Shown here: positions 1-64,000 of the stretch, one piece after another
How positions within the stretch are numbered: the stretch's first letter is position 1
How the letters are laid out: each line of letters begins with the position of its first letter
IMG/VR virus record: IMGVR_UViG_3300024518_006178
Location: 1 to 64,000 of that record
Length of the DNA: 64,000 nucleotides
Strand: one strand, 5' to 3'
Source: a virus
Notes under the pieces: model-generated
The model's database searches: none
The model's input: the letters and a program-made list of their open reading frames with translations, nothing else
What the model was told of the DNA's origin: nothing
Made by a program: the position numbers and the translations under genes

Positions 1-79
1 CAAGCGCATGGCGCAGTCGCGCGGAGCGGGCTTCATGTCTGGCCTTCGTTCCACAACAGGTAGAGTATAGGAGACGACC

Positions 80-424
80 ATGTCTGAACTCAGAGCGCAA
101 GTGGCGGCTAACTTCACGAAGACGGCGGGAGTGAAGAGGCTTGCTAGGTTAGCTGGGGCGGCCAAGAGAGAGGCTCGCAGTTCGGGTTCTCTGAGCAGAC
201 ATTCTTCGCCCGGGGCACACCTCGTGCAAAGGAAGTCTGAGGCTGCGGAAAAATCTTTCCTAAGGAAGAGCCGTGGCCGTGGCCACGTGGCGGGTGCTCG
301 GTCTAGGCTGGCTCTACAGAAGGAAGTAGCTAAAACGACCCCTGACTTCCCGATGAGTCGCTGGCGGGGCCTTTCTGGCGAGAAAAGGATTGAGGCTCTC
401 AAGGCAAAGGGCCTGAGCCGCTAA
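80..424 (+). CDS. small basic protein, paralog 1 (putative internal head protein)
   Basis: Lys/Arg-rich; N-terminus MSELRxxxAANFTKTAG shared with the next two ORFs; GGAG RBS. Confidence 0.7.
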   Translation: MSELRAQVAANFTKTAGVKRLARLAGAAKREARSSGSLSRHSSPGAHLVQRKSEAAEKSFLRKSRGRGHVAGARSRLALQKEVAKTTPDFPMSRWRGLSGEKRIEALKAKGLSR

Positions 425-470
425 TGAACCAGCACCTCACACGTGGCCCCAGGGGCTTAGGAGAAACACC

Positions 471-857
471 ATGTCCGAACTGAGAAAAAAAGCCGCCGCC
501 AACTTCACGAAGACGGCGGGAGTGAAGAGGATGGCCAGGATTTCAGGCCTGGCACACAAGGAGAAGCGCCTCTTGGGCGAGCTCAACAGGCACGCCAAGC
601 CCGGATCGCTTCCTAAGCAGGAGCGAGAGGCGGCCCTCTTAAAATCGTTCAAGAAAAGGACGAGAGATATGGACCCTGTGAAGGCGACTCGCAAGCGCCT
701 AGCGCTTTATAAGGAAACCGCAAAAACCACTCCTGATTATCCGACGCGACGCTGGAAGGGGTTGTGGGGCAGGGAGAGAATTGAGGCGGCCCGCAAGAAG
801 GGTTTGAGTCGAGGCGGACGCCCTATCGACGACGTAGACTGGATAGGGACCCGCTGA
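471..857 (+). CDS. small basic protein, paralog 2
   Basis: Similar to 80..424 along most of its length (AKTTPD[FY]P..RW.GL.G..RIEA...KGLSR); AGGAG RBS. Confidence 0.7.
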   Translation: MSELRKKAAANFTKTAGVKRMARISGLAHKEKRLLGELNRHAKPGSLPKQEREAALLKSFKKRTRDMDPVKATRKRLALYKETAKTTPDYPTRRWKGLWGRERIEAARKKGLSRGGRPIDDVDWIGTR

Positions 858-882
858 TAGTGCTCAACCTAAGGAACATCTC

Positions 883-1209
883 ATGTCCGAACTGAGACGG
901 CACGTCGCCGCTAACTTCACCAAGACGGCGGGGGCGAAGAGAACATATAGAATCCTTGCCTCACTGAGGAAGAAGGGGCTAGGCGGCATTAGAAGCAAGC
1001 CGCCGCGCCAAGTCCTGCGCCATGGCATACGGGCTGCGGAAAGAGGTGAGGCGGGCGTGAGATCCATGATGAGCCTGAGCCGAAGGGGAGATCCGAGCAG
1101 GCACGTGCCGACGGGTGGGTGGAAAGCGCATCTACGGAAGGGGTTGGGCGACATGCGCAAGCGCATTGAATCCGGTGGTCGGACCATAAGGCCCCCGAGA
1201 AAACCATGA
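883..1209 (+). CDS. small basic protein, paralog 3
   Basis: Same N-terminal MSELRRHVAANFTKTAG; divergent C-terminus. Confidence 0.65.
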   Translation: MSELRRHVAANFTKTAGAKRTYRILASLRKKGLGGIRSKPPRQVLRHGIRAAERGEAGVRSMMSLSRRGDPSRHVPTGGWKAHLRKGLGDMRKRIESGGRTIRPPRKP

Positions 1210-1427
1210 TGAACCAGCACCTCACACGTGGATTCGCCGATGAGATTGCCAAGCTGGCCAAGAGCGTGCCGGGGCAGGGGATGCTTACGGCCATGGCCGA
1301 CAAGGGGCTGGGCGGGGCGGTCAAATCACAGAACAAGAGCATGTTGAGATCGGGGAACCTGCACAATATCGCCAAAACCGAGGCAAAAGACCTATCTAAT
1401 TTGCCCAAGATACCGAGCTTCAAATGA
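1206..1427 (+). CDS. small protein with GFADEIAKLA motif
   Basis: Coupled by ATGA overlaps; carries the shared N-terminal motif. Confidence 0.65.
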   Translation: MMNQHLTRGFADEIAKLAKSVPGQGMLTAMADKGLGGAVKSQNKSMLRSGNLHNIAKTEAKDLSNLPKIPSFK

Positions 1428-1624
1428 AACGGGCGATCATCTTAGGCTTTGCCCATGAGCTAGAGAAGCTGTCCAATGCGCAGCTGGCCCAGAAGCTCAC
1501 GGCGTTCAAGGGCAAGACCAACATGCCCAAGCCCGCCACGATCAAGGCCCCTCCGATACCCAAGGCAATGACGACGCCGTCGGCGCAGATGATGAATCTG
1601 GCCCCCCAGGGGATCAAGCCATGA
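1424..1624 (+). CDS. small protein with GFAHELEKLS motif
   Basis: Coupled ORF; carries the shared N-terminal motif. Confidence 0.65.
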   Translation: MKRAIILGFAHELEKLSNAQLAQKLTAFKGKTNMPKPATIKAPPIPKAMTTPSAQMMNLAPQGIKP

Positions 1625-1938
1625 TCGGCGACGTGTTCCGAGGATTCGCAGAAGAGGTCCTAGATCTGGGCATGACCAAGTCAGCCGCAGCCTCAGTTAG
1701 CAAGGATGAGGCCAAATATACCAACACCTCAACGCAAGAAAAGAAGTGTTCTGGGTGCTCCCACTTTGTTGGTGGTGGCATGTGCGACGTGGTTAAGGGT
1801 AAAATAAGCCCCGATGGTTGGTGTCGATACTGGGCGGCTGGACGGGGCTCGAAGAAGGAGCCAAGCGGCGACAAGAGCACTGCGTATGACAGGCGGAGCG
1901 CCGCTGCCAATTTTGATTCTCATGGTGGGAATAGTTAG
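1621..1938 (+). CDS. HiPIP-like [4Fe-4S] domain protein
   Basis: CSGCSHF-x5-CDVVKGKISPDGWCRYW matches the HiPIP four-Cys pattern. Confidence 0.75.
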   Translation: MIGDVFRGFAEEVLDLGMTKSAAASVSKDEAKYTNTSTQEKKCSGCSHFVGGGMCDVVKGKISPDGWCRYWAAGRGSKKEPSGDKSTAYDRRSAAANFDSHGGNS

Positions 1939-1958
1939 AAACCGGCAACTAAAGGAGA

Positions 1959-2744
1959 ATGGCGAAGATGGCTACAAAGACTGACCGCAGAGTTGTGGTG
2001 GAGAATGTTTCTGACCAGAACCTTGGAACGGAGAGGCCCCTGTCTCTCTTCCTCAGGTCTCCGAGCAAAAAGAGATCTGCTCACCTGTCCCGGGCCGAGA
2101 TCAACGAGTCTCAGGTTACGGAGACGATGAGAAGGTGGCAGGACGATGGCTGGATCAAGATCACGCCGAAAGAAGAGTTTGAGAAGACGCAGAGTGAGGC
2201 CAAGGCGGCCAAGATGACGAAGGCCAAGACCCCGACGCCCACGAAGCCTGACGACAAGAATCCTAAGCCCAAGGGCGACTTCGATGACAAGGACGCGGCT
2301 GTCGGGCCTGACGCTAAGGGCGGCGAGCCCGTCACGAACGTGGGGCCTCCGAAGAAGCAGGAGCCCAAAGAGCCGAAGCCCATGGGCGCTCAGATTGTGG
2401 CTTCCGAAGAGAAGGAGAGCGTCGCCACCGTGGGGTCGTCACCTGACGGATCCCCTGATGTTTCAGAGCCCGAGGCTGAGGTTGAGCCCGAAGCTGATCC
2501 CGAGCCCGAGGTCGAAGCCGAGGCTCCCGAGGCCGAGCCTGAGGTCGAAGCCGAGCGATACACCGAGGAAGAGCTTCAAGGCATGAAGATGAAGGGTCTC
2601 CGCACGGTCATTGCTGCGCTTGGCCTGAGCCTGAAGAGCACGCAGAAGGGCGAGCTCATCAAGGCCATCCTGGACGCGCAAGGGGATGACTCGGAGTCGG
2701 AGGGAGCTGATGACGCTACCACGACTACGACTGAGGACGACTAA
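1959..2744 (+). CDS. acidic low-complexity protein with C-terminal Rho-N/HeH-like domain
   Basis: EPEAE repeats then YTEEELQGMKMKGLR...KGELIKAILDAQ; AAGGAG RBS. Confidence 0.6.
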   Translation: MAKMATKTDRRVVVENVSDQNLGTERPLSLFLRSPSKKRSAHLSRAEINESQVTETMRRWQDDGWIKITPKEEFEKTQSEAKAAKMTKAKTPTPTKPDDKNPKPKGDFDDKDAAVGPDAKGGEPVTNVGPPKKQEPKEPKPMGAQIVASEEKESVATVGSSPDGSPDVSEPEAEVEPEADPEPEVEAEAPEAEPEVEAERYTEEELQGMKMKGLRTVIAALGLSLKSTQKGELIKAILDAQGDDSESEGADDATTTTTEDD

Positions 2745-3220
2745 TGGCAACGGAAAATCTACCCGAGAAACCGGGAAAGATTCTGATCCGTCAACTAAGG
2801 GCTTTCCTGCGTGACGATCCGACTCTTAACGAGTTGATCGAAGGCAAGGAGTCCTCTGACGGCCAGCTCAAGCAGGCGCTTCTCGACGCACTGGAGGATT
2901 GGAACACCACGCCGCCGCTGCTTGCACCGGTGAACGTGGCCAACCATCCCTCCAGGCGTCTGCTCGTGCGCTCCGCTGCCATAGAGATTCTCGTTTCGAT
3001 GGGGATCTACTTTGCACGCAACGACCTGACGTACAGCGATGGCGGCATAACCGTGGCCGACAAGAACAAGGCCGGGATATATGCTCAGTACGTCCAGCAG
3101 TTGCAAGCGGACTTTGAGCGCAAGAAACTGGACCTAAAGAAGGCCAGGAACTTAGATCTTGCCTATGGCATCGTTCCGTCAGAATACGGTGCCATTTGGG
3201 ATGATGACGAGCACTTTTAG
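2744..3220 (+). CDS. putative head-tail adaptor (neck) protein
   Basis: LRAFLRD.P.LN.LI, DWNTTPP, YSDGG motifs; size and position in the morphogenesis module. Confidence 0.55.
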   Translation: MATENLPEKPGKILIRQLRAFLRDDPTLNELIEGKESSDGQLKQALLDALEDWNTTPPLLAPVNVANHPSRRLLVRSAAIEILVSMGIYFARNDLTYSDGGITVADKNKAGIYAQYVQQLQADFERKKLDLKKARNLDLAYGIVPSEYGAIWDDDEHF

Positions 3221-3229
3221 GAGCTGATC

Positions 3230-4006
3230 ATGGATAGGTGGCAACTTATTAACAAGCTCGCTACCACGAGCCCGTCTGTGCGCAGGGCTTTCATGCAAAA
3301 GATAGGGCAGGCCGCACCTCCCAACGGAGCTCCGGCCAACGGTGCTCCGGCGGCTGCGCCTCCCAACGGTGCTCAGCCCCCTGCCGGTGCCGCGCCCCAG
3401 GTGGATCCGCAGGCCCTCATTGGAGGCTTAGGCGAGGCCTTCTCGGCGGAGATAAATGCCGCCGCAACGTACGCAACCTTCTCGGCGTGTGCCACTGGTT
3501 CTCATCGTGAGTATCTGAAGTCATACTGGATGGAAGAGGCTAAAGAAGAGCTGGGTCACGCCCAGATCATTGGCGAAAAGATCTGCGTTATGGGCGGACA
3601 GCCAGCGGTCCAGGGCATTCAGCCCGCTGACGTGCGCACCAATTCAGCAATGATCCAGCAGGCGCTCCAAATGGAAACCCAGGCCGTAGGGCTCTATGCT
3701 CAGCTGGCGCAGCAGGCAGAGCAGTCGGGCATGCATGGCCTTAAGGTGGTGATCGAAGAGATTCTGGCGGACGAGCAAAACCATCTGGACAACACGGCCC
3801 TCATGGCTCAGGACCTGGAGCACCAGGACCCGAATCAGTCGCTCGCAACCCAGGTGTCGGGGCAGTTCGACTCCATAAACAATGGTGGAGGCGGTGCCTC
3901 TAGGCAGTCTTTCCCGCCTGCCGCACAGATGGCACCGTCAGCGCCCGTGGCACCCGCAGGCCCAGCGCCACAGCCTGGACCTCCTCCTGGCCCGCCGCAG
4001 GCGTAG
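3230..4006 (+). CDS. ferritin/bacterioferritin-like di-iron protein with Pro/Ala-rich flanks
   Basis: EINAAATY, EEAKEELGHA, METQAVGLY, ILADEQNHL = E/ExxH/E/ExxH four-helix pattern. Confidence 0.75.
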   Translation: MDRWQLINKLATTSPSVRRAFMQKIGQAAPPNGAPANGAPAAAPPNGAQPPAGAAPQVDPQALIGGLGEAFSAEINAAATYATFSACATGSHREYLKSYWMEEAKEELGHAQIIGEKICVMGGQPAVQGIQPADVRTNSAMIQQALQMETQAVGLYAQLAQQAEQSGMHGLKVVIEEILADEQNHLDNTALMAQDLEHQDPNQSLATQVSGQFDSINNGGGGASRQSFPPAAQMAPSAPVAPAGPAPQPGPPPGPPQA

Positions 4007-4017
4007 GGAGGTGACAG

Positions 4018-5283
4018 GTGGGAGACCTATTCCCTAATCCATCAAATCCGCCTGATTATCCGGCCACCTTGGATGACATATTTGAAATCCAAGACACGGC
4101 CAATGATGATAATCAGATCCCTCCGTATGAAGACGATCAGATTGCGCAAGCGATTGAGTGGAACCGGGCTATTACCAACCTGGTCGACGTGGTCGACGAT
4201 ATTCGCACCGGGATCATTGCTGGTCAGCTGGATCCAGATACCGGAGACAGTCTCGCTACGCTTCTAGCCCGTCGGTCGAACTTCCTGACAGAAGCCATTA
4301 CTGGATACGATGGCGATCCGAATGGCGGTGGCGCTCCTGCGATTCTCGTGGGCGCGAACCTGGGCACGTGGTTCCGCGAGGAGACTGCGGCAAAATGGTG
4401 GCGCAAGACCGAGACGGCTTGGGAAGACCGAACGATCACGGGCGGTGGCGGTGGCGGCTTTGATTTCACGGAAGGGAAAACTACTGGGTCTCTGAACTAT
4501 ACTCAAGATGTTGTAGGTGCCAAGGCGAGCTTTGCCAGCGTCATGACGCTGAACAACAATCCAAGCGACGGCGAGCAGGTTCGGATTCAAACATACTTCA
4601 ATGATTCCGGAGCTACAGCTTTCGGTCTTGTTAACGTGTACTTTCGGACGGTTTTGGCGACTCCCTTTTTCTGGTCAGCCGTGTTCGGTCAGGGCCAACT
4701 AGAAATTAGGATCGAGGCCAACCTTCAACTGACGCTAGACAACATGATTGCGGGATTAAATGACGTTGCTACGTCGGACGTAGGCACGACCATCGGAGTT
4801 TTCGCGAACACGTGGACGGCCTCGCATTCAGCAGGGCTTGAAGACACGTTGACAGTAGAGCAGGATTTCACCGGCAGCTTTCCAAACGGAAATTCTGCTT
4901 TCATTGAGATTTCTGGATCGAACTGGAGTCCAGGCTCAGGGGTCGCGTATAGCGGCGGCATAGACGACGTGACCGGGTCTACATTCCCTATCACTCTCTC
5001 GCTATTTGCTCTTGAGGTTTCCTCCGCTGGGCCAGATCTTTTTCTCTCATCGGGGTCCGTAAAAACTGGAACGCATACGCCCGAGGTGCTTGTCAGCGTG
5101 GTAGGCCCTGCAATCATTGACGAGCCAAACATCTCGTTCACAGATGTTGTAGATTTTAGTGGCAACACGGTTAGGGCTATCGTTATCCCGGCAACCGAAG
5201 ACATTGTAGACGGTACGGCAACGGTCACGTGGACGTGGGCGGGGAAAACCTTCAAGGCTATCGTAACCAAGACTGTTTTCTAA
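4018..5283 (+). CDS. putative virion structural protein (acidic, beta-rich)
   Basis: 421 aa, Gly/Thr/Asp-rich; GGAGGT RBS before a GTG start. Confidence 0.5.
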   Translation: MGDLFPNPSNPPDYPATLDDIFEIQDTANDDNQIPPYEDDQIAQAIEWNRAITNLVDVVDDIRTGIIAGQLDPDTGDSLATLLARRSNFLTEAITGYDGDPNGGGAPAILVGANLGTWFREETAAKWWRKTETAWEDRTITGGGGGGFDFTEGKTTGSLNYTQDVVGAKASFASVMTLNNNPSDGEQVRIQTYFNDSGATAFGLVNVYFRTVLATPFFWSAVFGQGQLEIRIEANLQLTLDNMIAGLNDVATSDVGTTIGVFANTWTASHSAGLEDTLTVEQDFTGSFPNGNSAFIEISGSNWSPGSGVAYSGGIDDVTGSTFPITLSLFALEVSSAGPDLFLSSGSVKTGTHTPEVLVSVVGPAIIDEPNISFTDVVDFSGNTVRAIVIPATEDIVDGTATVTWTWAGKTFKAIVTKTVF

Positions 5284-5290
5284 GGAGTTT

Positions 5291-5497
5291 GTGATGATCG
5301 AGGCGTCCTTGCTAGTCGGGGATCACGTGTGGATCGACACCACGAATACACAGATAGCCCAGTGTGGCGTGAAGGCAGTGTGCGGGCAAGTCTTGGTCGA
5401 TTCTTCTCCGCAAATAGCCGTGGTCGTTAGCGGATTGACCTACTTCGTGATGAAGGCGTACGTGTATAGGACAAAAGAAGCGGCAGAAGCGGCTTAG
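5291..5497 (+). CDS. hypothetical protein
   Basis: AAGGAG RBS; fills the gap in the operon. Confidence 0.5.
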   Translation: MMIEASLLVGDHVWIDTTNTQIAQCGVKAVCGQVLVDSSPQIAVVVSGLTYFVMKAYVYRTKEAAEAA

Positions 5498-5520
5498 TAT
5501 TATGATAGAATGGAGATCAC

Positions 5521-6369
5521 ATGCCGACGTGGGGCGCATTCTGGGGCAATCCCTGGGGGTTATCAGTCTTGGCTACTGATGCACTAATACAGCCGAACAG
5601 GGTTCGGGTGACGGCGTCATCCCTGGAGTATCTGACTATTGAGTGGTTGATCAAGCCAACCAATAGGGATATTGCGGATTTCACCTTCTCCGTGTGGCGA
5701 TCCCAGCACCAGGCTGCGGATAGCTTCCGCAAGATTGCGGACGATCTCAAAGAGATATTCGTCTACAAGGACCCCAATGTAAACATCAAGGCCCGGAATC
5801 GGGTCTGGTATTACAAGATTAGGTCCACCGAGGACGCCTCTTCCGAGTTTCTTGACTCCCTGGCCGCCAGCTCTCCCGAAAAACTTGACCGTGTCGCTTT
5901 GGCTATAGCACGTCGAAATAACATGCTCATGGACAACTTCGTTGGGATCCGGTGCTATATCCTCCAGGAGAAGATGGCTGGCGAGCACTGCCCAACCTGC
6001 TGGGATGAGATCAAGCAGAGGAAGATGCAGGCCAACTGCAAGGTGTGCTTCAACACGGGATACATAGGTGGGTTCGCCACACCTATTGAGGCCCAGGTCA
6101 ACTTCAACCCCTCTCCCAAGGTGGTTCAGATAGCCCAGCAGGGAGAAATGACGCCAGATAATACAGTTGCTTGGCTTGGGAACTTCCCAGATGTTAAGCC
6201 TCGCGATATAATTATAGAGGCGGGCCGTGGAACCAGGTGGCGGGTGGTCAATCGGAGCACCACGCAGAAGCGGAGGGTGACGGTGCACCAGAACCTGACC
6301 CTGAAGCAGATAAACCGTTCTGACGTGGAATGGGAAATTCCCATTCCTGGTCTTGTTGAGGAAGAATAA
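5521..6369 (+). CDS. putative head-closure/neck protein
   Basis: N-terminal FN3-like segment, CPTC..CKVC..TG..GG motif, PRDIIIE..G.RWRV C-terminal domain. Confidence 0.55.
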   Translation: MPTWGAFWGNPWGLSVLATDALIQPNRVRVTASSLEYLTIEWLIKPTNRDIADFTFSVWRSQHQAADSFRKIADDLKEIFVYKDPNVNIKARNRVWYYKIRSTEDASSEFLDSLAASSPEKLDRVALAIARRNNMLMDNFVGIRCYILQEKMAGEHCPTCWDEIKQRKMQANCKVCFNTGYIGGFATPIEAQVNFNPSPKVVQIAQQGEMTPDNTVAWLGNFPDVKPRDIIIEAGRGTRWRVVNRSTTQKRRVTVHQNLTLKQINRSDVEWEIPIPGLVEEE

Positions 6370-6698
6370 TGCTGCGTAGAGATGTAGCATATCGCTTCGC
6401 CAAGACCGCTGCTGGCGTTGGCAACCGGTTTATGCGCGGCACGCACCGCTCTCATCCTGCGTCAGGGTCGCTGGCGGTAACTCCCGGCAAGCCCACGCGG
6501 GGAGAGGACCGCCCGCTGCCGCGCCCCAATTCGGCCCCTAAGGCCTCTGACGGCTATACCGTAGATGACAATGCGGGGATAGACCCTGGCCTTGTTCCGC
6601 TTCCTGTGACGCCGAATGAGGCCAGTACTGCCAAGTTCAAAGAGCGCGTACTGAAGCAGCGCATCAAGACTGAGCGCGGGGAGGCTAGAAGCCGATGA
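6369..6698 (+). CDS. small basic protein with FAKTAA motif
   Basis: Coupled ORF; shared K-x-A motif. Confidence 0.55.
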   Translation: MLRRDVAYRFAKTAAGVGNRFMRGTHRSHPASGSLAVTPGKPTRGEDRPLPRPNSAPKASDGYTVDDNAGIDPGLVPLPVTPNEASTAKFKERVLKQRIKTERGEARSR

Positions 6699-7039
6699 GG
6701 TCTATGGGCGCGTACACTGTCACCAGCAAAAGCAGGAAGAAGAGCAAGAACTCTAAAAGCCTGCGCAGGACGACAGCCTACAATATGACTAAGGCGGGCA
6801 GTTTCTCGGCTGGCGACTACGTCCAGTACCAGAACACGGGCGGGGGCGAGGCTCGCTCAGCGATGGCCCCCTACAGCTCCCTGACAGGCACGGGCCTGAA
6901 GGCGGGCGGCGTGGTCAAGGGCCCGATCAGGGCGCTGTTGGGCGAGGCGGGCCCGGAAGTCGTGGTGCCCCTGAAGAAGAAGTATATGAACAGGACAGTC
7001 GCAGAGATGGCCCGGCACTTTGCAAGGAAGGGGGCCTAA
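6695..7039 (+). CDS. small basic protein with GGVV..P..AL.GEAGPE.VVPL motif
   Basis: Motif usually seen in tape-measure C-termini; coupled ORF. Confidence 0.55.
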   Translation: MRSMGAYTVTSKSRKKSKNSKSLRRTTAYNMTKAGSFSAGDYVQYQNTGGGEARSAMAPYSSLTGTGLKAGGVVKGPIRALLGEAGPEVVVPLKKKYMNRTVAEMARHFARKGA

Positions 7040-7040
7040 G

Positions 7041-7778
7041 GTGGCTAGCAGAAAGAAAACAGCGCGTAGCTTCGCCGATACGAAGACGGTCGCAATTGGG
7101 AAGCATAAGGTGTCCGATGGCGGACATGACCAGCATAGGGATGGGCGGTCAGGATGGAATGCCGATCTCGGCAGCCGGTTCCACCCTCAGCGATCTCGTG
7201 CCTCCGAAGAGACGGAGTATTCGGGGACTCAGTCCACCTCGTACGACCGATCTTCAAGAACGGGAGAAAAGGTGGCCTTTGACCCCATCCCCTATATCTC
7301 AGGGGCTGCGGCTGGGGCTGGTCTTGCCGGTGCCCTTCGCCCTAGCCTCATGCCCCATGTTGGACGCGGTGCCGCAAGATATGCGCCTATAGCGGGTGCC
7401 CTGGTGGGGGCCGGGCTTGTGGTCGCGGGTCAGTACGCAAAAAAGATCCGAGAGGAGCGTCGCAATGCGATGCTGGATAACTGGAGCTCTGCTGGTGTCC
7501 CGACGGAGGGGGAGGAAAAGGTGGCCTTTGACGCCCTGCCCTATATCGTGGGAGCATCCGGTGGTGCGGCAATCGGCAATTACCTGAAAGGTAATATAGC
7601 TAAATCCCTGGGGCGCACGGCTGCGAGCGCAGGTCCGATAGCTGGCGGGCTGGTAGGGCTCGGGCTAATTGGCGCTGGCCACTATGCGAGCAGAGCCAAG
7701 TCTCGGCGTCGCCATAATATGATGAAAAGGTGGATGAGCGGTGGCGCTCCCTCCTACCGTAGAAGTCTCGGCATTTAG
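7041..7778 (+). CDS. glycine-zipper membrane protein with two internal repeats
   Basis: Two EKVAFD..PY-[Gly-rich hydrophobic hairpin]-RR..M..W repeats; GTG start assumed. Confidence 0.55.
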   Translation: MASRKKTARSFADTKTVAIGKHKVSDGGHDQHRDGRSGWNADLGSRFHPQRSRASEETEYSGTQSTSYDRSSRTGEKVAFDPIPYISGAAAGAGLAGALRPSLMPHVGRGAARYAPIAGALVGAGLVVAGQYAKKIREERRNAMLDNWSSAGVPTEGEEKVAFDALPYIVGASGGAAIGNYLKGNIAKSLGRTAASAGPIAGGLVGLGLIGAGHYASRAKSRRRHNMMKRWMSGGAPSYRRSLGI

Positions 7779-7790
7779 CTGGAGGAAAAG

Positions 7791-7982
7791 ATGAGCGAAG
7801 AGCGCAAAATGGACCTGAGAGAGTACAAGAACGTCTGTCAGGGCAAAAACGGCGATAAGAGCGTGAACGAAAGCCTCTTGAAGAACATTGAGCGCGCCAC
7901 GGGTGGGCGCAGCTTGACCAAGAGCGAGTTCGACCACGTTCACGGCAAGATCAAGATGAAGCAGGCCTCCGAGGGGCAGTAA
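7791..7982 (+). CDS. hypothetical protein
   Basis: GGAGG RBS; coupled to the next ORF. Confidence 0.55.
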   Translation: MSEERKMDLREYKNVCQGKNGDKSVNESLLKNIERATGGRSLTKSEFDHVHGKIKMKQASEGQ

Positions 7983-8446
7983 TGCTCAGAGTCCTCGACG
8001 TTGTCAGGCCCGCTTCAGATACCGGACCCATGCCGTTTTTCGAGATGGCGTCGGTTAAAGAACGGGTCTTGATGAGCATCAAGGAGTACATGTACTCCGG
8101 CATCTTCAAGCATCCCACAGGGGCGCTGGCGGCCAGCATAAACGCGTATGTAAGAGGGCAGTCCATCTTCGTCTTGTCGGAGCTTCCGTATGCTGAAGCT
8201 CAAGATAAGGGCGTGCTGCCCCACGTACAGTGGTACTTGATGGGGAAAGTTGTTCCGATCAGGGTGCACCGCTTCGGAGGCAGCAAGGTGATCTACAGGA
8301 AGGCCACACTGAAGAGCTTCTTGCAGGGCAAGTGGGTGCATCCGGGTATCACTCCGAAAGAGTATATCCAGAAGGGCGTGGACCGCTTCATAGCTGAGTC
8401 TGAGGGTTACCAAATCACGGTACGTTCGCCGAGAGGGATGGTGTAA
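7982..8446 (+). CDS. putative neck/tail-completion (virion morphogenesis) protein
   Basis: TGALAASI, PYAEAQDKG, WVHPG motifs typical of HK97 gp10-like proteins. Confidence 0.5.
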   Translation: MLRVLDVVRPASDTGPMPFFEMASVKERVLMSIKEYMYSGIFKHPTGALAASINAYVRGQSIFVLSELPYAEAQDKGVLPHVQWYLMGKVVPIRVHRFGGSKVIYRKATLKSFLQGKWVHPGITPKEYIQKGVDRFIAESEGYQITVRSPRGMV

Positions 8447-8736
8447 TGGATAGGCATATACTGGCGGGATTCGCTGCTGAGCTCGAAAAGGACGCCATCG
8501 TAAAGGCTGTGAGCAAGGGCTGGAAACACCTTACGAAGCCCGGCCCAACGGGCGTGGTGACCAAGGTGGTCTCGCCAGTTGCCCAGACCGCCTTGCTGGG
8601 CACCGCTGGGTTTGTCGGCGCGGGGGAGCTTGCGTCCAGGAGCGGGCACTTGGCCAAGCGAAGATACCAGGCCAGGCTAACTGGCTCTCTTGGGAGGAGG
8701 TCACATTTATACGGTAATCCAGCGTCGTATGGATAA
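8446..8736 (+). CDS. small protein with GFAAELEKDA motif
   Basis: Shared N-terminal motif and a hydrophobic segment. Confidence 0.6.
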   Translation: MDRHILAGFAAELEKDAIVKAVSKGWKHLTKPGPTGVVTKVVSPVAQTALLGTAGFVGAGELASRSGHLAKRRYQARLTGSLGRRSHLYGNPASYG

Positions 8737-8792
8737 ACTCCGTGTACTGAGGCCTCTTTTGCTGTAAAATATTGCCCTAGCGAGGGAAGAAA

Positions 8793-9479
8793 ATGGACGC
8801 GAAACAATTTCTTAAGAACCTCATGGGCAAGTATGCCGTAGCGGGAACATTCGCTGCTGATACTGTGCCCCATAAGCCTTCCGAGAATACCGTGCAGCCG
8901 GTAGGTTCTCTCGAAGAGCCGTGTCTCCATGGCATGGAGGTTAATACGGCGGCCACCTCGGCCAAGATCAGGAACATGGAGACGGATGAAAAGTTCAGGG
9001 GTGGCCCCAAGGCTACCGCAGGGGATGCCGCCCAGACCGCAGCCGCTGCCGCTGCTTCCAGCCCGAGGGTGGCGGTCCCCCGCCGATTCCAGGAGTCGTC
9101 GTCTCATACGGCGAGGCCCAGCGACGCCGGGACCACCCAGGCTATTCATCTGTATGCCAAAACCAACTACTTTATGGACAACAGGCCGGAGGTGGTCAAG
9201 ACGACCCAGGCCACGCATCTCAAGGCGTTCGCCAGGTGGCTGCGGGACAAGGGTCTGATGACTGCTCATGGCATGGCCATAACGGACGGCGGTATCGGCA
9301 AGGATGTGACCTTGACCGACAACATGCTGAGCCCGGCAGGCAAGATCTTGATGACCAAACACTATCCGGCATGGGCGAAGGCTGCCAAACCTGGCAGAAT
9401 TCCGTCCCTTTTAGAGTTTGATCGCGCGCTGCCCCAGGTCCAAGAGGCGGTCCTGCGCGTTGCGGCGAAGGGGAAATAG
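8793..9479 (+). CDS. hypothetical protein (FLKNLMGKYA N-terminus)
   Basis: 228-aa ORF in the operon orientation. Confidence 0.55.
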   Translation: MDAKQFLKNLMGKYAVAGTFAADTVPHKPSENTVQPVGSLEEPCLHGMEVNTAATSAKIRNMETDEKFRGGPKATAGDAAQTAAAAAASSPRVAVPRRFQESSSHTARPSDAGTTQAIHLYAKTNYFMDNRPEVVKTTQATHLKAFARWLRDKGLMTAHGMAITDGGIGKDVTLTDNMLSPAGKILMTKHYPAWAKAAKPGRIPSLLEFDRALPQVQEAVLRVAAKGK

Positions 9480-9482
9480 ACG

Positions 9483-9983
9483 ATGGCAACAAAAGCTTTG
9501 ACGGCCACATTTAACCTGCATGACGCCGGTAAGACCGCCGAAGAGAGGTTTGGAGACGAGGCAGAAGCCGCCGCCAGCAAACGGGGCGCGGCTGCGACTG
9601 GCGATGTGGTGTTCACCGACCCCAACAGAAACTTCACGACGGACGGTATCACAACAAGCCACAAGATCAGGATACTAGAGGGCACTGGCAACATCCAGCG
9701 GGATGCGGACGTTGACGTTATCGGAACCACGACCATAGAGGTTAGTGGAGTCAACTTCGACGCCACGGAGGGCGGGTTGCTCTACGCGATCTACCTTCCG
9801 CCTGACACCGCCGCCATCAAGGACACCCCCTCTTCGAGAGGGTTGGGTCTGGTGGGGTTCGAGGAATGGCTGAACGCCATCGAAACCGAGGAAACCATCG
9901 CCCTGGAAACAGAGTTAATAGCTCTGCATCATTCACCGGGTCTAACCGAACAGGTTATCGTGTACGATGACACAGCGCCGTAA
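9483..9983 (+). CDS. putative virion accessory protein
   Basis: FTDPNRNFTTDGI domain resembles the repeats inserted in the sheath and baseplate. Confidence 0.5.
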   Translation: MATKALTATFNLHDAGKTAEERFGDEAEAAASKRGAAATGDVVFTDPNRNFTTDGITTSHKIRILEGTGNIQRDADVDVIGTTTIEVSGVNFDATEGGLLYAIYLPPDTAAIKDTPSSRGLGLVGFEEWLNAIETEETIALETELIALHHSPGLTEQVIVYDDTAP

Positions 9984-10233
9984 CGACAAAATATTGTCGG
10001 CCTTTTTCGATGAGGTTCAAAAGCTGGGCGGCGTAGCGTCCAGCTTGTTTGAAGATAAGAAGGGCGAACTGTTGAAGCGCGTATCCGCCCAGCGACAAGG
10101 TGCTCCGCAGATTGGTAGTAACTACCAGTCGCGAGAGATGACGCCGGGCCCCGCCTATGACAGGAAGGGGCAGGGGGGCGGACAGCTGGCTTTAGGTGGT
10201 GCCGAAGCGCCGAGTGGCGAGGTGCTCTCCTAA
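9967..10233 (+). CDS. small protein with AFFDEVQKLG motif
   Basis: Shared N-terminal motif. Confidence 0.55.
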   Translation: MTQRRNDKILSAFFDEVQKLGGVASSLFEDKKGELLKRVSAQRQGAPQIGSNYQSREMTPGPAYDRKGQGGGQLALGGAEAPSGEVLS

Positions 10234-10949
10234 TGCATTACCCCAGCTACGTGAAAGACAGCATCCTAAAGTGGTTGCAGGACCTCTTCGGCCAGGAGAA
10301 ATTCTACGAGAGGCCCAACAAGCGCATCCGGGACCTGGAGGACGTGTATCAGCCTAAGCAGGAGCACGACCTCTACGATCCTGACGTGCCTGAAGAGCTT
10401 AAGGCCTGTCTAGTCAACGACTACAAGTGGCTTAAGGATCAAGAAGCCACGGGTATTCATATAGCTGATCAGTGGACTGAGAATCTTGAGAGGCCTGAGG
10501 CCAGGCCCGCTCTGATAATCTCCCGTGGCCCTATAAGTTGGGAAAATAGGGGCGGGATAGATCAGCATGAATCTTCGTCTTTCGGTTCGGGGGCCAAGCG
10601 GTTCACGGATATGCTGTTCAGTCAAGTAACCGTGAATTGCTTTAGCAGGGAGGGTCTTGAAGCAGAGCTGCTGGCAAACCTGGTCTTCCAGGCCGTTAGG
10701 TTCTTCGCCCGGGAGTTGCGCAATCAAACGAACATTTTCGAAATTGATTCTGCATCATTCGGATCCGAGGCGCTGATACAGTCTGACTCGAAGGTCGATT
10801 GGACGGTTGTGCCGGTCAGTGTAGTGCTTCATTTTCAAGACAGGTGGTTACTCAAAGTCCCGACTCAGCGTCCGGAAAAGATTGAGACCACTCTCGCTGC
10901 AAATCGTTTGGAGCAGGTCACCGAAACCGAAGTGGTGACGTTAGACTAA
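10233..10949 (+). CDS. putative tail terminator/completion protein
   Basis: RPALIISRG, VNCFSREGLEAELLA motifs; lies immediately before the sheath. Confidence 0.55.
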   Translation: MHYPSYVKDSILKWLQDLFGQEKFYERPNKRIRDLEDVYQPKQEHDLYDPDVPEELKACLVNDYKWLKDQEATGIHIADQWTENLERPEARPALIISRGPISWENRGGIDQHESSSFGSGAKRFTDMLFSQVTVNCFSREGLEAELLANLVFQAVRFFARELRNQTNIFEIDSASFGSEALIQSDSKVDWTVVPVSVVLHFQDRWLLKVPTQRPEKIETTLAANRLEQVTETEVVTLD

Positions 10950-10962
10950 CAGGAGAGAAACT

Positions 10963-13422
10963 ATGGCTAACGGGACTATCCCACGTCCGGACGCTTTTGT
11001 TGAACAAGTGTTCGGGGAGGCAACTCCCGCATTGCTACCGCCGCCGCTGCCGGTGGTAGTCATTGGGACGGCAAAACAAATAGAATTTCGCCAGCAGGCC
11101 GGGTCCTATGCGGCGAGCACAGCAGCTACCTACGCATATCCGAATTTGCTTTCGGGTGCATCTGTCGACTTGGCATCGGTTGAGGCGTTCCTGTTCACTT
11201 CGGACGGGACGTTCCAGCTGGACAGCGGGGACTTCAGCGCCACGGCGTCTGGGGTGCAGGTGCTGTCGTATGTCACGACCTCTGATTTCGTTACCGAGGA
11301 TCAAGTCAACGGCGAGATCCAGGGTGACGAAAACATCCAGGACCCGACCGCGTACGAGGCGGATGGCGCGGGCACTATTGCCACCAAGGTGTTCACCTCG
11401 TTGTTGTCGGACTTCGTCGCGGCGGGCGTCAAGGCCGGGAACCTGCTGGAGATCATCGATGACGGTGGCGGTGGTGCCGACAACCTCCAGTACCGTGTCG
11501 ACGAGGTCACGGACCTCAACACCTTGGTTCTCCGCTTGGAGCCCGAGGATGAGTGGACGGGCTTCACGGCAGGCATCACCGGGGCCACGTTCCGCGTGAT
11601 TGCTGACTGGACTACGTTTAAGGACGAGACGGTCGACTTCCAACAGCTTGGTATAGTTGGCGGCCTCAGCATGGGGGTCATCATCGATGGTGCTCGCTAT
11701 CGTGTTGAGTTTGTTAAGAGTGCAACCGAGCTGGCCATCAACCCCGAGCAGCTCGGCGCGCTCAGCGTGACCACGATCATCGGAACGCCCGGTGGCGTCT
11801 TGATCTCGGGTGACTTTACGGATGAAATCCTTCCAGGCGACAAGATCGTCATCGAGACGGGTGCCGATGCGGGCATCTACGAGGCCGACACGGTCGTCTA
11901 CGGCGTGCCGAACACCACGGTCACGTTTATCACGGGCGACGACATTACCGCCGCCACCACCGAGCCGATTCACACGTTCAGGCCTCTCACGGCTGCGGTG
12001 GACGTTGCCTACAGCATCGACGAGAATCGCACGGACCGTAACGGTACGATCCTTCTGTCGTATGATGCGGACAGAACGGACCTGAGCGGCGTGCTCACCC
12101 AGATCCAGGACACGGATGACCTCAATAACACGCTCGGCGCTTCCGTTCCGGAAAACCCGCTGGCCTTTGGCGCGTTCTGGGCTCTACAGAATACGGGCAC
12201 AACCGTATTCGTCATCGGTATCAACAGTGACACCGTGGCTGAGCACGCGTCAGCGCTGGACATTCTCGGCAACGAGGAGGTCTACGCTCTGGCACCTCTT
12301 ACGCAGGATTCTACCGTGCATCAGCTGTATGCTGCGCACGTCACGGCGTTCTCCGCTGTGGACGCGAAGCGCGAGAGAATCGTCTTCCTGAACAGGGAGC
12401 TGTTCGTTCAGGAGACCAAGATCGACGAGGCGGACGGCACCAGCGCCGTCGCCACAAACGCCACGCCTCCGGCCAACGACTCGTTCGTTGATTCCGGTGC
12501 GGACTTCACAACCGACGGCATCATTGCGGGTGACGAGATCACCTGGACCTATACGCCGGATGGTGGATCCGTGACGACCCAGACCATCAGGGTTCTGGAC
12601 AGGTCGAACAGCACGACGCTGCTCCTGATCGAGGGTCTGCCCTCGATATTCTTCACGGACTGGGCGGCGGGCTCGACCACGGCCAAGACCTACACGATCA
12701 AGTCCAGGTCGCTTGACAAGTTCGAACAGGCTGAGTTCATTCGCGACTACTCAAAGGCCTTCGCCAACCGTCGCGTCTACAATATCTGGCCTGACCTGGC
12801 CGAGTTCACCTACACGGACAACACCCGTGATACGGACTTCCTGACCCAGGCCGAGCTTACCGGTACGCCGCCCACGACGGGCGACTTCACCGGTGTGTTC
12901 CCGGGGTACTATCTGTCATCGGTGTACGGAGGCCTCGTCGCAGGGCAGCCTCCGCAGCAGCCGTTCACCAACGTCAACGTTGTCGGCCCCACCGGGCTGC
13001 GCAACTCGAACAGGTACTTCACTGAAACCCAGATGGACATTATCGCGTCCGGCGGGACGTTCATTGTGATCCAGGAGGCGGAGGATACTCCGGTATTCTG
13101 CCGCCACCAGCTTTCGACCGATGTTACCATCATCGAAAAGCGGGAGCTGTCCATCACGAAGGACGTGGACTTCATCGCGAAGTTCTTCCGTAATCAGCTG
13201 AGGCCCTACGTTGGCAACCAGAACATCACGACCGTGTATCTTGAGCAGCTCAAGATCGTGGTGAATTCCCTGATCGAGAGGTTGGTCGCGGACGGCCAGC
13301 TTATTAGCGGCAGCCTGATCACGCTCAGACAGTCCGATGAAGAGTCGGACACCGTGCTGGTTGAGGTTGATATTCTCGTGCCGTTCCCGGCAAACTACAT
13401 CCGCGTCACCCTGTTCATCTGA
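10963..13422 (+). CDS. contractile tail sheath protein
   Basis: N-terminal RPDAFVEQ..PVVVIG; C-terminal RHQLSTD..RELSI..VDFIAK..PFPANYIRVTL sheath domain; 819 aa. Confidence 0.85.
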   Translation: MANGTIPRPDAFVEQVFGEATPALLPPPLPVVVIGTAKQIEFRQQAGSYAASTAATYAYPNLLSGASVDLASVEAFLFTSDGTFQLDSGDFSATASGVQVLSYVTTSDFVTEDQVNGEIQGDENIQDPTAYEADGAGTIATKVFTSLLSDFVAAGVKAGNLLEIIDDGGGGADNLQYRVDEVTDLNTLVLRLEPEDEWTGFTAGITGATFRVIADWTTFKDETVDFQQLGIVGGLSMGVIIDGARYRVEFVKSATELAINPEQLGALSVTTIIGTPGGVLISGDFTDEILPGDKIVIETGADAGIYEADTVVYGVPNTTVTFITGDDITAATTEPIHTFRPLTAAVDVAYSIDENRTDRNGTILLSYDADRTDLSGVLTQIQDTDDLNNTLGASVPENPLAFGAFWALQNTGTTVFVIGINSDTVAEHASALDILGNEEVYALAPLTQDSTVHQLYAAHVTAFSAVDAKRERIVFLNRELFVQETKIDEADGTSAVATNATPPANDSFVDSGADFTTDGIIAGDEITWTYTPDGGSVTTQTIRVLDRSNSTTLLLIEGLPSIFFTDWAAGSTTAKTYTIKSRSLDKFEQAEFIRDYSKAFANRRVYNIWPDLAEFTYTDNTRDTDFLTQAELTGTPPTTGDFTGVFPGYYLSSVYGGLVAGQPPQQPFTNVNVVGPTGLRNSNRYFTETQMDIIASGGTFIVIQEAEDTPVFCRHQLSTDVTIIEKRELSITKDVDFIAKFFRNQLRPYVGNQNITTVYLEQLKIVVNSLIERLVADGQLISGSLITLRQSDEESDTVLVEVDILVPFPANYIRVTLFI

Positions 13423-13449
13423 GCAGGTGGAGCATAGAAGGAGAAAATA

Positions 13450-14250
13450 ATGGCACCACTTGCAGAAGGTGGATCAGGGCGGAATCAAAGAGACACCAGT
13501 GTCGCGAATTGGCAGTGGTATGATCGTCACGTTACATCAGAGCTCAAGTCGGGCGAATTTATCTCGGCAGCAACCGTGCTGGTTGCCGCCGGGCCCCCGA
13601 TGCTACAGGACGCCGGAGTAGCCGCCCAGACGACCGAAAACGGCCCTCAGGCCCTGGCGGAAATTGCCTACCCTTTGGGTCTCATCGAGAACTTTGGTGT
13701 GTCCCAGAATAGGCAGCTCCAGCGCATGTTTGAGATCGGGTCCAAGAGGTCGTACTTCATCCCGGGGCGGACCATCGGGTCGCTGTCGCTCGGGCGAGTG
13801 CTCTTCTACGGGCCGTCGATCATGCGCGTGCTGTACTCGTACTACCCGACCAACAAGAAGTACTACGGGCCGAAGGGCGGCAAACAAGGCGTCGCCAATC
13901 AGCTCGGCACGGGGCAGATGGAAGGCGTGGGCGAGAACCTGGCCAAAAAGAACTTCATCACCACCGTCAACGATCTCCCCGGCTATGGTCGGCAGAATTC
14001 AGCGAACATCGGCAGCGAAAACGCTGACTTCTGGATCAACTTGGCGTCGGACCTGTTCGACAAGCCCTTCGGGCTGTTGTGTCTGTTGCGCGACCATCGG
14101 GACACGCCCTACGGCGCGTTCTACCTGGAAGACTGCAATCTCCAGGCGCACCAGTTCAACATCAACGCCTCTTCGGTAATGGTTGCTGAAGGCGTGTCAG
14201 CGCAGTATGACAAGATGGTGCCCCTGGCCGTATCGTCAGGCCGCACCTAG
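13450..14250 (+). CDS. tail tube protein
   Basis: Follows the sheath; GLIENFGVSQNRQLQRMFEIGS..YFIPG and YLEDC motifs. Confidence 0.75.
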   Translation: MAPLAEGGSGRNQRDTSVANWQWYDRHVTSELKSGEFISAATVLVAAGPPMLQDAGVAAQTTENGPQALAEIAYPLGLIENFGVSQNRQLQRMFEIGSKRSYFIPGRTIGSLSLGRVLFYGPSIMRVLYSYYPTNKKYYGPKGGKQGVANQLGTGQMEGVGENLAKKNFITTVNDLPGYGRQNSANIGSENADFWINLASDLFDKPFGLLCLLRDHRDTPYGAFYLEDCNLQAHQFNINASSVMVAEGVSAQYDKMVPLAVSSGRT

Positions 14251-14289
14251 GATAGTGCGCTGGTCGGCCTTTAGGCTGGCCTCTTCGCC

Positions 14290-14329
14290 GGGGCAGGGAC
14301 CTTTTGCCGGGGGCCCTGCCCCACTTTTT
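14290..14329 (+). terminator. intrinsic terminator after tail tube
   Basis: GGGGCAGGG...CCCTGCCCC stem followed by a T-run. Confidence 0.7.
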
Positions 14330-14336
14330 ATGGGCT

Positions 14337-14361
14337 AAAAAGAGGGGTGACCCTCTTTATT
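14337..14361 (-). terminator. intrinsic terminator (possibly bidirectional)
   Basis: AAAGAGGG/CCCTCTTT stem flanked by A- and T-runs. Confidence 0.6.
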
Positions 14362-14384
14362 CCAGAGCCCTGTGGGCTGCTGGA

Positions 14385-14657
14385 TTACCACCCATCAGAT
14401 TTGCATGCGTGCTCCAGGCACCTCTGATGGTGGGCGATCATGCCCGCCCTGTGGCCCTGCGTGGGCCGGTTGTCGTGGGTGTATACCCACCGCTGCTGAT
14501 AGGGCTCATGCAGCTCCTGCCAATAGGCGAGTTGGCCGCGATGATACTCGCGGAGCTCCCGCAGCTCTTCTGGCGTGTTCGGTCGGTTCCGAAACGCCTG
14601 CGCCATGATGGACGGCTGCGCCGCCCCATAGCTCAACGTCGGTAGCATCCTGCTCAT
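14385..14657 (-). CDS. hypothetical protein, paralog of 14685..14945
   Basis: M.PTLSYG..QPSI..QA and MI.HH shared; AAGGAG RBS. Confidence 0.65.
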   Translation of the reverse strand: MSRMLPTLSYGAAQPSIMAQAFRNRPNTPEELRELREYHRGQLAYWQELHEPYQQRWVYTHDNRPTQGHRAGMIAHHQRCLEHACKSDGW

Positions 14658-14684
14658 ATCGATCTCCTTTTCTAGGGTTTTGGT

Positions 14685-14945
14685 TTATTTGGTCCAGAGG
14701 TCGATTGCCCAGTGATGGTGCTCGATCATGCGCCGCCGAAGATCCGGGTCATTCTTTTGTGTGAGCTTGTTCCAGAACGGCCCGTGAACGTTTTCCCAGA
14801 ACTTAATCTGGGCCTGGTGTTCTCCGACCTTGTCCGACCTCTCTCGCGGCGTGGGCGGGCGGTCGTAGGCCATTCCGGCCTGCATCAGGATACTGGGCTG
14901 GTCAACGCCGTAGGACAAAGTCGGGATCATTCCTCGGTTCGACAT
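14685..14945 (-). CDS. hypothetical protein, paralog of 14385..14657
   Basis: Same shared motifs; GGAG RBS. Confidence 0.65.
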   Translation of the reverse strand: MSNRGMIPTLSYGVDQPSILMQAGMAYDRPPTPRERSDKVGEHQAQIKFWENVHGPFWNKLTQKNDPDLRRRMIEHHHWAIDLWTK

Positions 14946-15021
14946 AGCGATCTCCAGGGGAAGGGGTTTAAGTTTTCTCTACTATTCTTATGCCTGAAAA
15001 TAGGGTGGGAATTTACGGGGT

Positions 15022-15048
15022 AAAAAGAGGGGCGGCCCTCTTTATTTT
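15022..15048 (-). terminator. intrinsic terminator
   Basis: AAAGAGGG/CCCTCTTT stem; near-copy of the one at 14337. Confidence 0.55.
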
Positions 15049-15323
15049 TCCACCAGTATATGCGACTCAGGAATGTCTCCCACGGCGACCTCGAAGGGAT
15101 GGTCGAGCTTATCGTTTAGATCGCCCAGCCTTTTCCCAAACCAGCAGTCCCCGATGACTCGCTCGACGGGCACCCACTTGAAGTTGTTGATCGGCCCACC
15201 GCTGTAGGTGGCAGTGGCCTGATATTCGTCACCACCACCACAGGCGGGCATGAAAACCAAGGGTCTACACCACTGGCCTTTTTGAATAGTGTCGTCTTCT
15301 TCGAGCAGCTTGATGCTGATCAT
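15042..15323 (-). CDS. hypothetical protein
   Basis: AAGGAG RBS; phage-like small ORF. Confidence 0.6.
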   Translation of the reverse strand: MISIKLLEEDDTIQKGQWCRPLVFMPACGGGDEYQATATYSGGPINNFKWVPVERVIGDCWFGKRLGDLNDKLDHPFEVAVGDIPESHILVEK

Positions 15324-15332
15324 GGCGGCTCC

Positions 15333-15623
15333 TTAGCAGTCGAAGTAGATGGTCAGTTTCACCTGCTTGTCGGGCCGGTCGCCACTTGGCAGCTTGACCT
15401 TTGCGCCGCCCGACATGCCAGGGTCATCCCAGAAGCCATTGGATGGGCTCTTCGCGCGCATCTCGTCAACATCGAAGTGGACCTCTTGGCTGAAATCCTT
15501 CTTCTTGATGGCATCCAGGACTCCCTTGTCGACGGGGTTGTTTTCTCCGTCCAGCTTGTCGCTGTCGATATAGCATTGTGTGGGTTCGTAGTCATGAAAG
15601 TGTTCGTCAATTTGAATGATCAT
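15333..15623 (-). CDS. hypothetical protein
   Basis: AAGGAG RBS; overlaps the upstream stop. Confidence 0.6.
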   Translation of the reverse strand: MIIQIDEHFHDYEPTQCYIDSDKLDGENNPVDKGVLDAIKKKDFSQEVHFDVDEMRAKSPSNGFWDDPGMSGGAKVKLPSGDRPDKQVKLTIYFDC

Positions 15624-15840
15624 CGTCTTGCTTCTCCTTTGTCTTCCTCGAATGGTTCCAGCCTTTCACCACGGCCTTGCATAGCCCCATGACCGTGGCC
15701 TCGTCCGCGTCGAAGGGGACGAGTTCATAGGGGCCCTTGGCCCCACATTCGTCGCACGCAACGAAGACGACCCTGCCGCCCTGGAAAGCAGCCTCTTCAG
15801 ACTCACAGAACGGGCAGGGTGCTAAGTCTTCGTCATACAT
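15607..15840 (-). CDS. Lar-family (restriction alleviation-like) zinc-ribbon protein
   Basis: LAPCPFC...V.CDECGAKGP...WN; start reassigned to 15840 after AGGAG. Confidence 0.65.
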   Translation of the reverse strand: MYDEDLAPCPFCESEEAAFQGGRVVFVACDECGAKGPYELVPFDADEATVMGLCKAVVKGWNHSRKTKEKQDDDHSN

Positions 15841-16409
15841 CACAGCTCCTTGACCGGTATCCCCAGTCGTTTGGCCGCAGCCTTGAGGGGCACAGCCCAG
15901 CCCGAGGGCTTGAGGTCCATAATCGAGCCATTCCACGAGAAGGTCATGTAGTAGACCCTGCGCCCCACGGAATTCTTTTCCCAGTGGTGGTTGGCGATAT
16001 GGATCTTCTCAGGGCGGTCCTGGTGCAGCCTGTCCATGTAAAGTTCCACGTCACATGAGGTGATCAGAAAAGAGCCCTTCTCGGAAGAGGTCTCACCCAT
16101 GAAGTTCTCGCCCCTGAACCATACAGGAATATTGGATCGCGCCGTGCCCCAAGTCCACTCGGGCCACGTGCGGATGCTTCTCTTTACCTTGTAGCTGGCA
16201 AGGCAAACCAGCCAATCTTTCTCGAAGATCGGTGTCGGGAATCGGACAACTGCTGAGGAGCAGTCTTTTTCTTTATGTGTGGCGATTGCCGGGGTGCAAT
16301 TGCCATATAGTCTGTGCCGCACCCTGCCGGAGGCCAGCATCACCGTCGCCGAGGTGGCGCTACTGAAGTGTCGGCAGGTTCCGTAATTGGGCTTGGGCCC
16401 GCTGCTCAT
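15840..16409 (-). CDS. hypothetical protein
   Basis: AGGAG RBS before ATG at 16409; N-terminal CRHF...C motif. Confidence 0.55.
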   Translation of the reverse strand: MSSGPKPNYGTCRHFSSATSATVMLASGRVRHRLYGNCTPAIATHKEKDCSSAVVRFPTPIFEKDWLVCLASYKVKRSIRTWPEWTWGTARSNIPVWFRGENFMGETSSEKGSFLITSCDVELYMDRLHQDRPEKIHIANHHWEKNSVGRRVYYMTFSWNGSIMDLKPSGWAVPLKAAAKRLGIPVKEL

Positions 16410-16561
16410 GTCAAAATCTCCTGTCTCTAAGTGCCTGAGGCCTCGCTCCGGCGGGGCCATGCGTTAGGGTCTCTATTGTTCCGACAAGCGCCTGGTATTA
16501 ATCGACTTGGGGGGAATAATATGTTGGACTATGACTGGACGTTATGCCATATCTGGCAAAC

Positions 16562-16604
16562 AAAATAAGGGGGAGGCGCAGTTCGGCCCGCCGCCCCCCC
16601 CTTC
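16562..16604 (-). terminator. intrinsic terminator at the 3' end of the putative ncRNA
   Basis: G-rich/C-rich stem then TTATTTTG on the minus strand. Confidence 0.6.
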
Positions 16605-16609
16605 CTATT

Positions 16610-17141
16610 AGGTTTATCGGTGTATGGTCCGTCTGGGCTCCTCCAGGTGGCTGCTAACCGCCTGCCGTCGACGCCGCGTTACGGGAGAGAAGTTCGTCAA
16701 AGCTCGGAGGCCAAAACACCTGATCACTCTGGGCGTTATCACGGCCATATCATGCCGTTTCTCCTTGCGGGATTGTTTTACCTCTTCTGAGTATCCTTTA
16801 GCATCATAACCACCGTCTGGGCCCGCATCCACGCTCCCTAAGGTGCCAGGGAAAAGGGGTAGCGGGTCGTCAAAGCTCGGGGTTGCACCTTCAAGCCTCA
16901 TTCTTCAAGCCTCAATCAGTCTTCGAGAATCGTCTTCTGTCGTATCGTCTGTGGTAGTTTACGCCTGTCTCATTTTACGCACCTCCCGTCTTGGGCTACT
17001 ACGACTGTCTTCCGTCTTGGTTAGCCGTCTGCTCCCCACGTCGGGTCAGGAGAGTGCTAGCTCGGCGCGACGATTGTCGACTTTTCGCCCGTTAACCGAC
17101 TACCTGATCAAGACTACCGTCCGTGACTGTCTTGTCTCCGT
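16610..17141 (-). ncRNA. putative structured ncRNA with three CCGAGCU...CAGACGG motifs and 12 AGAC copies
   Basis: No convincing ORF; the repeated motif sits in different but base-paired stems; G-U pairs favour the minus strand; ends at a terminator. Confidence 0.55.
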
Positions 17142-17429
17142 TTAGTAGACCTTGATCCCGAATTTCTCGCAGATCTCCGGGGGGAGATCCTCGACAGGGT
17201 ACCAGTTGCACTCGCACCCGTAAACGACTTTACCGGCGTCCAGGTGGATGCACGGGCATACTTCCGGCCCGTTTATCGCGCTGTTGTGGAACTCCTCGCC
17301 CTGGTAGTTCCCGAGCCCTATGAGGACGGACCTATCCTCGTTGAATGCCGCCACGCGGCAGTTTGTCATCTTGACGGTCTTGGGCTTGGGCAGAGCCTGG
17401 TGATCCATGTACTCTTTCACATTGGACAT
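17142..17429 (-). CDS. hypothetical protein
   Basis: GAGGAG RBS before MSNVKEY; CPCI.LD.G.VVYGCECNW motif. Confidence 0.6.
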   Translation of the reverse strand: MSNVKEYMDHQALPKPKTVKMTNCRVAAFNEDRSVLIGLGNYQGEEFHNSAINGPEVCPCIHLDAGKVVYGCECNWYPVEDLPPEICEKFGIKVY

Positions 17430-17457
17430 ATGGGTCTCCTCTGGTGTCCTAAAGCGA

Positions 17458-18024
17458 TTATACCCCCTTTTCCTTGGGTATTTCCTGTAGCCCCATGCCG
17501 TGGGGATCGTACTCCGGCTCCTCTTCTTTGTCGTCGTCGTCGTCATCTTCGTCGTCTCTATCTTCGTCGTCAGCCTCGTCAACCCGCCCTTTTATTCCTT
17601 TTGCGTCGGCCCTCATCTCCTCAACTTTATCGAACTCCATGTCCTCGGGGTACGTCTTCTTGAGCTCCCGGATGAACTGTCGCTTGAGGGCCTCGGCGGT
17701 CCATGCGTCGATGTTTTCCAGGACGGCGGTGAAGACCGGTATGCTGATGGCGTCGTCACCGGAGTCGGCCTCCGGAGGGTACCTCTCAAGGGCGTACTTG
17801 GTGTTGAGCCCCGAGCTTTGCCATGCCATCCGCAGCCTGTCCATGAATGCCGGATCGCCGTCGACCGGGAAATGTATGACCAGGTTGTGGAAGATCTCGT
17901 GCTCATCGGTACCGACCTCACCCCTGTTCATGGGCCTGCACAGCCACGCTATCTGGAGCGGCTTGCCGCCAAGAATGATCTCTTCGTCGTTGATCGGAAC
18001 CCTTCTCATTTCTCCCATTTTCAT
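17458..18024 (-). CDS. hypothetical protein with highly acidic C-terminus
   Basis: AAGGAG RBS; D/E-rich tail. Confidence 0.65.
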   Translation of the reverse strand: MKMGEMRRVPINDEEIILGGKPLQIAWLCRPMNRGEVGTDEHEIFHNLVIHFPVDGDPAFMDRLRMAWQSSGLNTKYALERYPPEADSGDDAISIPVFTAVLENIDAWTAEALKRQFIRELKKTYPEDMEFDKVEEMRADAKGIKGRVDEADDEDRDDEDDDDDDKEEEPEYDPHGMGLQEIPKEKGV

Positions 18025-18110
18025 CTCCTTAGTAGTCGTAGTTTTTCAACTGAATCAGAGGATAGCTTGGATGGGTGAGCTGCGTATTGCAGAAAGTCGT
18101 AGTAGTGCAC
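18021..18110 (-). CDS. possible 29-aa leader ORF (MHYYDFLQYAAHPSKLSSDSVEKLRLLRR)
   Basis: AAGGAG RBS inside hairpin 18115-18136, GTG start, stop overlaps the next ATG (ATGA). Confidence 0.35.
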   Translation of the reverse strand: MHYYDFLQYAAHPSKLSSDSVEKLRLLRR

Positions 18111-18144
18111 GGCAACGGGTCTCCTTCTTGACCCGTCTTATACC

Positions 18145-18498
18145 TCAATAATGCTTCCATTCACCCTTCTGTAAAGCCATGTCAATATGCTCAGGATCCT
18201 GAGGGCTTCCGGCCTTTGCGATCTTTTGGGTCATCTCAACCATGTTGGGCCACGAGGCCTCGTCACATTCCATCTGCACTAGAACGTCCTTCATGTCATC
18301 CTCGTAATGACGGATGAGCGCGAACTCGATCTTGCCGTTATTTCTCTTCACGCTTATCAACACAAACCGCCAGTCCGGCCCGTACTTGAGATCGTCGAAC
18401 TCGGTCCAGTCGGACCAGTAGATCTCATGCATTACATCGTCGTCGTCAATCGTGATTGCCGGGTGGCCAGCGGGGAGGGTATATATCTCGTCACTCAT
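18145..18498 (-). CDS. hypothetical protein
   Basis: Coupled to the LexA-like ORF. Confidence 0.6.
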   Translation of the reverse strand: MSDEIYTLPAGHPAITIDDDDVMHEIYWSDWTEFDDLKYGPDWRFVLISVKRNNGKIEFALIRHYEDDMKDVLVQMECDEASWPNMVEMTQKIAKAGSPQDPEHIDMALQKGEWKHY

Positions 18499-18841
18499 TC
18501 TGTAGTTCTTTCGCCAGGTCGATTATGAAGCCCCGAAACTCTTTGTTCTTCGTGGCCATGCGACGTATGCGAGCTTCGGCAGACGTGTCGGGCCTGAACT
18601 TTGGGTCGCGTATCGTGATGGATCTTGCCTCTTGGTGCTTGCTCGCTACTGCGCCCTTTTTGGTGAGCGCGCAGATGTGCCCGTGGGCGGTGGCGGTTGT
18701 CACGTCCAGAAACTTGGCAATTTCGCCGAGGGTGGGAGAGCGATCATACAGCTCTATGTATTCACGTATGAAAGCCATTACGGCTTCCTGCTTGTCGGTG
18801 TAGTTGAGGTCGATGACGTTCTTCATCTTAACTTTCATCAT
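18491..18841 (-). CDS. LexA-type winged-helix DNA-binding protein without peptidase domain
   Basis: TDKQEAVMAFI...SPTLGEIAKFL...TAHGHICAL.KKG....ARSI. Confidence 0.75.
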   Translation of the reverse strand: MMKVKMKNVIDLNYTDKQEAVMAFIREYIELYDRSPTLGEIAKFLDVTTATAHGHICALTKKGAVASKHQEARSITIRDPKFRPDTSAEARIRRMATKNKEFRGFIIDLAKELQNE

Positions 18842-19208
18842 CGATCCTTATCTTGCAGTGCTGGGTCAGGTACTGGTTAACGACAGCTCCGGCTAGATCC
18901 TTCATGGCGGCCTCCCGCCTCACGCCCTCCAGCTTCAGCTCCTGATGGGCGTCGGGGCTGACAAACACAGTGATCTCCACCGAGTCCGTGGACTTCCCGT
19001 TGATGCCGTTCAGCTTATATTTGCTTGGGCTCCCTCTGAAGTCGTCCAAGACGAGCTGCACCGTTTCCTGCACTGGCTTTTGCAGCTTCACGGCTAGCAG
19101 CTTCAGACGCTTCCTGATCGCCTTAGGGGCCCGGACCACCAGTGGCCTGAGCCCCTTGTTTTTGTAGAACCGACTGCCTCTTGCCTGGGGTGCGCTTGAC
19201 TTCGCCAT
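18828..19208 (-). CDS. tandem ribbon-helix-helix regulator
   Basis: Two strand-helix-helix repeats (LVVRAPKAIRKRLKLLA; ITVFVSPDAHQELKLEG). Confidence 0.55.
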   Translation of the reverse strand: MAKSSAPQARGSRFYKNKGLRPLVVRAPKAIRKRLKLLAVKLQKPVQETVQLVLDDFRGSPSKYKLNGINGKSTDSVEITVFVSPDAHQELKLEGVRREAAMKDLAGAVVNQYLTQHCKIRIDDES

Positions 19209-19228
19209 GGGGCCCTCCGTTTGGAGGC

Positions 19229-19258
19229 ATTATAGGGTTACAAGTTTACCCGCGTCAA
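19229..19258 (-). promoter_or_regulatory. sigma70-type promoter TTGACG-N18-TATAAT with an imperfect palindrome in the spacer
   Basis: Consensus boxes; spacer GGGTAAACTTGTAACCC. Confidence 0.65.
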
Positions 19259-19282
19259 GTGAAAGTGTTGGCAAAGGGTAAA

Positions 19283-19477
19283 TTAGGGGTTCTTGGAGCC
19301 TTTAGCCGGGGCCTGACCCCAAGCCTTGCCGCAATTGGGGCACTGGTGGGCCCCGCTGGCGAGTTTAGTCATCTCGCCATCCGTGGGGCGCAGGCCCTCG
19401 CTGCACTTGCAGGAGACGCCGAGCTTGGTCATCTCGCCGTCATTCTGGTTCTGGGGCGTCTTCTCGCTGCTCATCAC
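19283..19477 (-). CDS. small zinc-ribbon protein with duplicated DGEMTKL
   Basis: CKC..CPNC; AAGGAG RBS. Confidence 0.55.
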   Translation of the reverse strand: MMSSEKTPQNQNDGEMTKLGVSCKCSEGLRPTDGEMTKLASGAHQCPNCGKAWGQAPAKGSKNP

Positions 19478-19958
19478 TTTCTCCTTCTTCTGGGGTCTCG
19501 ACTAGGCTGCTGAGACCCTCTTGGGTGGTCTTGGCGTGCTCGATAAGTTCCCTGGCGGTCGACTCTGAAATGTCGCATTCCTCTAGCATCATCTTAACAC
19601 GATCTTCTTCAGTAGTATCGAAATCATTGGCTATCTCGTTGGCTCTGTGCGTGAGTTTTTGCATGGCCAGCATCTTGCCATTGAACTCATCTATCGTGAT
19701 TACGCCCTTATCTTCTAGGATTCTGCGGATAACTTCGATCATGGACATGGCAGTGTGGTTGTTCATCGCAAGCTCGTTCATGTGCGAGATGAACTGATTG
19801 GTGACCCCCATGATCTCCTGGGTGACCATTTGGCGGACCATGGCTCCCATCATCTGCGGGTCCATGCCGCCAGACATGGGGCTACGGGGTGGCGCGCCAG
19901 GGACAGTGTTAAAGGGTCCTCCATTTGAGGGGGCGTGCCTTCTGCGTCGTTTACTCAT
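19440..19958 (-). CDS. hypothetical helical protein
   Basis: Start reassigned to MSKRRRR after GAGGAG. Confidence 0.6.
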   Translation of the reverse strand: MSKRRRRHAPSNGGPFNTVPGAPPRSPMSGGMDPQMMGAMVRQMVTQEIMGVTNQFISHMNELAMNNHTAMSMIEVIRRILEDKGVITIDEFNGKMLAMQKLTHRANEIANDFDTTEEDRVKMMLEECDISESTARELIEHAKTTQEGLSSLVETPEEGESDEQREDAPEPE

Positions 19959-20469
19959 AGTAGTCTCTCTCCTCTCCCCAATCGGTGTCGTTTTCATTGA
20001 CCACGTTGGCCAGATGTTCGTACTTCTGAAACTCTCTTTTCTTCTTGGCTCGCTTCTGCTGTAGGGCTTTGGCTCGCCTCCTGAGACAGTCGATACGCAG
20101 TTCTCCGGTGTCCATCCTTGCCGGGATCAGGCGCAGCCTTGCCGCGTCCCAGGACACCTTCTCGTTACTGGCTAAAATAAAAACCTCCGAATAATGAGCC
20201 TGACAGAGGTCTGTGACTTCGCACTTGGTTGAGCAGCCGTTGACCGCGCATTTTTGTCCGGGCTCGCGAGAAGCTCTGCGAGGTTCGACAAGGCTGTCCT
20301 TGCTGTGCCTCATCCTGTTGTAGTGCAAAGAGCACATCCCCCTGGCGTAGAGCCTGGAGGAGCAACCGGACACGCGGCACTTAGGCCGCGCCCCCCTTCG
20401 GGGTTTCAGATGGTCCCATGCAACCACAGTGGTTTCCGGGAACGAAATCCTGAAGGGGGGCATTGACAT
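19951..20469 (-). CDS. protein with two C-x4-C-x9-C-x2-H zinc-finger repeats
   Basis: CRVSGC..CSLHY and CAVNGC..CQAHY. Confidence 0.6.
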   Translation of the reverse strand: MSMPPFRISFPETTVVAWDHLKPRRGARPKCRVSGCSSRLYARGMCSLHYNRMRHSKDSLVEPRRASREPGQKCAVNGCSTKCEVTDLCQAHYSEVFILASNEKVSWDAARLRLIPARMDTGELRIDCLRRRAKALQQKRAKKKREFQKYEHLANVVNENDTDWGEERDYYE

Positions 20470-20471
20470 GT

Positions 20472-21185
20472 CTATTCCTCCTCGTCTTCTTCGAAGAGGT
20501 CGAGCTGTTCCAGTGCCAGGGGATAGTGGATCGCCATCTGGCCCGAGCGATTCAGCCAGTCCTGCTCGCGCTCAGCGCCGTGCTTCTTGGATCTGGAGTA
20601 CACGTCGCGAACCCACATCGTGGACTCGCGATTCTCGGGCACGTCCAGGATCTGCAAGTTCTTGACCCTGACGATGGCGGGCCGGAGCGGCTCACGCCCG
20701 AGCACGAAGGCGATGGCCTTGTCCGGGATACGGAAGCAGGGCACGCCGCCGGACTCCTCCATCATGTCGTCGTTGTCGGCGCTGTAGCTGAACTGTGGCA
20801 GAGACTCACCGGCATCGGTGCACCTTTCCAACAATCCCAGATACATCATCTTGCTGTAATGATTCTGTATGTCACCAATCACGGTATGGTCCCTGTGCTC
20901 AAGCGGGACCTTCTTGGAGCTGGACTTGATATGGACATGGTTGCTTTTCGTTGTCTGCATCATGTCCATGATTTCGAACAGGAACTGGATCTGAGTGTAA
21001 GTCGCCTTATACTCGTACCACTCCTTCAAATGACTATTGCAGGCCGGGCATCGCACCTTGATCGTGCCTGCCGCCTGCCTCACCTTGAACTCTTCGAGGC
21101 AGCTGCTGGCCAGGTGGCTCAGCTCCTCGTCCGTGAGCACGCTCACGTCAATCGTTGCCGTTGCCGGTACGCTGGTCGGGGTCAT
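20472..21185 (-). CDS. hypothetical protein (CPAC motif)
   Basis: 237-aa coupled ORF. Confidence 0.6.
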   Translation of the reverse strand: MTPTSVPATATIDVSVLTDEELSHLASSCLEEFKVRQAAGTIKVRCPACNSHLKEWYEYKATYTQIQFLFEIMDMMQTTKSNHVHIKSSSKKVPLEHRDHTVIGDIQNHYSKMMYLGLLERCTDAGESLPQFSYSADNDDMMEESGGVPCFRIPDKAIAFVLGREPLRPAIVRVKNLQILDVPENRESTMWVRDVYSRSKKHGAEREQDWLNRSGQMAIHYPLALEQLDLFEEDEEE

Positions 21186-21715
21186 TTCTTTCTCCCTAAG
21201 GCCATCAGGTAATCCGGAACACCGTCCCGGTCTACCATCGGGCAGACATTTTCGATCATCGAAGGGCGGATACTCTTAACGAGCTTTCCCTTCTCTTTTC
21301 TTATACCGTAAACGTTTGCCATAAAGTCGTCGAGGAATTGCCAGTCAAGCATGTATGTAACGCCAAGGTCTGATATATTCCAGACCACCGCTGACCACGC
21401 CCCGGCCTTGCCGTAGCGGATCAGCTCCTTGATTTGGTGCATCTTCAGGCCGGATTTATTCTTGAGGTCTATAGGTAGGCGCTCTTTGTGTTCCTTGGCC
21501 TCCATACAAATGAAGCGACCGGATCCGACCCAGATGCCCTCGTAGTCGAATCCGGTCCTGGCCAGGTAGACCACCTTGCCGCGCTTTACTGTTGTGGGAA
21601 CTTCTTTCTTGTCGATGTACGCAATGTCCTGATTGGCATACATCATGTGGGTGAGCTCTAGAGTCTTCTCAAAGCCCCTCCCTCGATTGGCGAAGGATGA
21701 TGCTGGTATGCCCAT
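21182..21715 (-). CDS. recU: RecU-family Holliday junction resolvase
   Basis: ANRG..FE, K...P, DY.G, F..EAK, HQ motifs. Confidence 0.75.
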   Translation of the reverse strand: MGIPASSFANRGRGFEKTLELTHMMYANQDIAYIDKKEVPTTVKRGKVVYLARTGFDYEGIWVGSGRFICMEAKEHKERLPIDLKNKSGLKMHQIKELIRYGKAGAWSAVVWNISDLGVTYMLDWQFLDDFMANVYGIRKEKGKLVKSIRPSMIENVCPMVDRDGVPDYLMALGRKK

Positions 21716-21724
21716 AGAGCGGCC

Positions 21725-22081
21725 TCATTTTTGGACTTTGACCTCCATGCCCATCTCGACGCTAAGGTCATGGGCGGCAGCCTTGAGGAGGTTCTCCATG
21801 GCCATATATAGCGGGTTACTATTTTCAGCGCTAGCAGTAATTTCATCTTTTTCCTCTCTCTCCACGGGCTGCCCCTTTTTGGACGTTGCGAGCTCGCCAA
21901 GCGCCTCCTGTACCGCATGTTCGAAGAGCTCCCTGGGCATCATGGGCTCCAGGTTTATGGGCTGAGTGTGGACGTTGCGGGGGGCTATATCCCCCGCGCT
22001 GTTTTTTCTCATCCAATGCCCCTTGATGCGCACCCGGCCCTCGCGGAGCGTGACCTCGATGATTTCAAACCATACTTCCAT
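21725..22081 (-). CDS. hypothetical protein
   Basis: AAGGAG RBS. Confidence 0.55.
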   Translation of the reverse strand: MEVWFEIIEVTLREGRVRIKGHWMRKNSAGDIAPRNVHTQPINLEPMMPRELFEHAVQEALGELATSKKGQPVEREEKDEITASAENSNPLYMAMENLLKAAAHDLSVEMGMEVKVQK

Positions 22082-22084
22082 GGC

Positions 22085-23050
22085 CTACTCCTTTTTTCTG
22101 TAGATTGTGCCTGACCTCCAGCTGGGCCAGGCGAACGCGATGTGCTTGAAGTCATTCTCGTCGTTGAATCGGTCGGTGATTCTATCCCCAAGCTCCTCAC
22201 GCCAGCGTGAACCATCATTGTTTGTGATGTAGATGCTGGACTTCTGGTTGTCTATGCGCCCATGGATTATGTACGAGAGCTTCTCGAATTCCCAGGCCGA
22301 CCCGCTTTGTAGACCCACTTCGTCGACCACGAGTATCGGGACCTCGGTGAGAAGCTTCAGGCGGTTGGTCTCGGCCAGCGCGTCATTGCCGCCGTAGCAG
22401 GCCTTGATGCTCAAGAACATCTGGGTGGCGTTCACCATGAGCAGGTCGCGCGGCAGGTGCCGGTGGATGATCCCCAGCAGGATCATGCAGGCCGTCATGG
22501 TTTTACCGTTGCCGGGCTGTCCGGTGAAGACGAGGGACTGACCGGACCCGTCCTCCCAGTTTTCAACCCAGTGCTTGGCAAATTTGACCAGGCGCTTCAT
22601 TTTGTCCCAGTGCTCGGGAACGTGGTTCTTCAGGTGCGCGGCACCCGTATTTTTGGAATCCGTGACGAACTTGTCGAAGGTCATCCCTCTGTACTTCGCC
22701 GGGATTCCCCGGTCAATGGTCAGGTCATCGATTTTCCGTTGCCGGGATCGATCACTGGCTCTCTGCCTGGCGTTGTCACGCTCGTTGTCCCGACAGACAC
22801 TACAGGGGTAGAAGCCCCAATACCTATTCTGGGTCTCAACGTCCACGCGTACCCGGGGCTCTATAGGGCTGCCGCAGTCCGTACATGTTTTGGGCTCCGG
22901 CTTATCCTTCGGCGGCACGATCTTAGGCATCGCCTTCGCCAAGGCTGACTTCATCGAGAGCGGACCTTGGGGCTTCCGCTGAGGTGTAGGAGTCGTAGTC
23001 GAAGTTTCTGGTTGGTCCCTTGGGCCCTTGCTTGCTCCGTCCGTTGGCAT
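22085..23050 (-). CDS. DnaC/IstB-like helicase loader (AAA+)
   Basis: CxxC..CxxC, Walker A GQPGNGKT, Walker B LVVDEVG, ITN, RITDR. Confidence 0.85.
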   Translation of the reverse strand: MPTDGASKGPRDQPETSTTTPTPQRKPQGPLSMKSALAKAMPKIVPPKDKPEPKTCTDCGSPIEPRVRVDVETQNRYWGFYPCSVCRDNERDNARQRASDRSRQRKIDDLTIDRGIPAKYRGMTFDKFVTDSKNTGAAHLKNHVPEHWDKMKRLVKFAKHWVENWEDGSGQSLVFTGQPGNGKTMTACMILLGIIHRHLPRDLLMVNATQMFLSIKACYGGNDALAETNRLKLLTEVPILVVDEVGLQSGSAWEFEKLSYIIHGRIDNQKSSIYITNNDGSRWREELGDRITDRFNDENDFKHIAFAWPSWRSGTIYRKKE

Positions 23051-24125
23051 ATTTGCCCTCCATAATGTTTCTCATGCTGGAGCTATTCTTGATGAACCAT
23101 ACAAGGTCCGCCACCCACCCGTTGTCGCCGCGACAGTGTGGGGAATTTTTAGCTTTAACTATGGCCTCTGCCCATTTTTCGGCAAAGAACTTGTCTTTGA
23201 AGCGGGTGTTTATCTTTTTGAGTCGATCATCGTCTTTGGCCAATGGAGTGATCGAGTTCGTCAGGATAGACTTCCCGCCTGTTCGCATGCCGTTCCAATA
23301 CAGCCTGACCAGTTCGAACCGCGCCAACTCCGCCCTGCTGGCGTGCTTCTTGTCTCTCATCATATTCGTGAGGTGGGCCGCCATCTTGGCGGCCATGGCC
23401 ACGGGCAGGATCTCTTCGGATGATTGCCCGCGATATGTGCCCACCCGTATGTTTTCGAGGACTTCGTCGTACTTTGTTTCGCTCTCCGCCAGTATCACGA
23501 AGTCCCTATTGTATACTAGCACGCTGTCTGTTGAGGCGGATGCCAGCTTCATTAGATTGATGCTTACGGCGGGGTTGGGAAGAGACGCTAGGCCGCTAAA
23601 GTCGTACCGGTGACTCTCCTCCTGCGCCCTTGCATCCTCTTCCTCATTGTCAAACAGCGTGTCGTTTTTCTGCTCAAACGTATCAAGATGGCTGTCATCC
23701 AGTGGAACCAGAGTAGGTTGCCCCTCGGTGTCAGAAGCGGCCTGGAATACCGAAGGGAAATTATCCGCGCCGCCCTTGTACTTGTTGATGGATATTACCC
23801 AGCAGTCATCCTTCCTGGTCGCCCCTCTAGCCAGCACCTCGATGAATTTGATTTCCTCAAGATGGTTGAGGGCCCTGCGTATGGATGTGGTGGAGATCTT
23901 GAGGTCTGCCTCGTGGACCGCCCCGTGATCCCTGCCGAAGGAGAGCATGGCGGCCAGCTCCTTGATTGGAAACGAGATCTTGCCCCGGTCGACCCCCTTG
24001 CTCTTGGCGTAGCAGAGCATGTAAGTGTAGAGCATGAATGACAGGGGCCTGGCGAGGAATTTTTCCGAGTGGTCCCAAATGCCGTGGCTCAATGGAGCAA
24101 AGAACTCGGGGGTGTTGTCGCTCAT
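22923..24125 (-). CDS. phage replication initiator-like protein
   Basis: N-terminal wHTH (SIRRALNHLEEIKFI); C-terminal GWVADLVWFI...IMEGKY; adjacent to the loader. Confidence 0.7.
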   Translation of the reverse strand: MSDNTPEFFAPLSHGIWDHSEKFLARPLSFMLYTYMLCYAKSKGVDRGKISFPIKELAAMLSFGRDHGAVHEADLKISTTSIRRALNHLEEIKFIEVLARGATRKDDCWVISINKYKGGADNFPSVFQAASDTEGQPTLVPLDDSHLDTFEQKNDTLFDNEEEDARAQEESHRYDFSGLASLPNPAVSINLMKLASASTDSVLVYNRDFVILAESETKYDEVLENIRVGTYRGQSSEEILPVAMAAKMAAHLTNMMRDKKHASRAELARFELVRLYWNGMRTGGKSILTNSITPLAKDDDRLKKINTRFKDKFFAEKWAEAIVKAKNSPHCRGDNGWVADLVWFIKNSSSMRNIMEGKYANGRSKQGPKGPTRNFDYDSYTSAEAPRSALDEVSLGEGDA

Positions 24126-24255
24126 GATCGCCTCCGTATGCGTTTTCTGCTCTTGATAACATGATTCCTCCAGGCGTCAAGGTGCGCATTTTGCCGCACT
24201 CAATATATTGCATATACCGTATTTTCAGCCCCAAGATATGGGGCCGGAGCAACGT

Positions 24256-24283
24256 AAAAAGGACCGGGCTTTCGCCCGGCCCC
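24256..24283 (-). terminator. intrinsic terminator after UvrD
   Basis: CCGGGC-GAAA-GCCCGG hairpin plus T5 on the minus strand. Confidence 0.75.
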
Positions 24284-24345
24284 TAGTTGGGTCCAGATGT
24301 GAAGTCTATCAGTGTTAGGCGGTAGATGCGGGGGGAAGGGGGGAG

Positions 24346-26151
24346 TTACTCATGCAGTTCCTCCAAGAAAACGGACCGTTCCATCATGCGGTCCTTGCCC
24401 CGATACAATCGCTTGCGCACGTGCGACAAGACCAGATCGCCCATTGACCGAGACATGCCGACATACAGTAGTCGACGCTCCTCTTCAACGAGATCGCGCT
24501 TTTCATCAGTGTCCGCCATATTATTCAGCGGGAACATTAGATTCTCAAGGGCCGGGATGAATACCACGGGAAATTCAAGGCCCTTTGAGGCGTGCACCGT
24601 CATCATGCGGACGCTATCTTCATCTTCATGAATGTCGTCCTGGCTAGTGACCTCGTGCAGATGCTCCAGATAGTTTTCTAGAGTTATCTCGTCCGTGCTT
24701 CCGGCGCGCCATTCTCCGATAAAATACAGCAGGTCCCACAGGCTTTTACAGCGCGACTCCAGGCCCTCGGCTTCATACACGTCATCTAGCCACTTATGTG
24801 CAATTAGCACCTGATCTTCGAAGCTGGCGTCGTGAAGCTTCTTTATGTCGAGTAGCCACTGTGTATCCTTCAGGGTTCTCTCCCTGTAGTAGAGAAGCGT
24901 GGACTCCAGAAGCGTTATGTTTGCCGACGCCGCTCTGGCCTTGATGGTGGCGATTTTGGATCTGCTCAGCCCCAGGTGGGGCATGCGCATGACCTGCTCA
25001 AACGGCAGCTCATCCAGAGGATTGCGAGCAAGCTTAAGCAGGGAGTGAAACAGTCGCACTTCCTCCAGGTCCAGGAACTTGAGCCTGGTGCCAGCAATGA
25101 CGACAGGTATATGTTGACTGGACAGGTTCTGCGCTATGTGTGACTCCACAGCATGTGTGCGACACAGCACGGCTATATCCTTAAAGGGCACGCCCTTGGC
25201 GGACAGGCCCTTGATTTTGGTGGCAATGCCAGCGGCCTCTTCATCCTCGTCGTCAAACACCCTGATAGCGAGGTTTCCGTCGGTCTTTGTGCTTACCAGG
25301 GTCTTGGCGCTGCGATTGTAGACATTGTTGGCGATAAGCCTGTTGCAGGCGTCGGCTACGACAGTAGGGCAGCGATACGTAGTGTTCAGGATCACGTCTT
25401 TGTGCTTGGGGAACGCCATCTTCAGTCGCTCGATATTGCGAATCTCAGCCCCACGGAAGCCGAAGATGGTCTGATCAATGTCGCCGACCGCGAACACGTT
25501 CTTGTGTTGGTCGGCCACCATCTTTGCTATGGAGTAGTCCTCTTGGCTCGTATCGTTCATCTCATCCAGGTGCACATACCTGAACATGTTGGCGTAGTAC
25601 TTGACCGACTCGGGGTGCTTCGTGAACAACTCTATGGTCTTGCTCAGAAGCATGTCGTAGGTCACGGCGTTGTTCTTTCTGAGCCGTATCATGACCTCGC
25701 GGAGCACGCGCGCCCGGCTTTCAGGCACGGTGCCCCTGTGGAACTCATTCAGGAACGTCTTGGGCTTTGTCTTTATGTGAAGATCCTGATGTACCGCCTT
25801 GATTATGTCCATCAAGTCACGGTCATCATATACGCTGAAGTTCTCCTTTAGCCCGGCCTTGAAGTACCAGGTGTAGAGGACTCTGACGCAGAAGGCGTGG
25901 ATCGTTGTGATCCACAACTGGCTGGCGACTGTCTCGCCGAGCGCCTCTGTGAGGCGCGTCCTCATCTCCTTGGCCGCCGCCTTCGTGAAGGTGAAGGCCA
26001 GGATCTCTTTGGGTGAGGCCCCGTGGTTTTCCACTAGGTTGATAATGCGTGAGACGAGAACCCGAGTTTTTCCCGAGCCTGGCCCCGCCGTCACGAAACA
26101 GGACGTGATCGTGTCTACTGCTTCTTGCTGTTGCTGGTCGAGGGTGACCAT
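24346..26151 (-). CDS. UvrD/PcrA SF1 helicase
   Basis: AGPGSGKT, FTFTKAAA, DE.ND, VGD.DQ.IFGFRGA, TVHASKGLEF, EERRLLYV. Confidence 0.92.
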   Translation of the reverse strand: MVTLDQQQQEAVDTITSCFVTAGPGSGKTRVLVSRIINLVENHGASPKEILAFTFTKAAAKEMRTRLTEALGETVASQLWITTIHAFCVRVLYTWYFKAGLKENFSVYDDRDLMDIIKAVHQDLHIKTKPKTFLNEFHRGTVPESRARVLREVMIRLRKNNAVTYDMLLSKTIELFTKHPESVKYYANMFRYVHLDEMNDTSQEDYSIAKMVADQHKNVFAVGDIDQTIFGFRGAEIRNIERLKMAFPKHKDVILNTTYRCPTVVADACNRLIANNVYNRSAKTLVSTKTDGNLAIRVFDDEDEEAAGIATKIKGLSAKGVPFKDIAVLCRTHAVESHIAQNLSSQHIPVVIAGTRLKFLDLEEVRLFHSLLKLARNPLDELPFEQVMRMPHLGLSRSKIATIKARAASANITLLESTLLYYRERTLKDTQWLLDIKKLHDASFEDQVLIAHKWLDDVYEAEGLESRCKSLWDLLYFIGEWRAGSTDEITLENYLEHLHEVTSQDDIHEDEDSVRMMTVHASKGLEFPVVFIPALENLMFPLNNMADTDEKRDLVEEERRLLYVGMSRSMGDLVLSHVRKRLYRGKDRMMERSVFLEELHE

Positions 26152-26606
26152 CCTTGCTCCTTGAGTATGCCCGTAATGTCAGGGGGCTGAAGGTCCTTGG
26201 GCTTGATCCACTTGCCGCCATCATCCTTATACCCGCCTGGGCCGAATTTTTTCAGGTTGTGGCCGTCAACCTCTTCGAGAAGCTTCTCGTCCTTGATGCC
26301 GCAGGCGCTGAGCGTGCCGGTGGTCACGACCGATATGTCGGCGCAACCGTCAGCGACCTCGACAAGGTTGACTTCCTCTTCGGGCATGAATTTCAGGTCG
26401 TCGATCCGAACCGGATAGTGGATGCCGTCTCCGTGCAGCAGCGTTGTTATGCCCAGGCCCTTCCAGATTGTCTCCAGCGCCTCCTCCAGAATAAGGCGAG
26501 CACGAAGGATGCGCGTTTCCTCGTCCGGGACGGTAGGCGTGTCAGGGAGCTCCTGCTCCGCCTTTTCCATGAAATCTTCGACCCGTTTTTGATGTGGTGT
26601 CTGCAC
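26115..26606 (-). CDS. MazG-like/PRA-PH NTP pyrophosphohydrolase
   Basis: LRARLILEE..E, EVADGCAD, EV...NL.K, GKWIKP. Confidence 0.75.
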   Translation of the reverse strand: MQTPHQKRVEDFMEKAEQELPDTPTVPDEETRILRARLILEEALETIWKGLGITTLLHGDGIHYPVRIDDLKFMPEEEVNLVEVADGCADISVVTTGTLSACGIKDEKLLEEVDGHNLKKFGPGGYKDDGGKWIKPKDLQPPDITGILKEQGWSPSTSNSKKQ

Positions 26607-27223
26607 TAGTCGGCTCCTCTTCTGATGTTTTGTGTTGTGTATGCGGCTTGTCGAGCCTCGGCGATCCACTTAATGATCACCTGCATGGGGTGGTTAACTT
26701 TAGCTGAAAGCATCTGACCCCCTATAACATAGTGGATCATGGGGTGGGTGTTCTGTCCGAGTTCCACGCTGGCTATGGCGAAGGGGTCAACGACCAGGAG
26801 AGAGACTTCGTCGTCTTCCCCGTCTTCGTGCTCGTGGAACATTTCCTCGAAACACACCAGCCCAGCCATTTTGGCCTCTTTCGCCACGGCCTTGAAGGTC
26901 GCCCTTCGGTCCCCATTTGGCTTCGCTCTCGCCACCGTCTCCTCCGCCTTAGGTGCTTCGGCCTTGCCGTTGCTGGTCACGTGGTCGGCTACAGCAACCC
27001 TGAAATCCATCAGCTCGGTCCAGGTTGTTATGCCCGTGCCCTTCATGGCTAACACTTTATCCTTATTTAGTTTTCGGAGTTCGCCGATTGTTTGGATCCC
27101 GAGGACCTCAAGGACCCTATTGCTTCGCGTCCCAAGGCGAAACCGTTCCGGGGCCTCTGTAAGGAGTGTGTCTTTGGTGATTGGGCCCTTAGTCCTGGTA
27201 ATTGGTTCAGGCGTCTTCTTCAT
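26606..27223 (-). CDS. protein with RNA polymerase alpha-CTD-like domain
   Basis: LGTRSNRVLEVLGIQTIGEL......VLAMKGTG.TTWTEL. Confidence 0.65.
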   Translation of the reverse strand: MKKTPEPITRTKGPITKDTLLTEAPERFRLGTRSNRVLEVLGIQTIGELRKLNKDKVLAMKGTGITTWTELMDFRVAVADHVTSNGKAEAPKAEETVARAKPNGDRRATFKAVAKEAKMAGLVCFEEMFHEHEDGEDDEVSLLVVDPFAIASVELGQNTHPMIHYVIGGQMLSAKVNHPMQVIIKWIAEARQAAYTTQNIRRGAD

Positions 27224-27797
27224 CCTCCCCCTCCTCTGTTTCCTCGTTAATGAAGTCCAGGATGCCGCGCAAGATAGCGAGCGCCCGTGTCTTCAGGGCC
27301 TGGGCCTCAGCCACGAGCGCCTGGGATATTTCCACGTCCCCAAGTCCACTCTGGAACGTGATGGCCAGGATCTGGTTGGCCAGGATGTTGATCTGTTTGG
27401 CCGCCTTAAGCTGCTCGGCCATCTCCTCGTCGCTCAAATGCTCAAGGGCCAGGGCAATCTTTTGGATGATCTCCTCGAACCCCAAGCGTTCTTCGTGGGC
27501 GGCCTCATATCCACTGGTGATGCCGAGGCTCCCAAGAAGGCCCCCCTTTTTTTTTACGCTGGGCATAGTAAAGGGATTGGGGGCAGCTGGAACGACTGGC
27601 ACCGTGTGTACATATTCCCTTGGAGTCCCCAGTGCCCCGCCCGAGCTTAGCGGTCCGCCTATAATGTCTCCTAGACCAGAGGAAGTCCCGGCAGTGTTTA
27701 TGACCCCAAGCATAGCCTGCACATCCTCGGCTGCATTGTTCGACGTGTATTGCATGGCTTCGTAAAGGGGCCCAAACTTTTTTTTGGTATCCGGCAT
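27207..27797 (-). CDS. hypothetical protein
   Basis: AGGAG RBS; helical C-terminus. Confidence 0.5.
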   Translation of the reverse strand: MPDTKKKFGPLYEAMQYTSNNAAEDVQAMLGVINTAGTSSGLGDIIGGPLSSGGALGTPREYVHTVPVVPAAPNPFTMPSVKKKGGLLGSLGITSGYEAAHEERLGFEEIIQKIALALEHLSDEEMAEQLKAAKQINILANQILAITFQSGLGDVEISQALVAEAQALKTRALAILRGILDFINEETEEGEDEEDA

Positions 27798-27808
27798 AGT
27801 TCTCTCCT

Positions 27809-27850
27809 AAAAAAATAGGGGAGGGGTTTGCCACCCCCCTCCCCTCTTTT
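27809..27850 (-). terminator. intrinsic terminator
   Basis: AGGGGAGGGG/CCCCTCCCCT stem with flanking A- and T-runs. Confidence 0.65.
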
Positions 27851-27860
27851 GAGTGTTATC

Positions 27861-28238
27861 CTAGCTTTTGGCCTCGACCTCGGCCTCGGCCTCGACTTCG
27901 TCCTCCTCGCCTTCCTTCTCCACGCCGTCCGCGATACGGCGCTCTTCGAGGATGTGCAGCGCCAGGTCGATGCGCAGCATGTTCTTGGACTTGAGCACGA
28001 GGGCGGCTCGATTGAGATCATCCTCATAGTGCGGTTGCGTCAGGTGGCGCGCACAGATGCGTTCGAGATCGTCCGCCTGCTCGCGCCACGTCGTGAGCAG
28101 CTCGTTCAGCTCCTCGGTCTTCAGCGCGCCCAGGGCCTCGTAGCCCTTTTGAAGGATCTCCGTCTTGATTTCGGGCTTGTTTGAAATGTCGATGACTCCA
28201 ACCCATTTGTCACCGAGCTCAAGGTCTGGTACCGGCAT
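27861..28238 (-). CDS. hypothetical protein
   Basis: GGAG RBS; acidic tail. Confidence 0.55.
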   Translation of the reverse strand: MPVPDLELGDKWVGVIDISNKPEIKTEILQKGYEALGALKTEELNELLTTWREQADDLERICARHLTQPHYEDDLNRAALVLKSKNMLRIDLALHILEERRIADGVEKEGEEDEVEAEAEVEAKS

Positions 28239-28250
28239 AATCTTCTCCCG

Positions 28251-28763
28251 TTAAAAAGGAACTTCGTCGTCTCCAATGTCGAACGGTTCGTCATTTCGTG
28301 TGTCATGTCGAGCTGGTGCTCGTTCTTCTCGCTGTGGCCTGCGATCTTCCCGTTCCTGTTCGTGCCCTTGGCTCTGGCGCTGCGGCCTTCTTTCTCGGTT
28401 TTGCCCTCCCCCTCCGCTGTCATCGCCCTTTTTCCCGGTAAACGACCAGCGGTCGCAAATTACCTTTATCTTGCTACGGTTGCCGCCAGTGGTCTTGTCT
28501 TTCCATTCGTCCATGCCCAGGCGTCCTTCGATGAAGACATTGTCGCCCTTGAAGTGGTACTTGACGAAATTCTCGGCGGTCCTTTCCCACATCTCCACGT
28601 CGATCCAGGCGACCTTCTCTTCGTAGGAGCCGTCAGCCAACTTCTTTTTCGATTGGATCACGGCCATGCGAACATTGGCGACGGCTGCGCCGTTGCCCGT
28701 GTACTTGACCTCGGGATCGCGCCCGAGGTTTCCAGCAATGAGTACCTTGTTGAACTCCATCAT
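28251..28763 (-). CDS. ssb: single-stranded DNA-binding protein
   Basis: NKVLIAGNLGRDPE, KGDNVFIEGRL, C-terminal DDEVPF. Confidence 0.95.
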   Translation of the reverse strand: MMEFNKVLIAGNLGRDPEVKYTGNGAAVANVRMAVIQSKKKLADGSYEEKVAWIDVEMWERTAENFVKYHFKGDNVFIEGRLGMDEWKDKTTGGNRSKIKVICDRWSFTGKKGDDSGGGGQNRERRPQRQSQGHEQEREDRRPQREERAPARHDTRNDEPFDIGDDEVPF

Positions 28764-28786
28764 TTTCTCCTTATACCCTAACCGGG

Positions 28787-29248
28787 CTAATCTTTGCCTG
28801 GCGTTAGTCCAGGCGGTTTTTGCCGGAGATACATCTCCAGCACTTTCTCTCCGATGATGCTCTTGAGCTTATTGTTGTCCGCCTGCAAGACGCCTATGCT
28901 CTTTTGGGCGGCGGCCTTATCCATGTCCGCACGCTCGCGAATCTTGGACATTTCTATTTTTACTATGCCCAGCTCGCTCCTGGCTTCCCTGTAAAGGCTT
29001 TCGAGCTCTGTGGCCCTATTGTTTCTGCTGAAGTGTATCCAGCTGGTTATGGCCGCCCCGACGGATAAGACCACAAGAACGACGCCCATAATCCAGCGAT
29101 TGGCGGATATTTTGAAGTTTTCCATGTCGTGATTGTGGCTCATCTTCTTGATGGCAAGCTCATGGTCACGCTTGTCAGACTCCGCCCAATCTTTCATAAC
29201 ATCGTCATTTTCAGTACTGGGTTTCGTCTTTGTGTTTTTCTTCGCCAC
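28787..29248 (-). CDS. single-pass membrane protein with coiled coil
   Basis: Hydrophobic WIMGVVLVVLSVGAAITSW segment; GTG start after GGAGG. Confidence 0.55.
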   Translation of the reverse strand: MAKKNTKTKPSTENDDVMKDWAESDKRDHELAIKKMSHNHDMENFKISANRWIMGVVLVVLSVGAAITSWIHFSRNNRATELESLYREARSELGIVKIEMSKIRERADMDKAAAQKSIGVLQADNNKLKSIIGEKVLEMYLRQKPPGLTPGKD

Positions 29249-29348
29249 GTCCCCTCCTTCCTGTGAAAATAAGTGCTGTCGGATCAAAAGTGGCATCCTG
29301 GTATAGCAGCCAGGCTTATGTGGCCCCTCCCCGACAGCACTTTGCCGG

Positions 29349-31454
29349 TTACAACTCAACGGGCGTGCCCATGTCGTGAACACGCCACCCTTTATACATA
29401 CCTTGAGTGGCTGCCATATCAGTGACTCGCTCGTTACATGAGGCGAGCATGACATTGTCCAGCCCACCCGCCACGTCGTCCAGTGCTTTAACGAGGAACC
29501 CGAAGCTGTTCGCGTCGAGCTCCGCCGCCTCGATACAAAGCGCCTTGACAGGCGGATCTGCGAGCTGGATCAGCGCGACCACGAGGGCTGCGCCAAACAG
29601 GATCTTCTCGCCTCCGGACAGTGTGAGATACGGTATCTTGATCGAGTTCTCGACCTTGAAGATCTCAAAGACCTCCTTGCCGTTTCTGTCGAACAGGTTG
29701 AACTCGATCTTGTACCCGTGACTCTTCAGGAGCTCGTTGACCTTCTTCCTGATTGGGCCAACCACGTCCTTCATGATCTTGGACTGCAAGCCCTTCGGCC
29801 CCAGCGCCTTGGCCAGACCGACGGTGCTTTCCATCGTCTCCTCGGCCTCGGCGATCTTGGCCACACACTCCTGGAATTGATGTTCAAGATGCTGCGCCCT
29901 CCTGGCCTTCCTTAGGCGCTCTTCCAGGGCGTCAATCTGGGTGGTCATGGTCCTAAGAAGCACATCTGCGGCCCCGAGGCCGACAGGTGCCGCTGTTCCG
30001 TCGAGGATGGTCTGGTTCTCCCCCTTGGCCTTGCGCAGATTGACAAGAGCATTCGCATGCTCCTCATTTCGCCGCTGCGCATCCTTGGCCTCGAATCGCA
30101 GCTTGTTGAGGTCGGCCTCCTTGAGCTGCAACGCCCTGGTCTTTTGGGCCCGGCTGTCGCTGAGGCTGTCTCGCATCTCATATGCAGCCCTCCACGCATC
30201 ATGGGTGCTCCGGCGTGCCTCGGCGTGATGCCCGTCCAGGGTGCTTTGGAGGTCCTGCGCCTGCTTTCGAAAGCTATCCTGTGTGTCGCCAAGTTTGTCG
30301 AGCATGCCATTAAGGAGGTCCTGTTCAACCGCATCGGGCCCCATAATCTCATGGAGCAGAGGCAGAACAACTTCGTTAATTGTATGAATCTTTGTGTCGC
30401 ATTCCAATATTGCTTTGGCGCAGGCGTCGCTGGAGTCGTCAGCCTTGTTCCACAGCTCTTCTTTTTCTTTGGCATCAGAAGTCGCCGTTAGTACCGCAGC
30501 TTTGAGCTCCTCGACCTCCTGCCTTATGGCTTCCTCGTGACGCTTCGCCTGCTCAACTGCGGTCTTGGCGGCTTCAATGTCGGGCAGCTTGTCGGCCACC
30601 TCCTCCACAGCAATTAGCTCGCCCTCCAGGGCGCTCCTTTTGGCGATCAAGGATTGACGGGTCGTGCCCATTACCTGAGCCCCCGCCATCTCTTTCTCGA
30701 TCTCAGTTTTCTGTCCACGAAGCTCCTTCAGTTGACCATCAAGAACTTGGGGGTCTTCGTGCTCCTCCATCTGTGCCGTCTGCTTTTCTTCAAGTAGGCT
30801 GTCATGCGACTTAGCTAGGGATCTAACCACTGCCTTGAGGTCAAGCGCCTCCCTCGTGAATATGTCCACCATGCTGGCGAGGTTGTCAACAACGTTGACG
30901 TTGTCGCGCCAGCGCTCTTGAACCCACCCGTGATGGGCTTCGGCGATACCCTCGAAGGCTTTGGCCTTGTCCCACCCCAGTTTCTCGGGTGACGACAGTC
31001 CAAAGACGAAGTCCCGCTTCCTGGTGTCGGACATGCCCAGGAACTCGTCGAGATCGAACATGATGCTGAAGCTGCCCACCTCGTCGACGATGGCCTTCTT
31101 GCGCTCCTCGTCGTTTTGTGCTCCGTGAGCCCTCGAAGAGTGGTGTTCCGTTCTTGTCTTATGGGTGACGGACCCGTCCTTGTGTTTGGTCTTCGCCCTT
31201 TTATATATGCGGCTGAACGTAGATCCGCCCTCAAGGCTGCCCAGCACGAGTAGGTGGTCCCCCGTGGAGACCTGTAGAATTGAGTCCGCCGTCTTGCCCA
31301 CCTTGGGCAGGTAACCGCTCAAGAGGAGCGTTAGCGCCTCAAGATATGTCGATTTTCCAGAGCCGTTCGGGCCGACAAAGATCTCCCGGCCCGACAGCTT
31401 TGTGTCAAACGATGCGCCCTTAAAGTTCTGGACGCTTAGTTCCTCAACCTTCAT
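29349..31454 (-). CDS. SbcC/Rad50-like SMC ATPase
   Basis: Walker A GPNGSGKS, long coiled coil, LSGGE signature, atypical Walker B (CIEAAELD). Confidence 0.8.
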   Translation of the reverse strand: MKVEELSVQNFKGASFDTKLSGREIFVGPNGSGKSTYLEALTLLLSGYLPKVGKTADSILQVSTGDHLLVLGSLEGGSTFSRIYKRAKTKHKDGSVTHKTRTEHHSSRAHGAQNDEERKKAIVDEVGSFSIMFDLDEFLGMSDTRKRDFVFGLSSPEKLGWDKAKAFEGIAEAHHGWVQERWRDNVNVVDNLASMVDIFTREALDLKAVVRSLAKSHDSLLEEKQTAQMEEHEDPQVLDGQLKELRGQKTEIEKEMAGAQVMGTTRQSLIAKRSALEGELIAVEEVADKLPDIEAAKTAVEQAKRHEEAIRQEVEELKAAVLTATSDAKEKEELWNKADDSSDACAKAILECDTKIHTINEVVLPLLHEIMGPDAVEQDLLNGMLDKLGDTQDSFRKQAQDLQSTLDGHHAEARRSTHDAWRAAYEMRDSLSDSRAQKTRALQLKEADLNKLRFEAKDAQRRNEEHANALVNLRKAKGENQTILDGTAAPVGLGAADVLLRTMTTQIDALEERLRKARRAQHLEHQFQECVAKIAEAEETMESTVGLAKALGPKGLQSKIMKDVVGPIRKKVNELLKSHGYKIEFNLFDRNGKEVFEIFKVENSIKIPYLTLSGGEKILFGAALVVALIQLADPPVKALCIEAAELDANSFGFLVKALDDVAGGLDNVMLASCNERVTDMAATQGMYKGWRVHDMGTPVEL

Positions 31455-32575
31455 TGCTTCTCCTTCTGTTGTCTGGCTTCCGCCTTGAACGCCCCGACTA
31501 GGGCATCAACATTGTGATCTGGGGCCTTGCTAAGGTCGTCGCACTCTGACAGGTCAGGTGCAAGCGCATGTACCCGCTCACGGAACTTATCTCCTAAACT
31601 GTCCCGAACTTTCTTCAGATATAGGAGGTTTTCCTCGCGATTCCCGAGGACATTGTCCTGCTCGAATAGTGTCTGCTGCTCCTCCACGCTTTTCTTGTTC
31701 TGGTCCATGTCGTCCGAGGAGAGGTCGCCTTCGACAGCGGAGTTCTCTTCGTTACCAAACTCCACCTCTGTTTCAACCTGAAGGACCTCTACCTCTGCTG
31801 GCGGGCTGTCTCCGGAGACCGCCTGTGCCGCCATTTTCTTGAGCCCGTCAACAGTTTGGTCGTGCTGCCATCCGATGACGGGCACGTACGCATAGCCTCC
31901 CTGTTCGGGCTGAACAACAGACTGGGCAATGGACGGGTGTCGCTTCATTGCATTTCTGCGACAGATGGTGCTGGCAATTCGTTCGGCAAACTTCTGTCGA
32001 GTGATGTGACCCGTGAGGACGGATGTGATTTCCGGATGGGTAACGTCCACGGACAGGCCCGTGTTCAGCATCATGGGCACCCACATGTTGCCGTCCGCAT
32101 GTTTGTCATGCATCGCCTTAGTGGTGAACCGCCCGCAGTCCGGGAATTTCTTCACCTTGTTCCAAGCGTCGGAGGCGAAGTATTGCACCAGATCAAAACG
32201 CAGCCGCTCCTGGGTGATGCACCAGTTGCCGATTGGCGACAGCCCAATGGCTAGGCACTCAACGGTGACAACCTTAATGGCCCCATCTTTGCTGTATTCG
32301 ATGTACGGATTCTCGACCATCGTGGTCTCCGGGAAGCCCCGGCGCTCAACCGTGATGCTGATCTGTGGCGGTTTGATGACCGTAAGTCCGGCCACGCGAT
32401 TCAACTTGTCCAGGCCACTGGCGGTGATCATGACCGAGCCACCCGGCACTGCGCACAGCTCTTTCTCTCTGACGCCCAATTCGATCTCTGATTTCACCGC
32501 ACACATTTGTCCGTCGTCAGTCCTCTTCACGAAGACCTGACCGTCGCCAAGAGTGGCGATTTCTCTGCTGCCCAT
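31451..32575 (-). CDS. hypothetical protein, possibly ssDNA-annealing/recombination
   Basis: Context next to SbcC and SSB; acidic linker; start reassigned after AAGGAG. Confidence 0.45.
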   Translation of the reverse strand: MGSREIATLGDGQVFVKRTDDGQMCAVKSEIELGVREKELCAVPGGSVMITASGLDKLNRVAGLTVIKPPQISITVERRGFPETTMVENPYIEYSKDGAIKVVTVECLAIGLSPIGNWCITQERLRFDLVQYFASDAWNKVKKFPDCGRFTTKAMHDKHADGNMWVPMMLNTGLSVDVTHPEITSVLTGHITRQKFAERIASTICRRNAMKRHPSIAQSVVQPEQGGYAYVPVIGWQHDQTVDGLKKMAAQAVSGDSPPAEVEVLQVETEVEFGNEENSAVEGDLSSDDMDQNKKSVEEQQTLFEQDNVLGNREENLLYLKKVRDSLGDKFRERVHALAPDLSECDDLSKAPDHNVDALVGAFKAEARQQKEKQ

Positions 32576-32609
32576 ATGGGTTCTCCTTTTCTCTAAGTTT
32601 CCTCTATTT

Positions 32610-32637
32610 ATTGTACAAGAGTGAAACAATGTGTCAA
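32610..32637 (-). promoter_or_regulatory. sigma70-type promoter TTGACA-N16-TACAAT
   Basis: Near-consensus boxes upstream of the ATG at 32575. Confidence 0.7.
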
Positions 32638-33314
32638 CCAGCCATCTCTCTTATTCTTTCACGGGATATATCGACACATTTGGCCAGGTACTTCTTTTGT
32701 TTGAGGTGGTACATGATGAGGTTCAGGCAGCCATGCCTCCTGGATAGCACGGCGGCTGCGATTGCGTTGATGGACTTCTCTCCAGCCAGAAGGAGGTAGT
32801 CTTGGGGTTGCGAGTCCTTCAGTGGGCCCATGACCATCTTTGCTATCTTGCGCGTGTCGGACGACTGTATGCCAAGCTGGGATGGGACCAGGGTGACAAC
32901 CTCGCCAAACGAGCTCGCCGAGCTTACGTCGTGGGAATCAGTGGAGGCAAACACCTTGGGGTCCTGATTCGTCTTGGGCTTCCGGCACCTCGACACAGGG
33001 AAATAGAGCGTCCTGGGGATGAAGTCGGCGGCGTCATGGTTATAGATCAGGAATCTGACCCTTTGGCTTATGGTGGCCGCCATGGCCGCAGCAACCGCTG
33101 AATAGACGGCAGGTCCGTCCAGCAGAAACATATCATCTGGATGGAACGAGTTAATATTCCGGGCCAATTTATTGAATATCCTGCCTGGGGCTAAACTGAG
33201 CCTGTTGGCGGAAGGCTTGGCGTCCACCAAGTCGTAAAGCTTGATCACCTCGCCGAATCTGGCAGCCTTCTCAAGGTTAGCTGCGTGGTGGCATGTAATG
33301 AACACTCTTGGCAT
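32634..33314 (-). CDS. protein made of two tandem alpha/beta repeats
   Basis: P[RK]VF...FGEV..L...D..LL.G....A.AAA......[FL][LI].Y present twice; AGGAGG RBS. Confidence 0.6.
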   Translation of the reverse strand: MPRVFITCHHAANLEKAARFGEVIKLYDLVDAKPSANRLSLAPGRIFNKLARNINSFHPDDMFLLDGPAVYSAVAAAMAATISQRVRFLIYNHDAADFIPRTLYFPVSRCRKPKTNQDPKVFASTDSHDVSSASSFGEVVTLVPSQLGIQSSDTRKIAKMVMGPLKDSQPQDYLLLAGEKSINAIAAAVLSRRHGCLNLIMYHLKQKKYLAKCVDISRERIREMAG

Positions 33315-33377
33315 AAATTGGCCTCCTTTTGGGTTTCGGCTAAGCTTATACCATAAATAAGAGAGGGTCTGTTTGTA

Positions 33378-33415
33378 TTGACATGGAGTAGAATGTAGAT
33401 ACAATTGTACTACAT
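33378..33415 (+). promoter_or_regulatory. sigma70-type promoter TTGACA-N16-TACAAT with an overlapping inverted repeat
   Basis: -35 at 33378-33383, -10 at 33400-33405; ATGTAG-ATACAATTGTA-CTACAT inverted repeat at 33393-33415. Confidence 0.7.
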
Positions 33416-33426
33416 GGAGGGCAGTC

Positions 33427-33774
33427 ATGGATATAAGGCCTGACGACGCAGGGTTTCAGTTCTTGAGCGAGCGCAAGGAGCATTCGATCAATCTGCGGGT
33501 GGGTGAGAACCTGCTCAGCTGGATCGATGATCACGCCAAGGATACCGACACGAACAGGTCCGCTGTAATCATTAGGGCCCTGGTCGAGTATGCGTCCAGG
33601 GTGGACGGCATGCGTGTTGCGACCCTGAATAAGAGCATGCAGGAGCTGATCGAGAATATGGCAAATAACCTAGAGCTTGTTCCCGGCAAAGACGGTAAGT
33701 TCCGTCTTGAAATGGTCGATGCGGAAGTGGTCCGCCTCGATGGCGAAGAGGTCAGCGTAAAGAAAGGAGCGTAG
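33427..33774 (+). CDS. ribbon-helix-helix (CopG/Arc-like) regulator
   Basis: SINLRV...LLSWIDDHAK....NRSAVI.RAL..Y. Confidence 0.7.
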   Translation: MDIRPDDAGFQFLSERKEHSINLRVGENLLSWIDDHAKDTDTNRSAVIIRALVEYASRVDGMRVATLNKSMQELIENMANNLELVPGKDGKFRLEMVDAEVVRLDGEEVSVKKGA

Positions 33775-33779
33775 ATCAA

Positions 33780-34382
33780 ATGAACAGAGGACAAGGAGCT
33801 ACAGAGGAAGCGGGGATGGTCAGGTTAGATCCTGAAAGGCCAGCGCCCAGCCAGCAGCAGCCGGAGCCGCCACCGGAGCCGCCCCCGGTAGACGAGGATT
33901 CTACTCTGGATGAAGTTGCCAAGAAACTCACCGGAGAGGACGCGAGGGCCGAACAGCAGAAGATTGAGGATCAGGAGTTCCTGGAGGACTACAAGGACCT
34001 CGACCTCATGCGCCTCGTCACAGAGGGTTTCGTGACACATGAGGCGGAGATCTTCAAGGATTTCCGAGTCGAGCTTCGTACGCTTACCGAGGATGAGGAC
34101 CAGGAGGTTCTGAAGTATATGCAGGACCTTACCGGGTCGAACTGGTACGTGAGCGACATGTCCGCCCGATACACGCTGTCGATTGCCATGATAAAGGTTA
34201 ATTCCGTTGAATTTGGCAAGGACAGGGGCGAGCGGCACGAAAAAATTGGGAAGTGGGGCAAGCCTATCAAGCTCGCCATCCTGAAAGAGTTCCGGCAGCT
34301 GTGCAAAGCTGTCGCCCTGAAAATGGAGGGCCACTCGGGAAACTGGTTAGAACGTCTGCTGATTGGGCAAGACTGGATCTAA
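33780..34382 (+). CDS. tail assembly chaperone (G-like)
   Basis: Two overlapping ORFs directly upstream of the tape measure; slippery site near the 3' end. Confidence 0.7.
   Translation: MNRGQGATEEAGMVRLDPERPAPSQQQPEPPPEPPPVDEDSTLDEVAKKLTGEDARAEQQKIEDQEFLEDYKDLDLMRLVTEGFVTHEAEIFKDFRVELRTLTEDEDQEVLKYMQDLTGSNWYVSDMSARYTLSIAMIKVNSVEFGKDRGERHEKIGKWGKPIKLAILKEFRQLCKAVALKMEGHSGNWLERLLIGQDWI
34337..34343 (+). other. -1 programmed ribosomal frameshift site G GGA AAC
   Basis: X XXY YYZ heptamer in frame with 33780..34382; the -1 frame is open to 34726. Confidence 0.8.
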
Positions 34383-34726
34383 AATTAGCAGGCGTTGAGC
34401 TGCCGCATGGCTCCGTGAAGGAAAGCGTCTTGGTTCAAGCCCGACTGAGACGCGAGCGGATAGAGGCGATGAAGGTGTTGGCCATCTGCACCTCCTCAGT
34501 AAATCCAGAGAAAGCGGGGGAGTTGGTCAAGGAATTGGTTAAAATGATGTTCCCGGAAGAGAGAGACTACGAGCGAGAAGAGATGGAGCGCAAGAAGAGG
34601 ATAATGCTGGCGTACAGCGACAAGGCGTTCCTGCTCACTGGAGACGGCAGAGGCGCGTGGCAGGCGTCCCTCGTTGATGGGGAAGGTAACGAGGTCGGGG
34701 ATCCGTTTCTTGACGGGAGTATCTAA
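34337..34726 (+). CDS. tail assembly chaperone GT-like extension (-1 frame)
   Basis: Open -1 frame GKLVRTSADWARLDL... ending at the tape-measure start. Confidence 0.7.
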   Translation, partial: GKLVRTSADWARLDLKLAGVELPHGSVKESVLVQARLRRERIEAMKVLAICTSSVNPEKAGELVKELVKMMFPEERDYEREEMERKKRIMLAYSDKAFLLTGDGRGAWQASLVDGEGNEVGDPFLDGSI

Positions 34727-37700
34727 TGCCGCCAGCTGATATGGGGTCAATGCACGCTCAGTACATGGCAGGGCAGGCTGCGTCTTCGGTGCAGGCTGGC
34801 TCCGCGTCCATGCAGCATACGATGCAGAATATGTATGCTGCCACATCCATGGGCGCTCAGACTGCCATGAGCGGCGTGCAGATGGCCGCTGGCTCTGTCT
34901 ATAACGGGGCCTCCTCGGCCCTGGGTCAGGCGTACTCCGTGGCGCAGGGGGCTGGAGGAATGTTCCAGCCCCCTGTCGGGGTCCCCTCTCCTGCGGGCGG
35001 AGTAGGAATTCCAGACGTGGTCCATGGCGCGGCTGTTGGTGCCATGACCCTGGGCGGAATGGCGGGAGGTATTGCGGCGTGGGGTCCGGCAGCAGCGGCC
35101 ACTAACCTTGCGATGGGAGGCACGGCGGCTGCGAAAGCCACGGGATTCTTCGGCGGGTTTGGTTCGATAGTCGGGCAGAACTACGCCGCTGGTGCGGCCC
35201 GAGGAGGGATGCTGCGCGGGATCGGGACCGCAGCCCTGGGCGGTGCGGGAGCGCTGGCTGTCCCTCTCGTTGCGACGGCAGCTATTGAAAAGGCCTTTTC
35301 AATCGGCGCTGAGCAGATGACTCAGATCCGAGATATTAATAACACCATGGCCAATAACATGGGCAGCTTTGGTGTTAACGATCAGAACATCTTGTCTCCT
35401 GGGCAGGCCAACTTTCGCAGGACGGCAGAGAATATTACGAACTACGTTGGCAATATTCAGGAGATCGGTCGCGGCCAGGCTGGCAAGTTTGTTGAGGGCG
35501 CTATGCAGATGGGCCTCTTTGAGGGGGCGGGCGCAGAAGGCGGCGACGGCATTACTGGCAGAGCCAGAAAGCTGGCCGATGCGATAAAGGAAAGCTCTCG
35601 CCTTCTGAATACGTCCATGGAGGAATCCCTCCAGGTCATGGGCGAGCTTCGCCAGGCTGGATTCAAGGATCCCATTGGCTCGGCGACAAGCACCATGGTG
35701 GGCAATAGGGGCATGGCTCGGGCGACAGGCGGAGTATTTTCTGCGGAGCAGATGCACGGCTACGGCATGCAGCGAGCGATGCAATTCCGTGGTGCTGGCG
35801 TTGCTGGTGAGTTCGGCTATTCGTCGGCGACCCAGAATCTGACCACCGCCACCGTAATGATGCAGCAGAACTCAATGCCCGATTGGCTTGCCATGAACCT
35901 CGGGGGCAGGCAGGGCGTCGCCCAGGTGCTCCAGCAGAGCATGGGCTCGTTCATGCAGTCCGGTCTCGGCCAGATGAATGTCATTGCTCAGGCCCAGGGG
36001 GCCGGTGGTGGCAACTTCAGCCAAATGGCTCAGGCTGCGTCGGGACAGCTTAATGATCCCATGCAGGCCGCGATGACTTTCGGTGGCCTCCCTCAAATGA
36101 TGGAGGATCAGGGTCCGCAGATGATGCAGGCCATGCAGGCCACGAATCTCTTGTCGGTTGGCCAGCAGGTGCTCGGGCCGAAGTTCGGTCAGTCCGGAGC
36201 AGAGCAGCAGATCACAGCTCTAACAGGCATGCTCTCAAAGAGTCAGGCCCTCTCGCAGCAGTTCGGCGTCCAGGATATTAATCAGGCGCGCGCCGTAGCT
36301 ACGTTTGCCGTTTCGGGCGGGGAGGCTATTCAGCAGCAGATGAATGCGCGGAGACAGGAGGTTAGCGAGACCCTCACCGAGGACTACATGTCTCGGAACT
36401 ACGGTATTCGTGGAGCTATGTACAAGGCCTCGGGCGCTGTGCAACGATTTGGGCAGAGCATAGCCAAGCCGATAGGCGACATGTACACGGGCGCTATGGG
36501 TGCCGCCCAGGAGCTCACCCAAGATATAAGCCACATGTACTACGGAACGCGCCGGGAAGTAGTCGGTAGCACCATGGAGGATCTGGCTGGTGGGATGGCC
36601 GACAGAATCCTCGGCATTAATCAAGAGGGACCGGGGCTGCTAACGGGAACAGGCGCGGCCACCAGTGAAGCTGGGTTCGAAAGGTTGCGTGGGCAGGGTC
36701 TCACTCAAAAGATAAGCGCCCAAGAATATCTTAGAAACAGGAAAAAATACGTTATCGAGGGCGGGAGCGAGATGGCGTCTCTGATCGCTGAAAAGGGGGC
36801 GAAGGCGACCGTAACGGATTACGAGCTGGCAACAGGGCAAGGGGATGCGGGTGCGGCCTTGCACGAGAAAGAGAGCCTCGCCATGGTCGAAGTTGCCCAG
36901 GTCAGCGTCCTTCAAGGTGCGAACCAGAGCGCGGCAAGGGTCAAGCTGGCAGCAGAACAAAACCTGGAGGGGGCTGAGGATTATAGTGCCGTTCTTAAGG
37001 CCACGCTCAGGTCGGGCGACCGTCTTGATTTTGCGGGCGGGACCACGGCTATTGAAAAAATGATAGTAGATCCGACGGGCATAGGCAGCAAGATCTCCGC
37101 GCTGGAGGGCCGTATTGGTCGAGGGGGAGGTAGAGACACCGCCCTTATGGGCGAGCTAGCTGCGCTTAGAGAGGAGCAGGCGGACGAAACCGCAACTCCA
37201 GATCAGATGAAGCGAAGAAGGGAGGCGATGGAGTTCAGGAAAACATATCAGACTGGCCTGCGAGGAAGACTCGGTAAGTACAAGGACATGGGGGCCATAA
37301 TTGGGGCCTATAAGGCGGGCGACGTGACCGCAGCGGACTTGATTGGCTCGGCGGCATTCGGCGCTGGCGCTGTCGAGGCCATGAAGGGCGGGGCGACTCC
37401 GGAGGAGGCCGCTGTAAAGCAACTGGAGGTTCTTGGGCTAAACGTGGCGAAGGACGAAAGGCTACAGAAGGAGCTAGGCTCTCACGGCGCATCCTCAATA
37501 GAGAATCAGACGGACGACCCAGAGGCGGCCCTGGACAATATAGCGAACTTCATGTTCGGGAGGGACGTGAAGAAGCCGCGAGTGACGGGCATAGGCAGCA
37601 TGGGTGCGTTTACTGGGCAGGCCGTTGGAATAGATCGGTACACGGAGCGCGTGGGTCCGGCATTTAAGGATCTCACAGCGGTTCAGAAAAAAGGCTTGCA

Positions 37701-38466
37701 GAAGAATCTTGGAAAGCTGGGCGAGATAGGCAAGCTTATGCGCGCCGGGGAAGATGTGGAGGCGAATCGGCTGGCCAAGCAAGTTATTGCCGGGATAGGC
37801 GGAGACAAGAGCGACTTGACGGCCACTAAACTGATGACTATGGCCGAGGACGAGCATTCTGCGATAAGCGGTGCGGCCAAGTCGGCAATGTCTGTATACG
37901 AAAAAGGCGCGATAGGCCGATGGACAACGCAAATGTCCATGGCGGCATCAGAAGTTGATCTGAGTGATGTAAAGGACAAGGGCCTCAAGGAGAGCCTGAC
38001 AGGGCTAATGACGGGGCTTTCAGGTGCGTCCGGTCGCGGCTACGAGGCCCTTGTGGCGGAGCTTGATAAGCAGGAAGACGTTATACAGCAGCTTGGCGGC
38101 AGAGGCATTGAGGAGCTTCGGAAGAAGGGGTCTGGCGGCAGGGCGTTGGCGAAGCTTATTGAGGGCAAGATAGGCAAGGATAGGGAAGAAATGAAGCTGG
38201 ATCCCGAGGAAGTGAAAAGATCCATCATGGAGACGGACGTTACCGGCGCAAGGACAGTCGCCCGGGACGGTGGTCGACAGGCTGAGCTCGACGTGGTCAC
38301 CCGAGAGATGTACATGAACATGAAGGCTGAGCGCCAGGTGATGAGCCAGATGGCCCAAGCCATGGCCATGGTGACAGACAAGCTGGAGGGTATGGGTGGC
38401 GGCAACGAGCGCGTTGGTGTTGTTCCGACTAGCGGGTCAAGAGGCCCACGGACGAGGTTAAAATAA
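34726..38466 (+). CDS. tail tape measure protein
   Basis: 1246 aa, Ala/Gly/Met/Gln-rich and helical with hydrophobic stretches; follows the chaperone pair. Confidence 0.8.
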   Translation: MPPADMGSMHAQYMAGQAASSVQAGSASMQHTMQNMYAATSMGAQTAMSGVQMAAGSVYNGASSALGQAYSVAQGAGGMFQPPVGVPSPAGGVGIPDVVHGAAVGAMTLGGMAGGIAAWGPAAAATNLAMGGTAAAKATGFFGGFGSIVGQNYAAGAARGGMLRGIGTAALGGAGALAVPLVATAAIEKAFSIGAEQMTQIRDINNTMANNMGSFGVNDQNILSPGQANFRRTAENITNYVGNIQEIGRGQAGKFVEGAMQMGLFEGAGAEGGDGITGRARKLADAIKESSRLLNTSMEESLQVMGELRQAGFKDPIGSATSTMVGNRGMARATGGVFSAEQMHGYGMQRAMQFRGAGVAGEFGYSSATQNLTTATVMMQQNSMPDWLAMNLGGRQGVAQVLQQSMGSFMQSGLGQMNVIAQAQGAGGGNFSQMAQAASGQLNDPMQAAMTFGGLPQMMEDQGPQMMQAMQATNLLSVGQQVLGPKFGQSGAEQQITALTGMLSKSQALSQQFGVQDINQARAVATFAVSGGEAIQQQMNARRQEVSETLTEDYMSRNYGIRGAMYKASGAVQRFGQSIAKPIGDMYTGAMGAAQELTQDISHMYYGTRREVVGSTMEDLAGGMADRILGINQEGPGLLTGTGAATSEAGFERLRGQGLTQKISAQEYLRNRKKYVIEGGSEMASLIAEKGAKATVTDYELATGQGDAGAALHEKESLAMVEVAQVSVLQGANQSAARVKLAAEQNLEGAEDYSAVLKATLRSGDRLDFAGGTTAIEKMIVDPTGIGSKISALEGRIGRGGGRDTALMGELAALREEQADETATPDQMKRRREAMEFRKTYQTGLRGRLGKYKDMGAIIGAYKAGDVTAADLIGSAAFGAGAVEAMKGGATPEEAAVKQLEVLGLNVAKDERLQKELGSHGASSIENQTDDPEAALDNIANFMFGRDVKKPRVTGIGSMGAFTGQAVGIDRYTERVGPAFKDLTAVQKKGLQKNLGKLGEIGKLMRAGEDVEANRLAKQVIAGIGGDKSDLTATKLMTMAEDEHSAISGAAKSAMSVYEKGAIGRWTTQMSMAASEVDLSDVKDKGLKESLTGLMTGLSGASGRGYEALVAELDKQEDVIQQLGGRGIEELRKKGSGGRALAKLIEGKIGKDREEMKLDPEEVKRSIMETDVTGARTVARDGGRQAELDVVTREMYMNMKAERQVMSQMAQAMAMVTDKLEGMGGGNERVGVVPTSGSRGPRTRLK

Positions 38467-38915
38467 TGGGCGTAGAAGACGTTGATGATCCTCTGGATTT
38501 CACGAAGATCAATGCCGTACCGGAAGATCTTCCGCCGCTCCCGCCGCAGTCGAGAGAGCTGCCGCAGAGAGCCTCGGATGATGGGCAAAGATTTATTGCC
38601 AGCCAGCTGCTGTCGGCCAACTATGCGTGGCAGACCAGGGATATTTTCGCGTCCGGGGAAAGAGATTTGAGTGGTCCGGTTAACGCCAATAGGTGGCAAG
38701 CCAGGGGCATCTTTGCTCAGACCATATCAGCCGAGGACACGGAGCAGGAGCTCGCCGATTCGGACGAAGCCCGCACCGAGCTGGGCGTGCCCTTGGTTGA
38801 TCCGGAGTTGTTCGTCGGTCTCCGTCCGCCAGGGAACGCCGCCAGCGTCGTGGCGCAATTCGTCGAGGCGATGGGCATTGAGCAGGCTTATGTCGATGAC
38901 GTGAGGGAAATCTAA
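38466..38915 (+). CDS. hypothetical tail-module protein
   Basis: Coupled ORF. Confidence 0.55.
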   Translation: MGVEDVDDPLDFTKINAVPEDLPPLPPQSRELPQRASDDGQRFIASQLLSANYAWQTRDIFASGERDLSGPVNANRWQARGIFAQTISAEDTEQELADSDEARTELGVPLVDPELFVGLRPPGNAASVVAQFVEAMGIEQAYVDDVREI

Positions 38916-39319
38916 TGGCCGAGATTAAATTTCCGGTAGCGGCACAGATAACCCTGACTGACATTGGTCCTGACGATAAGATCCGTCTGTGTGACTTCGG
39001 TGGGACCCAGGCCGAGAGAGAGGGTAAGTATCGCCTGTCCGTCGCCTACAAGTTGCTTCATAAGCGTAAGCAGCTTGAGGACTCGGACTACGATCCGACA
39101 GATCCCGCCGGGGCGGTTTCAGGTGTCCCCGTTACGGCTGACGAGTATCGTCAGGCAACAGACAACCTGGAGCAAATCCTGATCCCTCTCGATGAAGAGG
39201 AGGTGTTTACCAGTAAGCACCTCATATTCTCCGCATCATCCATATCTGGAGTAGCGGACGAAGAGAACGACTACTATAGGAACTTGCTTGAGACGGCAAG
39301 GGACTTCATAACGAGGTAG
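38915..39319 (+). CDS. hypothetical tail-module protein
   Basis: Coupled ORF. Confidence 0.55.
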   Translation: MAEIKFPVAAQITLTDIGPDDKIRLCDFGGTQAEREGKYRLSVAYKLLHKRKQLEDSDYDPTDPAGAVSGVPVTADEYRQATDNLEQILIPLDEEEVFTSKHLIFSASSISGVADEENDYYRNLLETARDFITR

Positions 39320-39321
39320 CC

Positions 39322-40290
39322 ATGGCTCTTAGAGCGCTTGATCCGAGGCAGGCTGGCGAATACGCCCAGGTAGCTCAGTTTGAGCTGTCTGACGACCCAA
39401 CAAGGCAGGGCTATCTTGCCAATGTGGGCGTGCCGACCGACCCACGAGACAAGATATTCGGGAGCATCGTGAGCCGCCTGGCTGGCGACAGCTTTTCGGC
39501 TACGACGCTCAGGCAGAACGTGATAAATCGGCGCAACTCGACGTACAGGTCGACGCAGCTGAAGGAAGAGACGGTGGCGTCGCTCAGGATAGTCGCCGGT
39601 AAGACCGAGCCCAATGGGGATTACAGTAACTTCTCCAATATGGGCGGCGGCGTGACCATCTTTGGCACGGACCAGTTCGCGTTGCAGTCCGCTGCCGAGT
39701 CTGATTCTGAGCGCGTCCAGATTGTTGAGACCTTCGGCGAGCCGGTCGTGTTCTTCTACGGTCGCAGGCCCAGGGTGTTCAGCTACAACGGCTTCCTCTT
39801 CAATTCTGGGCAGACCCAGAGCCTGATCCCGGCAGCGAGCACGGATACCTTCCAGCGGGGGTCGGGGGAACAGTCCAAACTTTGGCGCGACAACTTCAAG
39901 ATGGCCTACGACCTGTTCCTCCGGGGCACCAAGGCCGTGGAGTTCAAGGCCAGGTGCTACCTGACGTATGACCGTGTTGTGCGTGAAGGTTTCCTGATAA
40001 GCATGAACATGAGCCAGGACATTCGCCCCAACATGGTCCAGTTGGCCTTCCAGATGTTCGTCATGAGAGAGATCAACGTCGACTCCGTGATGGCCATGGC
40101 GACCAACACTCTTGACGGGGTCCCGGCACCGGCGTCTCCGGCGGATGCGGATCCGGAGGCTGTCGCCAAGCGCGTCAGCCAGGGCGGGCGCATCTACCTG
40201 GATAGCCTGTCCGACACTAATTCCGTCGAAACCGGCCCCGTGGACTTCCCGCTGCCGACCGTTAGCCAAGCTGGACAGGATGTGGGCTAA
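39322..40290 (+). CDS. putative tube-initiator/baseplate protein
   Basis: ERVQIVETFG...FFYG.RPR.FSY.G.L and YD..LRGT motifs; position. Confidence 0.55.
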   Translation: MALRALDPRQAGEYAQVAQFELSDDPTRQGYLANVGVPTDPRDKIFGSIVSRLAGDSFSATTLRQNVINRRNSTYRSTQLKEETVASLRIVAGKTEPNGDYSNFSNMGGGVTIFGTDQFALQSAAESDSERVQIVETFGEPVVFFYGRRPRVFSYNGFLFNSGQTQSLIPAASTDTFQRGSGEQSKLWRDNFKMAYDLFLRGTKAVEFKARCYLTYDRVVREGFLISMNMSQDIRPNMVQLAFQMFVMREINVDSVMAMATNTLDGVPAPASPADADPEAVAKRVSQGGRIYLDSLSDTNSVETGPVDFPLPTVSQAGQDVG

Positions 40291-40304
40291 GCCCAGGGAC
40301 AAGT

Positions 40305-42464
40305 ATGGCATCAGAAGGTCGCTACGATTATAAGCTCTACATAGAGGGCATCGAGGTACCATTCACCTCGGCGTCGATCACTGCCTCAGTGAATTCTGTT
40401 GGCCAGTGCACGATTAATATGCCGCCTGCGACCAGCCTCAGGCTCATAAGGCCCAGGTCCTTGGTGCACATCTTTTGGCTCGACGACTATCAGGGGCCTC
40501 TCCCCGGCGGCGAGTTTCAGGAGAGGTCTGTCTGGCGACTGTTGTGGGAAGGGGAGGCGATTGGCTACAGCTACAGCAAGTCAGCTGCATCCAGAAGCAT
40601 GACCCTGACCTGTCAGGACATGACCAACTATTGGCAGACGACCCTGAACTACCAGCTATCTGCCGATCAGGCTGGCTACCAGAAGACGAAGAAGAATCTG
40701 GCAATTGGAGCAAAGAAGGCGGACGTGGTGGCGTTCCAGCCGATCACGCAGTTCTATAACAAGTTCTTTGAGGGCCGGAACTTTGTGGACGCCCTGCTGG
40801 AGATGCTAAAGTCGTTTACGGACGACCTGGTTCATTACAGCGCCATCAATGACAGGGTGAAGCTCAACCAGAAGATAGACGTTGTTGAGGATCTGGAGTC
40901 CCGAGGACTGCTCTCGTCCCGGGTGGGGGCGGAATGGATCAGGGGCATATTCGGCAACCAGGGCGGAAAAATATCGCTGCTCCAATTCGTAAACACCCTA
41001 AAGCAGCTAATATTCTACGTGCATACGCCTGTCGTAGCGCCGCCGTTCAGGAAAGATGGCTCGTTCACGAGCACCATCTTGCTGCCGCAGATACACATGA
41101 CGTTGCCGCCAAGATGCAACTGCTTCTTCCCTGACATGATCACCAGCCTTAACTTCGGGAGGAACTTCCTCGCGGAGCCCACGCGCATGCTGTTGTCCAC
41201 AAAGAACGTGTGGGCTCAGAATGAGCTGTTCAATTCGCTATATGTTGCCCCCGCAGTGCTTGGCGAAGCTACCGACAGCGTGGTCATAGCGAACAACCAG
41301 GGTGGCGCAAAGCTCACCCCAGAACAAGCGGTGAAGTTTAAGGGGGCGCAGGCCATACCGGCCCTGACAGAAGAAGAGGTAGAGAAGGGGATCATAGGCA
41401 CTGAGGTGGGCCTGCCGTTTCCTAAATTCGCCGCGATGACTGGCAGGGGCGACGTTAACGAGACGGCCAAGAAGGTGGCGGAATTTCAGTTCCAGCTTGC
41501 CCGCATCACAAACAGGTCGGCCACCATGGTGATGCAGTTCAACCCGTGGCCCGTTGTTGGTTTTCCGTGCGCCATGTTCGATGCAGTTCAAAGCTACTTT
41601 GGAAGCGTTGTGAATATCACGCACAATATATCCACCAGCGAAGGCTCGATGACCCATATCGACACCAATATGGTTCGGGAGATGATTCCATCGGACGGCA
41701 CAAACTATGTCTATATGCCCGACTGGATAAACAAGAAGTATCACCCCGACAAGGTCGTCGGCCCCAATGGTACATACTCGACGCTCCTCGGCTGTGACGG
41801 CATGGTGCCTCTTGGCATTGATGATGCAAGGGCGGCGCTCGCCCCGGCGACGGTGGGTCCCCAGAGGCCCTCAACCAGTCCATTAAGCGGGAGCGTTATC
41901 GGGTCCGTCTTCGGCAATTTCATTCAGGAAGAGCAGTCGCTCCTCAACGCCCTCGGCTTCGCGTCAAGTGGGCAGTGGGACCTGACTGCGATAGCCGATC
42001 AGATATTCGAGCTGGAAAGGCCAAGCCTGATCACAGGCGAGACGCGCGCCCCGAGCGGGGAGTACGACAAGCGTGTCATCAAGGGGGATAGCTGGCAGTA
42101 TTGTCAGGCGTTCATACGCAGGAGCTGCGCCACATTCAAAGAGGTGTGGTCGGGACTGTACGGCATGTTCGTGGAGGATGACGCCGACTTCAATCCCCCC
42201 ATATCTGTCCCGTCGGATCTGTCATTCGACGCTGAGATCTTCCGGGGCAACAACGGGCAATTGGAGTTCGTGGGAGATTCCAGGCTGTTGGGGACGCCGT
42301 TCGATTACAGCCCAAACCCGGATGACATACCGCCTGACAGAATCGTGAGGCCCCAGAGTCGGAACGGACAAAACGTGGACGTAACTACAGCGGGGCACAA
42401 AAGATTCCCCATTTGGCTCTATCGACAGGAAACTGTTGATGAAAGAGCGATTGACGGGAGATAA
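40305..42464 (+). CDS. putative baseplate hub protein
   Basis: KLYIEGIEVP N-terminus; PPRCN..FP; FNPWPVVGFP; position. Confidence 0.6.
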   Translation: MASEGRYDYKLYIEGIEVPFTSASITASVNSVGQCTINMPPATSLRLIRPRSLVHIFWLDDYQGPLPGGEFQERSVWRLLWEGEAIGYSYSKSAASRSMTLTCQDMTNYWQTTLNYQLSADQAGYQKTKKNLAIGAKKADVVAFQPITQFYNKFFEGRNFVDALLEMLKSFTDDLVHYSAINDRVKLNQKIDVVEDLESRGLLSSRVGAEWIRGIFGNQGGKISLLQFVNTLKQLIFYVHTPVVAPPFRKDGSFTSTILLPQIHMTLPPRCNCFFPDMITSLNFGRNFLAEPTRMLLSTKNVWAQNELFNSLYVAPAVLGEATDSVVIANNQGGAKLTPEQAVKFKGAQAIPALTEEEVEKGIIGTEVGLPFPKFAAMTGRGDVNETAKKVAEFQFQLARITNRSATMVMQFNPWPVVGFPCAMFDAVQSYFGSVVNITHNISTSEGSMTHIDTNMVREMIPSDGTNYVYMPDWINKKYHPDKVVGPNGTYSTLLGCDGMVPLGIDDARAALAPATVGPQRPSTSPLSGSVIGSVFGNFIQEEQSLLNALGFASSGQWDLTAIADQIFELERPSLITGETRAPSGEYDKRVIKGDSWQYCQAFIRRSCATFKEVWSGLYGMFVEDDADFNPPISVPSDLSFDAEIFRGNNGQLEFVGDSRLLGTPFDYSPNPDDIPPDRIVRPQSRNGQNVDVTTAGHKRFPIWLYRQETVDERAIDGR

Positions 42465-42466
42465 TC

Positions 42467-43168
42467 ATGGCCAACCTCACTAGCGAACAGGCCGTCACCA
42501 TATGGCGGCAATGGAGCATGGATAAGGATCCACAGAAGCTGAGTCAGCTGCTGAGCTATGTGCATCCGACGATCCAGCATCGGGTGGGACAGTTCGCCTC
42601 GGCTCCCGTGGCGAACGTAAACATCGAGGCGCAGGCCAAGAAGGAAGCCGTACTGGCGATGCAGAGCTTCGACCCGTCGAAAGGCGCGTCGCTTAGGACC
42701 CACGTGTCGAACAGGATGCAGAAGGTCTTTCGATACGTGTCTCAGAGGCAGAATATCGGCAGAATTCCCGAGCACCGGGTCACGAAGATCAGCCTATTCA
42801 AGACGGCCAAGGATGAGTTGTTCCAGAAGTTCGGGCGTGAGGGCACGACCATAGAGCTGGCGGAGTACCTCAAGTGGTCGCCACAGGAAGTCGCCAGGAT
42901 GGAGGCCGAGCAGAGGAAGGACCTCGGGCACTCCCTAAGCTTCCAGGACCAGGCCTTCACGGACTTCAGTCGAAACATGGAGACGATCAACTTTGCCTAT
43001 TTCAGCATGACGCCGCAGGAGCAGTTGGTGTACGACTACTCGGTTGGCGCTCACGGCAAGCAGAGAATAAAGGCCAGTGAGATCGCACGGAAGCTGGGGG
43101 TGTCCCCGTCCCAGGTGTCCAAGATCAAGCGGAAGATCTCTGAGAAGATCATGAAGCACACGAGGTAG
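42467..43168 (+). CDS. sigma70-family sigma factor (FliA/SigF-like, regions 2-4)
   Basis: FDPSKGASLRTHV (region 2), GREGTTIELAEYL (region 3), EIARKLGVSPSQVSKIK (region 4 HTH). Confidence 0.85.
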   Translation: MANLTSEQAVTIWRQWSMDKDPQKLSQLLSYVHPTIQHRVGQFASAPVANVNIEAQAKKEAVLAMQSFDPSKGASLRTHVSNRMQKVFRYVSQRQNIGRIPEHRVTKISLFKTAKDELFQKFGREGTTIELAEYLKWSPQEVARMEAEQRKDLGHSLSFQDQAFTDFSRNMETINFAYFSMTPQEQLVYDYSVGAHGKQRIKASEIARKLGVSPSQVSKIKRKISEKIMKHTR

Positions 43169-43170
43169 AC

Positions 43171-45087
43171 ATGAGTCGCGTATCCGAAATCCAGAAAGAG
43201 GGCCGGGAGGTAGTTGATCGCCTCACCGAGCGCCTTCGTCAGGATGCGGCTACGATTGACGTGTCCAATAACGACCCGTTATCGCAGGCTGTCCAGGCCA
43301 TAATAGCGCAGGTCACCGACCTCTCGAAGGCCACGGCCCTTCTTGGTGGTCTTATGGACGACTTTGGATCGGTTCCCCAGTTCGAGAAGAGCGTCAAAAA
43401 TCTCGCGAATCTCGCCGTGAGCTCGATACTCAACCCTGGGTCCGCGAATCGTCTGGCAACAATGCTGAAGAGCGGAGCAGCTGATTTTGCGGCATCCGCG
43501 CTTAGGGACTCCTCCCTGAGCTCTGATTTGGCGGCGGTGACCGGAAGGGCCTCGTTTGGTGACCTGGCAAGGCCGTCACGAGCAAGGGGTAGCAGCGTAT
43601 TGCACGGTGACGGCAGCACCGTGACGGAGGTCGAAAGGAAGAACTACGATCCGACCAGACAGGCGTTCAACACCGCCTTCGGCGTGGTCGGCATGTCGAT
43701 GGGCCTTGCGCCGGTAAATATCGTGGGAGGTATATCTGCCGGGGCGATAAGCTTTAACAACCTCCTGACGTTCGGCGTAGATAAGGTGGAAAGGGTCCTG
43801 GATATTCAGCGACGAGTCATCGACTTGATAGCAACCCTGCCCGCAGAGTTCTTTGAGTCGAAGTTCGTCGATAATGTTCGCCAGGCGGCAAACTTCTGCC
43901 GTGATGCCGACGTGTCGCTCACCCAGGTGAGGTCGCAATTGATCTCCCTCGGGGCGTTCCCCAGGTCGACCTTTAACAACGCTAAGGAATCGATCAGAAA
44001 GGCCGACCAGGCCCTGGCCGGGCCTCCGTCAGAGAGTTTTCCTCTTGCCGAGATATTCGCCCTATTGGACGAGATGGAGAAGGCTCTTGTAGATTTGGAG
44101 GTTTGGCTGGCTGACACGGAGAATCGAACAAAGGCCATACTGGATGGCCTCGTTCCGTTTCTTGCTGGCAGGGCGCTAGGCGCTTCCTTTGCTGGTCTCA
44201 TACAGCTTTCCCAGGATAATCTGCGGGGTCTCATAGAGAACATGGAGGCCGCCCTGAAGCGTCCTTCGAAGGCGATAATAAACCCTCTGCTGCCCATATG
44301 GCGACTACAGCTTCAGACTCTGAACAATACCATGTGCGGTTTGGGGGAGTTCATCGCCACCTACCTGGACGAGGATCCAGATGGCTTTATTGGCGAAATT
44401 ACGCTGGCCCAGGATGCTCTCAGGGCGCTGCCAGGATTCGAAGAGAGTATAAAGCTGTTCATTTCGTCGCAGAGAGCCTTTATCCGGACGACGAAGAAGA
44501 TACTTGATGTGAATACTGGCTTTGGGGCTTTGGCGGCCTTCGCCTCGCAGGGCATCGTATCTGCGACACAGAGCCTCAGCGACATTAACTCCATCAAGGA
44601 TGCGCTCGATCTTTTCCCTATTCCCGACGCCTTGGTGGTGGAAGCTACGGAAACTTTAGCTAAAATGTTAGAGCAGTTTGGCTTCGATAGGGCGGCAGGG
44701 GCATTCAGGACAGGCGATTTTGACTCGCTGTTCGCCATGAATGCGCTCACGGCCACCTTCAGCGGGGCGGCCCTAAGCAGGGTGACGGACTGGATAAACT
44801 GCATAGGGACCCTTCCGACGGCGCAGCAATCGGACAGTGAGTTGGCGGACAAGGTTCAGGAGGCCCTGTATCAGATTCGCCAGAAGGAGCAGCTGGCCGC
44901 TCAGACATTCAACCAGTGGAAGGTGAAGGCGGCCCAGAGGATCGACGAGGTGCAACTGCCGTTGGTGCAGAAGCTGGATGACGCCATCAACAGATTGACG
45001 AGCAACATGATAGGGACGCCGTGTGGCGAAGGGACTACAGCTAAAGTAGTTGGGTTCCTTGAACAAGTTGGGGGGCAAATTCTCTAA
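43171..45087 (+). CDS. hypothetical helical protein (baseplate module)
   Basis: 638-aa coupled ORF. Confidence 0.6.
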   Translation: MSRVSEIQKEGREVVDRLTERLRQDAATIDVSNNDPLSQAVQAIIAQVTDLSKATALLGGLMDDFGSVPQFEKSVKNLANLAVSSILNPGSANRLATMLKSGAADFAASALRDSSLSSDLAAVTGRASFGDLARPSRARGSSVLHGDGSTVTEVERKNYDPTRQAFNTAFGVVGMSMGLAPVNIVGGISAGAISFNNLLTFGVDKVERVLDIQRRVIDLIATLPAEFFESKFVDNVRQAANFCRDADVSLTQVRSQLISLGAFPRSTFNNAKESIRKADQALAGPPSESFPLAEIFALLDEMEKALVDLEVWLADTENRTKAILDGLVPFLAGRALGASFAGLIQLSQDNLRGLIENMEAALKRPSKAIINPLLPIWRLQLQTLNNTMCGLGEFIATYLDEDPDGFIGEITLAQDALRALPGFEESIKLFISSQRAFIRTTKKILDVNTGFGALAAFASQGIVSATQSLSDINSIKDALDLFPIPDALVVEATETLAKMLEQFGFDRAAGAFRTGDFDSLFAMNALTATFSGAALSRVTDWINCIGTLPTAQQSDSELADKVQEALYQIRQKEQLAAQTFNQWKVKAAQRIDEVQLPLVQKLDDAINRLTSNMIGTPCGEGTTAKVVGFLEQVGGQIL

Positions 45088-45512
45088 TGAGTGACGATGT
45101 TAGAGTAGTGGTGCCGAACGAGTTCAATTACTTGAAGCGCACGAGCACCAACAATCCGCAGCCCGCCAGGGGGATGGAAAAGCTCGTTCAGGAGGTGTCA
45201 AAAGCCATCCTGACCGAACCTGGCCGGGACATATTTGCCCCGGAGTACGGCATGGGGCTGAGGCAGATGATGCCCGTAGCTGCACGGAGCACCTCCGAAG
45301 AGGGCCTGCTCGGCGACGTTACTATCGGCCTGTCCAGGATCGAGTCAAGCATAAAGGCTCACCAGTCGACAGAGAAGAACGAACAGGAAGAGATGTTGCG
45401 CAGTCTGTCTCTTCTGGCTGTCAGGTTTGACCAGCAAAACCTGAAGTGGGAGATCTGGATACAGGTCGCCAATCAGGCGGGGCAGACAGCAACAGTCCCG
45501 ATGAATCCATAG
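45087..45512 (+). CDS. gp25-like baseplate wedge/sheath initiator
   Basis: KLVQ.V.K.ILT.PG.D.F.PEYG.GL motif. Confidence 0.75.
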   Translation: MSDDVRVVVPNEFNYLKRTSTNNPQPARGMEKLVQEVSKAILTEPGRDIFAPEYGMGLRQMMPVAARSTSEEGLLGDVTIGLSRIESSIKAHQSTEKNEQEEMLRSLSLLAVRFDQQNLKWEIWIQVANQAGQTATVPMNP

Positions 45513-45522
45513 GGGTAAAAAA

Positions 45523-47979
45523 ATGGCACGTTTTGAGTTGCCGGTTCAAAATTTCCTGATCACGAAGCTTCGTGAGAACTTTCCCGATATTAATCTTCGG
45601 GAGGGGTCTGCGTTTCGTGACATGTTGGTCAAGCCAGCGACGCTGCTTTTCCAGCCCTTCCGGGATCAGGTTCAGATCTTGAAGCGGAACACCTCTATCA
45701 GCAACTTCTCGTTGATGCTTGACGATGAGTTCGATCAGCTAGTGTCCAACTTCTTTGTCGAGAGGAGAGAGGGGGACCTGGCGTCCGGCATCGTGCGCGC
45801 CTTCTACAATGTCGCTCAGGACTCGCTGATCAACACGACGACAGCTTTTTTCACAGAGGATGGGCGGATATACAATCCCACGAGTCCGGTTGCGGTCACC
45901 GCTGCGGAGATGGCGCTGAATATAGAGGGCAACCTCTTCTTCGTGGACATTGCCGTCCAGTCTTCTGAGACCGGGGCGAACAAAAATGCCGATATTGGAG
46001 AGGTCTCGTTTGTGTCTAGTGGCCCTGCGGGGATTGTCCAGGTTACGAACAGCAATCCGATCACGGCGGGCACCAACAGGGAAACCAATACCAGGCTCTA
46101 CTCGCGGACGAAAAGCTCTATCGCGGTCCGGGACCTTGTGACCAAGCGCGCCATCACGGCGGTTCTTTTGGAGACGTTCACCTCTATTCGCGAGCTGCGC
46201 GTCTTCGGGTTCGGCGATACCGAGATGGAGAGAGATATTTCCCCCGTTGCCATCACCGGGCAAGAGCAGGCCTCAGGCGTGGGTACGGGAGCTACGCCGC
46301 TGATCGTTGCTACCGATACGGACATGGACTCGACGGTTGCCTTGTACATATTCACCTCGGCGGCGGCAACGTTTCTTACGGATGGAATCAAGCGCGGCAT
46401 GAGGCTCGATGTGGTCGCAATTTTCGGGGCCGCTGGAACTATCATAGAAGAGGTTGTGGACGAGAACACCTTGAGAACGTCGCAGCCTGCTGGGTCTACC
46501 ATGTCAGGCCTGACGTACTCCGTTACCGACCTCTCAAATTCGGTATTCGAAGATCTGACGGCTGAATTCACTGAGCTTATGGAGGGGTCAGCCATAAGCC
46601 TTAGCGGCACGGCGTTCACGGTGCACCCGCTGCACGACACGATTGTTTCGGAGTTTTTGAGCCCGACTCGACTGAAGCTGGGTGTGGGCTATCCGGAGGA
46701 CGTGACCACGCCCGAGTTGGACTACACCATAACTTCCGTGGCCAACATAGAAAATATCCACACCGGTGGCAAGGTCGACGTGTATTTGGACACAAACAGC
46801 TTGGCCGAGAGCGACATTCTTGTCCAGGTACCGGCAGACCTGAAGGTCTGGGTCAACCGTATCGTTCAGGATGGCGAGGTCGTTCTGGGGGAGTCGACGC
46901 TCACAACGGAGATCTATGACTTCCTGGCCAATGGGGTCACGCTGGACGATCAGCTTGAGCTTCTAGAGGGCCCGAACGTGGGCGTGTATGACATTGACAC
47001 TGTGGGTCAGTTTGAGCTGGATGTTGACATTCCGGGCGGTTGGCCCAGGGATGAGAAGGGCACGAGGTTCAGGATAATCCGGTCCTTCTACATTGATGGG
47101 GAGCCGTTTAATGTCCCCGTCATCAACGGAGTGTCAGGCGTGCAGCTTGACCCCGGAGACCTGTCAGAGCTGGCCGACCTGGGGGTCGGAGGGATTGTGG
47201 GGGGCACCGTGCTCGTCGGGGTGAACGGCCAGGGGGCCATAACCTCGAACATATTGGAAGACAACACCGTAGATTTCGTGGCCCTTGGCGTCGAAGAGGG
47301 ATTCCGACTCGTCATGCCAGATCCTCTCTTGGAGCTTGGCGGCAACACGCTGGGGACGATAATCGAGGTAATCGACTCGAATAACATAAGGGTCGAACCG
47401 GCTACGGGCACGGGCACCTGGTCGTGGACCATCTCGTTCAATACTCAGGCGTATGAGATCCTGGATCCTCCGCCCAATGACTTCACTCTGGTAAGCGTGG
47501 ACCCCGACACCAGGTTCTCTCCGCTACAGGACACATATTTCCTGTTCGACTCCCAGTGGGTGGGCAGCTATGTGAAGATCACGTATGCTGCGGACGCGAC
47601 AGTCCTGTCGTCTCAGGATTTTGCGGATAGCGACGACGAAAGAGTTGTCGCTGCCGACATACTGATAAAGCGCGCATGGCCCGCTTTTGTTGACATTGCC
47701 ATGGAATACCGAGGATCCATCGAAGAGGTGGACCTCGAAGCGATCCTGGCCGACTTCATAAACTCGACCGATTTTGATGACGGTCTGGAGAAGTCCGACA
47801 TAATCGCCTATCTCTACTCCTTTAACGTGAATTTCGCCACGACGAACTTCACGTGGAGCGCCACGGTGCTCACCAACGAGGATGCGAGCATATTTGTGAC
47901 GGATAGCAACGTCCTGGAGATTCCACGCCTGGCGCACTTCATCGCCAGGAACATCGAGCTCACGAAGACCGGAGAATAG
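45523..47979 (+). CDS. baseplate J-like (gp6-like) wedge protein with inserted domains
   Basis: GSAFRDMLVKP, R..G..ASG.VR, G.NRETN..L..R, GGKVDVY. Confidence 0.8.
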   Translation: MARFELPVQNFLITKLRENFPDINLREGSAFRDMLVKPATLLFQPFRDQVQILKRNTSISNFSLMLDDEFDQLVSNFFVERREGDLASGIVRAFYNVAQDSLINTTTAFFTEDGRIYNPTSPVAVTAAEMALNIEGNLFFVDIAVQSSETGANKNADIGEVSFVSSGPAGIVQVTNSNPITAGTNRETNTRLYSRTKSSIAVRDLVTKRAITAVLLETFTSIRELRVFGFGDTEMERDISPVAITGQEQASGVGTGATPLIVATDTDMDSTVALYIFTSAAATFLTDGIKRGMRLDVVAIFGAAGTIIEEVVDENTLRTSQPAGSTMSGLTYSVTDLSNSVFEDLTAEFTELMEGSAISLSGTAFTVHPLHDTIVSEFLSPTRLKLGVGYPEDVTTPELDYTITSVANIENIHTGGKVDVYLDTNSLAESDILVQVPADLKVWVNRIVQDGEVVLGESTLTTEIYDFLANGVTLDDQLELLEGPNVGVYDIDTVGQFELDVDIPGGWPRDEKGTRFRIIRSFYIDGEPFNVPVINGVSGVQLDPGDLSELADLGVGGIVGGTVLVGVNGQGAITSNILEDNTVDFVALGVEEGFRLVMPDPLLELGGNTLGTIIEVIDSNNIRVEPATGTGTWSWTISFNTQAYEILDPPPNDFTLVSVDPDTRFSPLQDTYFLFDSQWVGSYVKITYAADATVLSSQDFADSDDERVVAADILIKRAWPAFVDIAMEYRGSIEEVDLEAILADFINSTDFDDGLEKSDIIAYLYSFNVNFATTNFTWSATVLTNEDASIFVTDSNVLEIPRLAHFIARNIELTKTGE

Positions 47980-47981
47980 GC

Positions 47982-49019
47982 ATGGCGATTAGAAACCTCG
48001 TAGTCAACTACCCCACATCCACGACGAAGGGGGTCGTCCTGACGAACCTCATGGAGGCGCTTACCAGCACGGGAGCCTTCTCGGGTGCGGGTGCGGGCAT
48101 GACGCTGGTGGAGGACAGCATTACGGGCGATGACTTCTTTGTCGTCCAGGCGGACCAGCCGACCGAGCCGCTCAGCCGGATGATATTGAAGGTTGAGTAT
48201 GTGTTTGCTTCGGCGGTGGACTGGATTTGGGTCACCCCATACGAAATCTGGACTCCCGGTGCTCCGGGAGTCGGCACGAATTCTGTGAACTTTGTGGATC
48301 CGGCCCTCTCGCCCACCACCTCCCCTGATCGTCGCTCCCATCGTATCGACTTTACGAATGGCGGAAACTTCTACCTCGACTGTGACGATACGACAGGTCT
48401 GTACCTCGGAGTTCACTCTGAGTACAACCTCGCAGTCCCGGTCCAGAACACAGTGGGGCACAAGATTTGTGTTTGCAGCAACCAGAAATCATCGTTGTCA
48501 GGGAATCTGGGCGTCAACTATGGCGTGATTGGCGCGTCGCAGAACACCACCGGGACCTATTTCATGAACGTCCTTAATGCGGCCAACACCTTATTTTGGG
48601 TGCCGCCTGTGAATCATTTGGGTTTCGCGTCAAATGGTGGGTCGGCACTCTCTACCAGTACCGAGCGCGCCGCCTACATCTGCTCGCCTCCGTTTGCGAA
48701 CGGAATAATATCGGGGAATAGGCAGACGCTTACCGGGCGTGGAGGCGTTGAGATTACCTTCGACACGTACAACGACGGCGAGCTTCTTTGGCCCATGCAC
48801 ATTATGAATGTCGGACCCCGGCACACGACGCCTGGGCCTGTCGGTATGGCCTACGGCTATCGCGGCATTGCCCACGGCCTATTTGGTTATGGTGTCGGTG
48901 CCCTGGTCGGATGGCGCAGCACGGTCATAGACGACGACACATCAAGGAAGTTCTTCGTGTACTCTGGGGACGGATCCAGCGGCGTAGAGGCACCGAAATT
49001 CTGCCTAGAGAAGGTGTAG
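47982..49019 (+). CDS. putative virion structural protein
   Basis: Beta-rich 345-aa ORF in the baseplate operon. Confidence 0.5.
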   Translation: MAIRNLVVNYPTSTTKGVVLTNLMEALTSTGAFSGAGAGMTLVEDSITGDDFFVVQADQPTEPLSRMILKVEYVFASAVDWIWVTPYEIWTPGAPGVGTNSVNFVDPALSPTTSPDRRSHRIDFTNGGNFYLDCDDTTGLYLGVHSEYNLAVPVQNTVGHKICVCSNQKSSLSGNLGVNYGVIGASQNTTGTYFMNVLNAANTLFWVPPVNHLGFASNGGSALSTSTERAAYICSPPFANGIISGNRQTLTGRGGVEITFDTYNDGELLWPMHIMNVGPRHTTPGPVGMAYGYRGIAHGLFGYGVGALVGWRSTVIDDDTSRKFFVYSGDGSSGVEAPKFCLEKV

Positions 49020-49022
49020 ATA

Positions 49023-49523
49023 ATGGCTGACGATCAAGCTAACAACGCTTATGCGGCCTGGTCGGCGACAGTCGACAACAACATCATCGGGCTGTTTACG
49101 GGGACGACGACGCTTACGCCGGTCGACGACCTGCCGTCGGGCATACTGGAAGATGCGATTCCGCAGGGCCTCATTGCGCCTTATCGGGACGCAGTTCTGG
49201 GCACAATTTGGGAGACCGGGGATAGCGAGCCTCCGGAATTCATAGATCCAGACCCGCAGATCTTGTCGAAGGTGGTTGACGAAGATGGTAGAGCAAGATT
49301 TGTGGGCGAGGCTGGGCCTACCGATGCGCCCTATGTTACGATAAGATGGGAAGTAGACATGCAGCCCAGCATCAGAATATGCCTTCTAGAGAAGGTCAAC
49401 GAGCTGATGCCGTTGCGCGAAACGATAGACGACACGATTCAGCTGCCGACAACGCTTAGCTTGAAGGATGGGGTCGTACGCCTCACGGTGATTCCGCAAA
49501 CAGATCTCCTAACGGTGACCTAA
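49023..49523 (+). CDS. hypothetical protein
   Basis: Coupled ORF. Confidence 0.5.
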   Translation: MADDQANNAYAAWSATVDNNIIGLFTGTTTLTPVDDLPSGILEDAIPQGLIAPYRDAVLGTIWETGDSEPPEFIDPDPQILSKVVDEDGRARFVGEAGPTDAPYVTIRWEVDMQPSIRICLLEKVNELMPLRETIDDTIQLPTTLSLKDGVVRLTVIPQTDLLTVT

Positions 49524-52015
49524 TGTCACAAAAGTTCATAAGTCCAGGTCTTCCGCTTACGGATCCGAACTGGAACAACATCGCGCCGACCAGCACGCAG
49601 TTCCCTATTGTTGTTCCGGATCCTCGCGGGGAGCCCAGCATCATAGCGAGCGGAGAGGGCGGTCCGTGTCCCGTATATACGACCAGCTGCGGCATCACGA
49701 CGCTGAAGTTGGATTCCGAGCAAATATTCAAGGTCCTGTCAAATTTCTGGGACTTTTACACCCAACGATGTTTCCTGGCCAAGTTCTGGGAGGGGCTAGG
49801 ACAAGTCCTGGACAACGAATATATCCAGGTGTTTCAGATCGGCACGTCTCGATCCGTGAATACTGTGCCCACAGAGTGGCACTACCAGTGGATACGGCTC
49901 GACGCAACCTTCGTTGATCTCGAAGGGGTTGGGGCAATACACGATCATTTCTTCGTGGAGTTCACGGCCACTGGCGGCGAAACCACGGTAGATATTCCCC
50001 TGGCGGTGGCTCCGCAGAGGATATACGTCTACCTGAATGGCGTGCTGCTGTCCGACTCCGCGATTATGGGCGCATCGATAAACTGGGAATATGATGCGGG
50101 GAACAAGCAGATACTATTCTATGATCCGCTTGTCCTTGACGACCATGTGTTTGTTTCGTGGCTCGAAGAGAGCGACGTGCTTACAAATCCTCACGAGCAC
50201 TACATTTTCTTCGAGCAGCCTGGCCTAGCAAAGAGCGTCTGGACTGATGCCGTCGGAGATGCGTTCGATCCGGACCTACGGAGTTCGTATGAGTCAGGGT
50301 CTGCGGACAATCCAATCAATGTGTATGCGAACGGCGTTAGGCAGGAAAGGACCGCGAACTATACGGAAGATAGCGACACGTCGCTAACCCTGCTGGATAC
50401 GATCACGACCCCGGAAACGATTGCGCTCCACTGGCGCAATGCGTTCCCGGAGGCCGTCCCCCATAGCCACGACACCTTTTCTCTTCTGGTGTCAAGCCCG
50501 CAGCTCGCCGTGGAGCTGCCGTTCAATCTGGACGCAGGCGAGGCCAAGGAGCGCGTATCGGTAAATGGCGTATTGCAGATCAGGGGCATCGATTACTCTC
50601 TACAGGCCATAAACACGCTATATTTCAATGGCGACACTCTTGTCGCCAACGACATTGTAGTCGTGGAGAGCTGGGCGGACCCAAGAGGGTTTGCGTACAA
50701 GATCGATAACTCCATCATAAGGATGCCCTTCCTTCAGAATGGCATTGACGAAACGGCCATCAATGGCCCCGACCTCTGCTTCAGGGAGGGCGTCGAGTAT
50801 ATAGTCGAGAACGTGCCGGATCCTGAGACGGGCGTTCAGATCAGGGTCGTTCGCATCAATCAAGCCTTGGATCTCGATGATACAGAGTGGTGGATCCCCG
50901 ATCTCTATGTCAATGAGATGGTCATCGAGAAGAACTTCGGTGATCCCGTGGGCTTCATTCTGGAGAATGGCGAATTCTACAAGCTGGCAACCCGGGCGTT
51001 TTGGCATGCCCTGTGGAATGGTGCGGACATAGCCATTGTCGAGAACACGCTCAAGGCCCTGTCGAACCTCCCCTTCACAGCAGAGGGCGGGCGCGTCACG
51101 GTTGTGCGCGACAATGGCGACGACACGTTCCTCTTGCGTCTGGATAATGGTGAGGAGTTCACCGTGCCCGTGGGGTTCCTCCCCGTCTACGAGGTGAACG
51201 ACATAGTTCCGCCATTCTCTGGGCTGTCTGATGGCGTAAAGGTCTACGATAGCTTCAACTATCCTGGATGGCCGAACCTAGTAGACGACATTATTGAGAC
51301 GCTGAATAAGTTTTCAGTCAACGGCCCCATATCGGGCTGGTGGGATGATGGTGGAGAGCTTGACGACGGAGGCAATTTCGACGAGTGGCCAGAGGCGACA
51401 GAGGAGGAGATCTCTGACCTGGTCGAGGCCATGAAGCCGCATCTCTTTGTTGTGGAGTTCAACGACCTTGTCTTTGCGATAGATAACCCCTCGATACCGG
51501 GCGACACGTTCTCGGCTCGCGTCGAGAATTACCTGGCCAGCATAGAGTCGCTCCTGGAGCAGCTCAAGCCCGCGTATACGAACTACGTGATAATCGTCAA
51601 ACTGACAGGCGAGGAGTTCGAGGAGGACTACTTTGCTCAGTTCCCGGCGACAGACGAGCTTGACCTTGATCCCAGCATGGCTGGCACGACAGAATCGTGG
51701 GACAACTTCGATGACGGCGGGTTCTTCGACACGAACTTCGGCGGGGTGTTCCAGACGGCGGCCACCGGAATTGACCCGGACATTAGTCTCCCGGCAGAGC
51801 TGTCGTACAACGTCGGGTTCAGTGAGATTGTGGTGTATGTCGACGGCGTGCTCCAGGTCATAACCGTTGGGTTCAACGAGATCGACAACGTGACCGTCGA
51901 AGTCGTCGGCACGTTCTCGGGTGGCGAAGTCATCGAGATCTACAGAGACGACACGGGCGAGATCCCGTACGACCACCGTGGTCCCTCAGAGGAGGTGACT
52001 ATTGTTTTGTCGTGA
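49523..52015 (+). CDS. putative baseplate wedge protein with repeated VYxNGVLQ domains
   Basis: LSNFW N-terminus, four V..[ND]GV.[LQ] repeats, LKPAYT motif. Confidence 0.6.
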   Translation: MSQKFISPGLPLTDPNWNNIAPTSTQFPIVVPDPRGEPSIIASGEGGPCPVYTTSCGITTLKLDSEQIFKVLSNFWDFYTQRCFLAKFWEGLGQVLDNEYIQVFQIGTSRSVNTVPTEWHYQWIRLDATFVDLEGVGAIHDHFFVEFTATGGETTVDIPLAVAPQRIYVYLNGVLLSDSAIMGASINWEYDAGNKQILFYDPLVLDDHVFVSWLEESDVLTNPHEHYIFFEQPGLAKSVWTDAVGDAFDPDLRSSYESGSADNPINVYANGVRQERTANYTEDSDTSLTLLDTITTPETIALHWRNAFPEAVPHSHDTFSLLVSSPQLAVELPFNLDAGEAKERVSVNGVLQIRGIDYSLQAINTLYFNGDTLVANDIVVVESWADPRGFAYKIDNSIIRMPFLQNGIDETAINGPDLCFREGVEYIVENVPDPETGVQIRVVRINQALDLDDTEWWIPDLYVNEMVIEKNFGDPVGFILENGEFYKLATRAFWHALWNGADIAIVENTLKALSNLPFTAEGGRVTVVRDNGDDTFLLRLDNGEEFTVPVGFLPVYEVNDIVPPFSGLSDGVKVYDSFNYPGWPNLVDDIIETLNKFSVNGPISGWWDDGGELDDGGNFDEWPEATEEEISDLVEAMKPHLFVVEFNDLVFAIDNPSIPGDTFSARVENYLASIESLLEQLKPAYTNYVIIVKLTGEEFEEDYFAQFPATDELDLDPSMAGTTESWDNFDDGGFFDTNFGGVFQTAATGIDPDISLPAELSYNVGFSEIVVYVDGVLQVITVGFNEIDNVTVEVVGTFSGGEVIEIYRDDTGEIPYDHRGPSEEVTIVLS

Positions 52016-52083
52016 GTTACAAATGTATATACATTGCCAGCGAACACCATGGCGGCTATAATTGAGCCCCAAGGAGAAGAGAT

Positions 52084-52560
52084 ATGAAGCGACTGGATGA
52101 AAAATTTACGGGCCCCTCCGGCGAGGTGCTAATCGAGGGGTTCGGCCCTGACGGTGGGCGAGTTCTCGTGCGCAAGGCCAACTTGATCGTGGATCGCGGC
52201 AGAGAGCTCATGGCTGATTACTACGGAGGCATATTCTCCGACCCGATTGCCCAGATCGCTCTGGGCGACAATGGGGATCCGGGCAACACGCCTCCGCCCC
52301 CGGCTGTAGGGGATACTGCGCTCGGAGGCGAGATTGTTGGAGGCCGCAAGCCGCTTGGGTCCACCACTAGACCCACCCTGCTCAGGACCGAGTTCCAGGT
52401 GACGTATGGCACAACGGAGGCCAACACCACGATGAACGAGGCGGGGCTTTTCGCTGGAGCCATCGCCCCCGCGCCCATTATGGTGGCGCGTGTGGTTTTT
52501 GCACCGTTCACAAAGACAATCGCGCTCACGCTGACGATCACGTGGAAGATAACGTTCTAG
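52084..52560 (+). CDS. tail-collar/fibre attachment domain protein
   Basis: NLIVD.G, IALGD, D.ALG.E, EAN....EAGLF, K.....LTITW.I.F. Confidence 0.7.
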   Translation: MKRLDEKFTGPSGEVLIEGFGPDGGRVLVRKANLIVDRGRELMADYYGGIFSDPIAQIALGDNGDPGNTPPPPAVGDTALGGEIVGGRKPLGSTTRPTLLRTEFQVTYGTTEANTTMNEAGLFAGAIAPAPIMVARVVFAPFTKTIALTLTITWKITF

Positions 52561-52573
52561 TAGGGACCCTATA

Positions 52574-54550
52574 ATGTCACAGAATATCACGCTAGAGTCC
52601 AAGGCTAAGCGGTCTTCTATTATCCAGAATAGAAGGTTTCTCGGCATACTCCCCGGCGGGAAGTATAAGGGTTTCTATATTACGGCCAGCGGCTCCAACC
52701 TGGTCCTGGGGCTGTCGTCGATCAATCCGGCGACGCTCCTTGACGACGGAACAAACATTCTTCTCACCGAAGAGGGCATCCGGATCGAGGAGGATGCTGA
52801 TATTGCCGCTGTTGTCACCCTGGCACCCGGGGATCCGGATCCTAGAATCGACCTGGTGGCAACGAAGCATCGATACAGTGCCGCAAATGAGCCAGCAGAG
52901 CACGTTGTCATACCTGGTTTGGCGGCTCCTTCGCCTATTGCGCCGGACATTCCTGTGGATGGATTCCAGTACGTGGTTCTCGCCCAGGTAACGGTTGGCG
53001 CGTCGGCAACGGATGTTGATCAAACCGACGTGAACAATCTGTCGCTGGTGGCGATTAGCGTGACGACCCAGCCGCTGGTGTCGCTTTCGGACGTTAGTCC
53101 GAGTGAAGCGGACGCCTTCCAGAATATGAATGCGCCGAGTCTGGCGAATCCCACGGCCACAATTCAGGACATTACCGACGCCCTATTGGGTTTTGTTGCG
53201 AGCGTAGACGACCTCGGGCACTGGAAGGTGTCGGCGCAGAGCACCCCTTCCAGTAGTGTCGATGTGACCGGGGGAAGAGCCTACAACCCCGAGATGGATA
53301 CGACTACGGTTATTGCGGCGGGCACCGTGGGCCCGTTTGCGGTGGTACCGAGCGGCGGGGACACGCGAACAGACCTCATTGTCGTCAATCAGACGACCCA
53401 AGCCTTCGCGGTGCGTTCTGGCGTCGTGAACGGCGCTATCGGCCAACCGTTGTTTGCCGACTATCCCGTGGCGCGCGTATTCGTAAATGAGACTTCAGGG
53501 GTTGTGATTGATGCGGCGGATATTACCGACGTAAAGCCCCTCTTCTGGAGGCACGACCAGAGGGTGTCCGGCCTCTTCTATGAGGATGGAAGCCCGGTCG
53601 ATTCTGGCGTTGCGGACGGGCTACAGGCCTCTGAGGCGTCGTCGCCTGGCTCCGGAAACCGGTATCTTACGAATGACGACCTTGATTTGGCCGGGGCCGA
53701 CTCGATTGGATACGTGCCGAGCGCGGCTGGCAACTGGGTGATCACCGCCCCCGACGATGTTGCCAACGCCCTTGACCGTGCTGTCGCCAGGCTTGCCTTG
53801 GTCGAAGAGATTCCGATTGTCAATAAAGAGCTCTTCATAGGCGAAACGCCATCGACCATAACCAAGGACAATTACTACGTCAATGCTGGTATCAAATGCA
53901 CATTGGTGGATAATCCTGCGGCACCGACAAAGAGGCGCACGTATACGGCCCCATCAACCATAACGGGCACGGTGTCGTCGAGCGGCCTAAACGGCTTGGA
54001 CTTCGGCACGTTGGCCATCAACACTTGGTATCACATTTACCTCATTGGCGACTCGACGAATATAAGCCCTCTGGCGACAGTGTTCTCCGCCAATGCCTCG
54101 GCCCCGACGTATCCAACCGGATACGATATATCTAGACGCATAGGATCCATGCGGACAAATGGTTCCAGCGAGGCGCTGCGGGCAAGCAGCTTCGATGGGT
54201 GGACCAGCATGTGGAGTCCGCAAATAGCGGCGCTGTCCTCCCCCGTCGTGCTTCCAGGGGCCACCATTGGTCTAGGGGTGCACGTCCCTCCCGGGTGCCG
54301 GAAGGCGCGTATGACGGTCGACTATGCGGCCTCGGGGGGCGACACGCTGTACACGGCGATAGGCACCCTCGCGCCCACTAATGATGTGAATATGTGGAAG
54401 CGAGTGGTGGCTCATGTGGGGGCCGTGGCGGATATACAGGTCCAGTGGATGCAGCATCTGGACGGCTCATCCCAATTTTATGTCGCCACTGCATCGGCAC
54501 TCGCAACCCTTTTCGACGTTCAGGTTGACGAATATTTCGAGGAACTCTGA
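52574..54550 (+). CDS. tail fibre protein
   Basis: PRIDLV/RTDLIV repeats; WYHIYLIG...PT.P.GYD..RRIG C-terminal domain. Confidence 0.65.
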   Translation: MSQNITLESKAKRSSIIQNRRFLGILPGGKYKGFYITASGSNLVLGLSSINPATLLDDGTNILLTEEGIRIEEDADIAAVVTLAPGDPDPRIDLVATKHRYSAANEPAEHVVIPGLAAPSPIAPDIPVDGFQYVVLAQVTVGASATDVDQTDVNNLSLVAISVTTQPLVSLSDVSPSEADAFQNMNAPSLANPTATIQDITDALLGFVASVDDLGHWKVSAQSTPSSSVDVTGGRAYNPEMDTTTVIAAGTVGPFAVVPSGGDTRTDLIVVNQTTQAFAVRSGVVNGAIGQPLFADYPVARVFVNETSGVVIDAADITDVKPLFWRHDQRVSGLFYEDGSPVDSGVADGLQASEASSPGSGNRYLTNDDLDLAGADSIGYVPSAAGNWVITAPDDVANALDRAVARLALVEEIPIVNKELFIGETPSTITKDNYYVNAGIKCTLVDNPAAPTKRRTYTAPSTITGTVSSSGLNGLDFGTLAINTWYHIYLIGDSTNISPLATVFSANASAPTYPTGYDISRRIGSMRTNGSSEALRASSFDGWTSMWSPQIAALSSPVVLPGATIGLGVHVPPGCRKARMTVDYAASGGDTLYTAIGTLAPTNDVNMWKRVVAHVGAVADIQVQWMQHLDGSSQFYVATASALATLFDVQVDEYFEEL

Positions 54551-54552
54551 GC

Positions 54553-56295
54553 ATGGCACAGTCACAGCATCCAGAATTCGGCCAGAATAGATTCAGTATT
54601 GCTCTGGTTGACGGCCTCAAAAACATCGTGGACCCGGGTGTTTACTCCGGGTTCAAGGTGGTGGTGGTTACAGCCACCTTCGACATAGAGATTCGCAACC
54701 TGGGCGTGGTGGGTCGAGCCAAGACGACGAGCGGCGTCACCATCGAGGATAACGACACCTCTAGCGCCCTAGATACCATCTCCGTTATTCCGACCCCAAA
54801 CTTGGGCGAGACAAGAATCATTGTGGCCGTAATGAGGTATGCCCATTTGTTGAGCGCGGTTGCGACCTACGAGTTGGTTTATGGAGCTCAGACTGCTGGC
54901 GTGCCCGTAAAACCTGTTATCCCTACGGACGCGATAGAGCTAGCGTCGTGGGAGCTCCCAGAGACTGCGGCGGACATGGACGACGCGGTGAACTTCACCA
55001 ACGTGCTCGAAAGCAATGTCGCTGGCCAGCCCTTGGCTCCTGCTGACGCCACCAACATTTCTGACATTCTTTTGACCGGTGCTGACGGTGGGTCTGAAGA
55101 CAAGTGGTCCCGTTCTGACCACTCGCACAACCACAACAACCTGTCCGCTGTGCCGACAGGGTCGCCTCACGACCTGGGGCAGATTGGTGTCGCCCCAACG
55201 ACCGCTGGCGACTGGGTGGCCCCGCCGACGGACGCTCAACTGGCGCTCGATGAGCTTGCGGCTCGCCTCACCACCGCAGTCGCGCCTGAGGATATTGGTG
55301 TGGCGGCGGCGGCAGGAACATCGAAAGAAGCTGCTCGTGCCGACCACGAGCACGATCATGGTGACCTAACGGGCAACGTGGCCACGCACCACGATACTGT
55401 CCAATCGGTTCATACTCAGGCCAATCCAGCAGCCTGGGCTACACCCGATGGGGGCACCGTCAAGGCGCACCTGGATGAGCTGGCGGGCGTTGGTGCGGCC
55501 AGCGTGCTTTATGAAACCACGGGCCTTTCCATAGAGTGGGGCTCGACCATTGATCAAGCAGTCGTAAAGGAGGGCTTGAGCGTAGTCCTTTACGACGAAA
55601 TGGCGGGCGTGCCCGGAATAAGCGCCACGCCGACGCTGGCGCTGGGTGCCCGGTATACCGCTGACCTCACGCTTGATAAAACGACCGCAACAAGCGCCTT
55701 GGGCCGTGACGTTGCAGGTGCTTTCTCAATTGACACATGGGTTGGGCTTTTCGCCATCGGCGACACGTCCGGCGTAGCGAGCCCGTCGTTCATCTTCTCC
55801 CAGGACTTCACCAATGGTCCGACCTTGCCTGGCACCTATGATGTTTTCCGGCTTCTGTCGATGGGCCGGAATGATGGCAGCGGGGAGCTTATCCCTAGCC
55901 GCAAGATCGGCAAGACTACAATGTACCTGGATGAGCAGCTGGTGTTTTCAGGAGCCCCGCCTATAAGCACGATGGACGGGATCACCACGAGTGAGTTTAT
56001 GCCGACCGAGGATTTGGGCGATCTCATTGGGCACTACGGCGCTAATGGTGGTTCCGGGTCCAACCAGGTCTCGACGATGTGGCTGGCCCACGGGAGCAAA
56101 ATTGGCGCTACCAACGAGGGCTACATCGCCCTGCGGTCGTTCGCCAACTTTTCCGGTTCCATGGCCGTGGGCAACGCGTTGAGCGTGCCCACGCGGGGTG
56201 GGGCTGCCGATAATATTGCAAAATCTAGAAACAATGGCGTCGCCTTTACGGGTGCCGATGTTCTTGTGCAGGGGTGGGATGACAACATCGTTTAA
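54553..56295 (+). CDS. tail fibre protein (paralog of 52574..54550) with HxH motifs
   Basis: GVYSGF N-terminus; RSDHSH and RADHEH; shared C-terminal domain. Confidence 0.65.
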   Translation: MAQSQHPEFGQNRFSIALVDGLKNIVDPGVYSGFKVVVVTATFDIEIRNLGVVGRAKTTSGVTIEDNDTSSALDTISVIPTPNLGETRIIVAVMRYAHLLSAVATYELVYGAQTAGVPVKPVIPTDAIELASWELPETAADMDDAVNFTNVLESNVAGQPLAPADATNISDILLTGADGGSEDKWSRSDHSHNHNNLSAVPTGSPHDLGQIGVAPTTAGDWVAPPTDAQLALDELAARLTTAVAPEDIGVAAAAGTSKEAARADHEHDHGDLTGNVATHHDTVQSVHTQANPAAWATPDGGTVKAHLDELAGVGAASVLYETTGLSIEWGSTIDQAVVKEGLSVVLYDEMAGVPGISATPTLALGARYTADLTLDKTTATSALGRDVAGAFSIDTWVGLFAIGDTSGVASPSFIFSQDFTNGPTLPGTYDVFRLLSMGRNDGSGELIPSRKIGKTTMYLDEQLVFSGAPPISTMDGITTSEFMPTEDLGDLIGHYGANGGSGSNQVSTMWLAHGSKIGATNEGYIALRSFANFSGSMAVGNALSVPTRGGAADNIAKSRNNGVAFTGADVLVQGWDDNIV

Positions 56296-56309
56296 GAGGA
56301 GGATAGCGC

Positions 56310-56783
56310 ATGGTACCGGCAATTATGTTGGCTCAGGTAAGTGACGAGGCGGGACAGGCTGCTCTTGATGCAGCCATTCAGGCTGCGACTGCATTGGCGC
56401 AGGGCGGCAGCGTGGTTTGGAAGATCGTGCTTATTGTGCTCACGTTGGTGGGCGCACCCTTAGCGGCGCTTGCGATCTTCTATATCAACAAGTTGATGAA
56501 GAAGACGGGCATTGAGTTCGGCGAGACCTTGCAGATAATGGTTCGTAGTCAGGCCGACCGGGTTATCGATCAGGTGGAGGCCTGGGCCAATAAGAAAGCC
56601 AAAGAGGGAAGCAAGCAGGACAGTAAGTCCAAGCTGGCGAAGGGCCTGGCCCTGCTGACTGCTGTGCTAGAGTCTACTGGCGCAGACAAGATGGTGTCCA
56701 GCAAGCTTGAGCATATTCTTGAGGAGCGTCTCATGGCGCGTAACATCGTAAAAACCGAGGGGTCCAGCTCGGACCCTTCTTAA
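56310..56783 (+). CDS. putative holin (LL-H-like)
   Basis: One strong TM segment, then V..VE.W..K..K...K...AL...IE pattern. Confidence 0.5.
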   Translation: MVPAIMLAQVSDEAGQAALDAAIQAATALAQGGSVVWKIVLIVLTLVGAPLAALAIFYINKLMKKTGIEFGETLQIMVRSQADRVIDQVEAWANKKAKEGSKQDSKSKLAKGLALLTAVLESTGADKMVSSKLEHILEERLMARNIVKTEGSSSDPS

Positions 56784-56795
56784 CCGGCAAAGGAG

Positions 56796-57053
56796 ATGGT
56801 GATGCGAAAGATTCTTATTCCGCTCGTTTTGGTGGCCTTGTTGCTGCCAGCGTGCAATCCGCTTTCGAAGCTGGGGCAGGACGCGGTGAAACAGAACCGC
56901 GAGAACGTGGCGTGGATGAGCACGGAGCTGACGAGGTATCTGGACAAGGACGAGAAAGAGGACAAGGACACGCTGGACGACGTGAGACTGGGGATCAAAA
57001 AGGCCATGAGCCTGGCTCTCAAGATCGAGAAACAGGTCAAGGAGGACAAATAA
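56796..57053 (+). CDS. small lipoprotein (possible o-spanin)
   Basis: Signal peptide with lipobox LPAC; AAGGAG RBS. Confidence 0.65.
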   Translation: MVMRKILIPLVLVALLLPACNPLSKLGQDAVKQNRENVAWMSTELTRYLDKDEKEDKDTLDDVRLGIKKAMSLALKIEKQVKEDK

Positions 57054-57382
57054 TGGGAACCGAAGAACAAATCTCCAAGCTGGCGGACTCGCTCAAGGAT
57101 CAAATCGTGAGCGACGCGGCCACAGTCATCAAGGACATGACCGCTGAAGACACGGAGTTCTTCGCGGATCTGGCCAAGCGATACGCCAAGGCGTATTTCA
57201 AGAAGAAGACGGGCGACGCAGATGATCAGGCGTCCGCCGAGAGGAGCATCGAGGCTCTTGACATTGCCATGGGCTCCAAGGTCGCCGAGCGTGGGCTCGA
57301 CTTCATTGAGCACGGCCAGGACATGTTGATGAGCATCCTGAAGACCGTGGGCAAGACCGTGCTCACGCTCGCCCTTGCGTAG
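57053..57382 (+). CDS. hypothetical helical protein
   Basis: ATG at 57053 overlapping the previous stop; GGAGG RBS. Confidence 0.6.
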   Translation: MGTEEQISKLADSLKDQIVSDAATVIKDMTAEDTEFFADLAKRYAKAYFKKKTGDADDQASAERSIEALDIAMGSKVAERGLDFIEHGQDMLMSILKTVGKTVLTLALA

Positions 57383-57391
57383 GAGTAGGCC

Positions 57392-58000
57392 ATGAGCCTA
57401 GCCATCGAGTGGACCGTTGTGGAGGGCGCGTTCAGCTACACTGTTCAGCGCTCTCCAGCTGGCGGAAACAGTTTCGTAGATATAGCTACGGATGAGTCGG
57501 GGCCGGTGTATATAGATACAACGAACCCCAGTGACTTCACGTTGCTATATCAGGTCATCGCCATAGACTCGAAGGGCGATGAGCTTGGATCCAATCCGAC
57601 CACGCCGCTCACCATCTATGAGGTGGATGAGACGACGTTGTGCTGCCTGTCTGGTAGGCTTGTCGATGCCACGGGGCGACCCCTGGATGACGCCGAGGTG
57701 CGCATCTATGAGCGTCCTGGGGACGAAAAGTTCTATCAGGACCTGCGGACAAACATCGGTGACGATGCTCATCAGTTCTCGGATGCGGATGATCTTATTG
57801 AGGCCTCCTGGGAGCGGGAGGTCCAGACGGATGGCCAGGGCCGATTCCAGATCTACCTGCTGCGCAACAAGCTGTTCGTCGTGTTCGAGCCAAGGACGAA
57901 GCTAAAGCTGTGGTTCATGGTCCCGGACCAGGTCGCTGTCGGTCTGCACGAGATCGAGGGCACATTCGGATACCGGATCAGGATACACAATCCGTTCTAA
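57392..58000 (+). CDS. FN3 plus carboxypeptidase-regulatory-like domain virion protein
   Basis: W..V.GA.SY.VQRS; SGRLVDATG.PL..A.V; TDGQGRF. Confidence 0.55.
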   Translation: MSLAIEWTVVEGAFSYTVQRSPAGGNSFVDIATDESGPVYIDTTNPSDFTLLYQVIAIDSKGDELGSNPTTPLTIYEVDETTLCCLSGRLVDATGRPLDDAEVRIYERPGDEKFYQDLRTNIGDDAHQFSDADDLIEASWEREVQTDGQGRFQIYLLRNKLFVVFEPRTKLKLWFMVPDQVAVGLHEIEGTFGYRIRIHNPF

Positions 58001-58010
58001 GGGTTAGAGA

Positions 58011-59357
58011 ATGCCTACACCGACTGGCGTAACGATGACGATCAACACGGGCGACGAGGCCACAAACGACCTCGACGTGACCCTGAGCATCGCCGCCACA
58101 GGCGCGGATGAGATGCGCTTCTCGAACAACGGCGGCTTTAGCTGGTCGCCGTTCGAGGCGTACGCCACATCCAAAGCCTGGAACATGTCCGACTTCGATG
58201 GCTTGGCCAGCGAGGGCATTAAGACGGTCCTCATGGAGGTCCGGGATCTTTTTGATGACGAACGAGCCCAGGTAACGGACTTCATCCTCTTCGACGTGCC
58301 CGTCCCCAGGATCGTTTTTGATGCGCTAACACCGCCGTTTCAGAGGTCGGACACCAATATAGTCGAAATACCCTACGCGGGATTCGAGGACTCCCTGGCG
58401 GCTGCTGACGCCGTGGCTCTTCTTGGTGCAGAGATTGATACCAGCGGGCTATTTACTGGGGGTGAATTAGACCTTCTGGAGCTCCCTGGCGACTCCCTGA
58501 ATGACGGAAGGGTGGGCCTGCTCTTCTCAAATGCGGGAGAGAGCCTGGTCTTTGTGGCGGATCTCCTCGGAACATTTGGCATGGAGATCGCCAGCGCTGC
58601 AACACGTGTCCGCCTGAAGCCCCAGTTCGGGTCGAAAACCGGCGACTGGGCTGTGTCCCCGGCATTTACCATTCAGATACAGGATCCTCCTGTCACTGAG
58701 GAGCTGGGCCGGAAGACGATTCCGGGGCGCGCTATCACGCTCGTGGCCTATTTCCGGAACGCCCTCAATGAGCTTGAGGACCCCACGGTTGGCCCGACCC
58801 TGGAGGAGGTTTTGGACTCGACGGACACCGATCAGCTCGGTGGGTCTGTTCCAATGGTGTCGACGGTTGCTGGGGTATGGACCTATAGCTTCACGCCAGC
58901 GGTCACCGACCCGGTGGGGCAATGGCGATACAGGGTCAGCTACGAGATGGGGGGACCCGTTGGCGCAGAAGAGCTGCTGGGATTCTTCATCGTAGAAACC
59001 CCCACCGTGGCTTCGTTCCCGCTTCAGAACGACACATGCGTGCTGTACGGCGATCTGTTTCTGGGCGACGGAATGCCCTTCGAGAATGCGCTGGTCCAGG
59101 TCGCGCCCCACCATTTGTCGGATCCCGAGCTGGGGAATACGACCAGCGTCTCTACCTCGCGCAGGGAAGTTCTTACGGATGCAAACGGACATTTCGAGAT
59201 AGAGATGATCAGGAATACAGAGGTAGTGGTGCGAATTCCCGATCTGGGCTACAAGCAGTTCGGTAAGATACCCGACGATGACGCCGCCGAGTACAAGACT
59301 ATTACCACCCTGCTGCCGACCGGCACGCGAGATAAGTTCGGCAACAGGGTCCCATAG
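58011..59357 (+). CDS. Ig-like multi-domain virion protein
   Basis: IN.G...TN..DVTLS, MRFSN; C-terminal domain paralogous to 57392..58000 (TDANGHF). Confidence 0.55.
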   Translation: MPTPTGVTMTINTGDEATNDLDVTLSIAATGADEMRFSNNGGFSWSPFEAYATSKAWNMSDFDGLASEGIKTVLMEVRDLFDDERAQVTDFILFDVPVPRIVFDALTPPFQRSDTNIVEIPYAGFEDSLAAADAVALLGAEIDTSGLFTGGELDLLELPGDSLNDGRVGLLFSNAGESLVFVADLLGTFGMEIASAATRVRLKPQFGSKTGDWAVSPAFTIQIQDPPVTEELGRKTIPGRAITLVAYFRNALNELEDPTVGPTLEEVLDSTDTDQLGGSVPMVSTVAGVWTYSFTPAVTDPVGQWRYRVSYEMGGPVGAEELLGFFIVETPTVASFPLQNDTCVLYGDLFLGDGMPFENALVQVAPHHLSDPELGNTTSVSTSRREVLTDANGHFEIEMIRNTEVVVRIPDLGYKQFGKIPDDDAAEYKTITTLLPTGTRDKFGNRVP

Positions 59358-59359
59358 CT

Positions 59360-59392
59360 AAAAAAGGGGGGCGGCAATGCGCCCGCCCCCCG
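59360..59392 (-). terminator. intrinsic terminator closing the retron operon
   Basis: GGGGGGCGG/CCGCCCCCC stem plus T6 on the minus strand. Confidence 0.7.
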
Positions 59393-59396
59393 TGTA

Positions 59397-59585
59397 CTAC
59401 CTCTTCTTCATTCGAGTCCCGGTCAGCGTCAGCACGCTGCTCGGCTCGAACATCATTGGGTCAGAGTCTCCTTGTTTGTTAGACCTGACCCTCTTCGCGA
59501 TCTGCGCGCCGAAGTACAGCGCGGCACCTAAATACATCGAAACCTCGATGCCAACATCGACCCAACTAACAGCAGTTCTCTTCAT
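59397..59585 (-). CDS. small single-TM protein
   Basis: GGAGG RBS; hydrophobic VGIEVSMYLGAALYFGAQI segment. Confidence 0.5.
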   Translation of the reverse strand: MKRTAVSWVDVGIEVSMYLGAALYFGAQIAKRVRSNKQGDSDPMMFEPSSVLTLTGTRMKKR

Positions 59586-59633
59586 GCTTCGCCCTCCAGG
59601 TTTTGACTCCCAACATGGGAGCTTTTTCCGGGG

Positions 59634-59972
59634 CTACTCAGGAATCGTCATAGGGATACCATTTAGCGACTTTTCCTTAGGGTCGATAAGCAACGTTCGG
59701 TCAAGGACCTCTCCTTCTGATGGGTCACTGACCTTGCCAGACTTCTTCGAGCTTCCGGTCTTGATACGACGGTATAGCTTGTCGTCTTGAAGTTGCTCGA
59801 TGAGGGCCTGCATCCTTTTCACCGTTTTCACGCAGGCTCGCCTTCTTGCAAGAGTGACCTCGTCCAGATCTTGAGTGCTCATCATCCGTGTGATCTGGAC
59901 GTGCTGACGGGACGCCTCTTCCATCTGTTTTGTATATACCCTAATTAGGATCTCTCTTTCTAGTTTTGTCAT
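59634..59972 (-). CDS. 112-aa basic helical protein coupled to the RT (candidate retron accessory)
   Basis: ATG overlaps the RT stop (ATGA); GGAGGT RBS. Confidence 0.6.
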   Translation of the reverse strand: MTKLEREILIRVYTKQMEEASRQHVQITRMMSTQDLDEVTLARRRACVKTVKRMQALIEQLQDDKLYRRIKTGSSKKSGKVSDPSEGEVLDRTLLIDPKEKSLNGIPMTIPE

Positions 59973-61318
59973 ATCAGTAGGACCTCCCACTGCGTTTTCA
60001 TTCTATTTGTTCTTTCCGGATTCACCATTTGGAAGAACGCTAGGTTTCCGGACACCCATCCGGTGAATCTTTTGGGCGACACGCCCGCCTTTTTGGCCGC
60101 AGCCGGTATACCCAGTACCTTGGCGTTGTGGATCGCCGCTCGCACGCGACGGAACTTCTGGCGAGAGATATTGGGCTTCTCGTTTGCCACGAGACCTGTT
60201 ACCCACTGTCTGCGCCCCCTTCTCATGATTTTGGTCTTTGCCTCATTCACCTGGAATCCCTCCTCTGCGACTATCCGTTTTACGACGCTGATGATGCCAT
60301 CCACGGCACCGAGGACGTAATTAGGGTTGTCTGCCCTGCTGAACGAGAAGGTTATGTCGTCCGCGTATCTTGTGTACGTCCACTTTTGGCGGCCCAGGTA
60401 GCTCTGTAGCTTCTTGTCTAGGCGGTAGGTCACCATGTTGGACAGACGTGGGCTGGTCGGTGCCCCCTGCGGCAGAGCGCCCTTCCATGTGGATATGGCC
60501 GTGATTATTCCGGCCACCTTAGTGTCGAGCCCCACGCTTTTTAGGGCTCCGAATACGCGCGGGAACCCAATCGAAGGGAAGAAGTCCTTTAGGTCTAGGC
60601 TGATCACAATGTCCTTACCCGAATGCCGCTCGGCATTCTCGCGAATGCTAATGCCGGGCTCAAATCCCACGGATGCCGGATGGGCTGGGACCTGATAGAG
60701 GACGTGTTCGAGTATGGCTTTTTGCAGCCACTTGAGTGCGCTGTTCGGGGCGGTGATCTCTCGCTGCCCTGTTCCGTTCCTTTTCGGGACGAACCAACTG
60801 TGGTACAGCGTTGGGTCCTTGTGGGCTAGACGCCTCAGCATCCAGGTGATAAGTCGGTTCTTTCTGCCAACAGCCATGGCCAGATCGAACGACGTTTTTA
60901 AGTCCGAGATCTTTATGGTGGGAACCTTGACCGGCTGAGAGATGATGAAGCCATACTCCTCATTCATAGGAGCGCATCTCTTGCATACCGCCTTCTTCAT
61001 GGGGTAGCAGATCTTGTAGTGCGTGCAGGCACCACAGATCGGGGACGCCAGCCAGTTCATGCAATTGCGACGATTGTTCTTGTTGTTGTGTTGCCAGCAG
61101 GCGAACCTATTGGCACAGGCTTCACATACGGAGGCGTGCGTCTTGCCGCCCAGGACAAACGGTGTGCTCCAGAATATCTTGCTGACAGTTACGGCACCTT
61201 CGTAGCTTTTTTCCGCAGGGGTTGTCTGCACGACCCCCTGGCTCGACTTCACTTTCCTCAAGAATACAGGGTGTCGCTGCCCTTTGTGATCAAGGAAATA
61301 GCAGTCATCTGGCTTCAT
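59969..61318 (-). CDS. retron-type reverse transcriptase with Cys-rich N-terminal domain
   Basis: PKR.G..REI.AP, NAERH (region X NAxxH), DLKDFFPSI, LPQGAPTSP, YTRYADD, VTGL (region Y). Confidence 0.92.
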   Translation of the reverse strand: MKPDDCYFLDHKGQRHPVFLRKVKSSQGVVQTTPAEKSYEGAVTVSKIFWSTPFVLGGKTHASVCEACANRFACWQHNNKNNRRNCMNWLASPICGACTHYKICYPMKKAVCKRCAPMNEEYGFIISQPVKVPTIKISDLKTSFDLAMAVGRKNRLITWMLRRLAHKDPTLYHSWFVPKRNGTGQREITAPNSALKWLQKAILEHVLYQVPAHPASVGFEPGISIRENAERHSGKDIVISLDLKDFFPSIGFPRVFGALKSVGLDTKVAGIITAISTWKGALPQGAPTSPRLSNMVTYRLDKKLQSYLGRQKWTYTRYADDITFSFSRADNPNYVLGAVDGIISVVKRIVAEEGFQVNEAKTKIMRRGRRQWVTGLVANEKPNISRQKFRRVRAAIHNAKVLGIPAAAKKAGVSPKRFTGWVSGNLAFFQMVNPERTNRMKTQWEVLLI

Positions 61319-61323
61319 ATCTT

Positions 61324-61733
61324 CAGCTCCTATCTTTAGTTTCCAATCGTCTAGGTTGCCAAATATCTCGAAATGGCTTTACTCGCAGAGTAAATGCATG
61401 AGAGATATTGTCGCAATCGTAAGTGTGTGTCGAGAACGATAGATCCCAGACGGCGAGACGCCGTCACAATATACATAGGAGTTGCTAAGGCAGGCCTGCT
61501 TTACTTGGCGCGGCGGCTGGATGCGTCCGCCGCCTCGGCGGAAGCATCTCTTCCTAAAACCGACGCAATTAACACGTTGTGTTGTGGAGAAACAAAAGTC
61601 CACCAGGGGCGAAGCGCCCCTGTAATGTACCAGGCCCTTGCTTGACTATACGTGGTCCACCCAGATTGGACACGGCATCACAAAATACTCTTCCGTAACG
61701 GCGATGCGCCGTTGAAATACACCAAGGGCTTTA
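61324..61733 (-). ncRNA. structured leader / second ncRNA domain upstream of the RT
   Basis: At least 8 hairpins, three of them GGCG-N3-CGCC; anti-SD pairing to the RT RBS; no credible ORF. Confidence 0.55.
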
Positions 61734-62025
61734 TCTACCGGCTGGCTGCTAACGGACCCCTTTGCTTTCATGGCTGGTCAGTAAAGATCCAGCTTTCTAT
61801 GCGCGGACGCAAGGCGACCGTTGGACGTAGCGAGGAGCAACGAGGACAGCATGCGCAGCGTGATCCCGCAGTTGCCCACAGCGGTGTCCGTAGGTCGCCT
61901 GAGTACGCACAGCGGAAAGCGTTAAGGATCTTTCGAGACCTGCCCTGAGGGGTTTTGTCGTCTATTTCTCTGTGGAGGCCGAATCGGTCCCCGCCTGCCC
62001 GCTAATGGGCTACCCAGCCGGTAGA
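61734..62025 (-). ncRNA. retron msr-msd ncRNA
   Basis: 12-bp terminal inverted repeat (61734-61745 / 62014-62025), two short msr-like hairpins, long interrupted msd-like stem at 61756-61953. Confidence 0.78.
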
Positions 62026-62037
62026 ATGGAGGACGGC

Positions 62038-62772
62038 CTATTTCATTGGAATAAGCATCAGCCGCCACCCTAGTTTATCCGTCTTGACCCACCAATTGCG
62101 CGATTCTGTTTCGACGGCGCACTTTAGTGGAAGACTGCGGTGTACCGGGCAGTCTTCCATGTGTATCTCGAAGTACCCGTCCTTGTTCTTAAAGCACTTG
62201 TTTATGTGGCCCAATTCTCCATCAAGATCGACGCGTCTTCTTTTGCGGACGCATTCCCGTAGCTTGCTGCGAAAATCAGCAAAAGGCTTTAGTTTGAAGC
62301 GTGTCTTTACCTGGACCTGTATGGCATACGCATGTATTGCCGTCTGCCATGCGGGGTAGTACGTCGACTGAGCGGAGGCGTCCCCTATGCAAATATCTTC
62401 GACGTTATAGTCGATCACACACGGATCCACCAGATATTGCATCATATACGGCCTTCGCTCTTCGGCCAATGAGGGCACCCTTGCATCTACCCAGATCTCA
62501 TCCCCGCTATTGGATTTATCTACCTGCACGATCTCTGGCAGTGCAATGGGCTTGGCGTCACAGAGCCATTCGATTGGCTCCGATAGACTCTTGCAAAGCG
62601 TCAGGGAAGTCATCGCTGAAAGCTTTGCGATGCTGAACCCCTTCTCTTGGCCTTCCATGGCGTGCTCACAGGCACGAACCTTTTGAATGTCATGCGCATG
62701 CTTTGCGGATCTTAATTGCTCCCTCAATATCGCCATGACTCGGGGGGCAATGTCTTGATATGTTGCTGTCAT
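62038..62772 (-). CDS. hypothetical protein directly upstream of the retron ncRNA
   Basis: AAGGAGG RBS; 244 aa. Confidence 0.65.
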   Translation of the reverse strand: MTATYQDIAPRVMAILREQLRSAKHAHDIQKVRACEHAMEGQEKGFSIAKLSAMTSLTLCKSLSEPIEWLCDAKPIALPEIVQVDKSNSGDEIWVDARVPSLAEERRPYMMQYLVDPCVIDYNVEDICIGDASAQSTYYPAWQTAIHAYAIQVQVKTRFKLKPFADFRSKLRECVRKRRRVDLDGELGHINKCFKNKDGYFEIHMEDCPVHRSLPLKCAVETESRNWWVKTDKLGWRLMLIPMK

Positions 62773-62800
62773 GAGCGTCCTCCTTCGTCGCTCTTATACC

Positions 62801-62831
62801 AAAAAAAGGGCGGGGGTCACCCCCGCCCTTA
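62801..62831 (-). terminator. intrinsic terminator immediately followed by a GGTATAAG motif
   Basis: AAGGGCGGGG/CCCCGCCCTT stem plus T7. Confidence 0.7.
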
Positions 62832-62838
62832 AGTTTGG

Positions 62839-63939
62839 CTATTGAAGCCACTTGCCGAAGCGAGTAGTGTTGTAGATCATCTGTCCAGCCACGTTTTGCA
62901 GCTTTTCCTTGCGATCCATTGAAATCTCCGCCAGCGCGCCTGCCATCGCAATGGCCTGCACGGCGTCGAACAGAGTGACGGTCGTGGCCACGTTCCAGAA
63001 CTCCTCGACCGCCCTTCGTTGGCCTATATCCAGGGCGAACGCATCGAAGACGCGCTCCCTGAACTCATCAGGGTCCAGGATCTTTACGTGTTGTGTGGCC
63101 TCGACTTCGTTGAGGCTCGCCTCCATCTTCTCGATGAGAAACTCGACGGAGGCCTTGAACTCCTTGTCGAAGTCCTCCTTCTTCTTCAGATGTGTGCGAC
63201 GGAACCCCTGGTATCCCGTCATGATAACGCCAGTGCTGTCCGTGGCGTTCACGGTGAGTAGCTCGCATGCGAGGCTGCCGCAACCGATCTCGGAGTTCTT
63301 CAGTCTGATGGCCCCGTGAATCTCCTTGCCGCAGATCGTGCGCACCATGTCCGGGTTGCGCAGATCCACGTACAAATTCGTCGGGGAATGGGTGAACGTG
63401 AGCGACCATCCGGGCTGGTTCGGCAGGTAGCTGGACAGCAGATCCATGGCCTCAATGTGGTCGTAGACCTCGTAGCGACTGGTTAGGATCCCGCGAATCT
63501 TCTGTGCCCCAGAGTTCTTGTCGAACCGAACGAACCACTTCTTGTTCTTGGGCATGTGGTTCAGCCAGTGATTGGCATGGGCGTCCAGGCGATCTCCGCC
63601 AAGACCTATGGTCTCCATGCAGCGCGTGAAGTACATGAACGGGATTTTCAGCCGCTGACAGAACAACTGAACGGCATGCGGCTCCATGGGGAACATCGCC
63701 GTTACCCCATCCTTCTGATCTTCTGGGACATTGGGGTCATCCAGCATATTCAGAAGGCTGGACCGAATCAGGGTGGGATCCGGGTGCTGTCTGCTCAGGG
63801 TGAAGTCAAATACTTCGATCTCCTCGTCCGAGTAGAACTCGGCGCGAGCGGCCAGGAGGTCCTTGAAGTCGGGTATCGTAATTGGTGTGTCATGGAGACT
63901 GTGTTGCTCCATCGTTTTGGTCGGTGTTGTTGTCACCAT
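62839..63939 (-). CDS. DUF932-like phage protein
   Basis: A..QL/FC.RL.IP..Y, RG.L[TS].RY, L.NSE.G.GSL, RRTH motifs. Confidence 0.6.
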   Translation of the reverse strand: MVTTTPTKTMEQHSLHDTPITIPDFKDLLAARAEFYSDEEIEVFDFTLSRQHPDPTLIRSSLLNMLDDPNVPEDQKDGVTAMFPMEPHAVQLFCQRLKIPFMYFTRCMETIGLGGDRLDAHANHWLNHMPKNKKWFVRFDKNSGAQKIRGILTSRYEVYDHIEAMDLLSSYLPNQPGWSLTFTHSPTNLYVDLRNPDMVRTICGKEIHGAIRLKNSEIGCGSLACELLTVNATDSTGVIMTGYQGFRRTHLKKKEDFDKEFKASVEFLIEKMEASLNEVEATQHVKILDPDEFRERVFDAFALDIGQRRAVEEFWNVATTVTLFDAVQAIAMAGALAEISMDRKEKLQNVAGQMIYNTTRFGKWLQ

Positions 63940-64000
63940 CTGCCTCCTGAATGAACGCCTTCAGCTCCTCTGCCTTGGCGTTTGCCTTTTCGATCATTTC

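Follow-up and report, generated by a model that had tools for sequence, protein, structure and literature searches.

Large structured RNAs are rare in phages, and most of them have no known function. ROOL and GOLLD, two Rfam families, are large ornate RNAs of phages and prophages to which no function is known either. The putative RNA described here resembles them in being a large (about 600 nt) phage non-coding RNA with many helices, in which strictly conserved islands are set among variable helices. However, it matches neither Rfam model even at E<=10, no tRNA genes lie next to it, its family is very small, nothing suggests a multimeric assembly, and its overall fold stability is ordinary. 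An identical short motif repeated on hairpins, with surrounding helices that vary, also recalls the CsrB, RsmY and RsmZ sponges and the bulged helices of HIV TAR and the MS2 operator but, unlike CsrB, RsmY and RsmZ, the present RNA has two sites only, and these are asymmetric internal loops (7-9 nt opposite 3 nt) and not GGA hairpin loops. The HK022 put RNAs likewise combine paired hairpin modules with internal loops, a place in an early phage transcript and a position upstream of a terminator. Nevertheless, put is about 70 nt long and made of two adjacent hairpins, whereas the modules described here span 77-122 nt and are more than 100 nt apart, and we know of no sequence similarity between the two. 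Finally, the RNAs of type III toxin-antitoxin systems of the ToxI type (ToxIN, CptIN, TenpIN) present the same succession of repeats, terminator and protein gene, although ToxI is built of tandem 34-45 nt repeats and the period here is about 180 nt.

A long spacer in the early region of two phages

The DNA analysed, a stretch of 64,000 nucleotides that we call the window, belongs to a 76.8-kb IMG/VR virus record with a CheckV completeness of 56%. The phage lineage is an orphan one, myovirus-like and poorly sampled. A tail-sheath protein gene was found on the plus strand of the window, and the minus strand carries a long block of early and replication genes, including those for a DnaD/O-like initiator, a DnaC-like loader, a helicase, a Holliday-junction resolvase, an HNH endonuclease and a Lar-like anti-restriction protein. 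The RNA region sits within this block, with the replication genes 5-9 kb upstream, and is placed between two uncharacterized minus-strand genes in the order 188-aa gene, 95-aa gene, long spacer, terminator, 189-aa gene (Table 1). Searches of Pfam, PHROG, PADLOC and NCBIfam yielded no match for the 95-aa protein, whose family has about 10 known members, all of them metagenomic; its invariant residues (H48, C60, H62 and D64) may form a metal site, and a structure model with a pLDDT of 43 was discarded. The 189-aa protein had no match in Pfam, PHROGs, PADLOC or NCBIfam, and carries the invariant motifs TWPEWTWG and WFRG. Its model (pLDDT 75) presents an N-terminal Ig-like beta-sandwich followed by a C-terminal alpha-beta-beta-beta-alpha domain; the fold searches reached at best a Z of about 5, with Ig-like beta-sandwiches, and of 4.6-4.9, with small alpha/beta domains, all below a meaningful level. 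A protein atlas search gave nothing usable for this protein, and its matches to two very long repeat proteins (P0014 and P0015) look spurious. The Lar-like gene follows just downstream and has no homologue at the equivalent place in the second phage described below; the neighbourhood that includes it may be a host-takeover or anti-defence region. Family searches, structure models and fold searches identified no RNA-binding protein among the neighbouring genes.

A protein search disclosed a relative of the 189-aa protein at 60% identity, and the alignment of the two led to one contig of a metagenome collection, SDBT01003752.1 (locus L002). The gene order in L002 is the same as in the window, with homologues of the 188-aa, 95-aa and 189-aa genes (43%, 44% and 41% protein identity, respectively), a long spacer and a terminator, and in the two loci examined the RNA follows the 95-aa gene directly. 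In the window, the non-coding region measures about 580 nt (17141-16558, stop codon through U tract), and the 530 nt given in the initial annotation must be extended to that extent. The intrinsic terminator that had been noted at its end was found, as a G+C-rich hairpin followed by UUAUUUUGUUUG. A simple terminator scan missed it because the loop has 13 nt and the U run is interrupted; the homologous terminator of L002 was detected by that scan.

In both phages, the motif GGTATAAG/T was found upstream of early genes, and it precedes the small gene in the two of them (window 17464, L002 3739). Sites of the form GGTATAA[G/T] lie 20-35 nt upstream of the start codons or ribosome-binding sites of early genes, in many cases shortly behind a terminator. 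All six exact copies of GGTATAAG in the window are on the minus strand, and the enrichment in L002 was significant, with 8 matches at <=1 mismatch against 2.7 expected. This sequence pattern is probably a phage-specific or extended -10 promoter element. Since the L002 copy at 4904 sits, promoter-like, between the terminator and the downstream gene, the RNA would form the end of the upstream transcription unit. On the basis of the sequence, we infer that the minus strand would be transcribed together with the upstream 95-aa gene, starting at the promoter-like GGTATAAT and ending at the RNA's own intrinsic terminator, in a unit made of promoter, small gene, RNA and terminator. Because such a transcript would end at its own terminator, the RNA would be a long 3' untranslated region, or else be released from one by processing.

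Table 1. Position of the features of the putative RNA and its surroundings in the window and in L002.
Feature	Locus	Position	Strand	Remarks
GGTATAA[G/T] sites	window	17457-17464, 18137-18144, 21300-21307, 26226-26233, 28770-28777, 33345-33352, 62793-62800	-	
Promoter-like GGTATAAT	window	17457..17464	-	25 nt upstream of the ATG of the small gene
95-aa gene	window	17142..17432	-	no assigned function; upstream of the RNA; homologous to L002 3772-4056
Whole putative non-coding RNA region	window	16558..17141	-	from the small gene's stop codon to where the U tract of the terminator ends
Module A (degenerate paralogue)	window	17014..17096	-	outer CCGAGCU/AGACGG; inner CUCUCC/GGGGAG; loop AGCA opposite C
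Island UAAACnACCACnGA	window	16948..16961	-	common to L002
Module B	window	16808..16884	-	outer AACC-CCG/CGG-UGGUU; inner CCCGC/GCGGG; apical hairpin
Island CCGUrAUAAC	window	16735..16744	-	common to L002
Module C	window	16619..16720	-	outer GGUGU..UGG..CCG / CGG..CCA..ACACC; inner CUUCUC/GAGGAG
Island GAUAAACC	window	16611..16618	-	between module C and the terminator; L002 about 4669-4676
Terminator hairpin	window	16567..16603	-	12-bp arms, 13-nt loop; U-rich tail to 16558
189-aa gene (P0004)	window	15840..16409	-	no assigned function; downstream of the RNA; homologous to L002 4956-5582
Lar-like restriction-alleviation protein (phrog_599)	window	15607-15936	-	just downstream of the 189-aa gene
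GGTATAA[G/T] sites	L002	1259, 3739, 4904		
Syntenic spacer	L002	4057-4716		about 660 nt; based on motifs in common with the window RNA
Module B	L002	4388-4457		inner CCGAUUCU/AGAAUCGG; outer ACCC/GGGU
Module C	L002	4542-4663		outer GGUGGUGG/CCACCACC with GGUUCU/AGGACC; inner CUUCC/GGAAG; layout as in window module C
Terminator	L002	4681-4708		homologous to that of the window

Conserved islands and the internal loop of modules B and C

The comparison is based on two homologous RNAs, those of the window and L002. Their sequence similarity is near-absent, the best BLASTN match between the spacers being a single exact stretch of 13 nt, and despite this both share short islands in the same order: UAAACnACCACnGA; CUUU(U)GACGACC...GGCCCAG; CCGUrAUAAC; UUUGACGAACUUC...CGGCGU...AGCCCAG; CACC..GAUAAACC; and the terminator. 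The distance between the two UUUGACGA...CCCAG units is 115 nt in the window and 108 nt in L002. Considering that exact islands of 10-13 nt were kept while the flanking proteins are only 41-44% identical, neutral decay is excluded. Moreover, the lengths between anchors differ by 7, 4 and 22 nt, none of them a multiple of three, and thus no reading frame is preserved across the anchors. The initial annotation had treated the region as non-coding and this was borne out, as no peptide is shared between the window and L002 spacers in any of the six frames; a 95-aa ORF that overlaps the RNA region (16901-16614, minus strand) matches no family. The common islands together with the frame-breaking length differences indicate that the element is homologous in both phages, under selection and non-coding, and we consider it very probably a real, conserved, structured RNA.

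The conserved core is an internal loop, CU-UU(U)GACGA(A) opposite CCC-AG, that is present in modules B and C only. In the four modules (B and C of both phages) invariant C-G and U-A pairs (CU...AG) close it on its outer side, and the conserved strands are flanked by helices on both sides. The loop strands of the window modules are UUGACGA (B) and UUGACGAA (C) on the 5' side, and CCC in both on the 3' side. Beyond the inner helix, module C opens into two hairpins and module B ends in a single one, in both phages. The outer helices are wholly different in sequence between modules and between phages, and yet they pair. As for the inner helices, three consecutive pairs of module B changed on both sides between the window and L002, and in module C one pair changed on both sides and another on a single side. 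The distance between the motif halves varies from 41 to 78 nt across modules while the flanking arms stay complementary, which is the signature of a hairpin rather than of a site in duplex DNA. In 4/4 modules, both strands of the loop are adjoined by an inner helix of 5 bp or more, as compared with 7 of the 50 scored chance matches to the pattern (14%). Several helices hold G-U pairs, and read from the opposite strand these would become A-C mismatches; for this reason and because of the orientation of the terminator we placed the RNA on the minus strand.

Minimum-energy folds recovered the module in window B, L002 B and L002 C, and the last of these was the sole module to stand out from shuffled sequence (z -6.1). 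In these folds the second G of GACGA is predicted to pair with the first C of CCC within the loop, and on this model the loop may be a helix with small U-rich and A/AC bulges.

All the repeats described in the initial annotation are present. In the whole window, CCGAGCTTTGACGA occurs exactly twice on the minus strand (16880-16867 and 16707-16694), and so does GCCCAGACGG (16822-16813 and 16638-16629). These repeats are spaced by 173 and 184 nt, and only the 14-nt and 10-nt cores are common to them. The third, shorter copy, CCGAGCT-N27-CAGACGG, is present at 17065-17025 and was the single match in the window to a CCGAGCT...CAGACGG pattern with a gap of 20-50 nt (0.03 expected), a gap range that left out copies B and C, whose gaps are 54 and 65 nt. 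All the inner and outer stems that had been listed are present and pair as proposed, except that the GGUUA arm of copy A (17096-17092) is not adjacent to the rest, since it lies 26 nt upstream of CCGAGCU. That stems of differing sequence remain paired holds true within the locus and also between the two phages. The helix CCGAGCU...CAGACGG, however, is not the conserved core: the CCGAGCU/AGACGG signature is specific to the window's phage, and the L002 modules have different outer helices. Nor are there three equal copies, because the conserved loop is carried by B and C only. Module A is a degenerate paralogue without UUUGACGA/CCC, and all that was found as its counterpart in L002 is a CUUUAGA bulge at about 4225-4265.

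The window RNA also contains 12 copies of AGAC (about 2-3 expected) and 5 of AGACGG (0.2 expected), and the three CCGAGCU strands might be drawn into competing pairs by its additional AAGACGG copies. In L002 the count of AGAC is only weakly raised (6 versus 2.9 expected), and the excess is therefore lineage-specific.

Known families, related sequences and folding

No known RNA family was recognized, in agreement with the initial annotation. With Rfam 15, the whole window gave no match at the gathering score (families such as ROOL, GOLLD, OLE, the riboswitches and the ribozymes included), and at E<=10 the window and L002 yielded only chance-level matches of 10-17 bits. One of these was to RsmY, with 10.5 bits against a gathering score of 57, on the plus strand and outside the RNA. 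The element is thus a candidate new family of phage structured RNA, absent from Rfam.

Two known motifs with some likeness to the loop were considered and rejected. A kink-turn has a three-nucleotide bulge followed by tandem sheared G-A pairs, and needs GA on the non-bulged strand; UUU-GA on the 5' side would be compatible with this, but what faces it is CCC in 4/4 modules. The hammerhead ribozyme is defined by CUGANGA and GAAA cores that join three helices, whereas UUGACGA has a U at the essential C3, its opposite strand is CCC and not GAAA, there is no third helix, and Rfam gave no match. The conserved 8-nt GAUAAACC resembles the handle of E. coli-type I-E CRISPR repeats, AUAAACCG, and equals their G-AUAAACC end. 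This island abuts a stem in the window and is 5 nt from one in L002. An RNA anti-CRISPR of type I-E would show similarity to the complete repeat, hairpin plus handle, of an array of the host; here only the 8 nt of GAUAAACC resemble the handle, and the likeness is probably a coincidence.

Further relatives were sought by sequence and by pattern. BLASTN with the RNA region and tblastn with both flanking proteins found nothing among 50,697 phage records, and scans of the IMG/VR proteins with five single proteins and one three-sequence alignment disclosed no relatives. The exact 23-base module pattern had no match in IMG/VR. A relaxed two-module pattern had 21 matches in all IMG/VR, and a stricter variant (GCCCAG, TTTGACGAA) had 29 in 596 Gb of prokaryote genomes. 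None of these has a second CCCAG behind a paired stem and they are therefore chance matches; most lie visibly in coding sequence, and they were rejected as homologues. A search of the published literature on the loop sequence found only unrelated papers. About eight further contigs encode homologues of the flanking proteins; among these homologues are P0016 (small protein) and P0012 (downstream protein), each with a JGI contig of 23,132 bp as its longest, P0010 (11,026 bp), P0011 (5,969 bp), P0009 (4,384 bp) and P0005 (1,659 bp). The known RNA family consists of two sequences, a number with which a formal covariation statistic is impossible.

At the scale of the whole spacer, the folding energy of the full-length RNA was no better than that of shuffled sequence (z -0.25 for the window, -1.0 for L002), and stems at matched positions in the window and L002 were no commoner than in shuffles. 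From a pairwise alignment guided by the anchors, RNAalifold produced no global structure of use, because the helices fall out of register where the sequence has diverged. A covariance model (R1) built from the two B modules recovered only those two, mis-aligned window module C, missed L002 module C and found no additional copy in the virus record of 76.8 kb. Pairing between the 5' flank of module B and its own apical loop could also give a pseudoknot, of 7 bp in the window, AAGGUGC (16891-16885) with GCACCUU (16846-16840), and of 8 bp in L002, GGAGACCA (4379-4386) with UGGUCUUC (4422-4429), the two sequences being unrelated. Since position-matched stems of at least 7 bp appear in 85% of the shuffles, this candidate pseudoknot is only a lead.

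Possible functions

Our preferred reading, which we advance tentatively, is that the RNA provides paired docking sites for a protein. Modules B and C would be two long irregular hairpins, each with the same interruption (5' CU-UU(U)GACGA, 3' CCC-AG), and two identical, strictly conserved bulged-helix sites within freely varying helices would suit a docking pair for one protein, bound as a dimer or as two copies and of phage or host origin. In that case the RNA, made early in infection, would serve as a scaffold, a decoy or a sponge.

A cis-acting control of transcription is less likely, but has several points in its favor. According to it, module C, possibly with B, would govern the terminator situated about 30 nt downstream. 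The RNA would be acted upon by a ligand, a protein or RNA polymerase itself, in the manner of attenuators or of the HK022 put RNAs, and this would determine the level of read-through into the 189-aa gene and on into the small early genes that follow it. The order and spacing of module C, GAUAAACC and the terminator are indeed kept (29 and 32 nt from CCCAG to the terminator stem in the window and L002, respectively), and the 5' strand of the module C inner helix can pair with the 5' arm of the terminator in both RNAs (CUUCU/GGAAG in the window, CUUCCA/UGGGGG in L002). However, the tracts joined by this alternative pairing are pyrimidine-rich and purine-rich, and stems of this size at matched positions are common in shuffled sequences. 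In addition, the terminator is 150-240 nt from the downstream start codon, with the promoter-like GGTATAAG in between in L002, no riboswitch family was matched, and some 600 nt with two distant modules far exceed the known attenuators. If the two internal loops instead bound a small molecule or ion each, as tandem aptamers comparable to the glycine or NAD+-I riboswitches, it would be understandable that they are identical and strictly conserved in variable helices, and that a terminator follows them. We regard this as improbable, considering that no Rfam riboswitch matched even at E<=10, that the modules are separated by 108-115 nt with other structure between them, that the element follows a gene instead of preceding one, and that the neighbouring genes point to no metabolite.

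The order of repeats, terminator and a gene of about 190 aa, kept in both phages, together with the adjoining Lar-like anti-restriction gene, would also be expected of a type III toxin-antitoxin-like system in which a repeat RNA neutralises the protein encoded just downstream. Nevertheless, the period of 173-184 nt with short conserved cores is not that of tandem 34-45 nt units, and a promoter-like site separates terminator and gene in L002. The downstream protein, moreover, matches no ToxN or AbiE family in Pfam or PADLOC, and as a ToxN, CptN or TenpN it had no match in NCBIfam or PHROG either and no confident fold match; its model, a beta-sandwich plus an alpha/beta domain, has no nuclease match, and a system of this kind is very improbable. 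The spacer could also act as DNA, holding promoters, operators or a replication or packaging signal, or be a functionless internal duplication in decay. Sigma-70 promoters have a -10 hexamer 16-18 bp downstream of the -35 hexamer, and the TTGACG of the core does resemble a -35 box; the excess of AGAC in the window spacer and the replication genes lying upstream would likewise agree with a DNA element. Yet no -10 hexamer was found at a usable distance in any of the four modules, a scan for sigma-70-type promoters on the sense strand inside both spacers found none, the arms stay complementary at varying distances between the motif halves, and the AGAC excess is weak in L002. The survival of exact islands at the protein identities given above excludes neutral decay, and we consider these possibilities taken together distinctly improbable.

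To return to the docking of a protein at the two loops, it might be extended to a new class of large phage non-coding RNA, although we think this quite unlikely. By means of its twin modules the RNA would capture a protein of the host, such as one involved in defence or RNA processing, or would assemble into a hitherto undescribed phage ribonucleoprotein with the small His/Cys protein whose gene immediately precedes it in both loci, and it would be made early, beside anti-restriction and host-takeover genes. Should the RNA be no more than a 3' untranslated region with a part in message stability or in termination, it would be an ordinary regulatory element of a little-sampled phage lineage. 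Each new family of large phage RNA is nonetheless a chance to find RNA-based decoys, scaffolds or regulators, and this one offers a core that is compact and exactly delimited, a pair of identical asymmetric loops open to mutation, to use as bait and to probing. Since a Lar-like anti-restriction gene adjoins the element and the region is an early one, the RNA may plausibly take part in host takeover or in counter-defence.

Follow-up and report, generated by a model that had tools for sequence, protein, structure and literature searches.

Positions 62025 to 61734 on the minus strand of the window probably hold a genuine retron msr-msd, which would give an msDNA of roughly 200–220 nt. This long unit is most likely the first and largest of four tandem modules that are transcribed together with a phage-borne, type XIII-related retron reverse transcriptase (RT). 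The window is the whole stretch of 64,000 nt that was analysed, and it lies within a 76.8-kb IMG/VR virus record that is ~56% complete. The record is myovirus-like, and its genes include those for a tail sheath, a baseplate wedge and a tail fibre, together with an SbcC-like protein and a helicase. An integrase was looked for and not found in the 76.8 kb of this incomplete record.

Known retrons serve in bacterial defence and pair each RT with a single template RNA. To our knowledge, tandem retron templates have so far existed only as an engineered design, and our literature search found no description of a natural retron array or of a retron in this phage clade. If the locus is active, it would be a natural retron that uses several templates in tandem.

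Fold and parts of the long unit

The first-pass annotation had described a long msd-like hairpin at this site and had proposed that its fold be compared with shuffled controls. In that comparison, the 292-nt unit (62025–61734, minus strand) has an MFE of −129.5 kcal/mol, versus −104.6 ± 4.7 kcal/mol in 200 dinucleotide shuffles (z −5.26). The plus strand of 61734–62025 has an MFE of −136.2 kcal/mol (z −5.19), and none of the 200 shuffles folded as well on either strand. The two strands are indistinguishable by folding energy or by the number of G-U pairs (6 vs 7). We assigned the unit to the minus strand because of the orientation of the RT and the 5′ position of the msr-like hairpins. The label msd-like also proved apt: an RT is encoded in the same operon, the layout is that of a retron, and it agrees with the layout of units in a related phage (L082) and in cellular type XIII-like loci.

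A perfect 12-bp inverted repeat closes the unit. Its a2 arm, UCUACCGGCUGG (62014–62025), is fully complementary to the a1 arm, CCAGCCGGUAGA (61734–61745). A Watson-Crick helix of at least 12 bp that abuts a given base arises by chance at ~2e-4 of positions in this genome. The parts follow one another as in a retron, in the order a2, G, msr hairpins, long msd rod and a1, with the msr stem-loops standing 5′ of the long msd stem-loop. The RNA closed by a1 and a2 is on the same strand as the RT and upstream of it, across a long gap (415 nt). Two short msr-like hairpins had been noticed at 61997–62010 and 61974–61992, and both are present in the MFE fold. Hairpin 1 (61997–62010) is GCCC-AUUAGC-GGGC. 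Hairpin 2 (61974–61992), GGGGACCG-AUU-CGGCCUCC, is a divergent member of a triloop-hairpin family, as judged from the fold and from a gapless alignment to seven other hairpins. An A/U-rich linker of 20 nt (61954–61973) can be read from the sequence beyond them, and this is where the RT would be expected to terminate.

The msd rod, the predicted template of the msDNA, occupies 61756–61953. The rod of about 200 nt made of short helices, as first described, is recovered in the MFE fold as 198 nt with 68 bp, in helices of 1–8 bp. Every helix that had been named for it is found where it was placed, examples being ACCCC/GGGGT, GGTC/GACC, AAAGATCC/GGATCTTT, GCTTTC/GAAAGC, GGCGACC/GGTCGCC, GGAC/GTCC and GGGCAAC/GTTGCTC. 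There was no match to an Rfam retron msr family in the sequence. Two small ORFs overlap the RNA region (61652–61948 on the plus strand and 61379–61603 on the minus strand), and we treated them as non-coding because neither has a family match.

Perfect 12-bp terminal inverted repeats bounding an imperfect 292-bp palindrome could also mark an element that acts at the DNA level, such as a miniature inverted-repeat transposable element, a replication origin or a packaging site. We consider this extremely improbable. In the 76.8-kb record, neither the terminal 12-mer nor the element as a whole occurs a second time. An exact search of IMG/VR with a2 and the msr gave no match, and neither did a blastn comparison of the entire RNA region with 50,697 phage records. 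The element is also asymmetric, with small hairpins on one side only, as in retron RNAs. The transposable-element version was rejected, the element being single-copy and its flanks carrying no target-site duplication.

For the retron reading, the position of the priming (branching) residue can be predicted. G62013 and G62010 had both been put forward as candidates, and the former now appears the most likely. It stands immediately 3′ of a2, and the priming G of retrons directly follows a2 (PMC6868368). In alignments with the other units, from phage and from cells, it also falls on the G of G-UA or G-CAA. G62010, three bases after G62013, is a possible alternative that lies in a UAGC context; the usual context of the priming G is TAGC (PMC6868368). 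At the other end, the base of the RNA adjacent to a1 on its 5′ side, and so the first to be copied, is G61746. Both this G and the AT-rich linker agree with a retron census, in which RT termination usually precedes an AT-rich region (10.1101/2024.01.25.577267).

Copying from 61746 to ~61955–61970 would yield an msDNA of roughly 200–220 nt. For comparison, the msd and product of Mx162 measure 162 nt (PMC6868368), and if the locus is active its msDNA would be longer than the classic products of 162–163 nt. The fold of the plus-strand DNA (61746–61958) has an energy of −47 kcal/mol (z −3.7). The predicted DNA hairpin contains 72 bp and 20 interruptions, among them eight 1×1 mismatches and five 1-nt bulges. 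Long natural templates of this kind are of interest for making DNA in cells with retrons.

Reverse transcriptase and tandem modules

The RT gene (59969–61318, minus strand; Pfam RVT_1) encodes a retron-type enzyme of 449 aa with a Cys-rich N-terminal domain. Its top matches in PADLOC, NCBIfam and the PDB are all retron RTs. The best PADLOC model is RT_XIII with 302.9 bits (the next-best model scores 271 bits). The NCBIfam model retron_St85_RT scores 233.8 bits, just under its cut-off of 235, and the nearest solved structure is the Ec86 RT (E 4e-43). A DRT2-type or other defence RT was rejected, the Drt2 and Drt3 models scoring only 37–39 bits.

The enzyme belongs to a clade of 12 metagenomic proteins that are 48–60% identical over their full length and are encoded on contigs of up to 125 kb. 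Identity to the RT is 49–60% for P0002–P0009 and 48–49% for P0011–P0012. The motifs NAxxH (N228, A229, H232), YADD (Y318–D321) and VTG (V373–G375) are invariant or nearly so in the 12-member clade. The N-terminal domain (residues 1–115, 60974–61318) holds eight invariant cysteines within residues 65–112, arranged as two CxxC-x5-C...C sets. This domain is specific to the phage RT clade; cellular relatives lack it, and their alignment begins only near residue 127. In the AlphaFold model the RT core is confident, whereas the Cys-rich domain has a pLDDT of ~30. Searches with clade-specific peptide patterns returned one chance match (L322, without an RT) and two RTs from outside the clade (L323 and L325).

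Three smaller modules, u1–u3, tile the 415 nt that separate the long hairpin from the RT. Each of them is closed by a helix of 6–7 bp adjoining a G, contains a triloop hairpin of the form GGCG-NNU-CGCC, and closes when folded. Module u1 (61634–61729, minus strand, 96 nt, z −1.9) consists of a2 GCCCUUG, G61722, a triloop hairpin at 61697–61713 and a1 CAAGGGC; its closing helix has 7 Watson-Crick bp abutting the G (chance 0.02). Module u2 (61492–61637, minus strand, 146 nt, z −4.05) has a2 GGGCCUG, G61630, a triloop hairpin at 61604–61622, further hairpins and a1 CAGGCCU. Six Watson-Crick pairs and one G-U pair abut its G, and 6 bp would be found by chance with a frequency of 0.08. Module u3 (61324–61484, minus strand, 161 nt, z ~−2.9) comprises CAACUCCUAU, G61474, a triloop hairpin at 61449–61465 and AUAGGAGCUG. 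In its closing helix 9 of 10 bp are paired, 7 of them abutting the G. The upstream CCUUAGCAAC in u3 resembles the cellular consensus, and the priming G of this module is ambiguous.

When G-U pairs are allowed, a 7-bp helix abuts a given base by chance in ~20% of cases, and only the Watson-Crick figures and the tiling were given weight for u1–u3. Since chance helices are common, the three small modules rest on combined signals and not on any single helix. The closing helix of u3 covers the ribosome-binding site of the RT through AUAGGAGCUG, and folding of the RNA or its reverse transcription could thus gate RT translation.

A triloop hairpin is present in all four modules, the long unit included. 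Eight such hairpins from two phages align without gaps, with 98.2% of cells paired and 10 cells changed on both sides of the stem; none of 500 shuffles reached either value. Across the whole record, triloop hairpins of this kind with stems of at least 6 bp cluster in the RNA region. The earlier hairpin reading holds for the long unit. It had missed the four tandem modules, the fact that units of 204–311 nt are normal for this RT lineage, and the divergence of its conserved msr hairpin, the greatest in the family, with failure in a covariance-model test.

Related phages and cellular type XIII retrons

Viral, metagenome and genome collections were scanned with the clade alignment, and two phages, L082 and L083, were among the matches listed. 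The RT of L082 (IMGVR_UViG_3300037247_001602, a 94-kb viral contig) is 49% identical to that of the window, and the RT of L083 (a 163-kb viral contig) is 37% identical. In both phages the RT is syntenic with ORF366 and with a convergent gene for a 448-aa protein, and homologues of ORF112 and ORF62 are found in L082 as well. In the window, L082 and L083 alike, the RT unit is bordered by ORF366 (62839–63939; a weak match to PHROG 1362, of unknown function) and the 448-aa protein (58011–59357). The RT thus keeps its genomic place across three large phages, which suggests that it does something of benefit to the phage. If active, the locus would mean that a clade of large phages, with 12 related metagenome RTs, keeps a retron at a fixed place, and the question would be what the reverse-transcribed DNA does for the virus.

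Like the window, L082 carries several modules within this syntenic neighbourhood, each with a2-G-UA, a triloop hairpin, a variable hairpin and a1. Two of its units, A and C, fold in the classic order a2-G-msr-msd-a1. Unit A (145 nt, z −8.15) has a closing helix of 9 bp. In unit C (168 nt, z −5.74) the closing helix has 8 bp and runs into the RT start codon, which the last a1 arm of L082 overlaps. Unit C repeats the plan of the long unit, with G-UAGCCC, hairpin 1, triloop hairpin 2, an A/U-rich linker, a rod and a1. Unlike those of the window, the L082 units measure 145–168 nt and have almost perfect stems that can reach 16 bp or more, and none resembles the interrupted rod of 198 nt. In L083 the RT is immediately preceded by coding sequence, and the triloop hairpins are missing.

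L082 differs from the window in a further respect. Nine GGAAAGGTAGGC repeats occur at L082:3944–4802, between retron-like units before the RT. They are spaced 53–93 nt apart (the last follows 337 nt on), and each is followed by a different hairpin that is unique to its interval. These repeats could serve as promoters or mini-modules, or could offer the AGCCUA a2 arm other a1 arms to pair with.

Two features alone served to pick cellular RNA candidates at 160 loci: a stable fold and, upstream of the RT, an inverted repeat of at least 10 bp with arms 150–330 nt apart. This gave 79 cellular units, 39 of which carry GG[CT]G-NNN-CGCC at 28–78 nt into the unit (L001–L321, for example L309:4398–4416). 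The hairpin is often preceded by CUU(A)GCAAYCC. This triloop hairpin at 28–78 nt is a simple signature that may help to annotate type XIII-like RNAs. One of the loci, L309 (Hyalangium), is a complete type XIII retron with a WGR/HEAT-ARM protein (WGR_XIII, 961 bits), SWIM_XIII (784 bits), the RNA and RT_XIII (620 bits). Three L082 units share the hairpin core of L309, GGCGUUUCGCC, without a single difference. Because the hairpin is shared with cellular units, L309 among them, the phage RNAs appear to descend from the type XIII kind.

In size, the long unit (292 nt) is near the top of the 39 cellular units, which span 204–311 nt with a median of 233 nt; one of them is longer. It is the family's most fragmented member. 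It contains 23 helices versus a maximum of 18 in the 39 cellular units, and its paired fraction is 0.66 versus a cellular median of 0.76 (n = 39). Its longest inner helix has 8 bp versus a cellular median of 18 bp, with 2 of the 39 cellular units at 8 bp or less.

A covariance model, R1, was built solely from 38 cellular msr segments. In a search over 86 kb, its three best matches fell on hairpins of L082 and u3; each was on the same strand as the RT and ahead of it. With filters off, R1 gave 11.6 bits for u2, 11.2 bits for u3, 7.8 bits for u1 and −0.2 bits for the hairpin of the long unit. The lineage-specific form GG[CT]G-NNN-CGCC is absent from the long unit. Its hairpin, ACCG-AUU-CGGC, differs at three of the eight positions that are invariant in cellular units, through an A·C mismatch and a G-C to C-G swap, and it retains the shape and the CG-NNU-CG apex. 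From its sequence, the RT may recognise this hairpin less well or not at all.

These differences would suit a long unit that is a diverged, largely inactive paralogue, with the RT copying u1–u3 and the hairpin being a decaying duplicate or having a role as RNA only. R1 recognises u1–u3 and not the long unit, three of its eight invariant hairpin positions are changed, and the fragmentation of its rod could mean decay. The long unit also stands 415 nt from the RT with three better-matching modules between them, and in L082 the best-formed unit is the one that touches the RT start. Duplicated msr/msd copies without a nearby RT have been reported for Ne160 (PMC6868368). However, decay would not preserve a perfect closing helix of 12 bp, stronger than that of any other unit. 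The rod remains 5 sd more stable than shuffled sequences, the hairpin keeps its shape and apex with a compensatory swap, and the module layout is intact. We regard an inactive paralogue as unlikely, though as the chief alternative to a working unit.

The comparison of the phage system with type XIII retrons (the group of Mx162, Mx65, Sa163 and Ne144; Mestre et al. 2020, PMC7736814) shows both likenesses and differences. Both have RT_XIII as the best model, an N-terminal extension on the RT, a long RNA closed by a1/a2 and a triloop hairpin shortly after the priming region. The phage RTs, however, score 303–325 bits with RT_XIII, with a margin of ~30 bits, whereas true type XIII RTs (L261 and L309) score 527–620 bits with a margin of more than 220 bits, their next model being at ~300 bits. 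Unlike type XIII retrons, the phage system has a Cys-rich N-terminal domain, resides in a myovirus-like phage rather than a chromosome, has four tandem modules instead of one, and has a far more interrupted rod. Among the neighbours of the RT there was no PADLOC match to a SWIM partner, and no SWIM domain (PF04434) was found in the incomplete 76.8-kb record; none of the neighbours matched a WGR or HEAT/ARM partner in PADLOC. With its small RT_XIII margin and no partner genes, the phage system is, on its sequence, not a regular type XIII member.

Retrons are known from other phage genomes, namely the retronphage phiR73 (Ec73) and the 186-like prophages that carry Ec67 and Ec86 (PMC6868368). Those carriers are temperate and of the P4/P2 type, with other retron types and a single short RNA, whereas the record studied here is large and myovirus-like.

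Transcription unit and possible role

On the minus strand, the unit runs in the order terminator, GGTATAAG, ORF244, ~700 nt of non-coding RNA, RT, ORF112, ORF62 and terminator. Its 5′ limit is the intrinsic terminator of the upstream gene ORF366 (62806–62830; an 11-bp GC stem followed by a T run). The only Rfam match, to suhB/mmgR (25.4 bits, below the gathering score), was dismissed, its site being this terminator. The promoter-like motif GGTATAAG lies between the terminator and ORF244 (62793–62800). The 76.8-kb record contains it 10 times, always on the minus strand (for example 62793–62800, 33345–33352 and 65659–65666). Most copies come after a T-rich run and before a ribosome-binding site, and the motif is present also in L082 and L083. 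From these occurrences, GGTATAAG is likely to be a promoter element of this phage group.

ORF244 (62038–62772, minus strand) is the first gene of the unit and ends 13 nt before the a2 arm. It has no Pfam, PADLOC, NCBIfam or PHROG match, the ESM Atlas was uninformative, and no homologue stands at the equivalent place in L082. ORF112 (59634–59972, minus strand) encodes a helical, basic protein, and its start overlaps the RT stop (ATGA). A homologue occupies the same position after the RT in L082 (E 2e-6). ORF62 (59397–59585, minus strand) encodes a small protein with one hydrophobic segment and is a candidate effector. Its homologue, also after the RT in L082, matches over the hydrophobic segment (E 1e-4). 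Neither ORF112 nor ORF62 matched a PADLOC effector model. Their conservation after the RT suggests a retron with a small effector, and makes both of them candidate partners. The unit ends at an intrinsic terminator (59366–59391, minus strand; a 9-bp GC stem followed by a T run).

The place of the long unit within this transcript, between ORF244 and the RT and with no promoter motif of its own directly before it, would also fit a structured RNA that is not reverse-transcribed. Such an RNA could be an RNase III site or stabiliser that separates the ORF244 and RT messages, or could exert transcriptional or translational control. Long imperfect RNA stems are typical processing sites, and both strands of the long unit fold equally well. 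This explanation, however, leaves unaccounted for the closing helix that abuts a G, the two msr-like hairpins at the 5′ end, and the likeness to L082 and to cellular type XIII-like units. We judge it very unlikely.

If the long unit is instead a working msr-msd, the a2 and a1 arms would pair, and the RT would dock on the msr hairpins and prime from the 2′-OH of G62013. It would then copy the RNA from G61746 through the rod and stop in the A/U-rich linker near 61955–61970. The product would be a branched msDNA of ~200–220 nt with a hairpin interrupted about every 3–4 bp. The msDNA-RT complex probably works with ORF112 and with ORF62 and its single hydrophobic segment, an arrangement that would resemble other retrons in which an effector is held in check.

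Multitrons are engineered tandem msr-msd arrays that are copied by a single RT (10.1101/2023.07.17.549397). The phage array shares with them the tandem msr-msd units on one transcript and the single RT. Multitrons, however, are synthetic constructs that derive from retron Eco1 and contain donors for editing, whereas the phage array is natural and its activity putative. In a bolder form of the retron reading, the locus would be a natural multitron of a large, probably virulent phage. One RT would copy the four tandem modules into distinct msDNAs, one of them a mismatch-rich hairpin of ~200 nt. The phage would turn these DNAs on its host, perhaps to distract defence proteins that act in mismatch repair, cut hairpins or sense DNA, and would not use them as the guard of an abortive-infection toxin. 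We hold this version to be quite unlikely as a whole. The role as a decoy or MutS sponge within it, which the first-pass annotation had suggested, is physically possible and speculative; it fits the mismatch-rich geometry, and nothing more.

Among the other genes of the phage are those for an SbcC-like nuclease subunit, of the palindrome-specific type, and for a DNA helicase (29349–31454 and 24346–26151). The presence of a hairpin-cutting nuclease in a genome with a predicted long hairpin msDNA may be a coincidence.
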